From contig OU015566.1 in the NCBI GenBank assembly GCA_907165135.1, positions 11,532,001 to 11,596,000 on the forward strand: a DNA stretch of 64,000 nt, read 5' to 3'. Below the pieces are notes generated by a model. The model was not told the DNA's origin. It was given only the letters and a program-made list of their open reading frames with translations, and did not search any database. This DNA comes from Oikopleura dioica. Its lineage: Eukaryota > Animalia > Chordata. Below are positions 1 through 64,000 of this stretch, piece by piece (the stretch's first letter is position 1; each line of letters starts with the position of its first letter). The translations under genes were made by a program, and so were the position numbers.

Positions 1-632
1 CAAGCTCCGAGTTATTCAAGGCTCAATTTGAGGAAATCGAAGATAGTACCCTTAATCCTAAGTTATTTAAGAGTAGTTTTAAAGGTTCTGTGTCATAATC
101 TTTGGCACACGTGGTGGGGAAGGGTTAATTGAGTGGATGTCTTCCGACCATATTGACTATCACCAAAGTTTTTCGAAAGACTATTTTTCAAAGATGCAGA
201 TTTCTGAATGTACAGTTGTTTCTTATTTTGTTCTTCTGATGTTATTTGATTATGAGTCAAAGTTTATGATCGACCATCATTAATGCTTCAACTACCGGTC
301 CGGTAGTACCGGAACTTAATTCTGCAAGAAAATTAAAATAATTCATTATCATAATTGTTCTTCTTTTTCACCCGTTGTCAAGGAAAGAAAAGAACTTTCG
401 TTTTTCTTTTGAGGTGGCGCTCTTCAACCAAGGGAAGTAAACTTTAAACTCTGCGAATTACTCCGCAAATAATAAAAAGTGACTTTCGCAAATAAAAAAA
501 GACTTCAAGTGACGGACTTACTTACAGTATTCGCTCAACGACATACATCCGATCATTCACATAGAAAGAATAATCTACCATTATAAAGCTTCAAAGTTCT
601 AAATAAAATTGATATAAATCCTTATTCCTGAG

Positions 633-1570
633 TTAATTCCGAGCTTCATCCAAAAGTCTTTCCTTATCACTAGTTTTGAAGATCATGAAATAATGTTTTT
701 TCAAGTGTGAGCCAACGCTCTGAAACAGGATTATCGCACCATTCTCATCACGACCTGTAAGCAGCAACCTTATTTTTCTTCCAGAGAAATCGACATGGGG
801 CGAATTCTTCAGAACGGACGTAAATTTTTCTTGTTCTTTAAATTCTATCATTATTGAATTTTTGAAGGAATTGATTTATTGGTGCTGGCATGTGAAGATG
901 CAGGGGCTTACTTTCGAATTATCAAGGATATGTTCACCGTAGGAACGGATTTAGAGATCAGAAAAGACACTTTCGGAAAGATCTGAAAAATCTGCGAAAA
1001 GAGCTTCAGGATATTCCTCAATGGTGCAAATTTGACTTTCACGTTCGCGGCTACCCAATTGATCCTGACAATTTTCCCTTTCAGCGGCGCACCAAACGTC
1101 GAATTCGAAGGAAGCGGTCTTCCTTGATTTCGGCCTTTGTCCATTTCAATTTTCGGTAATTTCCCACTTATGAAAATCGCGCAGATAGAGCAAAAACAAA
1201 GCTGCTGTTGGTGACGGAAGAAATGCTCGAGCTAGCAGAAGATGATGAAGAATTTGTTGGAGATCTTTCGGAATTGCTCGAGCGAGGGCACTTGGTGGCG
1301 ATGAACGACAATCTTCCTGTCGCTGAGTTTGAAAGATTGGTTTCTTCATTGGTCAAGTTCAAAAAAACACTCAGTGTGGAGAATCATTGTTTTTCGCAGT
1401 TTCCAGTTCGATTGTTCCCAGTTTATTCCGCTACTCAGCGCGGAATCACTCGTGCGGCTGGGAGGCGCTAGAACAATTTTTCTTCGGAAGTCATAGTTGT
1501 AAACATTATTTATTAAATCACCGTGTAATTTTAAGAAAACCGTTACGAGGCGGGTTTGGTGCTCTCCCAT
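633..1570 (-). CDS. Possible spliced gene, product unknown
   Basis: Protein-like minus-strand ORFs (908-1144 ending at a GTAAG donor-like site; 633-851). No recognisable domain, and a competing plus-strand ORF exists at 1208-1471. Confidence 0.25.
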
Positions 1571-1763
1571 CTAGGTTCCTACCCCGGTGACCTTTCAATT
1601 TAGTCTAAATGTCACAAATTCAAGATATCGGGGCTGCCCACTTTCAAATTGAATGAAATCTTGAACTTTGAAATAGGGAAAGCGCGCAAAAGACATCAAG
1701 AAGCTGGAAACGAATGAAGTAAGCAAGCTTTTCGCAGGAACCATAAATCTACTTGCGAAGCCA

Positions 1764-3069
1764 ATGTATCAAATACAAGAGTTTCTACCTTTCCCGCAGA
1801 ATATTTCAGCTGCTGATCCGGGCGAAATCTGCTTGCTCGCAGAGGATGAGCTGGATCCGTATCAAGATTACATGGTCAACTTCAAACAAGGGGAGCTGGA
1901 AATTGATTCGATTGGGGACATGATCAGTAAGCAAAGTATCACTTTGCCGATTCCCCTTGGCTTGGGGCCTGGAGAAGTTGAAATCAGAATCTACCCGGTC
2001 AAATACGGAAGGCGCCTGTCTGAACTTGTCGGAAAATCGGTCATTTATCTGGAAGAGTCGGAATTGGACAAATCCACAATTGAGACATTTTTGTTCAAGA
2101 AATTTAAACGACCGCTGGATGAATTGATCAACAACACTCTCTGCTCACTTCTTTGCGAAAATGAAGATAGAAGCTTTCAAAATTTCTGCGAAGAAAAACA
2201 GTTGAAAGAAAGCTTGGAAACGATAAGATGCTTTGATTCGATCAGAAAAAGAACGTACGAGAATGAAGAACCCCCAAGAAAAAGGCTCAAGGAAGTAAAA
2301 CAATCAAAAGCGCAAGAAACGCAAACACAGCTCGAGTTTCAGTCGATCGAAGTGCAAACTGACCCAATTACAGTGACTTCTGAAGAAAACGGCAAACCTA
2401 GAACTCCGGAGCCCGAAGCTAAGGTTGAAGTGCCAAAGAAAAAGGAAGAAATTGTTCAAGAAAAACCGAAAAACACGAAGCTCGAAGAACGGCTAAAGGA
2501 ACAGGAGCGCAAAAGAAAGATTGAACAGTCGGTGAAAAACATTCAGGCAGAATCTGCGCCGAAAATTGCCGCAAAGAAGGTTCTAGCACCCTCGATTGGT
2601 AAAAAAAAAATAAAATATCATGATCATCATGAAGATTTTCAGACGCGAAATCTACTCTTCCGAAACCAACACCTCCAAAGCCGATAGTTGAAACAAAACC
2701 TATCGAAAAAATTGAACCAAAGAAGGATGCGAAGCAAGAGCTTTTGAATCCAAAATTCGACTTTCAGACGTTTGCTGATGAAGATGACAAGTGGATGAAA
2801 AGACAACAGCGAATAAACGAGCGGCAGAATATCGTCAAATCGGCCACTGGAAAAGTCAAAAAAGGCTCAGGTTTTGAAATGATATTTTTGTGATTCAAAA
2901 CTCTTTAGGATTCCGATATGACAAGAAAAAAGGCTACGACCGGTACTTTTCCAGTTCCGAAGAAGAAACAGAAACGGAAGAAGAAGACGAAGATTACGAA
3001 AACGACGGCTGCGACGATCTTTTCAATCCTCAATTCTCTTCAACTTCCTTTAGCGTCTATTCATTTTGA
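1764..3069 (+). CDS. Hypothetical protein: N-terminal beta-rich (TIG/DBB-like?) region plus charged low-complexity C-terminus
   Basis: 307-aa ORF continues in frame across two short GT-AG introns (~2600-2642, ~2870-2908) to TGA at 3067-3069. AATAAA at ~3075. Confidence 0.7.
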
Positions 3070-3196
3070 AAACGAATAAAAATTAGGACTCGCTTGAACA
3101 ATGGCTCTTTTCAGATAATTTTTCCTTTTTTACGCGTTTTACGAGCGTTTTCTATAATAAGAAAAATGAAAATCTGACAATTATGCTTCATCTGAA

Positions 3197-5839
3197 ATGA
3201 AAAAACTTTTGATTATATTTTTCTTCTTTACGAATGCAGAGGAAAACGTACATGTATGCGGTGGCGAAGAAGGCCTTGATGAAAAAAGTGATTTTCGGGA
3301 AAAAATTAAAAATGAAAAGGATTCGAATCTTCAAGTAAGATTCGTTACAGATCAAGAAAATTGCTTTCGCTACGGGCAAACACAATGGATAGCAAGGTCT
3401 TGAAATAATTTAACAACAAGTAATAACGAGGGAATCTTGAGACCGATAAAGACATCAGAAAATCGCAGCTAGAAAGCTTCGACTCCTTCGAGTCTTTTTT
3501 CAATGGACTTTCTGTAGATTCGAGGGAGAAAATGATCGTAACGCAAGTGAAAAGCCTCTGCTTCTCGGAGACGAAGTTTCGCTTTCAACTCAGAAAAAAT
3601 TCTTCTGGCAGTATTTCTATCATTCCGCGATGCCACGAAGAAGGGCACTTTTATTCAATCGAACAGGGAGGCATCAGTAGCTCGACGAAAGCGATCATCA
3701 TCGTCTTTACCTCAATCTTTGGGATTCTATTGATCTTGATTTTGCTGATCTCGGATCGTTTCAGCCAATTTACGCCTAACGCCGCTAGAATTATTCAAGC
3801 GTTCGTTAGGGAAGGAATGTAAGTAGTTTTTTTGCCCTTTTTCGTGACTTTTTCAAGAAATGAGAGGGACAAAAACGGTCCAAAATTCTTCGACTTTCCT
3901 CGATCTGGCAAAAAAGCGGACTGGACAAAACTCGGAGATGGAAATTTTGGAGAAGTCACGCTCATCGACATGAGTAAAAAGCGAAGTCCTTATATTCTTT
4001 CTCGAGTTCAACGAATGGGCCTGTTAGAAACCGACTATGTTGGAAAGGTGGCTGCAAAAGTCTGCAAACTTGGAGATACGAGCTCAGAAAAGGCGAGACA
4101 GTATGGGAAGTTTTTGGAAGAAGCGGCTACTGTTGCCAAGTTCAATCATGAAAAAATCGTGAAACTCAGAGGTGAGATCTTTTTCAGAGATTTTTGAATG
4201 AGTTTTGAGGATTTATGCTCGACGATGACAATGTTGCAATTTACATCTGCTTCGAACTGATGAGCTGTGAGCTGATAGACTACGTTAGAAACAACCAGGA
4301 CCTTCCTGAGCAAGTTTTGCTGCGATTTGCGAAGGATATTACTGAGGAATGGTTACACACAACAAATAATAGATTTATTTCCAGTTTTCTATTTTCGATT
4401 CATCGGCGAAGGACCACATGAACTTTCCCTTCAGATTTCCGGAGGAGGGAGTCAATCTCGTCTTTGGAAAGATTCCAGACGGGTCGGTCGTTGATTCGCA
4501 TAATTTGGTCATTCGCCTTGAATTTTCGTAATGAAATGATGATTCTTATTAGGCATTACCTTGAGGACTAGCCATGAGGGGCTGGCAAAGTCAGTAGACT
4601 TGACAGTAGGTAGTTGATTGTCATCCTTTTGGATGTGGATTCCGAAGTTTTGGGACCCTCGGAGGGTGTAGCTGTAAGTTGTTAGCTGAAAAAGGGTTAG
4701 TCCTCGTTGATGTCAGATTTTTGTTACCATTCTTCGGGCAGCAGACATTTTCTTTGTCGATCGGAAGTTTTAACTTTTGTTTTTGAGATTCTAGCTCTGT
4801 TATGAATATTCATATCGATCAAGCGCTTATATAGCCCTTAGTTGTAATCTTTCATCATCTCCATTTACTTTCGCCTGGTGGCGCACGGTGCAAAGATGCA
4901 TCTCGAAGAAGCCAGGACAAGAAAAAAATCAATGTTCTTACCATATTTGGTCAGGAACATATGATGAGTAAGCGCACGCGCCAGAGTGCAAATAAAATTT
5001 AACAATTATTGTGGCGAAATGAATCGTAACGGAAAATTTTTAAAATGATGAAAATTCGACCTTTAACACTTCATCATAGAGTGCATTACTATAAATGTGT
5101 AACTGAAGAAAGGCCTGCATCTATCTTTCCAAAATCAACTTTGTCCATCGAGACATCGCTGCCCGGAACTGCCTCGTCTCGGAGAACGATCAGATCTGCA
5201 AACTCGCAGATTTCGGAATGGCTCATCAAATGGAAATGCACCCTGAGACTGGAAAATACATCTTCGAATCTGACAACAGAGGCGAAGCCCTTCCAATGGC
5301 CTGGACTGCTCCTGAGGCGAGCTTGAGCAAACATCCGAGGATCTATAATGAGAAGACGGATGTCTGGAGCTTTGGCGTAACTCTTTGGGAAATGTTCTCG
5401 AGGGGTGCCTGTAAGTTACTCTTCGAACTTAACAATTGGAAATCGACGATTTTAAGGTCCGAGAAGTACTTATATGGACCGATACGGGTCTCAATTCATG
5501 CCAGATTTCTTCGCAGTCAATGCAGCGTACATCTCACAAATCGCTCATCACCGAGCTGCTGGAAATTTCAATCAAATGAGGGCAGTGCAGAAACAACGAA
5601 TGTATCTCATAAGCGACTTTTGGACATGGCTCCTCAATACTGAATCAACAAACTTTCTTCCGCAGCGCAACATAACAAGAAACCTCCCGAATCGACCTCT
5701 ACCAGCAATTACAATCGAATCCGACGAAATCTATCAAATCATGGTCAACTGCTGGTCACATGACCCTAGCCAGAGATTTTCTTTCAAAAGAATCGAGCAA
5801 GAACTTTCTTTTCAACTTTACGATCATTCTTCTTATTAA
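3197..5839 (+). CDS. Receptor tyrosine kinase with short ectodomain (family unassigned)
   Basis: Hydrophobic N-terminus MKKLLIIFFFF and TM helix AIIIVFTSIFGILLILILLI. Kinase motifs: LGDGNFGEV, VAAK, HRDIAARN, DFG, WTAPE, DVWSFGV, CW..DP..R. Long intron 4347-5112 joins KDITE|ACIYLSKINFVHRD. Confidence 0.9.
4400..4748 (-). CDS. PDZ-only microprotein (87 aa) nested antisense in RTK intron
   Basis: Exons 4748-4728, 4685-4560 and 4516-4400 with GT-AG introns of 42 and 43 nt. Translation: MSAARRMLTTYSYTLRGSQNFGIHIQKDDNQLPTVKSTDFASPSWLVLKANDQIMRINDRPVWNLSKDEIDSLLRKSEGKVHVVLRR. It shows the PDZ pattern (NFGI loop, D.I..IN, terminal VHVVLRR). TATA-like TATATAAG upstream, AATAAA downstream. Confidence 0.85.
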
Positions 5840-5902
5840 AATTTATTTCTAAAAAACTGAAAACAAGCTGATTATAGTATTGGTATATTCGTTCTTCTGT
5901 AT

Positions 5903-6712
5903 CTAGCAGCCCATGCTATCGCTTCCACCAGCAATGGCTTGTCCGAGTCCACGGGGCCATTCGACCCCCTTTTGCATGAAATCCGTTATTTTATCACACC
6001 CTTATTCCGGTTTTTCAAAGACTTTCAGTTGAATAATTATTTATTTGATCAAAGTTCAAGCAGCAGCCTATCGGTCAATTAAAGTGCGAAATGCTTACTC
6101 GTAGTAAACAAAGTATCAGTTACGACGAAGTGCAGGTCAAATAATGAAAAATGGTAGTGATGGTGATCGGTTAATATCAAAGAAGGGATACAGTAGTTTG
6201 TCTAGAGGCCCATGCTGTCATCTCCCCCGGCAATGGCCTTGCCCAAGCCTCGAGGCCATTCCACCCCGTTTTGCATCAAGCTGGTTATCTTATCGCACCC
6301 TTAAAATCAATTCTAGCACAAAATTTCTTTGAAAAACCGAACCTGAACCGAGACAAGCAGCAAATGGAGAGACCATGATGTAGATTCCAGAGCAGAAGAA
6401 GGCGACTGGCCAGCCAACAAGGATCAAAATGAAGATGTTCACTGTCGTGGGATTTTATGTGTTTGAATATTATCGAGTTTGCTTATCTTTGGTCCACCTG
6501 TGGAATCAATAACGATAACAGTAATCTAACTTAGATACCGATTGCCTTGTTGATTCTAGGTCCGAGAGAAGGTATGACTGAATAGTAAGAAACTCTTTTT
6601 AAAACAAATATACTTCTCTAAGAAGAAAAATTTATATTCTTTAGTGTTTAATAAGCCTAAGGTAAGATAGTCTATTAAAATCCGCTCATATAGTCCAAAG
6701 AACGTTTCCCAT
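5903..6712 (-). CDS. Small hydrophobic membrane protein with two alternative duplicated last exons
   Basis: TM exon 6441-6343 (NIFILILVGWPVAFFCSGIYIMVSPFAACLGS) splices in phase to either 6299-6202 or 6000-5903. Proposed first exon 6712-6688 (MGNVLWTI) needs a GA donor and is less certain. Confidence 0.75.
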
Positions 6713-7048
6713 GACTCTCTTCCTTGATTTCGGTTTTTGCGAAAACTCTCAAAAATTGTCAAGCTCTTTTTGATCTGCTCTATTTCTTGTTCGTTGCAGA
6801 TATTTCTAACGGTAATGATTAACTAGCTGACTGAGCGTGCTTACTTAGCGACGGAACGAAACTAAACAATTCTCCACTTGAGTTTCCAGCTGAGCTTCAA
6901 ATAGTTTCCAAGTCATCTCTCAAAAATCAGTTCTTATCTTTAATTCAGTTTTTATTAAAATTTACAATGAGCAGATTGCCTTCAGTACAAAATATACAGA
7001 ATAACGATTTTTACAAAAATAAACTCTGTACATATAAATTAAGCAGCT

Positions 7049-9890
<2,842 letters not shown>

Positions 9891-12632
9891 CTTTGAAAAC
9901 TGGCTCCGCATCTGGGCTACGGATATGATAAGTCATGAAATCAAGGAAGAGTGTTCATATAAAATTCCATTACCGACATAGCCAGTCGTCTTTTCAATGT
10001 CTCTTTGTGATACTTTGTCTCTGTCCCATCCCACGAGTAGTACGTACTTGGAATCAAGCTCATAAAAATCAAGAATCTCCAAAAACCTTACCAAAAGTAA
10101 TTTTAGATATGAAACTTGTCCTTCCTATTTTAGGCTTAGCTTTGTTAGGATTCCAAGTGCTGATTCCAGGGCGCATTTTTATCTCTTTTTTTGAAAAGGG
10201 GCTGGCTGATGTACGCCCGGTGGACCCGTTACAGTGCCCAATTTCATGTTCAAGTTTTTTCAAAAGATTTTCCGCAAGTAAAAGGGCCTCGGCCGCCTCT
10301 ATTGTCCCTCTTCAGTATACAATTTTTTCACCATGCTCATCACTTCTTTTCAGAAATAAAAAGAAATGCGCTAATGATACCCAAGTATAAATAAATTTAC
10401 TCACATCAAGTTTTTTGTAGACGCCTTCTGTCGCCAAATAATCGGAAGAATCGAAAGTGTGTCTTTTCTTCTCCTGAAAGTAGCTCTATAAATACTATCA
10501 CTGAAGTTCTTCACTTAAAAAATAGGCAAGAGCATTAAACATCGATCTGGGCGGTGATTTATTACCGAAAAGGATAATGATTTTAGCTTTGAAGGGTATA
10601 CATGCTTGATCCGCTTTAATGAATTTACTGCCCCCTCCTGCAATATAATATTCGATCAATGCTGTATCTGGCTTGTGTAGCTGACATTTCCAAAAAATTA
10701 ATAAACCACCTGTACAATCAGCAGAAAAAGATACAGGGTTAAACGAGCATGTCACTTTCGATTAAAGACTCCCAAAAGACTCTTGAGAAATCATCATGCT
10801 TGGTTGACCCAAAGAGCAAGGTTTTCTTTTTGGATTAGACGTTTACAAGTTTGACTACAGTTTTCTTAATTTTAGTCTCATATTTGACAAAATTGATCGA
10901 ACAAATTATAATTGAAGCCTGAAAAATCTATATATTCCCAAGCCAACTTATTTAGTTTCAACGATAAATCAATTTTGTCCGTCTTTACTTTCTCAAATTA
11001 ACGCGCCCTAATCCCTTAATCCCAACACTATATAAACTTGTCCCACTCCTTTCTTTTTTCTTTTCCTTCAAATTTAATAACTAAGCAATCTATTCCTTCT
11101 CCCTATTTCTTTTTGCGTCACGCGCATAATATCTCAACATATTTGCAGTGGATAATTAGGGCTTCAGCGCATGTATTCCCTTTCCTTCCAACTTCTAAGT
11201 GACCCTCTCCATAATCGGTTTTTGCCCGATGGTTTCTCTGAATCCGAACATATGCTGGTGCTCTCTGTTTGATGATTCTGCCCCGAAATTTTGGAAAGAG
11301 AAAGTGAACCTTATTATTTAAAGTAAGTTTATGAGTATATAATGGTAATAGATTGAGGATGACTCCAGTCGCTCTCTCTCTCTGCGGAGCGAGTTTTCGG
11401 CAATCGCCGCCGGCGCATATTGATGGCGCGCGCAAGCCCCGCTACCGCCTTTTTTGCGCCTTGGGCACAGTATGCAAAGACATGTCATTTTTTAGAAATT
11501 GCACCTTACATGCAACCTTGATCAGAAGCGCCCCAGCGACAGGTGCAATTAGCCAGTGACAAGCTGATTTTCACTTGATAGATATAACATTGCATCGAAG
11601 CATACAACCTGGTAATGATTCTACGTCATTTTTGAGATTGATGGCGGGGAAAATTTTATCAGACAGCTTTGTTTTATTATTAAAAATGCCGACATACAAG
11701 ATTAATGATTTTGATACAGTTATTGTATACTGTATACAAAAATATTGATTTTTTGCGAAAACATGATGCACATTTTAAATAATGAACTAAAAAAACTGTA
11801 CCTCTAGCATTTCAATGAAGCTCTTTTTCTGATATTTTGATATATTGAGTAGCATTGCGGCCGTGAAAAAGTTCCTGCTAGCTTCATGAGATTCATTTTT
11901 CAGCCGAAAATTTGCCTCGTAATTAGTTTTTCTAAATTGATCCATCTTTCTCTAATTATTAACTTGCTGAGCTTTTTTGCTTTCTTGGAAGACAGAAGGC
12001 CCTAATATTATTACTGTCAACAGAATTCTCCTTTATCGATAAAACGTCCACTTTCTCAGAAGAATCGAAAAGAAATCAACGAAGAGAACGAAAAAAATTA
12101 CCTTATTTCGCGGCGCAAGACTGGGCAGAAGTTTTTCTTTTTGCGGCAAAATCTTGTTGCGGAATGTTGTTCTCTGGTTGGCCTTTTTCTGTGGTTCTCT
12201 TGAGTTCTTGAAGGTCCACCAGCTGGTTTCACTCCGATTCGCGATTTTGTTACGAGACTCTTTGAAACGTAAAGTAAAGAGTGTCTTTTATCAGGGTCAT
12301 TATTTATTCTGTAGATTTGCTTTTTCTTTATCGACAGAAAAAGAGGTTTCTGTCATTTTTTGAGTAATAAAGCTGATCTCTCTACATTAGTTCTATTTCG
12401 ACCCGTTATCGGTTTTTGCATAATTATACTTATTGCTATGGTTTGTCCATCTTTTTCAGAAGAGACACTGGCCACCGGTGCTCGAGTAACCCAAGACCCA
12501 ACGACAACTCCCCCATTGTTGCTTGCGAATGCACGTTCTTTTCCGCGGCTAGAGACACGACCAAAGAAGAAATTGGAACACAGACGAACTTTTATCTTTA
12601 GAACTATTTTCGTTGGCAATGAAAAGTATTTA

Positions 12633-15162
12633 TTACAGGAACTCATCAATCGAATAATTATACATAATGAAGTCAGGGTAGTAAATAGCGTAAAGTTGAA
12701 GGGCAATCTCGTTGCTGATCCCGTGTGCATTGAAGATTTCTTTGGGCGAAGCTTCGGTGTGATCGTCATAAGCTCCTGAAGAAAATGAAATAAGTTTTCA
12801 AAAGCTGGTGGATTTAAGATATTTGCGACGAGAGATTCAATACCTGGTAAATAAGTTATGTCGGTGAGATTTCTCTGGCGGAGGATGAAGGACGCATCGG
12901 CGGCTGAAGACTCTTGCTTGGTAACAAAATGATAGTTCATCGAGCATGGACTGCATGACCAATCATAGCTTGAAAATATTTTATATTCGTGGTTCTTTTG
13001 GAAGGCCTTACGATTGCCAGTGCTCATTGAAGTCTAAATCGGAGGCCACGTGAACGATGTATTTTAAAAATGCATTGAAAGAGACAAGATATCGAGTGTC
13101 TTCGACAGAATTTTCGTCCTCAAATGTTCGGATTCCAGGAACGTACTTTTTGTACGACCAAAACCCTTCGTAGTTGGAATCGAATTTTTGATGCCAAGCA
13201 GAGAAAAGTCTTTCTTTGGCTCTAAATCTAGATTACAGATTTTTCCAGCAGGTATTTGAAATACCGCCTTTCAGGGATACCCGTAACTGATCGCATCAGT
13301 AGCATGGTGGCGCCACCATTAGACAAAATTTTTGCATATGAGAATTTTCGCGGGTCTTACCACTATCAAAATTTTTATAAAATGACACTTTATTTTTGTC
13401 AATGTTTGAAATTGTGTGAAGAATAATTCAAAATCTGTGTCTAATAAACGATTCTTCGATGTAAAATCACAGTATGAATTTTGTTCTTTCTTTTTATCAT
13501 CGAGCCATTCCTAGAAAAAGGATGTCGAACATTAATCCATTTGAGATAATTATCATCATTGACTCTTCTCTCCAACCCTTCAAAAATGCAGTTGTTGATG
13601 TTCGAAGGATGCTCTTTTCGTAATTTCCTGAAGACATGGACATTATAGCGTGAGTGGTATCGTGGGAGCTCTTTGAAAACATTCGCTTGTGGAATGTCAT
13701 CTGCTGCAACATGAGGAACACGGTTTTCATCCACGTAATTCAAACTCGACAGGGCTTTTTGCCAGTTCGTCGTGCCGGTTTTTAGCGGGAAGCAGGGCAT
13801 CATTTTGAAGTTGTCCATCAAAAACATGTAGCGGTTTCGGAATTCTCCGACGGGAATCTTTCTTTCTGGCTCTTCAGCCATCCCCTTGAATTTTTCGTAT
13901 TCCGGATTTTCAGGATCTCCGACTGCTTGGTGCAGTTGATGCAATTGCCGAAGCTTGTCGGAGAATGAAAGGTTCGTTGTGGTGCGGATGGAGTTGAAAA
14001 GAGATTCAACAGAACACGCTCGACGGAGAATTAGTTTTCGGGAAGCCATTTCTTCGTACGAAGTCGGCTCTCGAGGCGGTGGAATCTCCATGTGATCAGA
14101 TAAAGGTTGCTCAACGACGAGATTCGCATGGAATTCAGGGCCGATGATATCCTCTGAGAAAAGTTAAACCCCTGTTTTATCGAAAAAATTACGCCCGTTG
14201 TTGGTTTCTCGAATGCCTGGGGCGTGTTGTTGACTTTAGCAAAAAAAAAAAAATTTTTTCGAGATTCTCTAGAATTGTTGTCGTTGTCAGGCCTTTTTTT
14301 CAATTTCTAAGTCAGTTGCGCTTTCAAGCAAAACTTGAAAGTCCGCGCGTCCAATCTTTCAACGTTAGTCAAATTAACGCGTTTTTCTTTTAGAAAGAAT
14401 TAACTTTTGCTTCAGCATTCCGCCGGAAGACGATTCTGGCATCGATTCCGTAATGGAATTGAATGCCATTCCCGCATTCCAGAAGGATTGGACGCGATCA
14501 ATGTTCTTCCCCGAGGAACGTGGGGTGTGATCCGTATTCCAAAAGGAAACGGTGCAAGAATAAATGATGCAAGTTGCATCATGCAACTGTGCAAAACTAA
14601 ATGATTGAACCTGTGCAAGAATAAATGACCTTTTTTTTACTGAAAAACTTCCAACCAACTCATCTTTTCTTCAATCGAAAGGATGAGTTTTGTCTCCATC
14701 GTTCTTTTTGCAGGCATGATCAACAAAAACCGCTCTAGAAAGGATAAATTCGTAGAGAGAGGGATTAACTTTTTCCTATAGCATGACAAATCTGTGGTAG
14801 ATCGTGGTCTAATAGTGCGGAATCAAGCCGGGAGAAAACGTCATCTTCTGAGTTTTCTTCGTCCAAAGAATTCTCTGATTCCTCGCTTTTACGGGTTTTT
14901 AGCTGGTCTTTCAAAAATTTCTCGTGAATGTCCATTTCAACCCTTTCCTTGGAGTTTCCGTAGTAGCGCTTGTGGTCGATACCGTCGTTGTTTCCTCCAC
15001 TCTTTCTGTCGCTTCTACTGTAGTTATCGACACACTCTCTTTTTCATCAGTAATTTCTTTTATTTCTTCCTCAACAAGTTTCTCCAACGCCAAGTTGTAA
15101 TACAAAAACACGAGCAGCAAGAAAATGAGCGCTACATAAAGCTTCTTCTCGTACAAAATCAT
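12633..15162 (-). CDS. Golgi carbohydrate sulfotransferase (Sulfotransfer_2; CHST8-14/HNK-1ST-like), type II membrane protein
   Basis: N-terminal TM (MILYEKKLYVALIFLLLVFLYY) and Thr-rich stem. 5'-PSB-like CFPLKTGTTNWQKAL, 3'-PB-like VRHPFSRLFSAW (spliced across 13510-13210), EHW..YDWSCSPCSMNYHFV, C-terminal QLYAIYYPDF. Stop TAA followed by AATAAA. Linkage of exons between 14.3 and 14.9 kb is uncertain. Confidence 0.85.
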
Positions 15163-15729
15163 CTTCTCACTTTCTCATCGCTTTTTCTCTACAATCCGGC
15201 GGCATAAAAACCACCCGGTGACTTTTTATTTATAAAGTAAATCTAAAAAAACTTGGAAGAGAAAAAATGGACCGCTTCGCCGCGGGGCACGGACCTTCGA
15301 AGAATGAATGTGATAAACCAGTGTTTAGCGAGCTGGTTGGCATCGTCCGGTTGGTCGCGGCTAATTAATGCGCACCATCAAAGCGTAAACAACGGCGGCT
15401 CTTGACCTTGGCGTACGGACAACGCGTTTTTCTCCGGTAAAAGTTTAAACGAAATCTTTGATGATAAGTACAAATCGTTTGTCCTATCTTACGGTACTGT
15501 TTATTGTTGAGCTAAAACGCCGCAGTCCTAGTTATCTGAATCTAGCAGGAAATAAACCCTTCCATCTGCTCCTGATAAGCAAAAATAAAGCATATCAACA
15601 GAGCCTGATTTATGTAAAGGACGAATTCTCTGTTATCTAAATCTGAACGAGCCTTATATAATCCAGAGAAAAATGAACAAGGCTCATTCGAGTTTGATAA
15701 AGGTTGAAAGACACCGAAAATTTATCAAA

Positions 15730-18700
15730 TGAAGGACTTTATTTTGCTCTTTTCTAGCGTCTCAGGTAGAGAAATGAAGAGAGATGAGAGCTAATTGATT
15801 TTATAGGAAGTGCACTTTTGGACTTTTGGGAGGACATTGATGTCTTTGCGGCGCAATGTTGCAAAAATATGCCGAGAAAGAACTCTGAGAGTTTTTCTTT
15901 GCGAATGGCGAAAATCAAGAGGTTCGCGGTTCCGCTTTATCAGGAAGAGGGAGAGTGCGAATCTGAAATAACAAATCCTACTTATGATACAGTAGAGGTA
16001 GTTCCCTACGATACAAGGTCGGATTCAAAAATTTCTAGCCGAGAGTGACCGTGAATTTTTATGAATCTCAGACAAGAAAATCCGTGGAAACAAATCTAAA
16101 AATCTTATCTACAATTCTTGATGAGTGGATGCTCTCCTACGCCTGTTTGCATGAAGACACCGCTCTAGCTTCTCGACAATTCAAAAACCCGATGAGAATC
16201 ATCGAAAATTTGAATAAACTCTCTGAAAAAATAACGGCTGAAGACAGCATCGCCCAAGAATATTCCTACGAGGTTTCATCTGAAAAGATGGATCACACTG
16301 CTGCAGAAGGCTACTGCTATGAAAAAGGAATGTGGCTTGCTGAGCCAGGAGCGGATCAAGATCGACTTGATGGCGTTCTTTCAGCCTTGAATGAAGAGGA
16401 AAAATACTGGTTTAATGGAAACTCGGAGTGCTCTTCTATAAACGCTGCCGGAGTGGAAGCTGAAGAGTCCTGCGAAGCCTCTCTGCCTGTTGTTTGCGAG
16501 AGCGGCGAGTTCTTTGGAACGAGTGAGCCTCCAACCGAGCCACCGACAGAACCACCAACTGAGCCTCCGAGAGTACCGTGCTCAACAGTCAACTACGCTA
16601 CTTGCTACGGTTTCGGAGACCCTCATTATATGACTTTCGACGGCGAGTATCACCATTTCCAAGGTCGCTGCGGGTACAAATTCATCGAGTCTTGGGGAAA
16701 CAGTGCTTATACGAATGTGCCTGGATTTTCCGTCAATGTCGACCAGAGAGCGCTCTATTGGGGAAGTGAGGAAGGAAAAAAGACTCTTGCGTACATTCAC
16801 GCTGTTGAAATCGAGTTCGCTGAAGAAGGAGCTGCCGAAGAAGATGAAGCGGCTTACTTCATGCGTCTCGAATTTGAAGGAAACTTCGGACAAGCTGCAA
16901 AATGGTCAATCGAGAATCGAGCAACAGGAGAATCCTGGGATCAAGATCATGTCGCTACGGATTTTCAAGTTTCTACTCGAGGCGGTAGAGTCACCTTATC
17001 AACTTGGTTTGGCATGGACTTATACTACGATACGACGCAACTGAAGCTCGACGTTCGCCTCCCTGATTGCTACAAAAATGTCGTCAACGGATTGTGTGGA
17101 AATTGGGATGGCAATACGTACGACAGCTTTGATTTCCTCGGAAAGAATATGGACAACTGGCGAGGCAATCAAGAAGGGTTGATGGAATGGGCCGATGATT
17201 TCATTCTCTTGGACATGGTTCGCAAGGCTGGCCCTGGTGGAATGCCGGAGATCGAGCAATGCAAGCCTGAAACAGACCTTAATTGCCCGGATTCAGCTAC
17301 TGTTGAAGGACTTTGCTCAGTCCTTGATGATGAAAATGAAGATTCAACGCTTTTTGCTCCTTGTGACTCGTACATCGACCGATCAGCTTTTTACACTTCC
17401 TGCTATCTTGACACTTGTGAGGATCAATCTATGTTCTGCGGTGCAGTAGGAAACTTTGCTAATCAATGCTTGAACTCTCTCGCTGAAAATGAACGGACGG
17501 CAGAGATCTGTAACTGGGCAGATACTGTCGGCTGCAAACCAACTTGCGGGCAGAATAGCGAATATCAGGGATGCACTGATTCCTGCACGGCTAGTCGAAC
17601 CTGTCAAAATCGCCATCTATCAGACCTACAGCGCTGTGGCAGCGAGGAAACAAGTGTCGTTGAAAGCTTGTGTGTCTGCCAAAAAGGGTATATTCTTGAG
17701 AACAACGTTTGTATCTTGGAAAGTGACTGTGGGTGTATCTTCGATCAGAACGGCTTGTATTTCTCTCTGGATGAATCATTTGTCTATGAAGAGCAACTTT
17801 GCACTTGCACGAAAGCTGGAATCTCATGTGATACATTCGTTCCACCAACCCCGACTCCTCCACCAGAGGGTTGTCGAAAAAGCCTCAGTTTCGTGAAATT
17901 CTCCGACGAACAAATGTCATCTCTTGCTGCCAGCGCTGTCTGTGAGGATAATGGAGGGCACTTGGCCTTCTTCAAAAACCAAGAAGAATACGATCTCTTC
18001 AAATCTTCTGTTAACATGGAAGGGAATGAGCTGCTCGGATTCTCCAGAAATCCTGAAAATCTCGAAGAATGGCTTTACGCAGATTTGTCCGTCGCTGAAT
18101 TTTTTGACTGGGGAGTCGGACAGCCTGATAACATGGAAGATAAATGCGCAGAGCTGGTTTTGCCAAGCATGTTCGATGAAGAAGGAGTCATTGCAATGAA
18201 CGACATAAACTGTTTGAAAAAACGCAAATTTTCTTGTCGAGTTGAGGTTCAAAAGCGAAGCAATTTAACGCTCTTAATCTGTTTCTAGGAAATGATAGCT
18301 GTTGGAGAATCATTCTCCACGGAGACTGAAAACTGCGAGTGTACCGCTGACGGCCTTTCCTGTTCTCCAATTTCTGCTTGCCCCGAGTTCCGAAGAATGG
18401 AAGGCGAAGCGACTAATCCGGAGGCAAAACTTCAATGCGAAGAGCTTGGAGGACACATTGCCTTTTTCAAAAACGAAGCAGAATATAATTATTTCATGTC
18501 TCTTGGAAATAACCGTCGTGAATGGCTCGGTAAGAGGAAATAGAATAATACGGGCTTAAAGGAGATTACTTAGGATATTTCCGAACCGGACCTGGCGTGG
18601 AAGACTGGGAAGCACAGGATGGCTCGCTTGACTTTTACCTGAACTGGGGCTGGCGGGAACCAAACAATCTACACGGCATCGAAAACTGCGCGGAAATCGA

Positions 18701-18815
18701 CATGCAAAACGAAGGTGTTATGAATGACTTGCCATCTTCGACTGCTTGGGGAACTGTTTACAAGCGTTACTTTTCCTGTAGACTACCTTCCACCTCCAGA
18801 ATAAATGAGTGCTAG
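15730..18815 (+). CDS. Secreted mosaic protein: degenerate C-type lectin, PPTE linker, VWD-C8-TIL, two C-type lectin domains (zonadhesin/oikosin-like)
   Basis: Signal-like MKDFILLFSSVS. VWD motifs FGDPHYMTFDG and NGLCGNWDG. TIL CGQNSEYQGC...CVCQKGYILENNVC. CTLDs with WGVGQPDN and WGWREPNN. Confidence 0.85.
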
Positions 18816-19884
18816 AATTCTCTTCCTTCTAAAACGTGCGTCGATTAAGAGTTGTAATTGAATGAAGTGCGACAGTACTTTCGAAAGATAACACCGTTGA
18901 TAAATTCCTTGTTCGGCGGATTTTCACAAGGAAGCTTCTTTTGAGTCGCTACAAGGCTAGCCTTCTTATCAACAGAGATCGGATGGGTTTGTGTGTTTTT
19001 ATCAACAACTTTAAAACTTAATACTTTTAATGAAACAGAGATCGACAATTTTGTTTTCTTGTAGATACTAACAACATGAAACTTTTTATAGACTAAAGTT
19101 CGAAATGAAAACTAACTGAAAGTTCGACGAGTAAAGAGACAACTGTACATACTGTGCATAATTTACCCGTTTTTTCTTACTCTTAGCTTTATCGACAAGC
19201 TTGATCATGAAGAATCTACTGTATCACACCCTTTTTTAAAAATTTTAAGCAGAATTTCTTCAGAAAATGTGCAATCTCCGCATGTCATGAAAAACAGCTT
19301 CCCTCCTGTCTTGCTTGCAGCCCTCATACGCGCTGGGAAGTTCAAACGATGATGCCTCCGGCGTTTTTGAAGCTCTTTCGTCCCCTCTTCCATTCTAGTA
19401 CCCCAACCCTAAATAAGTCTCAGCCATCGTTCACTTTTTCTCAATTCCAAGATTTCAATAGAGATAAAAAAATGTTGAAGAGTTAATGCACTGGTCATAT
19501 CCTTGGGACAATTTATGCATTTTTGCTATGAGAAACAACAAACTCTTCAAATTATCAGTCAAGTTAATAAAAGAGAAATAAAAATCGAGACATGAAGAAA
19601 ATAAGAAAATTGTTGGAGGTGCTCTCTTTACTGGAACGGGGACTAGAGATAACAGCTTGAGTTTTATCTGTTGTAAGCCGCGCAGAGAAAATAAATTATG
19701 ACCAAGTGGAGAATTTGTAGAGCGGGATTAACGTTTTGCGGGAAGCTTTCAGCGCTTTTAAATAAAAAAAATCCTGGCATTGATTTTTTTATTCATTAGA
19801 TTACAAAATACATAATTTGGAAATCCTCCAAGTTAGTTAGACCATAACATCATACTGTATTATAAATCTAGTCCCAAACAATAG

Positions 19885-22800
19885 ATAACTGTTCATGCGA
19901 ACCAAAACGACTGCCCCGACAAAATCTTTTCCGTAACCGACCAGTGGAAGGATGGATTTCGCGGTTCAATCTGTTTCAAACCTCCTGCTGATTACACGAA
20001 TCCGGAGCCATGGAATATTACCATTCAGGTCACGGGATAACAACATGTTTAGCCCAAAACAGAGTTACGAATTGTAAACCCCGTTCTAAAAGTTCGACAC
20101 TCCTATTGAAAATTTCAACGCGCAACAAGCGCTCTTAAAAGTCAAAAACGTTACTCAAGATAATTCCACGTTTGTTGTCGAATGTTTCCCGCAAGACTGC
20201 AAATTGGAAAATGGGAAGCCGGCGAAATTTGGCTTCATGGGCATGTTCACGGAAGATATGTACGACGAGGAAAATGAAATACAGCTTCCAAAGGGAGGGT
20301 TGAATTTTTCCGACGGAGGAGTTAGATAAGAGCCCGCATAAAAAGAATAAAAGTGACATTTTTTGAATTTCTGCTAAAGAATTGGGGGGAATTGATTTCA
20401 CGGCTTATCAATTAGGAGCACTACAGAAAACGCTCATTATAAAGCCATATCAATCCTATTTTACCTGAATTTCGAACGTTTGGATGACTTTGATGACCGT
20501 GAAAATATTATGAAAATAAGCTCGTTTCGAACTCTCGCAGTTTCTGATTCGGAATTTAACCTTATTGAAGACAGAAGTAATCTGGTTGCTCGGGACAAAT
20601 GTGACTCAAGTAATCCACGACTCTTCCATTACTACAACTAAAGCGCCAATAACGGCATCAACTCTCAATCCTGGTGATCCGACGGAGGTGCCGACGATTT
20701 ATGACATGGATGGGGGAACAATAGAGCCGATTACTGAAGAACCAGAGTTGCCTCATGACTGGGTTCAGCCAGAGCCAGAGTGGGCCAAGTTCAAGCTGCC
20801 TTTTAGTAGCCCACATGCAAGGAAACGGTTTTTTGTTTGAATGTTTTGGTAGATCATGAAGAGTAGTAGATCATTCTTCAGCCATTTTTAATACTTTCGA
20901 ATTTGCTCAAGCGGAAAAATTCCAGTATAGAAAAAACTAAACCTTACTCAGCAAAATTGCTCAACTTGAAATCAACTACCCCGATGCTTTGAAAAAATCA
21001 ATTCTCTTCTACGAAGCCCAGCGCTCTGGAATTCTTCCAGAGAGCAACCGCATTCCCTGGCGGCACGACTCCTTTCTTCTCGATCTTGGCCCAATGAAAG
21101 AAAAACTTCACGGTGGCTACTTCGATGCAGGGGATCACATGAAATTCACGTTTCCAATGGCGTTTTCTATGACAATGCTTTCTTGGGGGCTTTTGCAGTA
21201 CTGGGAGACGTACGAATCGATTGGAGAGCTGGAAAACGCAGTAGACCAAATCAAATGGGGCGTCGACTGGTTGGTCAAGGCAAATGCTCGCGAAAACGTG
21301 TTGTTTGTCGTCGTTGGGGATCCAAAAAAGGACCATGATTACTGGGGACGAGCAGAGAACTTCACTGACTTTCGTGCCGGACAAATGGTAACTGAAGGGT
21401 CGCCTGGGTCAGACGTCGCGGCAGAAGTGGCGGCGGCGATGGCAGCAGCTTCACTCGTGTTGACAAAGTGGGGGGATGAGTCAATTTTTCCTAAACAGTT
21501 ACAAGCAAGGGCAGAAATGCTTATTGACTTTGCGGCCTCGCACAGAAGGATGTATCACCAGGTAATACAAGAAAAAACACAAGAAAAACACCATAAAATT
21601 ACTTTTCAAAGGACAGGTTGCCCCATTTCTCTACAACTCTTTGCATCCACCCCTAGCTACCAAAATATAGCATCGAGAGGGCCAGCTTTTTTGCTGGACT
21701 CTTAATTTCTGGCAAGCCACCGTAAGGTGGCCCGCTTCTTATAAAAATGAAACTCCTGAAGCGGGATTATTTGAAAACCATAAATCTACTCCCAAAAGAA
21801 AAAGGCGCTAAAAAAAATCTGCTTTTAATGTGATTTTGTAAATTTATATTTATTTCACCCAATTTTTGGCAAGCCACAGGTAGGTGGCCCGTGTTGAACA
21901 ACTACCTGACCATGAACAGCGATAGGCGCCGAAAAACCATAATAAAAGTGCCGCCAGGGAGTGTCGGCGACTTTCGAATCGATAAAATTCTGTCTTCCGG
22001 CGGACCGCGGTTTTTTCCCGCTTCCAGCATGTCCTCCGAGTCCGGCCTTTTTTGGTCGGACATCTAATTTTTGGCCTGCCACCGGAAGGTGGCGCTTTTA
22101 TTCGAATGACTCATTTATTCAGTCGGTCCCTGTACTGGCGAAACACTACAAGAGCAGTGGATACAAGGACGAGCTGGTCTGGGGAGCCGCTTGGGTCTAC
22201 CGAGCCACTGGGAAGCAAACGTATTTTGATCTGGCTAAAGACTGGTACAATGAATACGGAATGGCAAAAGCACCACTGGGAATGCGATTCAGCTGGGATG
22301 ACAAAACTATCGGAGCACAAGTCATGATGGCGCAAATTACTGATGATCTAGGGCTGAAGTGAGTTCTTCAAAAATTGATTTTCAACATTTTTCAAAATGC
22401 TTTATGAAATTGTAGGGCAAAATACCAGTTGCACGCGGAGAGCTACTGCAACGACATTCAAAAGCGCTCCAAAGCTCTTTATACACCTGGCGGGCTCGTG
22501 TATCTCGACGAGTGGGGCCCAATCCGTTATGCAATGAACGCCGCTTTCGCCTGCCTACTTGTCTCCGATCAAACGGAAGATGTGTACTTAGCACGGTAAG
22601 AATTTTTATTTTGCGTTGTTTTTTTTCAGTTGAGAAAAATCTGCTGGATGTCGCGCTCGTCAGCGTAAATGTTGCATTTCGGGCAGCGTTGATTTTCTCG
22701 TAGCGCTTTGAGTAGACAGCTCCTGCCAAATACGTGTCCACAATTGATCCGTGCGGTCCAATGGTCAACCTCGTCGTAGTTACTAAAGTTAACAATCAGG

Positions 22801-24756
22801 GCGGAATTCGCGAGCTGAAATCTTACTCCAGGCAGATTGGACATTCTGGGGTCGTTTTGAGGTCATCCCAGGTCTTTCCTTTGCCACTGAGTTTTTGCTC
22901 AAGTTGTCTGAAAAATTTTCTAGCTACGCCCTTAACAGAAGTCATAATTAAGACTTGACAGTTTACAATGAGAGTTTAATATTATATTTTTGTTTTGATT
23001 GGCTTTCATAAACACTGTCTCTCATGTTTTTACCATCGATAACCAATCTTACTTGATTCTCATTTGTTGAGCTTGATTCCTCGATCTTTCCTTCTCCAAC
23101 TCCGCTTGAAGTCGTGAAATGGTACATTTTCGTTGATGGTTGACTTCGTTCAACTCGCTAATCTTATTCTGGTACTCTTGAAGCTTCTGGCCATCAGATG
23201 CTCCTTGAGGATTATTTTGAGCATTCCCAAAGACGTTAGCGCCAATTTTGATGTTAACGTTCTGAAAGGCACCGTGAGAGTATCCACGTTTCGAAGGGCC
23301 GAACATGTCGTTTATAATTTCATCGTGTAAATCGCGTGCAAAATTCTTGTTGTATGTTTTCCAGCTTGATGCTTTTTGCTTGCCATTTTTCCGAGCCCTA
23401 AATCATCATTTTTTCTTTATTTTCTTTATCGTTACCTTGGCGTAAACTCAGGAACATTGGGAAGATCCGGAAGAGCTTCGTCCGTATCGAAAACCCCGGA
23501 CTGGCGCAAATGAGGATTCCCCATCCCGGCATACTGCCCCGAATTTATGTTGATATTCCAGCTCATCTCTTTCTCGCTCTGAACTGGGACTGTAATGAGG
23601 AAATATCTCTGTAGTTACAACAAAATTTCCCATCCTATCCTACGACCAAACTTGTCAATAGAGACCCCATCAAAAACAAATAATGATAGACACTGCATTT
23701 TTGATTTTTCGAACTGACCAGTTCCTATTTCAGTACAGAAACGTAATTAATATTTTGAGCGAATAAAAAAACATAAATTATTTTTTATAGTTTTAACTTA
23801 TATTTACCTATTTATCCCAGTAAGGACTTTTATTATGAAATAGCCAGGTATATATTCTTACAGACTCAGGTGCAGACAGTTCCGTACAGTATCCTAACGC
23901 CATATTTTTATGTGAAGCTTTATTCCAGATGATCATAATGTTCACGATGTCGACATCATTTCATGTTTTTATGCACTTTTTTCAAATGTCCTCTTTATAT
24001 GATAAAAATCATGCAAAAGAGGGCGCTACTAGATGCAGTTAAATCTAAGCGGGAGGGCAAAAACACCTGGATCCGTCGAGTTTCTGAGGGTGATCTGTTC
24101 TGAAAAAAATGGTTTACTTTGAAACGAACCATCATCAACCTTTCAGACGTCTTCATAAATGGTCCCAATCGCAAGTCGACTACGTTCTTGGTGCAAAACT
24201 GAATGGTTTCTCCTTCATGGTCGGATTTGGAAAGAAATATCCATTGCGACCGCATCATCGAGGGTCTTCTTGTCCGACGAATATCACCGAAGTCTGCAAC
24301 TACAACTTTGCGATGACGGACGAGAGAAATCCGATCATCATTTGGGGAGCAGTTGTCGGCGGCCCGGATAGACACGATGGGTACAAAGGTAAGCTTGGAT
24401 TTTGTTTTTGAAAGAATGTCAACCAGTATTTCATCGATGATTTTTTCGCCTGTCAAATTGATTGAGGTTTGAAATTGAAGCTGAATTCAGATGAGCGATT
24501 GCAATTCCGTCAGTCTGAGGTCGCGCTCGACTTTAACGCTGGCTTTCAATCAGCAACCGCGGGCATACTGCATCACGTGATTATCGGCAGACCCAAGGTG
24601 AGTGCAACTGCTGAACTCAATCGTTTTGCTCAATCGAAAGGGGAGTTCGGCGGGTCTTTGCCCTTGCTCTTCTTTTGCGTCACAAGATTCGGGGGATTAA
24701 TGAGTACAAAAATTATCTTACCTTTTGGACAACCCTTACAGGTCTTACAGATCTAA
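19885..24756 (+). CDS. GH9 endoglucanase (cellulase) with N-terminal CBM2-like module and Thr/Pro linker; first (signal) exon not resolved
   Basis: KSILFYEAQRSG, GGYFDAGDHMKF, YKDELVWGAAW, WGPIRYAMNAAF, PHHRGSSC, GAVVGGPD, SEVALDFNAGF (catalytic Asp/Asp/Glu present). N-terminal VTDQWKDGFRGSI...WNITIQFD. The C-terminus may instead splice and end near 24700. Confidence 0.92.
22626..23566 (-). CDS. Coiled-coil + C-terminal RING finger protein (RFWD3-type CGHxFG RING) nested antisense in cellulase intron
   Basis: Spliced model from ATG 23566: coiled coil KLQEYQNKISELNEV...RIKQLEQKL, then CPICLDNYDEVDHWTARINCGHVFGRSCLLKALRENQRCPKC. Lies wholly within host intron 22596-24146. Confidence 0.8.
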
Positions 24757-27700
24757 CTAAGCCGATACTTTTAAATTTAATTCTGAGTCGTGCGTAGACG
24801 TCTCAAATTATTGAAATACATTTTCATAGAAAATAAAATTATGGTCTATTTTTTTATTATTTTATTTTTAAGGAAATCTACCGCGTGCTACCAGAAAACA
24901 GCCTCTCCGAAGAACAGTTACTCACCACAACAAATTCACCTCCAACTACCCAAAGTTCCTCCTCCGCCCTCTTTCTCAATTTTTTATGCAGTTTACTTTT
25001 ACTTTTGTTCATATAGCTTCATTTTTATACCTCGCTGTTTTTTACTGTATAAATATACATAATCCAATCTGACTGTTCTTATAAATCAAGAATTCGAGCA
25101 GGTAAATCTCGACTTTATTAATTGGATCTGTTAATTGTGGTAACCGCTCTGGCGAGATAAAAAATAATCCGTCTCTTGTCAGTGCGAAATTGAAAGATAT
25201 AAATTAAAAGAATTGATTAAAATAGAAATCATTTTGGGCATACTCGCTCGCCTATGTTTAGTTTCAGGATCAGCCGAATCAGGAAGATCAGATTTGAATT
25301 TTAAATTTGAAAAATCAAAAAAATCAGAGAATAAGGGTGTACCCTAAAAGCCCGAGAAGAACAACAGGTATGATTTATTAAGGGTGTCAACAACGATTTT
25401 GAGCATTTCTGGCCTTTTAATAAGGGAGCTTATTACGAATTAAATTCTAAAAAGACTTCTTGGCTGAACTTACAGAACATGTAAATCTGCTAGATAGTCG
25501 GAGATCTAGTCGGACAGCCGCTCAGATCCGGCTAATTAGGCTCAGTGTCAGTAATTTTTTGATTTCTCGCCCCCGAGCGCGTATGCCCGCGATTTCGATT
25601 GATTTTTGATTTCTAAATTAATAACCACTCTGCAACACTATTTTTTCGCAAATTCTGGGTCAGAACAAATCTGTCCAGGGTTTGGTTGAAGGAGCCACGA
25701 GGGTGTGCATGTGTGCCCAAATCACTTTTCTCACTTTTCTCATTACGGAAAATTGAAAGAAACGCGCCTGATGCGAAAAATAATTACCATCTGAGAGAAT
25801 TTGAGCCAGTTGCCAAGCCAGCCGTGAAGTCGGCCTTAGGGCTGAGTAAAAAGGCCCTAAGGGGAGAGATTTGATAAAACCGGAAGTTGACGAAAAATGC
25901 CAAGAGTTGCCAGTGCCGGTGTCGCGGCAAATGTCCTCGGCACGGGGAGTAGAATTATACGCCCGCCAAGACAAATCAAGGTAGTGCTCTAGTGTTATCA
26001 CTGATATTTTCATAAAATTTGTGGGAGTGAATTGCATGCGGATCAGATCTAAATGTTTATATTTTGAAATCAATCTGATTCTGTCAAAATTATTAATCAA
26101 AAATGATTACTAATAGTTTGTGGTCTTTCTGAATTATTATTCTAGAGAGAAATTCTAGTGAGAAGGAACGTTAAAATTAAAATGACCTCTCTGCGCCATA
26201 TTTCCTGAGGCGAGAAAGTCGATATAATCCAAAGAGAACAGGGGATAATTGACCACTCAGCCGGTTAAATAATGCACAAGACTGCACAAACGCCTACTCA
26301 AAGCACAACTGTGTGCCTTAGTTGTGCCCTTGAACCGGTAAAAATTGTCTTTATCACCAAGAGAAACGGTCATCTACTCCAGAGAATTACCAAGTTTCGA
26401 GCAAACTATCAAGTTTATTGGATCAATAATTGAAGCAAAACGAACTTGTCACTAGAATTTTCTTATCCTTTTTCGAAGCCTTTTTACAAATTTTCTTCCA
26501 TGATTTCAATATCAATTTTTACAGACGGCTTTATGATTAGGTCCCCATGTTGCTTTTCTTTTCGTAGTCATCGCGTCAATTTCTCATTCCTGGACAGGTA
26601 GTCCTGTCGTTAGACGGTTGGGGCGGCGCAGATGCAGCAAGGAAACGTTTGGGGTTGATATTCAAGGGCCTTGGCACGTGTCCTTGCCGATAGCGCGTGA
26701 CTATCAAAAACTCGAAAAATCATGCATTTTTGTTCTTTAGAGCTTGCTCAGGCCGACGCTGCCCAAGAATCCGGAAGATGAACAGAGAGAGCTGCTCAAG
26801 GAGAGAAATAGATTAGAGAGGCTTACGGAGAGTATGATAAGAAGTCAAAAATATAATTTTTTTTTTACAAAAATGACAAGTTCGAATTAATTGAAAAACT
26901 TCAATTTTGATCCATTGCGGAAGCAATAAAAACCTTCGTGCGGCGATCATTACCATTTCGAAGGGACGAATTAATCCCATGGCAATTTCGTGAAAAAAAC
27001 CCGCCCTTGAGATAAATAGTTTTTGACTTTTGTGAACCCGGCTGTATCGGCGGCGAGAGTTGCTCGCAGAAATGCGACGAAGAAACAACCACCTGATAGG
27101 TATGAAAATATTTGCGCTAGAATGTAGTGCCACTTAGTTATTCAGAAGGAATAGATTTCACTACAGATTTATAGCAACATTTTTTTCCAGCAGATTCTTT
27201 CCGAATAATCGTGGATTAACGAGTTTTGCACAATTTCCATTGAAAATTTGTTATGAAGATCGTCATTTTAATCAAAAATTAAGGCGCAACGCAATGAGCC
27301 AAATGAGTCACCGAAAGAGTCTTGTCCGTGGGATGATCTCCGTCGCCTGTGGCGAGGTAAGAAGCCGTCTTTGAACGCGAAAACGAACCCAAACCAGATT
27401 TTAACCTCAAATGACTCTTTTATTCAGAGGAATTTATTACATATTCGAAAATGTTTCTCATAATAGACCTTATATCATATAAAATCGATGCAGCCTTAAA
27501 AAAGTTGATTGATGTCTCAATTAATGAACGCTTACAGTAAGAGCTTTAGCCCCTTAGAAAACGACACGCTAAATGGCATTTCGGGAATTCATCATTCTTG
27601 TCGGCGCATGTTTAATTTTTGATTTTGGCGAATTCGCGCGCCTTAGGCGCTTTTCATACTTCGTGATCTCATAATGCGCTTCTCGCTTGACTCAAATTTA

Positions 27701-27767
27701 CCCTTTTTTCTGAAAGAAGTATGACGTCCAAAAGGATAAATTTTGTTCACCAACATTTTTATTCTAG

Positions 27768-30700
27768 GGAAAGACACCCACGGCAGAGCTAAAAGAAGGG
27801 AAGAAGCTACCGAGATATCTTCAAGAGAGGCCAGAATACTCAGCAGATGATAGGATCAACAGACCTCTTCCAGATCCAGACTCGTATTATGACCAGAATA
27901 CCTACATTGTTCTCAACAGACAGAATATTATTTTCAGATTTAATAGATCAAAGGAAGAGTTTTCAGTTCAATTTCTGGCAAATCGCCTAAGTAACATTCT
28001 TTTCGCAAAACTCAATCCAAGAGCCTCGGAATATTTTCGATGGGAAGCACAGTCCGCCAATTCTGTATATCAATGTTCATCCATCCACTCTTCTCTCGCT
28101 TTATGATGCTTACTGTGATTATCAACTGTGGATTTATGACGCTTTCGAAGCCTCCGGAATTTGTCGAAGACATTTTGGAACATGTATTTATGACGATTTA
28201 TACTCTTGAATGTATTGTTAAAATAATTGCCAGAGGATTTTTCGTCGATCAATTAAGGACCGGAGCAGAAATTTTTAAGTTTGAAGACTGTGAATTGTGA
28301 CGATTTCAAATAACTCGTTCAAAAATTTTTTCTAACACCCCCTTTTTTTGTGCTCATTTGAAAGAGCGTGAAAAACTGGTCGAGAAAATGCTGGTCTTAT
28401 CATCGGTGACGTCACGAGTGGCGCGCGGGCGCCCCCTAAAGGTCTTATTAGGTCAATTTCGGGCTACGCGATTTCTCCGGTCATGCATATCGCACATGCA
28501 TGGTTAGCATCTAGAATTGATCGTCGTGAGCAGGGCTACATGTCCCGGCCAAAATCGTCAAAATCGGACCACGTCTTCACCAGCTGGTTGACCGGCAAAT
28601 ATCTCAAAATGACAAAATCACTTACTTTTGATAAAGGCAACCTACCGATGGAAGTAGGGGGTTGCCCTGGACTCGAGCCCGAATAACTGCCGTATTCGGC
28701 CACTTAGTGCCGGAGGAACTCCCGGAGGACTCCTCTGCTGGAAGAAAAGCTGCTGGAAGACTAATATTAAAAAATATAAATACAAATAAAATTTAAAGCC
28801 ATGATTGGCTAGTAATTGCCGTATTCAGCCACTTAATGCCGGAAGACCTCCCGGAGGAACCCTCTGCTGGAAGAAAGGCTGCTGGAAGACCAATTTTTAA
28901 AAATAAAAATACAAAGATAAAGCCTGGATTGGCTAAATATTATCTAGTAAGCCGCATTCAGCCACTTTTTGCCGAATGACCTCCCGGAGGACCCGCCTAC
29001 AGAAAAACCGACTGCTGCGTTCATTTTTTTAAATCAGAGTTAGGGCGAAGCCGACCCAAAGGGGAGGCCGCACTCGTTCATTCTATTCAATCAGAGTCAG
29101 GGCAAAGCATCATTTATGATCCCGAATATTTCGAGATACTCCTAACTTAAATGTTGAAAAATCCGGGAGGTTTTCAAGAGATCTAACATTCGGGATTTAC
29201 AAAAATCTGAAAGCGAACCAGAGAAGACTTCTTCAATCCAATTCGTATTGACTCTTATTGAATAAAATGATTAGACGTTGCCATCCCAACGGGTCGGCTT
29301 CGGCCTGACTCTGATTGAAAGGAATGAACGAGCGCGGCCTCCCCTTCGGGTCGGCTTCGCCCTTACTCTGATTGAAAAGAATGAATGGGATTGGCCTCTC
29401 CTTCGGGTCCGCTTCGCCCTTACTCTGATTGAAAAGAATGAACGGGATTGGCCTCCCCTTCGGGTCGGTTTCGCCCTTAATCTGATTTAAAAGAATGAAC
29501 GGGCGTGGCCTCCCCTTCGGGTCGGCTTCGCCCTGACTCTGATTGAATAGAATGAACGGTTGTGGCCTTGCCTTCGGGTCGGCTTCGCTCTGACTCTGAT
29601 TGAAAAGAATGAACGGTTGTGGCCTTCCTTTCGGGTCGGCTTCGCCCTGACTCTGATTGAAAAGAATGAACGGTTGTGGCCTTCCCTTGGATTAGAAATC
29701 CCAAACTCGATACTTTTGAGACTCTGGGTTTGTAAACCCAGGTGACAGCCTACAACCCTTCCCTTCGGGTCGGCTTCGCCCTGACTCTGATTGAAAATAA
29801 TGAACGGGCGTGGCCTTCCCTTCCGGTCGGCTTCGCCCTGACTCTGATTGAAAAGAATGAACGGTATTGGCATCCCCTTCGGGTCGGTTTTGCCCTTAAT
29901 CTGATTCAAAAGAATGATCGGGCGTGGCCATCCATTCGGGTCGGCTTCGCCCTGACTCTGATCTAAAAGGATGAACGGGCTTGCTGCGGCTTATTAGATA
30001 ATATTTAGCCAATCCAGGCTTTATCTTTGTATTTTTATTTTTAAAAATTGGTCTTCCAGCAGCCTTTCTTCCAGCAGAGGGTTCCTCCGGGAGGTCTTCC
30101 GGCATTAAGTGGCTGAATACGGCAATTACTAGCCAATCATGGCTTTAAATTTTATTTGTATTTATATTTTTTAATATTAGTCTTCCAGCAGCTTTTCTTC
30201 CAGCAGAGGAGTCCTCCGGGAGTTCCTCCGGCACTAAGTGGCCGAATACGGCAGTTATTCGGGCTCGAGTCCAGGGCAACCCCCTACTTCCATCGGTAGG
30301 TTGCCTTTATCAAAAGTAAGTGATTTTGTCATTTTGAGATATTTGCCGGTCAACCAGCTGGTGAAGACGTGGTCCGATTTTGACGATTTTGGCCGGGACA
30401 TGTAGCCCTGCTCACGACGATCAATTCTAGATGCTAACCATGCATGTGCGATATGCATGACCGGAGAAATCGCGTAGCCCGAAATTGACCTAATAAGACC
30501 TTTAGGGGGCGCCCGCGCGCCACTCGTGACGTCACCGATGATAAGACCAGCATTTTCTGGACCAGTTTTTCACGCTCTTTCAAATGAGCATAAAAAAAGG
30601 GGGTGTTAGAAAAAATTTTTGACCGAGTTATTTGAAATCGTCTGTCTCGTGGGAGACTTCTATTTCTGATCCCGTGATAAGTTATGTTCGCGACCCATGG

Positions 30701-33700
30701 AACCTGGTTGACCTGTTTGTCGTTGGACTCGGCTACATCATGCAAATCATCGACTTGATTAGTCCGTACATCAGAATGGGAAAGGGTTAATTATGCTCCA
30801 CAGTTTCTTTCTCATACCGGTACTATCAAGAGTTTCTCGATGTTTGGCGTCAGTCTGCCAGAATATTCCCGATTTTAATTAACCCACCAAAGCGACGAGT
30901 GCGACAACTGACATTGATCAAGCCTTTGCTTCGTCACACAGTGGCCCTCAAGGTGGATCTTCTGGTCTCACAGCCCTGCGGGCTTTCAGAGTTCTGAGGG
31001 TTCTCAAAACAATGTCGATAGTTCCTGGTTTGCGCTCGATTGTCCAAGCGCTCCTGCATTCGATTCAAGCTCTAAAAGATGCCGTAGTTCTGACATTGTT
31101 CTGCCTGTCTGTATTTGCCTTGATTGGGTACCAGCTTTTCCATGGAATGCTGAGGAGCAAATGTGTCCGGAAACCAGACTTAGGTAAAATAAAAAGCGCT
31201 TATTCTTAATTTTAACTTTACAAAAGACTCAAGTCAATATTTGAAGAGCTTCTTTTCTGAAGATATATTTAAGAATAATCAGTCTAAAACTTGGCTTCAC
31301 CAAATTTGCCGATTGATTATTTGTAGTCACAATATTTTGCCCCTAAGTGCATGATCTTGTTTAGAGCTCGTCGGCCAATTCCCCTTGGAATTCACAATTT
31401 GGAACATCGACACCAGCGAATATGTTTTTGAAGATTCGAAGGAAAAAATAAGGGACTTTTTGAACACTTTCCGTAAGTTCCTCATTTTCTTCCGTTATCA
31501 AAGCTGTTTTCAGGGAACGATCTTTTTCCACATGATCATCATTCAGTATCAGAAGATAGTCTCTACGGAAGGACCATTCTTCCCTGTGGAAAAGATGCTT
31601 CAAATGTCACATTTTTCGAACGAATATTTCTCAACAAAGACTTTCTCTCTAGTGGACCTAATTCTCCGAATTCACACATTCCGACATTCGATGAGCCACA
31701 TTTCAATCTAGGCCCGGTTAACCAAACATGGTGTTACGATCGTTCTTCTTCCGATTGCATTTCGTGGACATTATCAGAAAAAATATTGAAAAAACAACCT
31801 GGGTCGATGAGAGAAATCATCAAGAAAAACCTAATCGGGAGGCAAAATCACCAACCAGTTTTTCGCCAGTCAGAAGCCTTGGACCAAGTTGCTTATTCAC
31901 TCGGACTCGGGAATGTCCAAAAATGCTCGCACAAATTGAGCATCAATGTCACCCGAGAGGTCAACGAGACCGCTTGGAACGAAGACATGGATCACTATCT
32001 CATGAACCGAAAAGAAAACACGCTCTTTTACCACAAGGACTCAGTTGAAATTCCGAAACAAGAGCCCTTCCTCTGCCAGGACGACGATTCTTGCATCGAC
32101 AATATCAAATTGGCCAAAACAAGATGCCTGACGAACGAGTCTTACGGCCCGATGGAGATTCGAAAAGACTTTTGCGAAGAAAAACTGAACCACACTTTCG
32201 AATGCAAAGAAACGCTGACAAATCCGGATTACGGATATACAAGCTTTGACAGTTTTCATATGGCGTTTTTGACATCGTTTCGATTGGTGGCGCTTGATGC
32301 CTGGAATAGGCTGTATTATTTAACGCTGCATACATCTGGTCAAGGATATGTTTTCTTCTACATCGGATTGGTGTTTCTCGGGTCTTATTATCTTATCAAC
32401 TTGATCTTGGCGGTCGTTTACATGGCTTACGAAGAAGAAGTCGCAGCAGTTGAGGAAGAGATTCAGCAAATGGAGGCGGAAGAGGCAGAAAGACGCGTTC
32501 GACAATCGGTGATGCAGAGAACTTCTGATATGTCAGCAGATTCGAGGAGCGATGCAGACAAAAAGGACTCTTTTCTCAACCCTATTCCTGAGCTGAAAAT
32601 TGACACGTGCGCCGATGCAACCCCTAAATCTCTCCACAAACTTCCACTTGTAAAAACGCTCTCAAACAATTCCAACGCTTCTGGATTCTCCGGTCTCTCG
32701 GGCCGCTTTAATCTGAGAACTCCGAAGCTCTCCCCTGGCAATCGACTCGATGTTTCTAACAATTCCTCTATCAGGCTCAAGCTGAATTCCAGCTCTGGCT
32801 CCAGTACGAGGGAAGTGAACTCGATCGTTTCTGATTGCGATTTAAATGAAACTGGATCAGAAGTAAAAACGCTGGATAGATGGAATTTGCTTCGATTGAA
32901 AACGCCCGATCTTGGTAAATTAGATCATTTTTAAGTGTCTTTTATAAAATGTCATTTTACTATATGTCACATGTTTGCCGCTTTTTAAAACTCTTTGTGC
33001 TTTGGAGCGGGAAATCCATCCAAGTTTCTCTTGAACTCAATGATTTCATCAGTCTAATTTCAGTTCGTAAAGCAATAGAAGAAACAGGGGATGATCCCAG
33101 CTCAGGGGTTTCCCGCTCACGCTCATTTCGAGCACGACAGCTCTATCGCAGTCAAAAACCTCGAATGCTAGTTAGCGGTCACACTCGTAATATTCGCACG
33201 ATATTTAATTGCATCCATATCACTTTTTATATTGTTCATTTTTTATTCGATAAACGTTTGATGCTTTCACAGTCACTTGCACGTAAAAAGTTGTTTGCGA
33301 CCCGTGATAAGCTGTTGTTGAAGAGGCTCAGCGACAGCGAAAACTTGAGGAGCTTCAAGTGGCTAATGGGAGGAGCAGAAGGAATTCAGGAAATTCGCAG
33401 AATAGCTTTATGTCAAGTAAGATCCTCCCAATTCCATCTTTTCAAAATAATAATTCAGATCGTTCAAAGACCCGCTCAAGAAGAACTTCAGGGGGCTTAC
33501 CCGAGGATCAAGATCAAGACCAGACGAAAACCCCGCTGCTAAATGGCTCAACTCCTTCTGGAGAGTATATTCAGCGCAAGCCACGAGCGCCCACTCGACT
33601 TACCTCGACCAGTGACCTCTATAAAACCGAGTCCGAATTCGATGTCTTCCACAATTCGGAAATATCAAAACTGCCAAGACGGTCTAGGACTGGCACGCTT

Positions 33701-36700
33701 CCATTTATTTATCGACCAGATAGGCACGGTTTCTTATCTTACAGTAGTCGCCTTCTTTTCCAATTTCAGAAATTGAATCTTGAAACTGTAAAAGACACAA
33801 AACAACAGACGAAGGAACAATGTCATACATCAGAAGGCTGATTTATCGTTCATCTCACTGTTTTTGCTGCCCTCCAGGGTGGCTTCCAATTCAGGTCTGG
33901 TTGCATTTCATTCTGTATCAAATTTGATCTTGAAAGAATTGTTATTGCTATAAATTTTAATTGAAATCAGCCAAAATAAAGAAATTTATGAAGAAAATCG
34001 TGACGGATCCCTTTTTCGAAGTCGTTATTACGTTTTGCATCCTGGCGAATACCTTCTTCATGACTCTGGAAAAATATCCGAAGGAAAACTATCCTGAGCG
34101 TGAGCCGCTTCTCGACAAAGCGAACAAAGTCTTCACGATTATCTTTATCGTAGAAATGGTGTTGAAGATCATTGGACTGACGCCACATCTGTACTTCAAA
34201 GAACAGTGGAATATTTTCGATTCCGTCGTCATCATGTTTTCAATTCTTGAGCTGGCCTTGAGCACGTTAGCGACAAATCTGGCTGTGCTCCGAGCCTTCC
34301 GGTTGTTGAGAATTCTCAAGCTGGCGAAATCATGGCCGACGCTGAACAAACTGATCAGGATCATTGGGCGGTCTTTAGGCAACCTCGGTCATTTATCCTT
34401 CGTCCTGTTTATTGTGCTCTTCATCTTCGCCGTCATTGGAATGCAGCTCTTCCGTGCCGACTACCTCAAACACTTCAACGACGGAATGGAAGTCAACGAG
34501 ACGACAAAGATCCATCTTCCACGATGGCACTTTATCGATTTCCCTCACGCTTTTTTAATCGTTTTTCGAATTCAATGCGGAGAATGGGTGGAAAGCATGT
34601 TCGAATGCATGAAGGTCTCGAAGCCAAAAATCTGCATTCCAATCTTCATCACCGTTTTCGTCATCGGCAACCTCGTTATTCTCAATCTTTTCTTAGCTTT
34701 GCTACTGAACTCGTTCAGTGGAGATGTTCTCCAGCAAACAGAAGCTAGCAGTAATGCTTTCGCCTTAGCTGGAGAGAGAATTCAAAGATGCATCGTCCAC
34801 GTCGCCAAGAAAATCCCAGTTTGTCTCGGAAGCTGTCAGCAATTTGCCCTTGCTCAGTGGAAGAAACACTTCGCGGTAACAACAATAAAAGAGCCGACAA
34901 ATCCCTGGGATGATGAATTTATCCCAATTAAAGCAGGCGTGTGCGGCGTCTCAGACGCGTTTTCTAGAAGCCCCAGTCTGTCAAAAGCTTATATTCACAC
35001 GCTTGTTCTGCCTAATGAAGCCTCAAATGGAACCTCGCCAAACAAATCACTGAATAATCTCTCTAATCCCGACGCTCAATATCTCCAGCAGCAACAAGAA
35101 ATTCAATCGACGGAAAACGCGGCTTTGCTGGAAGGAAAGCAATACAACCCAGAAGAATGCCTCCCAAAACTCACGCCATATTTGAACAAGTACATCGACC
35201 CAGAGTCGCACTTTTCTCAGCAGTGCATGAAGATCCGAATCAATTGCTACAAAATCGTTGAGCATCGTATTTACGAAACCATTCTCATCTTCACCATTTT
35301 GCTCTCTTCGATCGCTCTGGTCTTCGAAGACATAAAACTCAACGACCAACGAAGCTCATTGAAAGTCGTGCTTTACTGGGCAGATGTCTTTTTCTGCATA
35401 TTTTTCAGCATTGAAATGATAATGAAGGTGATTGCTTATGGTCTGCGAAAATACTTCACGAACTGGTGGTGCTGCTTAGATTTCTTCATCGTGACCGTCT
35501 CGGTCATTTCGATCTACTATTCTCCCCTTCCTCATTCAAAAGTGACGAATTCAACTACAAGCTCGCTGTCAGTTCTTCGAGTTCTAAGAACGATGCGTGC
35601 TCTGAGACCCCTGAGAGCTCTCTCGAGATTCCAGGGAATGAGAGTCGTTGTTGATGCCCTTATGAAAGCGATCCCTTCGATTATGAATGTCTTCCTTGTT
35701 TGCGTTATTTTCTGGCTTATCTTTTCAATCCTTGGCGTGAACCTTTTTGGTGGGAAATTTTCGCGATGCGTGGATTTGAAAACTTCACAGATTCTTCCTG
35801 CTAAATGCCCGCTGCTCAGAGGTATCAATGGATCAGTGTCGGAAGCAGATAAATTGAGATGCAAAGACAGAAAAGATCCCATGTTCGCCGAGTGGGCTGC
35901 GGACAAACATCATTGCTTGTACATAAAAGAATGGTTTAATGACACTGAGAAGAATGAATCAAAGTATGATTGGGAAACACCACCGGTGAATTTTGATGAT
36001 GTTTGGAATGGATATTTGGCTCTTTTACAAGGAAAGGCTTAATAACCTTTGATGAGGACTTAATTTTTTGATACAGAGATCTCCCAAATAATAGAAAGCT
36101 CCTCGAATTGAGTGTCTTTCGGGAGAATTATTTGAGGTTCATAACTAAAGATTTCTAAGTCACCTTTTTGAACAACGTTCCTCTCAACTTGGCTTGTAAG
36201 TTGTAGCTTCCCGTTATATCTATAATTAAAATCAAGTTCCAAATCTTTTGGGGTATCAATATGTAGGGCAACAATAATATAGTTGCCAACAGTGACAGAA
36301 AAGTATGCTTCATAATCGTTAAAAACCACATTTCCAGATTGTGGTAAACTGTAACGCGTCCCTTCATTATAAGTAGATACTCGATAAAATCCATCACTAA
36401 GTAAAGGGTATTTTATATGAATCTTGAAAAAATTAATGTCCTTGCCAAGTGCCCATAATATTTCACGGATATGATCGGGAGAATTATAACGATCAAAATC
36501 AAAAGGGGATCTTCCTGGGTCTGATCGAGACTTAATCAAATTGTATTTGTCGTCAAACTAAGTATTTCTCTTCGTGTTAGGTTCCTGTTTCTTTCTTCAC
36601 TCACTTTTCTCATTACGCGATTTTCCGTACTCAGCTTTCATCTTTTCACGTTTTCATTGGTTTTCTGCGTAATGGAGGGCACATGTCTATTATTTTTAGA

Positions 36701-39350
36701 ATTGTCTTCTCTCATTCTGTTGAACATGCCTTCAAAGAAACTTTTTAATCCCGATGATTGACTTTCCATTTCGACCTCGAGTTGACTCCTTAGAAGCTCA
36801 ATCTGTTCCTTCAAATTTTTTATTTCATCTTTTGCGGCGTCTTGAGACTCTCGGAGATTTCTAATCTCTATAAATTTTTCTCGTTATAATTCAAGAACAC
36901 CAAAGAATGTTTGTTACCAGATTCAAGAGTTGGATTACTGAGATTTTCATTTCCCGAAATCGAGGATTTTTCTCTGTCGCTCATATGGACTCGTTATGCA
37001 AATTTTTGCACTTTTTTGAATGAAAAGTTTTCATTGAAAACTTTGATTCGCTTTTTCGCACATCAACTTTGCTTGCACGTGTGATTTTTCAATAAGAGCA
37101 ACAAATAACGAAATTTGAGCCAAATATAAGTCGCTACATTTATGGGATGGCTTGAAATTATGCAGAATGCCGTAGATATCCGAGGGGAAGGTCTTCAACC
37201 TGAGTACGAGTCATCAATGTGGAGCTATGTCTATTTCATTATCTTCATCGTCGCTGGTAGCTTCTTCTGCCTCAATCTGTTCATTGGTGTGATCATCGAC
37301 AATTTTAATCAGCAAAAAGTCAAAAAGAAATCAAACGGTTTCGACGACGGCGTTTTCCTTACAGACGAGCAAAGACAGTACTACGACGCAATGCGAAAGA
37401 TGGCAGCAAAAACGCCGAAAAAACCAATTCCACGGCCGAAGAATAAATTCGCAGCGGCAATTTACAATTTAGTAACCGATCGAAGATTCGAACTCGCGAT
37501 CATGGTGGCAATTTTGTTGAACATGGTTGTGATGGCTATTGAAAGTCATGACGCCTCGGATAAGGTAAAGTTCAAAAAACAAGCTCTTTTATACGAAATT
37601 TTAGACGATATTTGTGCTGGAGCAGCTAAACAACATCTTCGTCGGCGTCTTCGGTGCTGAGGTCATTCTGAAGCTCATCGGCCTAAGACAGCACTACTTT
37701 ACTGTTCCTTGGAATGTTTTTGACTTGGTTGTTGTGGTGGTTTCCGTCATCGCATCTGCTCTGTCCGACCTCATCTCGCATCTCATTCAGCCAACAATTT
37801 TCAGGATTGTCAGACTCTTCAGAATTTCTAGAGTCTTGAGGCTTATCAGGGAGGCAAAAGGAATAAGAACGCTACTGTTTGCGCTCATGATGTCGTTACC
37901 AGGTATGGCATTATTAAAAATAATTAAAAACGCGACATTCAAGCTCTCCTCAACATCGGAATGTTACTCTTCCTGGTCATGTTCATGTTTGCGATTCTCG
38001 GAATGAGTCAATTTGCTTACGTCCAGAAAAAGGGAGGAATCGATGACATGCTCAACTTCGAGACTTTCCCAAACGCCTTCTTGCTACTCTTTCAAGCGTC
38101 GACGTCAGAAGGATGGAATACTTTTCTTGAGCCAATTATGCTCGACACAGAACCTTATTGCTAGAGTTCGAAATTCTAAAATATTTTCCAAGAAAATCGT
38201 AAATTTTCTCCTAATCGATTTTAAACTCAATACAAGCGACCCTCACAAAGAAGGTATCAATAACCCTGTCAAGGGAAAAGGCAACTGTGGAAACTCGACA
38301 ATAGGCATCACCTACTTTATCGTCTTTGTCTTCATTACCTTCCTCATCGTCGTCAACATGTACATCGCCGTCATTCTCGAAAACTTTGACGTAGCAACGA
38401 GAGAAAATGCAGAGCCTCTAACGGCTGATGATTTCGAACAGTTCTTCGAAGTTTGGCAAAAGTTTGACGACAAGTTGACCCAGTTGATCTCGTACGACCA
38501 GCTTCAACTGCTGCTGCATCAGCTTGACATGCCATTGAAGGTAAATTTGAGAAATTTAAGGGTGTGTTTATGATATTAAAGGTGCCATTCCCGAATCGCC
38601 CATTCATAACACACTATGAAATGCAAATGACATCCGACGGTCAAATCCACTGTCTTGAAGTCATCATTGCTCTCATCAAAAAAGTGCTTGGTGATTCCCC
38701 AGCTCTCAATGCCATGAAGGTAATCTTCCTCTGAAAACCCGATATAAAACTATTCAGGCGGCGATGGTTCAAACATTCCAAATGAAGTGCAAGTCCACAG
38801 TGCAGTATGAGCCGGTGATGACGACGATGGAATACGCTAGAATGGATAGAGCCGCGAAGACCATTCAAAACGCCTGGAGAGAGTGGTACTATGAACAGGT
38901 AAGAATTTCACTATCAAACTGCTTCGACACTTGTTCAGGGAGGAAGAGAGCTGAGGGGACCAGTAACAACGAGAAATCAAATTGCTCAAAAATTTGAAAG
39001 TCTTCTGCGGCTCAGTTCTGATACCAAGCCTTGCATAAGATCTGCTATTTCTCTTCCAAACATGGTTAGCTTTCGAATCTTATAATTGACCATATCATTT
39101 GTTTTTCAGCAAGTTCTTCGTAGAGAAGAGCACAAATTGAAAATCAACCCTCTGGAAAAACGATCGTTAGATTCTCTTATCAAAGGTCTAAAAAGCATAA
39201 GAGGTAATAAATACGTCTTTGAAATGATTTCAACCCTGAATTTTCAGATGAAGAAGACGACTTCCAGTACACAGAATCCAATCACCACAATGCCCAGCAA
39301 AATCGCTCAAGTAAAAGAAAAGTCAATTTTACAAAAATAATCTTGCTTTA
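27768..39350 (+). CDS. Nav: Voltage-gated sodium channel alpha-subunit family member (4x6TM), atypical DEME filter; exact 5' and 3' ends uncertain
   Basis: Nav N-terminus ([21 protein letters not shown]), RDPWN, and four intact S4 segments. P-loops ALDAW / CGEW / TFMGW / TSEGW, III-IV linker [12 protein letters not shown]-terminal EF-like region [14 protein letters not shown] and IQ motif [10 protein letters not shown]. Confidence 0.97.
28689..29010 (+). repeat. ~130-bp tandem sub-repeats within the TIR (mirrored at 29985-30252)
   Basis: GCCGYATTCRGCCACTT...CTCCCGGAGGA units start at 28689, 28818 and 28951. Confidence 0.85.
29290..29980 (+). repeat. 57-bp minisatellite (about 11 units) inside the foldback element
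   Basis: CGGGTCGGCTTCGCCCTGACTCTGATTGAAAAGAATGAACGG core recurs at 29290, 29347, 29404, 29461, 29518, 29575, 29632, then 29766, 29823, 29880, 29937. About 1.5 inverted units at ~29020-29108. Confidence 0.95.
36060..36984 (-). CDS. Coiled-coil + beta-sandwich (MATH-like?) protein nested antisense in Nav intron
   Basis: ATG 36984, short GT-AG introns, coiled coil [31 protein letters not shown], then a 159-aa terminal ORF. Lies within host intron 36032-37130. Confidence 0.65.
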
Positions 39351-39683
39351 GTTCTTTCCCTAGATTCAACGACCTCGTCTACGGTTTTCTTCAACGAGTG
39401 ATGAAGCGCTCAAAACATGTATATTTTATTATTGCATTTACCTCCAAAAACAAACTACAACACTGCTAAAACCAATAAAATCTATAATATTGAATAACAA
39501 AAATTTAAAGATGATATGCTTGTGCATTTTTATAGCAATAAGCTTGCATATATTCATGGGAATCAAGCGTTTCTTATCAGAAAAGGGAAAATGATATTGT
39601 GGTTATAATGCGCCCGGTCGGTGAGTCTCGTTCAATCTCATTCACTTTTGCTATAGATTCTATAGTATAGAATCTTTTCCAAT

Positions 39684-40599
39684 ATGGCTGAAAGAGTTCA
39701 AGATGATCTTGAGAGAAAAGAGAATTTTGCCAATCGAGTAATTGTTAAAGAGCCGCAGCGCAGAATTGAACCATCACAAAGTTACCAAGCTCCTCCTACG
39801 TTCCCAGGTTTGATATTGATATCAACCAAATTCTCTCAAAAAATAACAGAGACAGCAACGCTATTGACTCCAACTGCTCCACCTGAAAATGATGTGATTT
39901 CAACCCAACCTGCGGCACACCAGGCTCAATTAATCGCTTCCTTTCCGGTCTTGTTTGATTGCTGCGCTCAGATGGACAAATGCTGCATAACCTTCTTGTT
40001 TCCGTGCATCACATTCTACAATGTTGAAGAAAAGCTCGGCAAAGGACCGTCTTGACTATTTTTTGTTTTTCGACGCGTTTTTATGCGATTATAGACATGA
40101 TGCTTGAAACATTGTTTGTCAAAATAATTGAAAGTAAATTGGAAGACAGGCTATTTTTGTTTGTTCACGACATTTTTAACAACTGTCAATTTATTGAGGG
40201 AATTTGCTCCTGACGTTATTCTTGGATTATGTCCACTTCATACGTCAGTCCCAGCATATTGGTCCTGCTTCAGCTTACTACTTTTTTCGCGTTGTGTAAG
40301 GAGTTTTTTATATAAAACTTAATAAAATTTCAGATAGATCATCTAAAATTATTCGAAATTTAGTTCAAAACACTTCTACTGTGTGACCAACGACAACGAA
40401 TTTTCGGAAGACAGAAATTGACTTCACGTCGACAAAAATGTTCAAGTGCTGCTGGGTAATCAAAGTACCTAGAATAACATTGCTCACGTTGTATTTTAGA
40501 GACTTTTTCACTGTTCTTCTTTGCAGCTGCTGTGCTCTGATTCAACATGAACGACTCCTCAAAAAAGGCCTTGCATCATCGCCTGTTCATAATGTTTAG
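39684..40599 (+). CDS. PLAC8/cornifelin-family Cys-rich protein, copy 1
   Basis: [22 protein letters not shown] and [21 protein letters not shown] motifs. Pro-rich N-terminus. Middle exon boundaries uncertain. Confidence 0.85.
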
Positions 40600-40692
40600 C
40601 TCAATAAATGTGAACGTAGTGCGCGAATTGAACAAGTTCTCTTCCTTGATTCCACAATCCCCACAATCTTCGGATTTTGATATCTCCTCAAC

Positions 40693-40827
40693 AGCTCTCC
40701 TCAACATCGGAATGTTACTCTTTCTGGTCATTTTTATGTTTGCGATTCTCGGAATGAGTCAATTCGATTACGTTCAGAAAAAAGGAGTAATCGATGACAT
40801 GCTCAACTTTGAGACTTTTCCAAACGC
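40693..40827 (+). pseudogene. 135-bp duplicated fragment of Nav domain IV S5/P-loop exon
   Basis: Aligns to 37942-38076 ([41 protein letters not shown]) with substitutions. Truncated at both ends. Confidence 0.92.
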
Positions 40828-41082
40828 ATTTACCTCCAAAAACAAACTAAAACACTGCTGAAGCCAATAAAAATAAACAATTTTTGTTAATAAAAATTGA
40901 GATACCTTATGAGAATCTTGTCGTGCAAGATTTGTACAATTTACATTTTCATAATAGTAAGCTTGCATATATTCATGAGAATCGAGCCTATCTTATCAAA
41001 AAAGGGAAAATGATATTGTGGTTATAATACGGCCGGTCGGTGAGTCTCCTTCAGTCTCATTCAGTTTTGCTATAGTCTCAAG

Positions 41083-42011
41083 ATGGCTGAAAGGGTCCAA
41101 GACCATCCGGAGAGTAAAGAGAACTTTTCCAATAGAGTAATTGTGAAAGAGCCGCAGCGTAGAGTTATATCCTCTGAATGTAACGAAGCTCCTCCAACGC
41201 TCTCAGGTTTGACATAGATTAGCACCAAATTCTCTTTAAAAACAACAGAGATAACACCGCTTGTGACTCCAACTACTCCTCCAGCAAATGATGTGATTGC
41301 AACCCAGCCTAACCCGCAGCAGACTAACCCTGAGCATCCAGTTCCTGACTTGTTCGATTGCTGCGCTGATACGGACATTTGCTGCCTTACCACGTTCTTT
41401 CCATGCTTCACATTCTCGATGGTAGAAAACAAACTCGACAAAGGATCGTTTTGAATAATCATTCATATGCCGCATATGATATGCCATTATAGTCTATAAT
41501 TTATAGAAAATTATCAATTATAGTGAAATTCTTGTTTATTTTTTGTAGATCAAGACCATCAAAAGCCCACTGGAAAACATACTGTTTTTCTTGTTTTGCC
41601 AGTTTGCCACGGGCATGTTCCCTCTCCTTTTTACTCTGTCCTAAGGCCATCATCTCGGTTATCGACTTCTGTCCATTGTTGGGTCCTTCGTTTGGTTTAT
41701 GCTGCTTCGAGTACCTTCCTTGTCTCGTAAGTTACTTTTATTTAAAATATATAAATCTTTGATTGAAAATAAAATATTTACTTCTTAATTCAGATCACAA
41801 CATGGCTTGTGTATAAACAACGAGAACGAGTTTTCAAAAGAAGCCCTAGTGGGGATCAGTCCTTTGAGTAATCAAAACTCCTAAAAGAACTCCACTCATA
41901 GTTCCATTTAGTGATTTCTGTACCGTGTTATGGTGCTCTTGCTGTGCGATGATTCAGCATCACAAATTCGTCAAAAATCGCCCTGCAAAACCTTCTGTTC
42001 AAAGTGTTTAA
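41083..42011 (+). CDS. PLAC8/cornifelin-family Cys-rich protein, copy 2
   Basis: LFDCCADTDICCLTTFFPCFTF and DFCTVLWCSCCAMIQHH motifs. Same exon layout and homologous upstream sequence as copy 1. Confidence 0.85.
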
Positions 42012-42390
42012 CTCAATAAACATGATCACAACGCGCAAAAAATACAAAAGGTGTCTTCCTTGATTTCATCATTTCTACAATTCTCAAATTTTGACATCTC
42101 GTTTCTTACTTCTGCACTAACATACTAGCTCATTGATATATGAGGTCATTTTCTAAACACGGATTGCGTTCTCTTCGTACGGAACACTCGTTGCCCTGGT
42201 GATTCCTCTACCTCCACTTTCTCTTATACAAAAAGCCCTTCAGTGGAAGAAGAGAAATTTCCTCCTTCGATATGTCTTTGAAAAGGTTCAAAAAGAGTCT
42301 TTTACTATTTTATTAGTTAAGTTCTATTAATTTTAATGAATAATTTTTGACAAATAATAAGAAAACAATGCGAAATGAGCCTCAAAATAG

Positions 42391-45300
42391 CCTTTTCTCC
42401 CAGGCAACACCGGTTTCGGCAATGATTTGCGAAAGAAAACGTTCAACAAACCCCATCACTTCGACAAGGCAAATGACGTCCTGATGTGGGTTGGAGAGAA
42501 AAAGCCTGGAATTGGCTACGAGCCACTTCCTGGCCAGAAAAAGGAACACTACTCGCAGTTTCCTCCAGGAGCCGGAGAAGTCCAACCAGCATGGATTGCC
42601 TACGACAAGAGAGTACTTTCCTTTGATGGTTTTTTCGTAGAGGTTGTGATTAATAACAACAGCGAGTCTTTCCGAATCCGCCCGGTGAAGGTTTACTTTT
42701 ATTTGGAAGACGACACGGTGCAAGTGAACGAACCACTCGTCGAAAACTCTGGGCTCACCCAAGGTAACACTCTCTTCATCTATTCAAGAGCTTATCGGGC
42801 GGCTCTATCTTCTGGTCTAACGTGTTTTCTCGAGAGGAACACGTATACACTCCGCGGCCGGAGATTAACGACTCTTCGATCTTCGCCGTTGATTTTGAGT
42901 TGAACTTGCGAGTTTCCGGTCGAGCAGATTTAAAATAATAAATTAAAATGGATCATCAAAGAAAACATCACATCGCGCTAGCTTTTTAGAATCTTCAATC
43001 CAAATTTCTAATGATAGCCATTTTCCAAGTCATAAATCTTCAGCGGTCATTAGTTTTCAGAAATATCTTTTAGGATGCTTCATCCGTCGCCACCGCATCC
43101 CTCTTCCCGGGAATTCCGAAAAATTCTTCACTTGCGAGCAGTTCAACGTCGGCGCCACTTTGCCCCTTTACGGCAAATCGATCCATCTCTGCTCTTGCGA
43201 TAAGTTTACTCATGATTTTTTGACATCCATGGGCGTTACTGTCGGCCAGTCGACGGAAATCCCTGTTGATGGAAACACCATTAAAAGGATGGAAGAAATG
43301 AGTCTTCAGAAACCCCTGAGACCGTATGAGAAAATCGACACTTTTGGACAGTTCCTGGAGCGAGACAGAATGGTGCTTAGATTTTATGGACAATGGGATG
43401 ATAGAGACGCTGCTTTTGGTGATGTTAAGGGTTCAAACTACCTAGTCATATTTTTTTATTAAAAAGATAATTGTTAATTACCTATACTATTCCTCCCAAC
43501 CTTTTCGATCTATGAGATGCTGCTGTAAACATAAAGTTCAGGGGCTAATAACTTAGTAACTAAGTCTTAGTTCTTACAGAAGATGCACCTAAACGTGCCC
43601 AATTTGACATTTCGGCCTTTTAGGGTTAAATATTTAATGTTTTTTTCTTTTGATTTGTTTCTTTTTGAGAAGACCTAGATTTCGAATTTTTCGTTGAGAA
43701 TGCTACGTCAGTTATTTACGCTGATGCGGGATAATCTACTCGTTTTTCGTACAATGGGCGGTTTATAAATTTGATAATATTTGGCTGAACCTTCGAGAGT
43801 CCACGACCTGGTGCTCCACTACTACTTGGCCGACGACACCGTGGAAGTGTTGGAGAAAATCAAGGCGAATTCGGGGCGAGACAACGTGCCCGTTTTCCTT
43901 CACCGTGGAAAGCTGCTTAGAAATGCTCCGGTTCCGGTTTATTTACCAGGTGCGAATTTTTAACCCCTCTCCGCGCAACGAAAAATGTATTTATTATTCA
44001 AGTTTGTTCCTTTTTTAATTCTTCGTTTCCGAGTTTCTTATCTTTCTAGTGCTAGTTCTCGTGAAAAGACTTTTTACTTATCTTTAAGAAAGTGTTTTTG
44101 GAAGCTATTTTTTATCGAATAAAAATCGCTACTTATTGAAGACTTCAAGTGATCCCGAAAGAAAATACTCCTGTTTTGAAGATATGCTCATAAAATCACA
44201 TAGGATTAGATGTTTGACTCCGAAAAGCGTAAAATTTTGACCGCAGTATAATTCTACGGCGCGGGATGAACTTTGAAGAAGGCTGTTTACTTACACTCTT
44301 GCCGAGCGCTTCATAAACGGCGCTTCTGCTAAAATCAGCTTCAGGTGCTAAAACTCCTCGAACCGTACTCAACGTTTGCAATACTCACCACATTCTCGAT
44401 GGGCGCAAAACTGGCCAGCTTGTTGAAGAGTTTTACACCGAAAAGGTGAGAGTGCGGAAAACTTGATCGAGTAGTTTGGTAAACCCGGCAGACTGCTAGA
44501 ATTATCCGTTGAATAAGCCAACATCTTCCAATTAAGGATCTGCAAGTCGGTCATGTCATCAATGTCCACGGTAGACCCTTAAGACTTCACAGCTGTGACG
44601 AATTTACCAAGAAGTTCTATGAAACAAATTATGGCGTTTCCGACTTTGGACCTTTAGGAATCAAGCTCAACTCAAAACAATCCCTTTCAAATGAATTATC
44701 GTAAGCTTCATGAAAGAACCAATTCCGGAGAAAAAATCAGCATACTCCGATGAACGAGTTTTACCACCCTACAACGGATTCGGAATCTACGAAGATACAG
44801 TCCAAAACTGCAAAAGCCTCCTTCCACAGCCGCCGAAAAAGGATTTCGTCAAATTCATGAAGCTCGACAGGTAATAGCGCGTGATTAAAAAGAAAATCTG
44901 ACTCGTTTTGCAACAAGGGATGGTCTGAACTCGCACGTCCTCCGATTTGTGGCGCGGATCCGGACAAATGACAAAACTCAGCAGTCACGGAAGTTCGTAA
45001 TTTCCTACTTTTTGTGTTGGGATCCAAAATCACGAATAGAAAGCCGAAAATTTTGATGATCTTTTTTTATCAAATTACGCTAATGTTAATTTGCGATCCC
45101 AAAACTAAAGGCAGATGACACGATTCAAGTCTTTGAGCCTCCACAACGCAACTCTGGCATTTCTGGTGGTAAATTTTGCGAAAGGATGCGAATGGAAACA
45201 CCTGGCCAGGACAAATTCTCCGGCGCCTCCCGGAATTTCTATGGCTTGGAAGACTTCTACGTCGGTGCCGAAATATGCGTCAAAGGAACCACATTCCAAC

Positions 45301-46743
45301 TCGTTGGCGCTGATGCATATGGTCAGTCGTGAAATCATCTTGAAAATCAACTTTCGTCAACCCTTTTCTTTCAGCTCTTGACTGGATGGCAAGCAATGGT
45401 CATCCATGTTCTTGTATACCAAAAATAGAGGCGAAAATACAATCAGCTCTTGTTGGGGAACGCGCTGCGGAAATCAAATCAAAACTTGCATCCCTTGCAA
45501 ACAGGTTAGCACCCGCGAAAGTAATGTGTTTATCCAACACCTTCAGTTTTCTGTTGCCAAAAGCTGTTCAAAGCTTGTATTTTTATGAAATTAGGGTTTA
45601 ATTAAAAGGCAGTCCGAAAAAGACACACTTTTTAGAAGCTCTGGGAAAGAGGCCGAGAAAGAGGCTCTTTGATGTTTTTGAACGGAAGGGATGAAATTTC
45701 GAATAACTTTGATTAAGTGATGGAACGATCAATTTCGAATGCGTCAGAGCTATTTTAGAAGAACTTGGACTTAATCAACAGGAAATATTAACGCTAGGAA
45801 AGTGTTTCAAAAAATACTGTCCTGAATTGACGAAAACAAATTATTTATTCTTTGGAAGGAAAAAAGGGAGATTTCGCGAAAGTGCTCGCAATATTGAAAA
45901 GAAAGAAATGACCGCAAACATCATTTTTTGAAACAACACTGATAAGGCCGGCATTTTTCGAGCTCCACGGGGGATGACGGCACCGTGACTCGAGTGGCTC
46001 GAGTTGTCAAGGACAAGTTAAGAAGGAGGAGATTCGATGAGTTCAGGAAACGGCTACTGGTTATTTCGTGTACGCGTACTTCTATTCGTTGCTTTACAAG
46101 GAGATGTTTATGTTCATTTTTTGAACAGTCACGTTTGTATTTCAAATATAGCTCACATTCCCTTAACCGCAAGTACCACATATGTAAGTCTGTTTTTATA
46201 GAATTGTATTCTCAACTTAATAAGTACACCTATATTTTCCAGTCACTAAGTAGCCGAAAAACAGGCAGCTTGAGTCGACACTATCTTACCACGACCGAGA
46301 TTGTTCTGGTCGCCTCCCGCGGCACCTGGTCGAACGAGTGATCAAATCTTTCAAACTGCCAATTCAGGCTGATGAGATGAACGTATGCGCCCTGTCTTCT
46401 TAGCACGTTGAGTTTGAGGGTTAAACCTTTTCAGGTGCTGTTGAAAACAGATGAAGCTCAGTTGGTTGATTATAAAGACTTTCTTCAATGCATTGATTAC
46501 AGCAAATCCCACGAAGCACCGCCGAGTGACGATGATTTGGCTCCTCCAGGAATTGATCTCAAAAATTTTTTATCAAAAAAAAATTGAGAAACAATAGAAT
46601 CGCTTGCTTTTCACTCGATTGCCCTTTTCAGCCAATAAGAAAATTTCATTTTCCGAGACCAAAAAACAGCGCCTCTCGTGGTCGACCTTCCGCCAATCGG
46701 CGCCGTCAATTATACCGAGCTCTTCTCAAAACTGTCAGTTTGA
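42391..46743 (+). CDS. EFHC2: EF-hand domain-containing protein 2 (three DM10 domains + degenerate EF-hands); start exon not resolved
   Basis: PFLPGN..KPGIGYEPLPGQK..WIAYDKRVLSF..FYLEDDTVQVNEP..NSGLTQG (DM10-1), LHYYLADDTVEV (DM10-2), PPYNGFG and ADDTIQVFEPPQRNSGISGGKF (DM10-3). The N-terminus matches EFHC2 rather than EFHC1. Confidence 0.92.
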
Positions 46744-46850
46744 AACCTGGAAGCTTCGGCCATCAAAATCTCTGTTAGATATTTTCCATACACTGCACGC
46801 ATAATCTATACATAAATATATTTCAATCATACAATCCTAATTCCAAAAAC

Positions 46851-46924
46851 TGCCCTCTGTGAGGCTCGAACTCACGACCTTCAGATTATGAGACTGACGC
46901 GCTAACCAACTGCGCCAAGAAGGC
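46851..46924 (-). tRNA. trnM-CAT: tRNA-Met (CAT), elongator type
   Basis: GCCTTCTTGGCGCAGTTGGTTAGCGCGTCAGTCTCATAATCTGAAGGTCGTGAGTTCGAGCCTCACAGAGGGCA. Cloverleaf with CAT anticodon and GTTCGA T-loop, followed by a TTTTT Pol III terminator. Confidence 0.97.
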
Positions 46925-48534
46925 TGGGTACTGCGCCTTATCACTTCTTTTAGAATTCGACCAATAGATGAATGAAAATGACATTCTCGGGACCAAATCC
47001 TGACCCCCATGTTTTTTGTGCTCATCTGAAAGTCCGTGATCTGGGGAGTCGAATGGTATATAATTCTCGGACTGAGTCATCGGTAATGACGTCATTATGG
47101 ATAATTGAAGGGCCGTATGGGGTTAACCTATAGCTACCGCTAATTTTTAATTGAATATAGGAACCTATATCGATTTTGGGCTCATTCGAAAGCGCAGTAA
47201 TTCAATCTCGCTCAGCGGGGAGAAAACCGAAGAACTAACTGGTTAACTTCTAGTCGCGAAATAATTTCGCAGATTTCACACCAATCTGAACTCGATATTT
47301 TTCTGCTCAACTTGCGTAATGTTTTCACGAGCAACTTTTTTTTCAGACTTGAAAATTAAAATTATTTCTTCAAGAAAGATGCCACCTGAAAACTAAAACA
47401 ACGGTTATGCATCTGGATTCCTTGGCGGTAACACAAAAAGACGCAAATGGCGTTGCTTGAGAGCTCATCAACGACGATTGCTAATTGACGGTTGACGTTG
47501 CCCGGTCGACCGCAGGGACCCTGGTTCCCCTCCCACTAGTACGGTCACATGATCAGACCCCGTTCACATGTTTTTCAAACCGTTGTTTCATGTTTGGACA
47601 TATCGAAATTGCTGGTTTTTACTGATTTTCTAAACACCATTTTCTAGCTAAAAACTCGGGTCGATGGCAATCAAAATATGGAATCAATCCATTTTTTCGT
47701 CGCCAAATTAAAAATCTATACAGTAATTTTGTGCGAAAAATAACATTTTGCGGCTCAATAATGTAAATAAATAAGGTTCAATTAGAGCTGCTGTTTGCTT
47801 GGAATCGACTCATTCTTATTATGTTTCGCGACATCGGTGTTTTTAAATATTAATCACCTCTCGTTGAAAATATTTAAAAACTTGGATTGATACAAAGCAT
47901 CAATCGAGTTGTCAAAAGAACTATCTCAAGTTTGATTTTTTTTCTTTTTTGACAGTGGACACTTCTACTTGCATAAAATATTAAACCAGAAGGCTCCTTT
48001 ATTCGGCGAAAAAAGCACGCTAGAATCAAACGAAAGAATGGAAAGAAGAGACAGCAAAAGAAGTATTTTCAAGGCGCTTTTTACAGGTTGGTTTTTCTTT
48101 CTATTTTCGTTGTTTTTGACTCGCGCAAGGAATGAAAATGATCCGATGATCCGACCCTCTTTCGCATTTTCTTTCTTTGGCGCTATTCGAGAAATTCTAA
48201 CGGCTATTTTAGATCCTCTTGCGAAGGGAAATCCGCCTAGAGAATACGTCAGGCTCGTGGTTACATTATACCGGAACGTGATAAAAATAAGCAGCTATGA
48301 AGAAAAAATGTGCTGCGCTATTTTCTTTTATTCAGATTGTTATGAAAATATGCTTATGTTGCTTGCGAATAACAATGAAGAAATATGTTTTGGTGCCGTT
48401 AGGTGTAAATAAAAGGCCACTTTGTTTTTGCGACTAAGAAACGAGTTTTATACTGAATGACCTTTTTCATGCTACTTTTGTAATGATGACCCAGAAATTA
48501 ACCTGGCCTTTTCTATTTTTTCCAACCACGTGTC

Positions 48535-50240
48535 AAGAATCAGCACACCCGAATGGATGGCCATTCATGGGTTCAATATGATGGCCGCTCTTCATCTCCC
48601 CCACGATGATGTGGACCAAAACAGGTGCGTCTCTTATCACCCTCTTAAATTGAATGTCTATATTTTCCTTTCTTCCCTGATAAAACCGTTGGCGTATTTC
48701 TGCATTACTTCTGTAATTATGAGTCGGTTATTCTATTATCCAGTGGAAGCGCTAAAAGCAGCAGAGTGGTTAAAGTTTTAAAATCTGGAATTTTTAAGGT
48801 TCATGCGCGGTGTAAGTTGCGAAACTGCGGAGACTTCAGGCAGCGATACCGCGGATTCGGATGAAGGAAGTGCATCAGAAGGAGAAGTTGATGTGGCGGG
48901 GTTGAATTTGGCGGCAAATGATGAGGAATTGGAGGAAGAAGAAGATGATGGAGAAGAGGCCGAAGCTGAAGAAGCTGATGCGATGGAAGGTAACTGGCAA
49001 AAAATGTTTACAAAAAGAATTTTACTCATAATTTAAGCCGAAATCATTGAGCTGGCGGAAATAGAAGACGATGAAAAGGGCCGAATAGGCGCTGGCGCTG
49101 ATGGGAAATGGTTGAAAGGACTCGATTGAAGAGCCCCCGCAAAGGAACTTCCGTTACCTCTCGCAAATTTCAAGGGCGTCAAGCCACGTTTAAATTGCTG
49201 CCGATAGACGACTATCTATAAGATTCAACCCTTCTAAAAAGACCGGAGCACTACGACCATCACCCTGTCTATCACGATATCATGGCAAAAGTTCAAACTA
49301 AAATCTTTAATCATCATAAAAATTGAATCGACAACGGGACGAAAAAAAAATATTGAACTTGTCTGATAGCGGAGACGCTGGAACATATCATGGATGATAT
49401 CGATATGGATCACCTTTCAAATCTTATGGCTTTCATCGATATTACCTCAGTCTCCAGGCAGATTTAGCACATAATCCACAGATTTATTTTCAACGGATTT
49501 CTTCGGGGAAAGTTTTGATCCTGCAAACAGGGGTTAATGATTTACACGAAATTGTGGTTATGAAACAAGTCTTGAGAATTCTAGTCTTGGTTCCCTCCTT
49601 CCCGTTTCCCCCCGAAAAAACTCCTTTTATATTATTAAATATTATTTTTAATATTTATTTTAATATTATTTTATAAAATAATTGTTTTAGTCTCTGTTGA
49701 CTTTGGTCATCAATTCTCACGTTTAGCAGCCCCTAATCTTCAACCCAAAAAGACAGACGTTCCCCTAACCAGAACATATCTTCATTGGCCAAAATTGTGG
49801 ACAGATAACTTTTGTAAAAAAACATTGAAGGACTGACCGCTGAAAACGTGGCTGTTAAACTTAATGTTACACGGAAAAAAGCTTCAAAAGCTGGTTTTCT
49901 AAATCAAAAAGATTAAATCAAAAAAGCGGAGGAAATACACTTACTTACTATCCGTCTACAATCACAGAAGGGAGGGTTCATTTCCGCTTTCAAAAGTGGA
50001 TTAGAAATTTTATCTTCAAAGAAAATTGAATATTAGTTTTTAAGATAACGAAAATACGAGTTATTTCTTTAATTGAACCCTTTTTTTCAGCTCCAGATGG
50101 AGCGCCAAATGATTGTGGTGGATCTTGCTTAGGAATGGTTTTGTAATAAGTCTTATTACAATTTCGTCGATCTGACTGTTCAAAACTCTTTAAAAAAGAC
50201 GATGACGACGAGACCGAATCCTGTGAAAGCGAATTCGATT
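48535..50240 (+). CDS. Possible spliced gene(s) with an acidic Glu/Asp-rich tract, product unknown
   Basis: Acidic ORF 48803-49020 (DEELEEEEDDGEEAEAEE) with splice-like flanks and further short protein-like exons to ~50240. Exon linkage not established. Confidence 0.35.
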
Positions 50241-50739
50241 AGTTAAAATATACCTCAAGCCGTTTTTCCTTGTCTTATTTCTTTCTTGTTATCAAATAAC
50301 GCAAGTTTCTTATGGAAATCCCTTCGAATCGGAATTATGGTCGGCGGTGGTGACAAGGAGGGCTCTTTCCCGGGCCACGAGTTTCTAACCCGATCAGGGT
50401 GAAAACTGCGACACGTAATTATCCAGGAGAAAGCCTTCCGATGCTCTTCACTTACATCCTTTCTGCCACCTAATCGTTTTATATTTCTTCGATTAGAAAA
50501 TCCTTCTACGAAGGCCCCAACGCCATAATGATTGGGCATTAATGACGGATATGAACTTTATTTTTTCGAATGAAAATTCAAGATTCTATGTTTTATGCTC
50601 ATGCTGTAACTAAAACAAAGAGAATGAGTATGTCCAAGACGCTTTTAAAATTTTAGCTCTTTTGTCAATTAGTAATTGACAATTACCCTCTTTTATGGAA
50701 GCAAATACTTTTTAAATGCTGGGAAATTCGTTAGTTCAT

Positions 50740-51140
50740 CTGAAAATGCGTTCTTTTCCCCCTCTTTTATACCCGTTTTGCAACGGGTTGCCAATTCTAC
50801 AGAAGACATTAGAAACGAATCCTGCTTTTACACAAGTTCCCGAGTATGAAATCAGTACTGATAATGATACAATTTTGGCCCGAAACGATCCCGACAACTA
50901 CCAAGAAATTAACTACGAGGAAGAGACTACTATCAACATCTATTACGTCACTTTCGGCTGTCTGGGTAACATCATAAAACTAATACTGTAAGATGAGGAT
51001 AACAGGCTAAATTTCAGCTGGTCTTTTCCTGATCGGTGCTCTTCTTGGTCGTGACAGATTGGTGGCTTGCGTAAGATTTGGATGTTTTCGATGAATTTTA
51101 ATTTTTTTAGCTGCTCTTCATATGGTGTTGCTGTTGAATG
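50740..51140 (+). CDS. Possible small membrane protein ending in Cys cluster
   Basis: Spliced reading ...INIYYVTFGCL|AGLFLIGALLGRDRLVAC|LLFIWCCC* using GT-AG introns. Start not found. Confidence 0.35.
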
Positions 51141-51611
51141 AAAGGTTCCAAAATTTTTCTGATTAAACTGGTTCTACTTTTCGATGAAAATATATTTTAT
51201 ATAAGAAAAGACCCTTTCTATGATAATTAATGATAAGAAGAAGCACGCGACTAAAGTTATTTTCTTAAAAAAGCTGAACATTTTGCAACAAAGTGCGGCC
51301 AAAGTGGCATTCGTTTTTCTAAAGAAATCCGCCATGGGAAGCATTTTCGTCCAAATCAACATTTGATTTCTTTAAATTCCTCGCTAGAAGAAATCTCACG
51401 CGCCAGCGTTCATTAAAACTCCGCTTCGTATATCTTCTAATTAAACAAGTTCTAGTATCTTGCTGCTCTAAGAAAAAGCTAAAATATCATCTTATTTTTT
51501 ATTCAACAAGAGCTTTTCGACAGCAGAAGATTCTATTTGCCCAGTGAGAAACATACATAAATTTCGTTACGAAAAAGAACACTATAAAAAGCATTGAAGT
51601 CAAAGTTACTT

Positions 51612-52341
51612 TCAAAATTTACCTCCGTGAACATCTGCGAATGGATAGGCCATTATTCGATCGGACCAGAGCTTGACCTTATCATGTGTTCCCTTAAAAA
51701 TGATATAATCCTCGGATCGTTTTTTTTTTACCTTTCGTGTAAGTGGGTAAATATCCATCTGCAATAAACCACTGAAAACAAGGAGATCTACCCACGTCGG
51801 TCCTTTCGTCCCAAAAAGAAAGTCATTATTCCCAAGAATAGTGTTGAAGTACTCGTATCCCTGAACTCTCACAGCTTCAAGATCTCTATCTGAAACTGGC
51901 TTTTTCGCGAAGAAAGGACTCAAAATCTTCATAGCGCTTGGGAAAAGCGTTCCATAGTAGTAATCGACGATTTTCTGCATTTTCTCGCCTGTTTCTCCGG
52001 AAGGGTTCATTTCTTGAAGAAAAAATAAAAGAGAGAGCCGAAGAAAAGAAGATTTCGTTACCTTTATGAATGCCGTAGTTGTCGATTAGGTACTTGCAAA
52101 TGTCGACAGTTTCGGTGAGAACAGTATCATCGTCGACAAGCACGGGAACGGTGTGTTTCGGGTTGAGTTTCAAAAACCAGTCTTCATGCTGCTCATTTTT
52201 CATCAAATTGATCTCGACATAGTTCACCTTCACATCGCAGGTACGGGAAACCATCTGCGCCGTCCTGGCGAAGGGAGATACGGGGTTGAAGTAAAGAGTC
52301 ACTTCTTTTGCATTTGTAACTTTCGAAGAGTTGCTACCCAT
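51612..52341 (-). CDS. GST: Glutathione S-transferase, theta/delta-like
   Basis: YFNPVSPFAR (catalytic Ser position), LNPKHTVPVLVDDDTVLTETVDICKYL, FLFGTKGPTWVDLLVF. One more 3' exon is possible. Confidence 0.92.
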
Positions 52342-53686
52342 GTTATAAGTAATCTCTTATTGTGAATTTTGAGATTGAATGCTCGTCATGGTCAATTTAT
52401 ATTTTAAATGGCGTTTCTTTCTTCTCGAAGCTTCCGAAACACTATTTGCCAGAGGAGTTCTTTTGTAAGAAACTCTATTTACGACTTTCGATTGATAAGA
52501 CCGGATGGAATGATTCGAACATTCTGGACCTTGCTGCTTTACAAAAAATGAGAAATCATCATCTTTCGCGCCATCTTTATGATTCTTCACGTGTTTTGTC
52601 ATTGGTAGTTACAAGTACATGTTTTGCCACATTTTTCTCCGAGTAATTGCGGTATTTATATGTTCGTTTATCATTCCTCTTCTGTCATTGACAGCTTACG
52701 TCATGAATTCCAGTTCGCCACGAGTTTTCACGATTTCTAATTCAATCAAAAACAGATGGGAAAATGCGTTCATTTAAAACATTGTTCCCCTTTTTTATTT
52801 TAAAATTGCGTGTCCCGGATTGCCGCAGTTATTACGCAACAAGTCGTCGAGGGCCTTGAATTATGTTTCAATTTTGCACCTGGATGCTTTTTAAGCTGCG
52901 GCTGAATTTTTTAGCGAATCCTTTTTGGAGAAGTTTTGCTTTTCTTCAATTAAACGCGATAAGCGAGCTTTAATGCTTACAATCTGCTGGTGAACGAGGC
53001 GCTTATCGCCGGGAATTGGGCTCCTTCAAATGCTCTAATGTGTTTGTTTTTGTTGTTGCAGAATTTATGGAAGGTGAGGCGACAATAACGCAGATACGTG
53101 AAGTGGAAAAGATATCTGAAAAGGGCCTTGCGTCAAGACTTCCTTCTTGAAATTTCAAAGTGCTGGATTTTTTCTTGGATACAACAAAACTGGACGATCG
53201 ATAACATGCCCTTTTAATAAATCAAATGACTCAAAAAAAGGATGAACACTTCAATAAGCCTTCCATTAAATTACTGAGCCCTTAAACTCGCCGAAAAGTT
53301 CGCACTGATCCCCGTCCAGATCCACTATCATTAATCAAAACACGTTTGTGCACTTTTTTTCTTCTAGCAAAATCGCAAACGTGAACAAAAAAGGAGTAAA
53401 GGTTGATAAATGCAATTATCTTGATTTTCACTTATTTAAAAACTGGGTGCCGGACGATGTCAGCTTTGATACAGCTAATTAAATAAACGTTATCATCAGC
53501 TGCTCACGCATGTCAAATAAAATCCAACATTTTGAACAGCTAAAATTTTTGTTCTGAAAAGATGACGATAGATTTGCTTCCGAGAAAATTCTAAAAAGTA
53601 AAAAAACCAAGATTGATATTATTTATTTATTTCAGAGAAAATAATAAAGATTATTTCATGTGATTATAAGGCAGGCGTAAAAACTT

Positions 53687-54723
53687 TTAGGCTGATTTCT
53701 GGACTGACAAGATATTGTTGAGGTTAAATCCATCGATCGGGTTTTGGCCATTTTCTCGACCGATTGCGTTATTCATCAGAAGAATGAGATCATATGTATT
53801 CGCAGCTATCTTTTCAGGGTCCAAGAAATTCTCTGGTTCCTTTGTGACGATATCAGCCAGAATTGTTGTCATCAAAGTCGACATCATCAAAGTGCTCAGC
53901 TTGTCGAAAGATCCTGGTTTTGCGGGAAGAAAATGACAAAAGGAATCGCATGGGCTCGTTTTGTCAAGACTGGAGAGAGTCATTTTGATATTTAGCGCTC
54001 TTTCCTTTAGAAAATCAGAGCTACGTTTGTAAAATTCATTCTGCAGTTTTCGGCCTATGTAGAGAATAAATAAAAAGACTTCAAGAGATGAACTTACTTT
54101 TGAAAAGAACACCCAAGCCAGAAAGTGGTTTTCTCACTTGGCAAGAAGTCTGTGCGTTCTTCGACGAAGTTGCAGATTCGTCTGGCTCAACGTTGACCGC
54201 AGGATTGTTGACACTGACAGACAATTCGGTCTTCTTCCTTTTGATTGCTCTTTTCTTGGGTAATTTTATGTTCGCTCTTTTGAGAAGATTATTGAGCTGA
54301 AAATTTGTCATCTTCAACGAATCGATTCGAAAGCATTCGTCTTCATTGAAGATAATGTCAAAACAGATTGTCTTCGATTCTTCTTCGCCAACTCTCTCGG
54401 CAAGTTTCTTGAAACAGCTTGACATTAAATTTTCAATCGTCAGACTCGACGGCTCATCGATTTTCCAGATTTTCACCCACTCATCTTCATCGTCGTCGTC
54501 GCACTCCATCTCTTCCACAGTCATCTGAGTATTCGCACGATTTAATTGTTCTCTCGCAGCTTCCAAAAATACGTCTGAGTGCAACTGCTCTAAGAAAAGA
54601 TAAGCGAAATTTTATTTATCCAACCTTACTTCTAAATAACAGTCCCATCGACGACAATGATTCTTGATCATCCTCAGAGTCTTTTCGACCTAAACTGGAG
54701 CCAGATTTTCGAGCAGTTTTCAT
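53687..54723 (-). CDS. Hypothetical protein
   Basis: ATG 54723 and two long protein-like ORFs (54081-54584, 53687-54112) joinable by short GT-AG introns. No recognisable domain. Confidence 0.6.
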
Positions 54724-55547
54724 TTTATTGTATCAGAATTATCTCTTTCGTAAATGAATAACAATGCAATAAACAAAAAATGCATTTCACCCAGTTATCT
54801 AGAATGATTGCAGAGTAATCGAAACCGTCAAATACGGTTTCAATAAGACTTTTATTCCAGAGTTCGGAATTTATTATACAACACCTTTATTTTTCTAAAA
54901 GATAAAAAAGCGGACACTCGAAGATTAAAGTCACAGCATATTTTAAAGTGATTCAAATAGAGGAGAATTAGTTCTATTATTTTTTGGAACTAGATGCTCT
55001 TGAATTCAATTTTCGGTTTCAAACCTTAAATCTAATCAATACTTATTGTTTACCCTGAAAGCCGACTCCAGAGGCTCATTTCTGAGTACACTAAGTACCT
55101 CGAAGGGAAAAAAGCGGAAGTTTTTTTTGTGTTTCGTTCTTTGTAAATTTAGTTTATATCAAGGCAAAACATGACCAACTGTCAATTAGGAATAATGCTT
55201 TTCCATTGAAAACATGCTAATCAAATCCATTCAATGTCAATTTAAAAAACAACGCCGAATCATTTAGAGTTTACTTTGAAAACTTGATGTTATTGTGACA
55301 CCCTTATTGCCAATTATTTACCAATAATTACCGATTATCAATTATCAATTATTATCAAGTGTATAGCATCTTCATCTTCAATGTTTTCTTTTTTTTCTTA
55401 ATCTGAGTAATAATTATGCTATCAAAAGCAACGCGTGGTACAGCTTTGTAATGGTGCCATTTGACATCGTATTTTGGTTTTAGGGATTTCTGCTTTTGAT
55501 CCTTTTTTCGCGTTGATGATTTTTTAAACTTCCATTTTCTCAGGGGC

Positions 55548-56517
55548 GGGCGAAAACGATGGTCACTTAATCGAGCACTTAATCCAACGTTTTAAGGATT
55601 TCCAAAAAAGGGCTGGACAGCGGAAATCCACCTGGACGAAAGAACCGGAATTTTAGTTTCCCCGGATAAAGAAATTAAGAATGAAGAAAATCTTTCAAAG
55701 GCGGCAGCTTTTAGAAAACAAGATCGCTTGATGGCGCGTTTTTCGATGCTCGACCAATCAACACTTGTATTTTCCTTTCTCATGATTGGTCAAAAACAAA
55801 ACAAAGACGCCACCAAGCGATCTTTTCTTTCGAAAACCCATCTTTCGGAATTTTTTTATTTTATACTTGAAAGATAGTGAGTTTCTCCTGTAATCAGTTT
55901 TCAAGGGTGTCAACCTGTTTTCTAAAAAAATCTTTAGAGGAGTCTTACCTTCCACGGCGCATGAGATAAATTTCTTAAGCCGTAAAATCTCCACGTTTCG
56001 CGCAAAGTGAACAATTTCACCTCTAAAGCACCGTGAAAATTCCCTCCTGGGCGGGAGCGCTCTTTTTATACAGGATCGAAAGCTTGGGAGGACTTTTTTC
56101 GAAATTAAATTTCAGTTAGATCGCCCCTGTCCAAAGATGAGCCCTTCAGATTGTTACGAGAGCGGGTTCTTTCTTGAGGCTCTATTTCGTCAACGATTTA
56201 TCGTGTGATGCGAATACAAGATAAATCTAATCGGTGAGGTTGAGTTTCGGGCTTTTAGAGCGCGAATTATGCCATTTTGACATCCCGAATTCGCTCCTGC
56301 GTCTTAAATTTTGACGCTAATGCAAATCTTCTAGGAAAAATCGACCACAAGAAGTCTTCATCTTTTCTTTAAAAAAAGGTTCTGTTTTGAAATGAAACTT
56401 GCATTTAGAAATAACATTCTCTGGGCAAGCTGCAACTGCATAATGCTTATATTTTGCTCTCTAAAAAGCATCTTACGGAACTTGAGATGATCCGAGCGCG
56501 AGTCGAGCAGCTGCGGA
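55548..56517 (+). CDS. Possible multi-exon gene, product unknown
   Basis: Protein-like exons GFPKKGWTAEIHLDERTGILVSPDKE...DQSTL|GT and terminal HLTELEMIRARVEQLRTSA*. Linkage not resolved. Confidence 0.3.
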
Positions 56518-57657
56518 CAAGTGCCTGAAATCCCCGCCGCCGAGCTAACGACTATTTTGCACCGCCCGTTAACACCGCTGAAATTAGCCCCTTAGCCCTG
56601 AGAAAGCACAAATTCTAGGCCGAGTCCTTAGATTTAGGGCCCCAGAATAGAATAAACAACCATCTGTTCAAAGTAAATATTACTGAAAAAATGCTCTTTA
56701 GGCCGTTTTCTTCTCTAAATATTTTTTGACAACTTTCTTGTCGTATATCTAAAGCTTAATGAATGATTGATAAGAAAGGTCAACTCCGAAACCTCGATAA
56801 GAATATATTTTTGTTTGCGTACTCGTAGAGCTCTGGATAAGCAGCTTATTCTGAAGATAATGGTACGTGTTATCTTGGGTCTAGAGTCTAGACCAAAATC
56901 CTCAAGTTTCTTTTTCTTGGCCTGAAAGAAATGCTAAAAGAGGCAAGGAAAATTTAGAATAATCAAAGCTTTAATTATTCCTGCGAAAAATGAGCGGATT
57001 AAAGATTGTGATAAGAAGCGTGGCTTTGACGCTTTAATCACTCAATTAGACTAACGCGCACTCGCTCGATGTTTTTTCTACAGCTGCTCGAGAGCTTCGT
57101 GAGCTCTTCATAAGGAGCGATTCTAAATCCACCTAGCTTTAAATCGCTTATCCATTCCCACTATTGAACTTGCTCTAAAAAGCCAAATTTAGCAGAAAAA
57201 GTTCGAACCGTTCTAAATTCGATCGATCTGGTTTCTAGTGAATGCCACATCAATAAAGCGCAGTTCCTTCAAATCAGCGTGCTTTAGTTTCCGGAACTTT
57301 GTTTTTATACATGACAATCCGGCATGTATCTATCAACTCTCAAACTACTGATTTCTGTGATGGTAACATTCTTTTTCTTCAGAAGTCAGTTTTGAAAATT
57401 GCTTCTAAAATTGAAATGAGTCTCAAGTTTTTTTTTTCAGTTTTTTGATTCTTCAGAAATTCTGAAGACAGGTGACAATCCTTCAAATTTATAAGACAGT
57501 AACTTGTCAAGTCGACTCTGTTTCTTCTGGAAGTGATGCAAAGGTCGCCCCATATTGTGTTGAACAAACGCAACGGTCCTCCAAATAAATAAACCCAAAC
57601 AAACTCGCACTATTTAAACTCCTCCCATTTCCCTAAAAAGACCAAAAAAGAGAGAAA

Positions 57658-59033
57658 ATGTTTTGGTTTCTTGGCTTTCTCTCAAGTGAGTAGCGTCTAA
57701 TTTGTTTTTTCCGAAAAGAGGGCCTACCCCCTTAATAAATCGAATTCTGATCCTTTGGGGTGTTTTCGTGTTCGTGTTGTTGAGGGTTGAGTACCACTCT
57801 TTCGCGTCCACTTTCGCCTGAGCTGGAGATTATCCACGAGGCTTAGTTCTCCTGGAACAGGGCTGGTAGAGACTCTCCTGATCATTTACACTTACAGGTG
57901 CGCTTGGGTCGAGATTTTACGGCTACGAGGCGCTGACCATCGATCATGAAAAGATTTCAATGAGCAACTATCGAGGCAATGTCACTATCGTTGTGAATGT
58001 AGCGACCAACTGAGGATTGGCCAATGATCACTATCCGCAGCTCCAGGTAACAAAAAGTCTTTTAGTACTTTTTCTCTGTCCTCCAGCATCTTGTTCTTGA
58101 GTTGTCTGAGAAGGATAATTCTACGTAGCAATTGATTCGATTAATTATGAATAACTAGAACTTCTACGAAGAAATGGGTGATCAAGGACTCTCAATTATC
58201 GCATTCCCGTGTAATCAATTTCTGTGGCAGGTAAATATACACCCACTATTCGGCTATTTTGGAGCGTTTTATTTTTAGGAGCCTGGCACAGATGAGGAAA
58301 TCAAAGAACGTATTCACGATAAATATGGCATCACATTTCAGATGATGCACAAAATCAAGGTCAATGGAAGGGACGCCATTGATATTTACAAATGGCTCAA
58401 AAGTACTCCCGTCGGAGGCGACAGGTATCAAATAAAATACATCAGAATTTGATCAAAATACTCAGATAAATGAAATTTCGGCAGGATTATTTTTGGACAA
58501 GTCGCGTTTTTTTTATCAACACGAAATTTTTCGACAGAAAGGCAATTTTCACCCTGATTTTTTAACATTTTTGATAGAGGAAATTTTGGTGAGTCAGCTC
58601 AGTTTTCCTGTGAGCACTAAAAGTCAACGATCGACATACTGATAAGGGTGTGACGCGTAAAAATGTCAAAAGCGTCGGATGTAATAAGATCGTTTAGAAA
58701 GAGCAGTAATTAGCATTTACTTTTCGGGCTCAACAGATTCTCTTATCGGAAAAACTTATACAGGGAAAATAAGAACAAGGCCATTTTAGAGTATTCTTTC
58801 TCTAATTTTCAGCATTCATGTATGAGTAAGAAACTGAGGATTTACAAGCTCGAGAGTTTCAAAAACACAAAAGTCTTATCATTCTGTTTAGAAAAATCAA
58901 GTGGAACTTTACAAACTTTCTCCTCGACCGGTGTGGAAACGTCCGTTACCGGCATGAACCTTCTGAACGACCGAACGAGTGGAAACAAGATGTAATAGAA
59001 CTCCTCAGCGAATCTGCTCAAGACTGTCAGTAG
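57658..59033 (+). CDS. GPX: Selenocysteine-containing glutathione peroxidase (GPx4/PHGPx-like) with signal peptide
   Basis: Spliced MFWFLGFLSSALGSRFYGYEALTIDHEKISMSNYRGNVTIVVNVATN-TGA(58011-58013)-GLANDHYPQLQ|ELYEE..IIAFPCNQFLWQ|EPG..|KIKWNFTNFLLDR. The TGA sits at the catalytic Sec position, and catalytic Gln, Trp and Asn are present. Confidence 0.93.
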
Positions 59034-59088
59034 AAAGGTTGAAGCCTTTCTTGGTCCTCGACGTGGATAATTCAAATCGAATTCGAAT

Positions 59089-62000
59089 TCAAATTTTTAA
59101 TCCCTGCTGCCGGCAAAAATCCACAAGTCCAACTGGAAAAACAAAACCACAATGAAGACCAAAGCACATGTTCAACCCCAGAACGCTGCGGAAACTGGGG
59201 CTGAACTTCTCGCGGTTTTTTCGGTAATTGGTCAAATTCAACAACTCGGAAGCGAACTGAATGATCTGGCAGGGACAAACTGTCAAGTACAGCGCCCGCT
59301 TAGTGAGAAGATTTCGACTTTTGAAGTTTTTGATTTTGACCAACCATTTGGACTTTTCTGATTCAATAAAAATTACGATTCAAAAGTTCAAAAGTTGTTT
59401 CTTAGAGCTGAACTTTTTTCCTGTAAAACGGTCAAAAGGGTCATGCAATAAACGGTCTTGAAATAATCCGTCCATGATCCTTAGGTTCCTGCGGTTAATC
59501 CAATGACGAAATTTTTCTGAAAAAGCGAAATTAAAAGGAAAATAATCTTCGATCTTGAAGTCGTATTTTTTCTAGGACTTAGTTGAGCCGCAAAAAATCG
59601 AGTGACTCCAAGTGCCTGTGGTAGATTTCAACCTTGTATTTTTTAAAAAGAAGTTCACAAGAATGAAGAAAGAAGAACTCCAGTTTCTTTTGAATTGTTG
59701 AAATTATTGCTAAAAACATGTAAAATTAAGCCTCCGTTTATTATTTTAACGGTCACGTTTTTTTCAAAAGAACTCTCTTAGTTCCCCTCTTTTGCGATCT
59801 TCTGATCCAAAACCGGGTTCAGCATGTCTTCAAGTGGACTAAGGAAGGAACTAGAGTAATGACTAAGGTGCTCTAAAAGCGTAAGACCCACTTTTATTCT
59901 CGCTGATAAAATTGCGAGCGTGAGAAGGGATATTTCCTCCGATCTTCTTTCGCGTTTGAGAGCGCAGTTGTCAACTTTTTGAACGTCGAAATGACGAATC
60001 AAGGATACGGTCAAATGTTCCACATCTTTAATCTCAAGTCGGAGAATGCTAATTTCAAGAGGGACACAGTCTGATATACACGCCGAGGAAACCACAAAAC
60101 GCTTGCTTCTCAAAATTAATTACCAAAAAAGGTGAGTCAGCTTTGGCAGAAATTTCAACGTGGATACATTTTATTATCGATCTTGTTGCTAAGAGAACAT
60201 GGTACTTATTAATCATCATAATTAATTTGAGTGGAAACGGTTACTAGCGGATACGATCAGCTCCATTTATACTTGTTGCGGAAAGAGCATAGCTTGAAGC
60301 TCACGTGGGGAATGATGATGGAAAAGATGTGTAATAACTTGTTAGTACCAGAAGTTTAGTATTTTGATGATAAATTGATACGTGAGTTTTTGCTACCCTG
60401 AATTACTACCCAAAACCACGGTACACAAACATTTTAGACGCTTCTTTTTGCATATCGTAAATTCTTGAATTCTCTCGCGTTTTTTCAGAATATCTACTGC
60501 ATTTTAGAGAATATTACAAGCCCAACAGGAGAAGCCGCAGTCAGCCTTTACAAGTAGCATGTTCAGGAGCGATTTTAATGTTGCTAGCAATAAACATTCA
60601 ATTCGCCCGCCTCGGACTTGTTCTGAAAACAGTTTTAAACATTCAGACGGGGTTTATTGAAAAAGATTTTGTTTGCCACGTTTCAGCGCTATTTTTAAAT
60701 GACCTCTATTTGTTATGAAAATCGCAGCTTCAGTTTTTTTCGGTCCGGCTCAGCCACAGATCATTCGCGCCTTCAGCTGGAGTTATTTTCTAGCCAAGCT
60801 CAAAAAAGTCAAGCAAAGATGAATGAAAAAGCCACAAACCTGGAATATCCATAATCCAAGATCGCGGACACTCTATTCCGTAGCCGCGCGCACGGGTCAT
60901 AAATCCCGCACTCACGGATAATAAACTCGCGCTTAGAAAGATTCTAGCACTTGATAAGCCGACCCGTTAGCGGGCTATATTGTTGGAACTCGAACGATTT
61001 CTGACCGCAGCAACGTCAGTCGGGGAAAATTAACATTATTCAGCCCGTGTGTAATTATAATAACATTGCAGATTAGGCAGGTCGGCAATTTAGCACCTTA
61101 CAATCACCTTATAATTCACATCAAAAAGGTTTTTAAAATATTTGAGCGAGAAATGTTTTGCAACATAATTCTTGCTAAAAAGTAATTCAGAATAGGTATT
61201 TACCTAGCTCTTTTCTAACTAACATTTTTCATCAAACATCTCGCTATTTTCAAGCATAACATCTATGAGCGGCTCACAAAACCGCTGAGCCTACTTGATT
61301 CTTAGTTTAGTTTCTTCTCATGAGTCATGACTCAACCCTTTGGATACTGTAAGTGGAGATGACGTGGTTGAGTTTGATTTTCTACGGTTATACGGAGAAA
61401 CAAAGGTTAATTTAATTGATGATTCATTTTTGAAATTCTATTCTTGATTCTATCATGTCAGATTATGCATTTTGACCTTTTAGAATCGGGATTGGAAAGC
61501 TTTGTTGGGAGAAATTGAGTCACTTCGGAACTTTTTACTACAGTAACTACAACAGCTAAATAGCATATACTTTATGGCTTGCATAGATTTAACAACGGTA
61601 ACTTCTTCGAACGGATGCGTTTGTATAATTGAGAAATTCGTGAAAATCGAGAATAGAAAATTTTTGTTCTCTTCCATGATATCAACAGTTACGGTTTCCC
61701 TTTCCAAAAACTATTCTAAAATGAAAAAATGCCAAGGTTATTTCCTCGTCTTGTCTGAAAAATGTTCCTTCCAATCAGTCCAATTTCCAAAATAGCGCTC
61801 GCTTTAGCTCCCCTCCTCGAAATTAATTCTAGCGGTGGTCACTAGTCACTTTGAGTTTTTGGCGAAAAAGAAAGTGTTCTCCACTTCTAGGTTGGGATTC
61901 TTACGTCACGTGCTCGGAGTACGCACGACCGCGAAGATATCCATTTGTCTTGGCTCGTGACACCTCCGCCACGTTCTTGAGGCTCGCTAGCGCCAGCGCG

Positions 62001-62380
62001 CATAACTTGAGCGCGCGTAGTAGTCTTCGATGCTCCCGGGCGCCCTCGAAATATCTGCAAACTTGTGGGAAGTAGTGGCAGCGCGATCGACCGAAATCGA
62101 GATTTCAGGAAACAACAATTGAACCTAACTAGAAACCGAAAAAACCGTTAACAAGAGAAAACAAATATAAATAGAGATTTACCGAAGATGTTTGACGAAG
62201 ACACGCTGAATACAGGAACGTGATAGAATTTGAATAAATGGTAATTTATTATTCTAAAAGTATTTGCTTTCATTATCAAAATGAATAATCAGAAAATGCT
62301 TGTGTTGCATCACGAGTTTTAAATAATCATTTCTTCGGTGATAATTAATTTTAGCGTAACTATAGACAAGGGCGTGTTCT
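59089..62380 (-). CDS. Possible multi-exon gene(s), product unknown
   Basis: Several protein-like minus-strand exons with splice-like flanks (62060-61905 ending GTAAG; 61480-61707; 59778-60113; 59089-59343). Whether they form one gene is unknown. Confidence 0.3.
59246..59317 (+). promoter_or_regulatory. Candidate type II SECIS element in GPx 3' UTR
   Basis: ATGAT (59261) / TGAG (59304) non-Watson-Crick quartet and helix CTGGCAGGG/CCCGCTTAG. Unpaired AAA at 59277-59279, ministem CTGT/ACAG, lower helix TCGGAA/TTTCGA. Lies between the stop (59033) and AATAAA (59365). Confidence 0.7.
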
Positions 62381-62701
62381 GATTCCGCGTCCTGAAATGT
62401 TACTATATCAATCATCCCTTTCATCGTCACGTGCAATTTAATTATCGATCATTTGTTGAGTAAAGAGCCATTTATTTCGATACGTTCTTTCGATTTTTTT
62501 AGTATCTTCTTCGATTACCTGAAATATCGGAAATCAACATGTAGATTTCGGAGAGATTTCTTATGGTTTCTTTTTAAGAACCCTATTGGGTTAATATCAT
62601 ATTCAGAATATTAGCTATATTGAATGAAAAAGTATGAAATTATTAAAAATAGATAGAAAATACTCTTAAAAAGAGGACTTTTGTCAGATCACGTGACAGG
62701 C

Positions 62702-63450
62702 CTTGGGCTGTTCCCCTCGCCCGACAATTTACAAAAAGTGAACATCGTCATGGTCGGTGACCAAGGAGCTGGCAAGACCAACATGCTCGTTTCCTACTGT
62801 AATAACGAGTATCCGGCCGAATACAAGCCGACCGTGCACGACTACTACACAGGTACTTGATCATCACATAACGCCGTGACATCAACAGGACATGCAGACA
62901 CAGATTTGCAGTAAAATAAAAACCGTTTTCTAAAAGGATAAAATTGATAAAAAAGAGAAGGAGATCGCTGTATATTTTATTATATTCTGTAAGAAACGAC
63001 AATGAAACATTGTACAATCAGAATTACACAAAAAACAAGCAGGCTGCAGAAAAAGCTGGTGATACTTATGTCAGCCTGACAGACAGCAGAGCTTGTAAGA
63101 CCCCCTGTAAGTTCTTTGTTGGTTAGGGTCGCGAAAAGTTGTCGTAAAACCGATATGAAATCTTTCATTCATGCTTTTTTCTGCCAATTTATCGCCAAAA
63201 ATCGCCTGAAATGAAACTCAATGTGTTAGTTAAGCTATTGAATCAAAACCTTCCGCCACCAACAAATAGACCTTTATCTTTCCCCAGCTCAAATATCTGA
63301 GCCTCTAAACGCCCATTCTTGACAAGCAAAATTGACAGTCATAAAACTGTCATTTCAACTTCTAGGAATTGGGCCAAGGGTTGCTGCTTTTGGACATGAA
63401 TTATAAATTTGAGAGGAACAGGCCGCTTTCTTACGAGCTCGTAAAAAAGA
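62702..63450 (+). CDS. Divergent Rho-family small GTPase (partial model)
   Basis: KVNIVMVGDQGAGKTNMLVSYCNNEYPAEYKPTVHDYYT|GT (P-loop and switch I, 62738-62851). A later segment LLLLDMNYKFERNRPLSYE (~63384-63440) aligns with LWDTAGQEDYDRLRPLSYP. G4/G5 and CAAX not found. Confidence 0.7.
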
Positions 63451-64000
63451 CATTAAACATGCACTATTGACTAGCTTTAGAAAAAATCCACGAATTCTCT
63501 CCCCTTTCTGATAATCCTCGTTCTAGGCCTCTAAAGTTTTTACATTATCTACTGGCCGCAAAATCAGATCGCAAACACGCTCTATATTCTCTTCTGAAAT
63601 GCTCGAAACGAATGTTGAACGTGGTGGAAAATACCACTTTGAGGACGCGTCACAACATTTTTTAACATATAATAGGTTCAAAGATTTTCCCAGGGCCGTA
63701 TTTTCCGGGTTTCATTAGAAACTCTAAAATCGAAATTGAGACAAAAATTCATCGATTAAAAAATATCGAAATATTATCTTCAAATACTCATTGCGCGAAT
63801 AAGAGGGAAAAGAAGGATTGATCATAAATCAACGCAATATTTTATGAGATAAAATCAACGGTAGCTGTTTAATTCCTTCTAAAATCTTTGTCCACCTGTT
63901 CCTTTTTGGAATAATCTTTTTGAGTTCTTCCTTTTTTCTGCGTCGAAAAGTTTACTTTATAACTAAACCAGTCTATAAATATCACTACACCGTTTTCTCA

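What the first reader, a model, noticed from the sequence alone, without database searches (positions are those of the whole stretch)
32296..38110. Nav-family channel with a D-E-M-E selectivity filter
Seen: filter positions are D (32296, ALDAW), E (34582, CGEW), M (37142, VATFMGW after splicing 36031 to 37131) and E (38108, STSEGW). Established: Na+ selectivity in Nav1 channels depends on DEKA, especially the domain III Lys; Cav channels use EEEE and Nav2 channels DEEA. All four S4 sensors and the IQ motif are intact, so the gene looks functional. Inference: a voltage-gated channel with three acidic residues and a neutral Met, probably Ca2+-permeable or non-selective. Whether this filter has been reported before cannot be checked here.
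Basis: partly seen in the sequence, partly recalled or inferred. Interest (0 to 1): 0.85.

Follow-up and report, generated by a model that had tools for sequence, protein, structure and literature searches.

The report
Tunicate Nav1b channel with D-E-M-E pore
This is an intact, strongly conserved larvacean copy of a tunicate-specific sodium-channel paralog (Nav1b) in which the pore lysine that makes sodium channels sodium-selective is a methionine. It therefore probably passes cations non-selectively, calcium included, and close versions of it have already been noted in sea squirts.

Summary
The codons at 32296 (D), 34582 (E), 37142 (M) and 38108 (E) sit at the four selectivity-filter positions of a four-domain channel gene on the + strand, about 27.8-39.0 kb.

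The 36031/37131 junction is a non-canonical GA-AG intron. Homology supports it, and so do two more GA-AG introns in the same gene. No second domain III pore exon exists in the window. The RNA-seq check gave no reads, so it tested nothing.

A careful tree places the gene in chordate Nav1, not Nav2. It falls in the tunicate Nav1b clade (100/100), for which Kawai et al. 2021 reported D/E/T/E in Ciona. That paper's Fig. 1B legend colours a pore Met, so D-E-M-E has probably already been drawn.

New here:
- Glu in domain IV is constant in all nine Nav1b sequences examined.
- Domain III is K in Styela, N in Phallusia and Clavelina, T in Ciona.
- Domain III is M in the window and at least six metagenomic relatives.
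- The window and its nearest relative share 88% amino-acid identity although silent sites are saturated.

The gene is therefore functional. Mutagenesis of vertebrate Nav1 predicts a voltage-gated channel that is non-selective among monovalent cations and permeable to Ca2+. This is inferred, not measured. The finding is a real but moderately novel member of a known group.

The parts
27768..27958 (+). N-terminal cytoplasmic exon ([20 protein letters not shown]). The start codon lies further upstream and is not resolved. The 3' border is one of several possible.
   Evidence: Open frame and similarity to the Nav1 N-terminus.
28024..28257 (+). Domain I S1-S2 exon, ending ...[12 protein letters not shown].
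   Evidence: tblastn with Ciona Nav1b. The border was chosen because all homologs have 8 residues between ARGF and RDPWN.
28258..30681 (+). GA-AG intron (AAG|GACCGG...ATAAG|), 2424 nt, which holds the foldback element of finding s1-336622.
   Evidence: Only this junction gives the conserved 8-residue spacing. Its two ends pair at -12.3 kcal/mol, z -2.2.
30682..30785 (+). Domain I S3 exon ([12 protein letters not shown]...).
30953..31183 (+). Domain I S4-S5 exon ([11 protein letters not shown]...).
   Evidence: tblastn at 77% identity to Ciona Nav1b. S4 motif found.
31514..32914 (+). Exon covering the domain I extracellular loop, P-loop, S6 and the start of the I-II linker. The 5' border is provisional.
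32296..32298 (+). Filter residue of domain I: Asp (FRLVALDAW).
33312..33930 (+). I-II linker coding region. Exon borders are not resolved. It includes [10 protein letters not shown] just before domain II.
   Evidence: Open frames. The junction options are ambiguous.
33973..36031 (+). Single 2.06-kb exon: domain II, the II-III linker (no ankyrin-binding motif), and domain III S1 to the P1 helix, ending GYLALLQ.
34582..34584 (+). Filter residue of domain II: Glu (QCGEW).
36032..37130 (+). GA-AG intron (CAAG|GAAAGGCTTAA...ATATAAG|), 1099 nt, inside the domain III P-loop.
   Evidence: Gap-free continuity with homologs. No other domain III pore exon exists in the window. Its ends pair at -9.7 kcal/mol, z -2.3. 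A homologous intron with a GC donor is present in L004.
37131..37564 (+). Exon covering the domain III filter, S6, the III-IV linker (DGVFLT in place of the IFM latch) and domain IV S1.
37142..37144 (+). Filter residue of domain III: Met, at the position of the Nav1 Lys.
   Evidence: Met is conserved in L004, L006, L007, P0294, P0300, P0301 and P0303.
37605..37902 (+). Domain IV S2-S4 exon, flanked by 40- and 41-nt GT-AG introns.
37944..38163 (+). Domain IV S5 and P-loop exon.
38108..38110 (+). Filter residue of domain IV: Glu, at the position of the Nav1 Ala.
   Evidence: Glu is present in all nine Nav1b-clade sequences.
38164..38236 (+). GA-AG intron (CTA|GAGTTC...ACAAG|), 73 nt.
   Evidence: There is no GT donor. 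This junction keeps the conserved C(Y)DPHK...GNCGN, which is contiguous in L004. Its ends pair at -8.9 kcal/mol, z -3.1.
38237..38540 (+). Exon covering domain IV S6 and the proximal C-terminus.
38582..38719 (+). C-terminal (EF-hand-like region) exon.
38758..38997 (+). C-terminal exon with the IQ motif ([12 protein letters not shown]) and the first in-frame stop. Further 3' exons are not excluded.

Best explanation
The window holds the larvacean (Oikopleura-type) ortholog of tunicate Nav1b. This paralog arose from the chordate Nav1 sodium channel by duplication within tunicates.

Shown:
- The gene is intact and has four domains with canonical S4 voltage sensors and an IQ motif.
- Its filter ring is Asp-Glu-Met-Glu, where Nav1 has Asp-Glu-Lys-Ala.
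- Its III-IV linker carries VFL where Nav1 has the IFM latch, and it lacks the ankyrin-binding motif.
- It has been kept by purifying selection.
- Glu in domain IV is the constant mark of the whole Nav1b clade.

Inferred by parsimony: the domain III Lys, still present in Styela, was replaced at least twice, by Met in the larvacean lineage and by Asn/Thr in other ascidians.

Inferred mechanism: depolarisation opens the pore through the conserved S4 sensors. With no positive charge in the ring and three carboxylates, the filter cannot tell Na+ from K+ and should admit Ca2+. The channel would then act as a voltage-gated non-selective or Ca2+-permeable cation channel, not as a Na+ spike channel. 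Inactivation, if present, would use the VFL triad.
For: Motifs at the stated codons. M aligns with Lys and E with Ala of solved human Nav1 chains without gaps.

The gene model has no stops. S4 and IQ motifs are present and the ankyrin motif is absent.

The best solved relatives are vertebrate Nav1 (E 5e-172), against 9e-125 for NavPaS and 2e-94 or weaker for Cav.

The careful tree (LG+C20, 1313 columns) gives:
- Nav1b clade of 9 sequences, 100/100.
- The four D-E-M-E rows together, 99/97.
- The whole group inside chordate Nav1 (100/100), with Nav2 as outgroup. The quick tree agrees.

Filters in the Nav1b clade are Ciona DETE, Phallusia and Clavelina DENE, Styela DEKE. All carry DGVFLT where it could be read.

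Met is kept in L004, L006, L007, P0294, P0300, P0301 and P0303.

Window against L004 over 853 codons: 88% amino-acid identity, pN 0.10, and only 29% identical bases at four-fold sites, which means saturation.

Published context:
- CiNav1b has D/E/T/E, no ankyrin motif and a weak latch (PMC8192821).
[quoted passage not shown] A positive charge in the ring is needed to exclude Ca2+. DEAA, DEQA and DEEE give PK/PNa of 0.76-1.1 (PMC2391246).
- Filter rings without Lys are classed as calcium- or non-selective (PMC6259924).
Against: - There is no transcript evidence. Four RNA runs gave 0 reads, which is no test, so the 36031/37131 junction rests on homology and intron features.
- No Nav1b of any tunicate has been recorded, and no K-to-M filter mutant was found in the literature searched. 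Permeation is extrapolated from vertebrate Nav1 mutants.
- The outer charge ring is also changed (N-E-E-N against E-E-D-D, read from the motifs), so conductance could be low.
- The 5' end, the I-II linker exons and the true 3' end of the gene are not resolved.
- The species name rests on earlier unchecked notes.
Confidence: 0.7

Rival explanations
1. The channel is still Na+-selective, by a different arrangement. For example, the long flexible Met side chain together with the domain IV Glu and the altered outer ring could narrow the filter. It would then work as a second Na+ spike channel.
For: It belongs to the Nav1 clade and keeps D and E in domains I and II. Styela Nav1b keeps Lys beside the domain IV Glu (DEKE), so the clade may have started Na+-selective. 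Some channels reach Na+ selectivity by other means, such as DKEA or the Cav3 exon 12a turret (PMC6259924).
Against: Every tested Nav1 filter without Lys lost Na+/K+ selectivity, including the neutral replacements DEAA and DEQA, and even Arg does not substitute (PMC2391246). Nothing positive is left in the inner ring.
Confidence: 0.12
2. It conducts little or nothing in response to voltage. It would act as a sensor, leak or scaffolding protein, as vertebrate Nax (filter DENS) does.
For: Another Nav1 descendant without Lys, Nax, appears in the same tree with DENS. Two outer-ring carboxylates are lost here, and Nav1b lacks the ankyrin motif and the IFM latch.
Against: All four S4 segments keep the full Nav1 charge pattern, almost residue for residue with human Nav1.5. 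S4-S6 and the III-IV linker are the best conserved parts between the window and L004, at 93-96%. That is expected if gating is in use.
Confidence: 0.1
3. The Met and Glu codons are an artefact. Either they are assembly errors, or the locus is a decaying pseudogene, or a Lys-encoding alternative domain III exon is the one really used.
For: There are no RNA reads. The junction is non-canonical. The locus has a transposon in one intron and a duplicated exon fragment 2.5 kb downstream.
Against: - The same ATG and GAA are found in independent metagenome assemblies of several lineages.
- No stop or frameshift was found in about 1950 modelled codons.
- Purifying selection is strong while silent sites are saturated.
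- No second TF.GW exon exists in any frame of the 64 kb.
- GA-AG introns are frequent in Oikopleura dioica (PMC7072748), and this gene has three with the same end-pairing.
Confidence: 0.03

Closest known systems
CiNav1b, the Ciona Nav1 paralog described by Kawai et al. 2021 (J Biol Chem 296:100783, PMC8192821). Represented here by Ciona savignyi H2ZPU3 (P0001) and Ciona intestinalis (P0183).
   Same: - Same clade (100/100).
- D and E in domains I and II, and Glu in domain IV.
- Lys lost in domain III.
- DGVFLT latch and no ankyrin-binding motif.
- Same FRLVALD.W and FRIQCGEW P-loops.
   Different: Domain III is Thr in Ciona and Met here. The outer-ring residue of domain IV is D in Ciona and N here. 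Identity is only about 45% over domains II-III. Intron structure is very different.
Styela clava Nav1b ortholog (P0188).
   Same: Same clade. Identical domain IV motif (STSEGWNTF) and the same VFL latch.
   Different: It keeps the domain III Lys (D-E-K-E), so it shows the likely ancestral state of the clade.
Vertebrate and ascidian Nav1 proper (human Nav1.5, CiNav1a/TuNa1), filter DEKA.
   Same: Four-domain architecture, S4 charge patterns, IQ motif, P-loop scaffold. Best hits among solved structures.
   Different: Those have Lys(III) and Ala(IV), the IFM latch, an ankyrin-binding motif and an E-E-D-D outer ring. None of these is kept here.
Nav2 (BSC1/DSC1/TuNa2 type), filter DEEA, preferring Ca2+ or non-selective.
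   Same: Probably similar in function: a voltage-gated four-domain channel with D and E in domains I and II and no Lys (PMC6259924).
   Different: Separate clade, used as outgroup. The third carboxylate is in domain III there and in domain IV here.
Vertebrate Nax (SCN7A), filter DENS.
   Same: Another Nav1 descendant that lost the domain III Lys (P0119).
   Different: It arose independently inside vertebrates and has no Glu in domain IV. From my own knowledge, not tested here, Nax has degenerate voltage sensors, whereas the S4 segments here are canonical.

Membership tests
Chordate Nav1 (voltage-gated sodium channel alpha subunit) | Four homologous six-TM domains with positively charged S4 segments. 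| tested here: met
   Domains I-IV were recovered by tblastn and phmmer. All four S4 motifs match human Nav1.5 patterns.
Chordate Nav1 (voltage-gated sodium channel alpha subunit) | Phylogenetic placement inside the Nav1 clade, apart from Nav2 and Cav. | tested here: met
   Inside chordate Nav1 with 100/100 support, Nav2 as outgroup. The quick tree with Cav as outgroup agrees.
Chordate Nav1 (voltage-gated sodium channel alpha subunit) | D-E-K-A selectivity filter, with Lys in domain III. | tested here: not met
   The filter is D-E-M-E.
Chordate Nav1 (voltage-gated sodium channel alpha subunit) | [quoted passage not shown] | tested here: not met
   DGVFLTDEQ aligns with D-IFMTEEQ of Nav1.8.
Chordate Nav1 (voltage-gated sodium channel alpha subunit) | Na+-selective, fast voltage-gated current. 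| not testable with these tools
   Needs electrophysiology.
Tunicate Nav1b paralog group (Kawai et al. 2021) | Clusters with CiNav1b, apart from Nav1a and Nav1c. | tested here: met
   Clade of 9 rows at 100/100, with Nav1c as sister and Nav1a outside.
Tunicate Nav1b paralog group (Kawai et al. 2021) | Altered filter (published as D/E/T/E), no ankyrin-binding motif, weakly conserved latch. | tested here: met
   The filter is D/E/x/E with x = M. No [VA]P[IL]AxxE[SD]D motif is present. The latch is VFL, as in all Nav1b. Published features: PMC8192821.
Nav2 (DEEA channels) | Placement in the Nav2 clade and a D-E-E-A type filter. | tested here: not met
   The DEEA sequences form separate clades. 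Domain III is Met and domain IV is Glu.
Voltage-gated calcium channels (Cav1-3) | EEEE or EEDD ring and the Cav clade. | tested here: not met
   Cav chains score far lower (2e-94 or weaker, against 5e-172). Domain I is Asp, and the Nav-type short domain II P-loop (CGEW) is present.
   Three GA-AG junctions are inferred from homology. Two of the three have an AAG|GA donor. All three have end-pairing with z of -2.2 to -3.1, against -0.8 to +1.2 for seven GT-AG introns. No RNA confirms them.

The most novel reading that the evidence does not exclude
Tunicates turned a duplicate of the chordate Na+ spike channel back into a voltage-gated, Ca2+-permeable or non-selective cation channel, by a route not in the catalogue of known filters. 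First came Glu in domain IV (D-E-K-E, still seen in Styela). The domain III Lys was then lost at least twice independently, to Met in larvaceans and to Asn/Thr in ascidians. The larvacean D-E-M-E form would be a filter type with a thioether side chain at the constriction, one that has never been recorded. It could underlie a distinct excitability in these animals.
Probability: 0.4. Interest if true: 0.65.

Novelty: new member of a known kind. Interest (0 to 1): 0.45.

Why it matters
The domain III lysine is the textbook determinant of Na+ selectivity. Natural Nav1 descendants that dropped it are therefore free experiments on how selectivity evolves.

This gene shows that the loss is old, fixed and under selection in larvaceans. 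Read with its ascidian orthologs it gives an ordered natural series, DEKA -> DEKE -> DEME / DENE / DETE. That series could be expressed and recorded to ask three things:
- what Glu in domain IV does on its own;
- whether it relaxes the need for Lys;
- what a Met at the constriction does to Na+/K+/Ca2+ permeation.

It also warns annotators that 'sodium channel' labels on tunicate Nav1b genes probably misstate their ion selectivity. The practical reach is limited, because the paralog and its odd filter are already in the literature and no function is known.

Tried and rejected
- RNA support. The look-up of sequencing runs listed no RNA run that holds the stretch. Read laying on three bulk runs and one single-cell run gave 0 reads over 32250-38200.
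- Alternative domain III pore exon. A six-frame scan of the whole window for [TS]F.GW found only the TFMGW exon.
- Canonical alternatives to the GA-AG junctions:
  - For 28257/30682 a GT-AG option exists, but it adds 4 residues to a loop that has a fixed length in all homologs.
  - For 38163/38237 there is no GT donor, and the GC option deletes the conserved CDPxK segment.
  - For 36031/37131 there is no GT near the end of the conserved GYLALLQ.
- U12-type intron. Considered for 36032-37130 and dropped, because neither the donor (GAAAGG) nor the branch region fits the U12 consensus. This is my own reading.
- Literature search for 'DEME' found only an author's name. 'Nav1b' is held only by Kawai et al. 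2021.
- treekit with its own MAFFT run timed out. Pre-made alignments were used instead.
- The exact exon borders of the N-terminus and the I-II linker stayed ambiguous. The start codon was not found.
- Structure prediction was not run, because the spliced protein cannot be passed by reference and the filter alignment to solved structures is gapless anyway.
- The species was not verified independently.

Full report
OBSERVATION. They pair the Met with the domain III Lys ([10 protein letters not shown] / atfKgwmdim, Nav1.8) and the Glu with the domain IV Ala ([13 protein letters not shown] / fqittsAgwdgll, Nav1.6). The same alignment puts DGVFLT opposite the IFM latch.

GENE MODEL. Stop-free frames and tblastn with the closest full-length homologs give a + strand gene from about 27.77 to 39.0 kb. 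I modelled these exons:
- 27768-27958
- 28024-28257
- 30682-30785
- 30953-31183
- 31514-32914
- an unresolved I-II linker block
- 33973-36031
- 37131-37564
- 37605-37902
- 37944-38163
- 38237-38540
- 38582-38719
- 38758-38997

About 1950 codons are free of stops and frameshifts. The S4 motifs of all four domains match human Nav1.5 almost residue for residue. An IQ motif is present. The ankyrin-binding motif, found in Ciona Nav1a and human Nav1.5, is absent. The start codon, the linker exon borders and possible further 3' exons are not resolved.

THE CRITICAL JUNCTION. Joining 36031 to 37131 gives GYLALLQ/VATFMGW. Ciona savignyi Nav1b aligns across it without losing a residue, 1336 at 36030 and 1337 at 37130.

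Four points make the junction credible:
- Two further introns of the same gene are best explained as GA-AG. Junction 28257/30682 is the only one that keeps the invariant eight residues between ARGF and RDPWN. Junction 38163/38237 keeps the conserved C-DP-K...GNCGN segment, which is uninterrupted in a relative.
- The other resolved introns are GT-AG, and four of them are only 38-41 nt long. GA-AG introns are unusually frequent in Oikopleura dioica (PMC7072748). About 11-12% of its introns are non-canonical, and the median intron is about 49 nt (PMC8008620).
- All three GA-AG introns show pairing between their two ends (-8.9 to -12.3 kcal/mol, z -2.2 to -3.1), while seven GT-AG introns do not (z -0.8 to +1.2). 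This is a small independent check of it.
- No other TF.GW-type exon exists in any frame of the 64 kb.

RNA evidence could not be had. No RNA run was listed as holding the stretch, and four runs laid on it gave zero reads, which the tool calls no test.

WHAT IT IS. The best solved relatives are vertebrate Nav1 channels (E 5e-172), ahead of NavPaS (9e-125) and Cav (2e-94 or weaker). A search of 1.84 billion representatives gave Ciona savignyi H2ZPU3 as the best full-length hit, at 45% identity. Its filter reads D-E-T-E.

Kawai et al. 2021 (PMC8192821) name three Ciona Nav1 paralogs. [quoted passage not shown] Their tree includes two Oikopleura dioica Nav1-like gene models. Their Fig. 1B legend lists Met among the coloured pore-turret residues. 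So a pore Met, very likely this one, has probably been drawn already, although the text does not discuss it. The figure itself is not held.

A careful tree (IQ-TREE, LG+C20 PMSF, 28 sequences, 1313 columns) gives this placement:
- The window pairs with a TARA metagenome contig, L004 (100/100).
- These join two more distant metagenome or Logan sequences, L006 and L007/P0004 (99/97).
- That group is sister to ascidian Nav1b of Styela, Clavelina, Phallusia and Ciona (Nav1b clade, 100/100).
- Nav1c is next (100/100), then Nav1a.
- All of this lies inside chordate Nav1 (100/100), with Nav2 as outgroup.

The quick 56-sequence tree rooted on Cav agrees. The gene is therefore a Nav1b ortholog, not an Nav2.

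CONSERVATION. Filter rings across the clade are:

| Source | Filter |
|---|---|
| Window | D-E-M-E |
| L004 | D-E-M-E (domain IV STSENW) |
| L006 | D-E-M-E (domain IV STCEDW) |
| L007 | D-E-M, then the contig ends |
| Ciona | D-E-T-E |
| Phallusia, Clavelina | D-E-N-E |
| Styela | D-E-K-E |

A search with the domain III exon found further metagenomic fragments (P0294, P0300, P0301, P0303). All have TFMGW and none has Lys.

Glu in domain IV and the VFL latch are thus constants of the clade, while domain III varies. With Lys in the outgroups and in Styela, parsimony on the tree implies at least two independent losses of Lys. This is an inference from nine sequences.

Between the window and L004, 853 aligned codons are 88% identical at the protein level (pN 0.10). 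Four-fold degenerate sites are only 29% identical, which means saturated. The III-IV linker and domain IV S2-S4 are the best kept parts, at 93-96%. This rules out a pseudogene or an assembly error.

HOW IT PROBABLY WORKS. Shown: intact sensors, gate-forming segments and calmodulin-binding motif, all under selection, and a filter without any positive charge and with three carboxylates.

Established from vertebrate Nav1 mutagenesis, as summarised by Lipkind and Fozzard 2008 (PMC2391246):
- Na+/K+ selectivity 'absolutely requires' the Lys.
- A positive residue in the ring is what excludes Ca2+.
- DEAA, DEQA and DEEE give PK/PNa of 0.76-1.1.

The 2018 review by Fux et al. classes Lys-free rings as calcium- or non-selective and does not list DEME or DETE (PMC6259924).

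Inference: a voltage-gated cation channel that does not discriminate Na+ from K+ and lets Ca2+ through. It may also be blocked by Ca2+.

Caveats:
- The outer ring is N-E-E-N instead of E-E-D-D (read), which may lower conductance.
- No K-to-M mutant and no Nav1b recording were found.
- Persisting Na+ selectivity (about 0.12) and an Nax-like non-conducting role (about 0.10) stay open.

COMPARISON AND NOVELTY. It works most like Nav2 (DEEA) or the DEEE mutants, but it is not a member of Nav2. It belongs to Nav1 by descent while failing two classical Nav1 features, the DEKA filter and the IFM latch. It meets every feature published for tunicate Nav1b.

I file it as a new member of a known kind. 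The Met variant is not mentioned in any text searched, but it was probably already shown in a figure.

- the clade-wide Glu(IV);
- the K/N/T/M series, with Styela as the Lys-keeping form;
- the depth of conservation of Met in larvacean-type lineages.

This is of moderate interest to students of channel evolution. Recording the natural series would be a neat test of filter theory.

ORGANISM. The evidence fits an Oikopleura-type larvacean:
- tiny GT-AG introns;
- frequent GA-AG introns;
- placement as sister to ascidian Nav1b;
- nearest relatives found in marine plankton metagenomes.

Earlier notes on this genome name Oikopleura dioica. I did not verify the species.

Noticed in passing
window 36020-36045 and 37115-37135; L004:9340-9465: The intron in the domain III P-loop has a different position in each relative. 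In the window it falls at Q|V (GA-AG, 1099 nt). In L004 it lies 12 nt further upstream in the coding sequence, at L|A (GC-AG, 98 nt). L006 and P0294 have no intron there, and L007 has a GT intron after FMG. The window and L004 introns share their 5' sequence (G[A/C]AAGG[C/G]TTAATAA). The identical 12 nt CTCTTTTACAAG is exonic on the donor side in one and on the acceptor side in the other. This looks like intron sliding and is unexplained.
   Followed up: partly
window 28258-30681, 36032-37130, 38164-38236: All three GA-AG introns of the gene can pair their 5' and 3' ends next to the splice sites, while seven GT-AG introns cannot. The stem of the domain III intron is GGCUU/GAGCC in the window and GGGUU/AACCC in L004, a C-G to G-C swap.
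   Followed up: partly
P0188 (Styela clava), P0186 (Phallusia), P0187 (Clavelina): Ascidian Nav1b orthologs carry D-E-K-E (Styela) and D-E-N-E (Phallusia, Clavelina). These filters are not mentioned in the papers read here. Styela looks like the intermediate state, with Lys kept beside Glu in domain IV.
   Followed up: partly
window 40694-40831: A partial second copy of the domain IV S5 exon (...[45 protein letters not shown]). It breaks off before the pore motif and lies between two PLAC8-like genes. It belongs to finding s1-336657.
   Followed up: no
window 28299-30642: The foldback-like element of finding s1-336622 lies wholly inside the first GA-AG intron of the channel gene. The splice sites and the end-pairing flank it.
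   Followed up: no
window 34990-35010; L004:7590-7660: The II-III linker holds a segment conserved between the window and L004 (A[16 protein letters not shown]) at about the place where Nav1a has the ankyrin-binding motif. It does not fit that motif's consensus. It could be a degenerate remnant or a different binding site.
   Followed up: no
P0300, P0303 (metagenome gene calls): Prokaryote-style gene callers started ORFs at the filter Met (MGWLEIM...) on short plankton contigs. These 'proteins' in public collections are therefore fragments of larvacean Nav1b exons.
   Followed up: no
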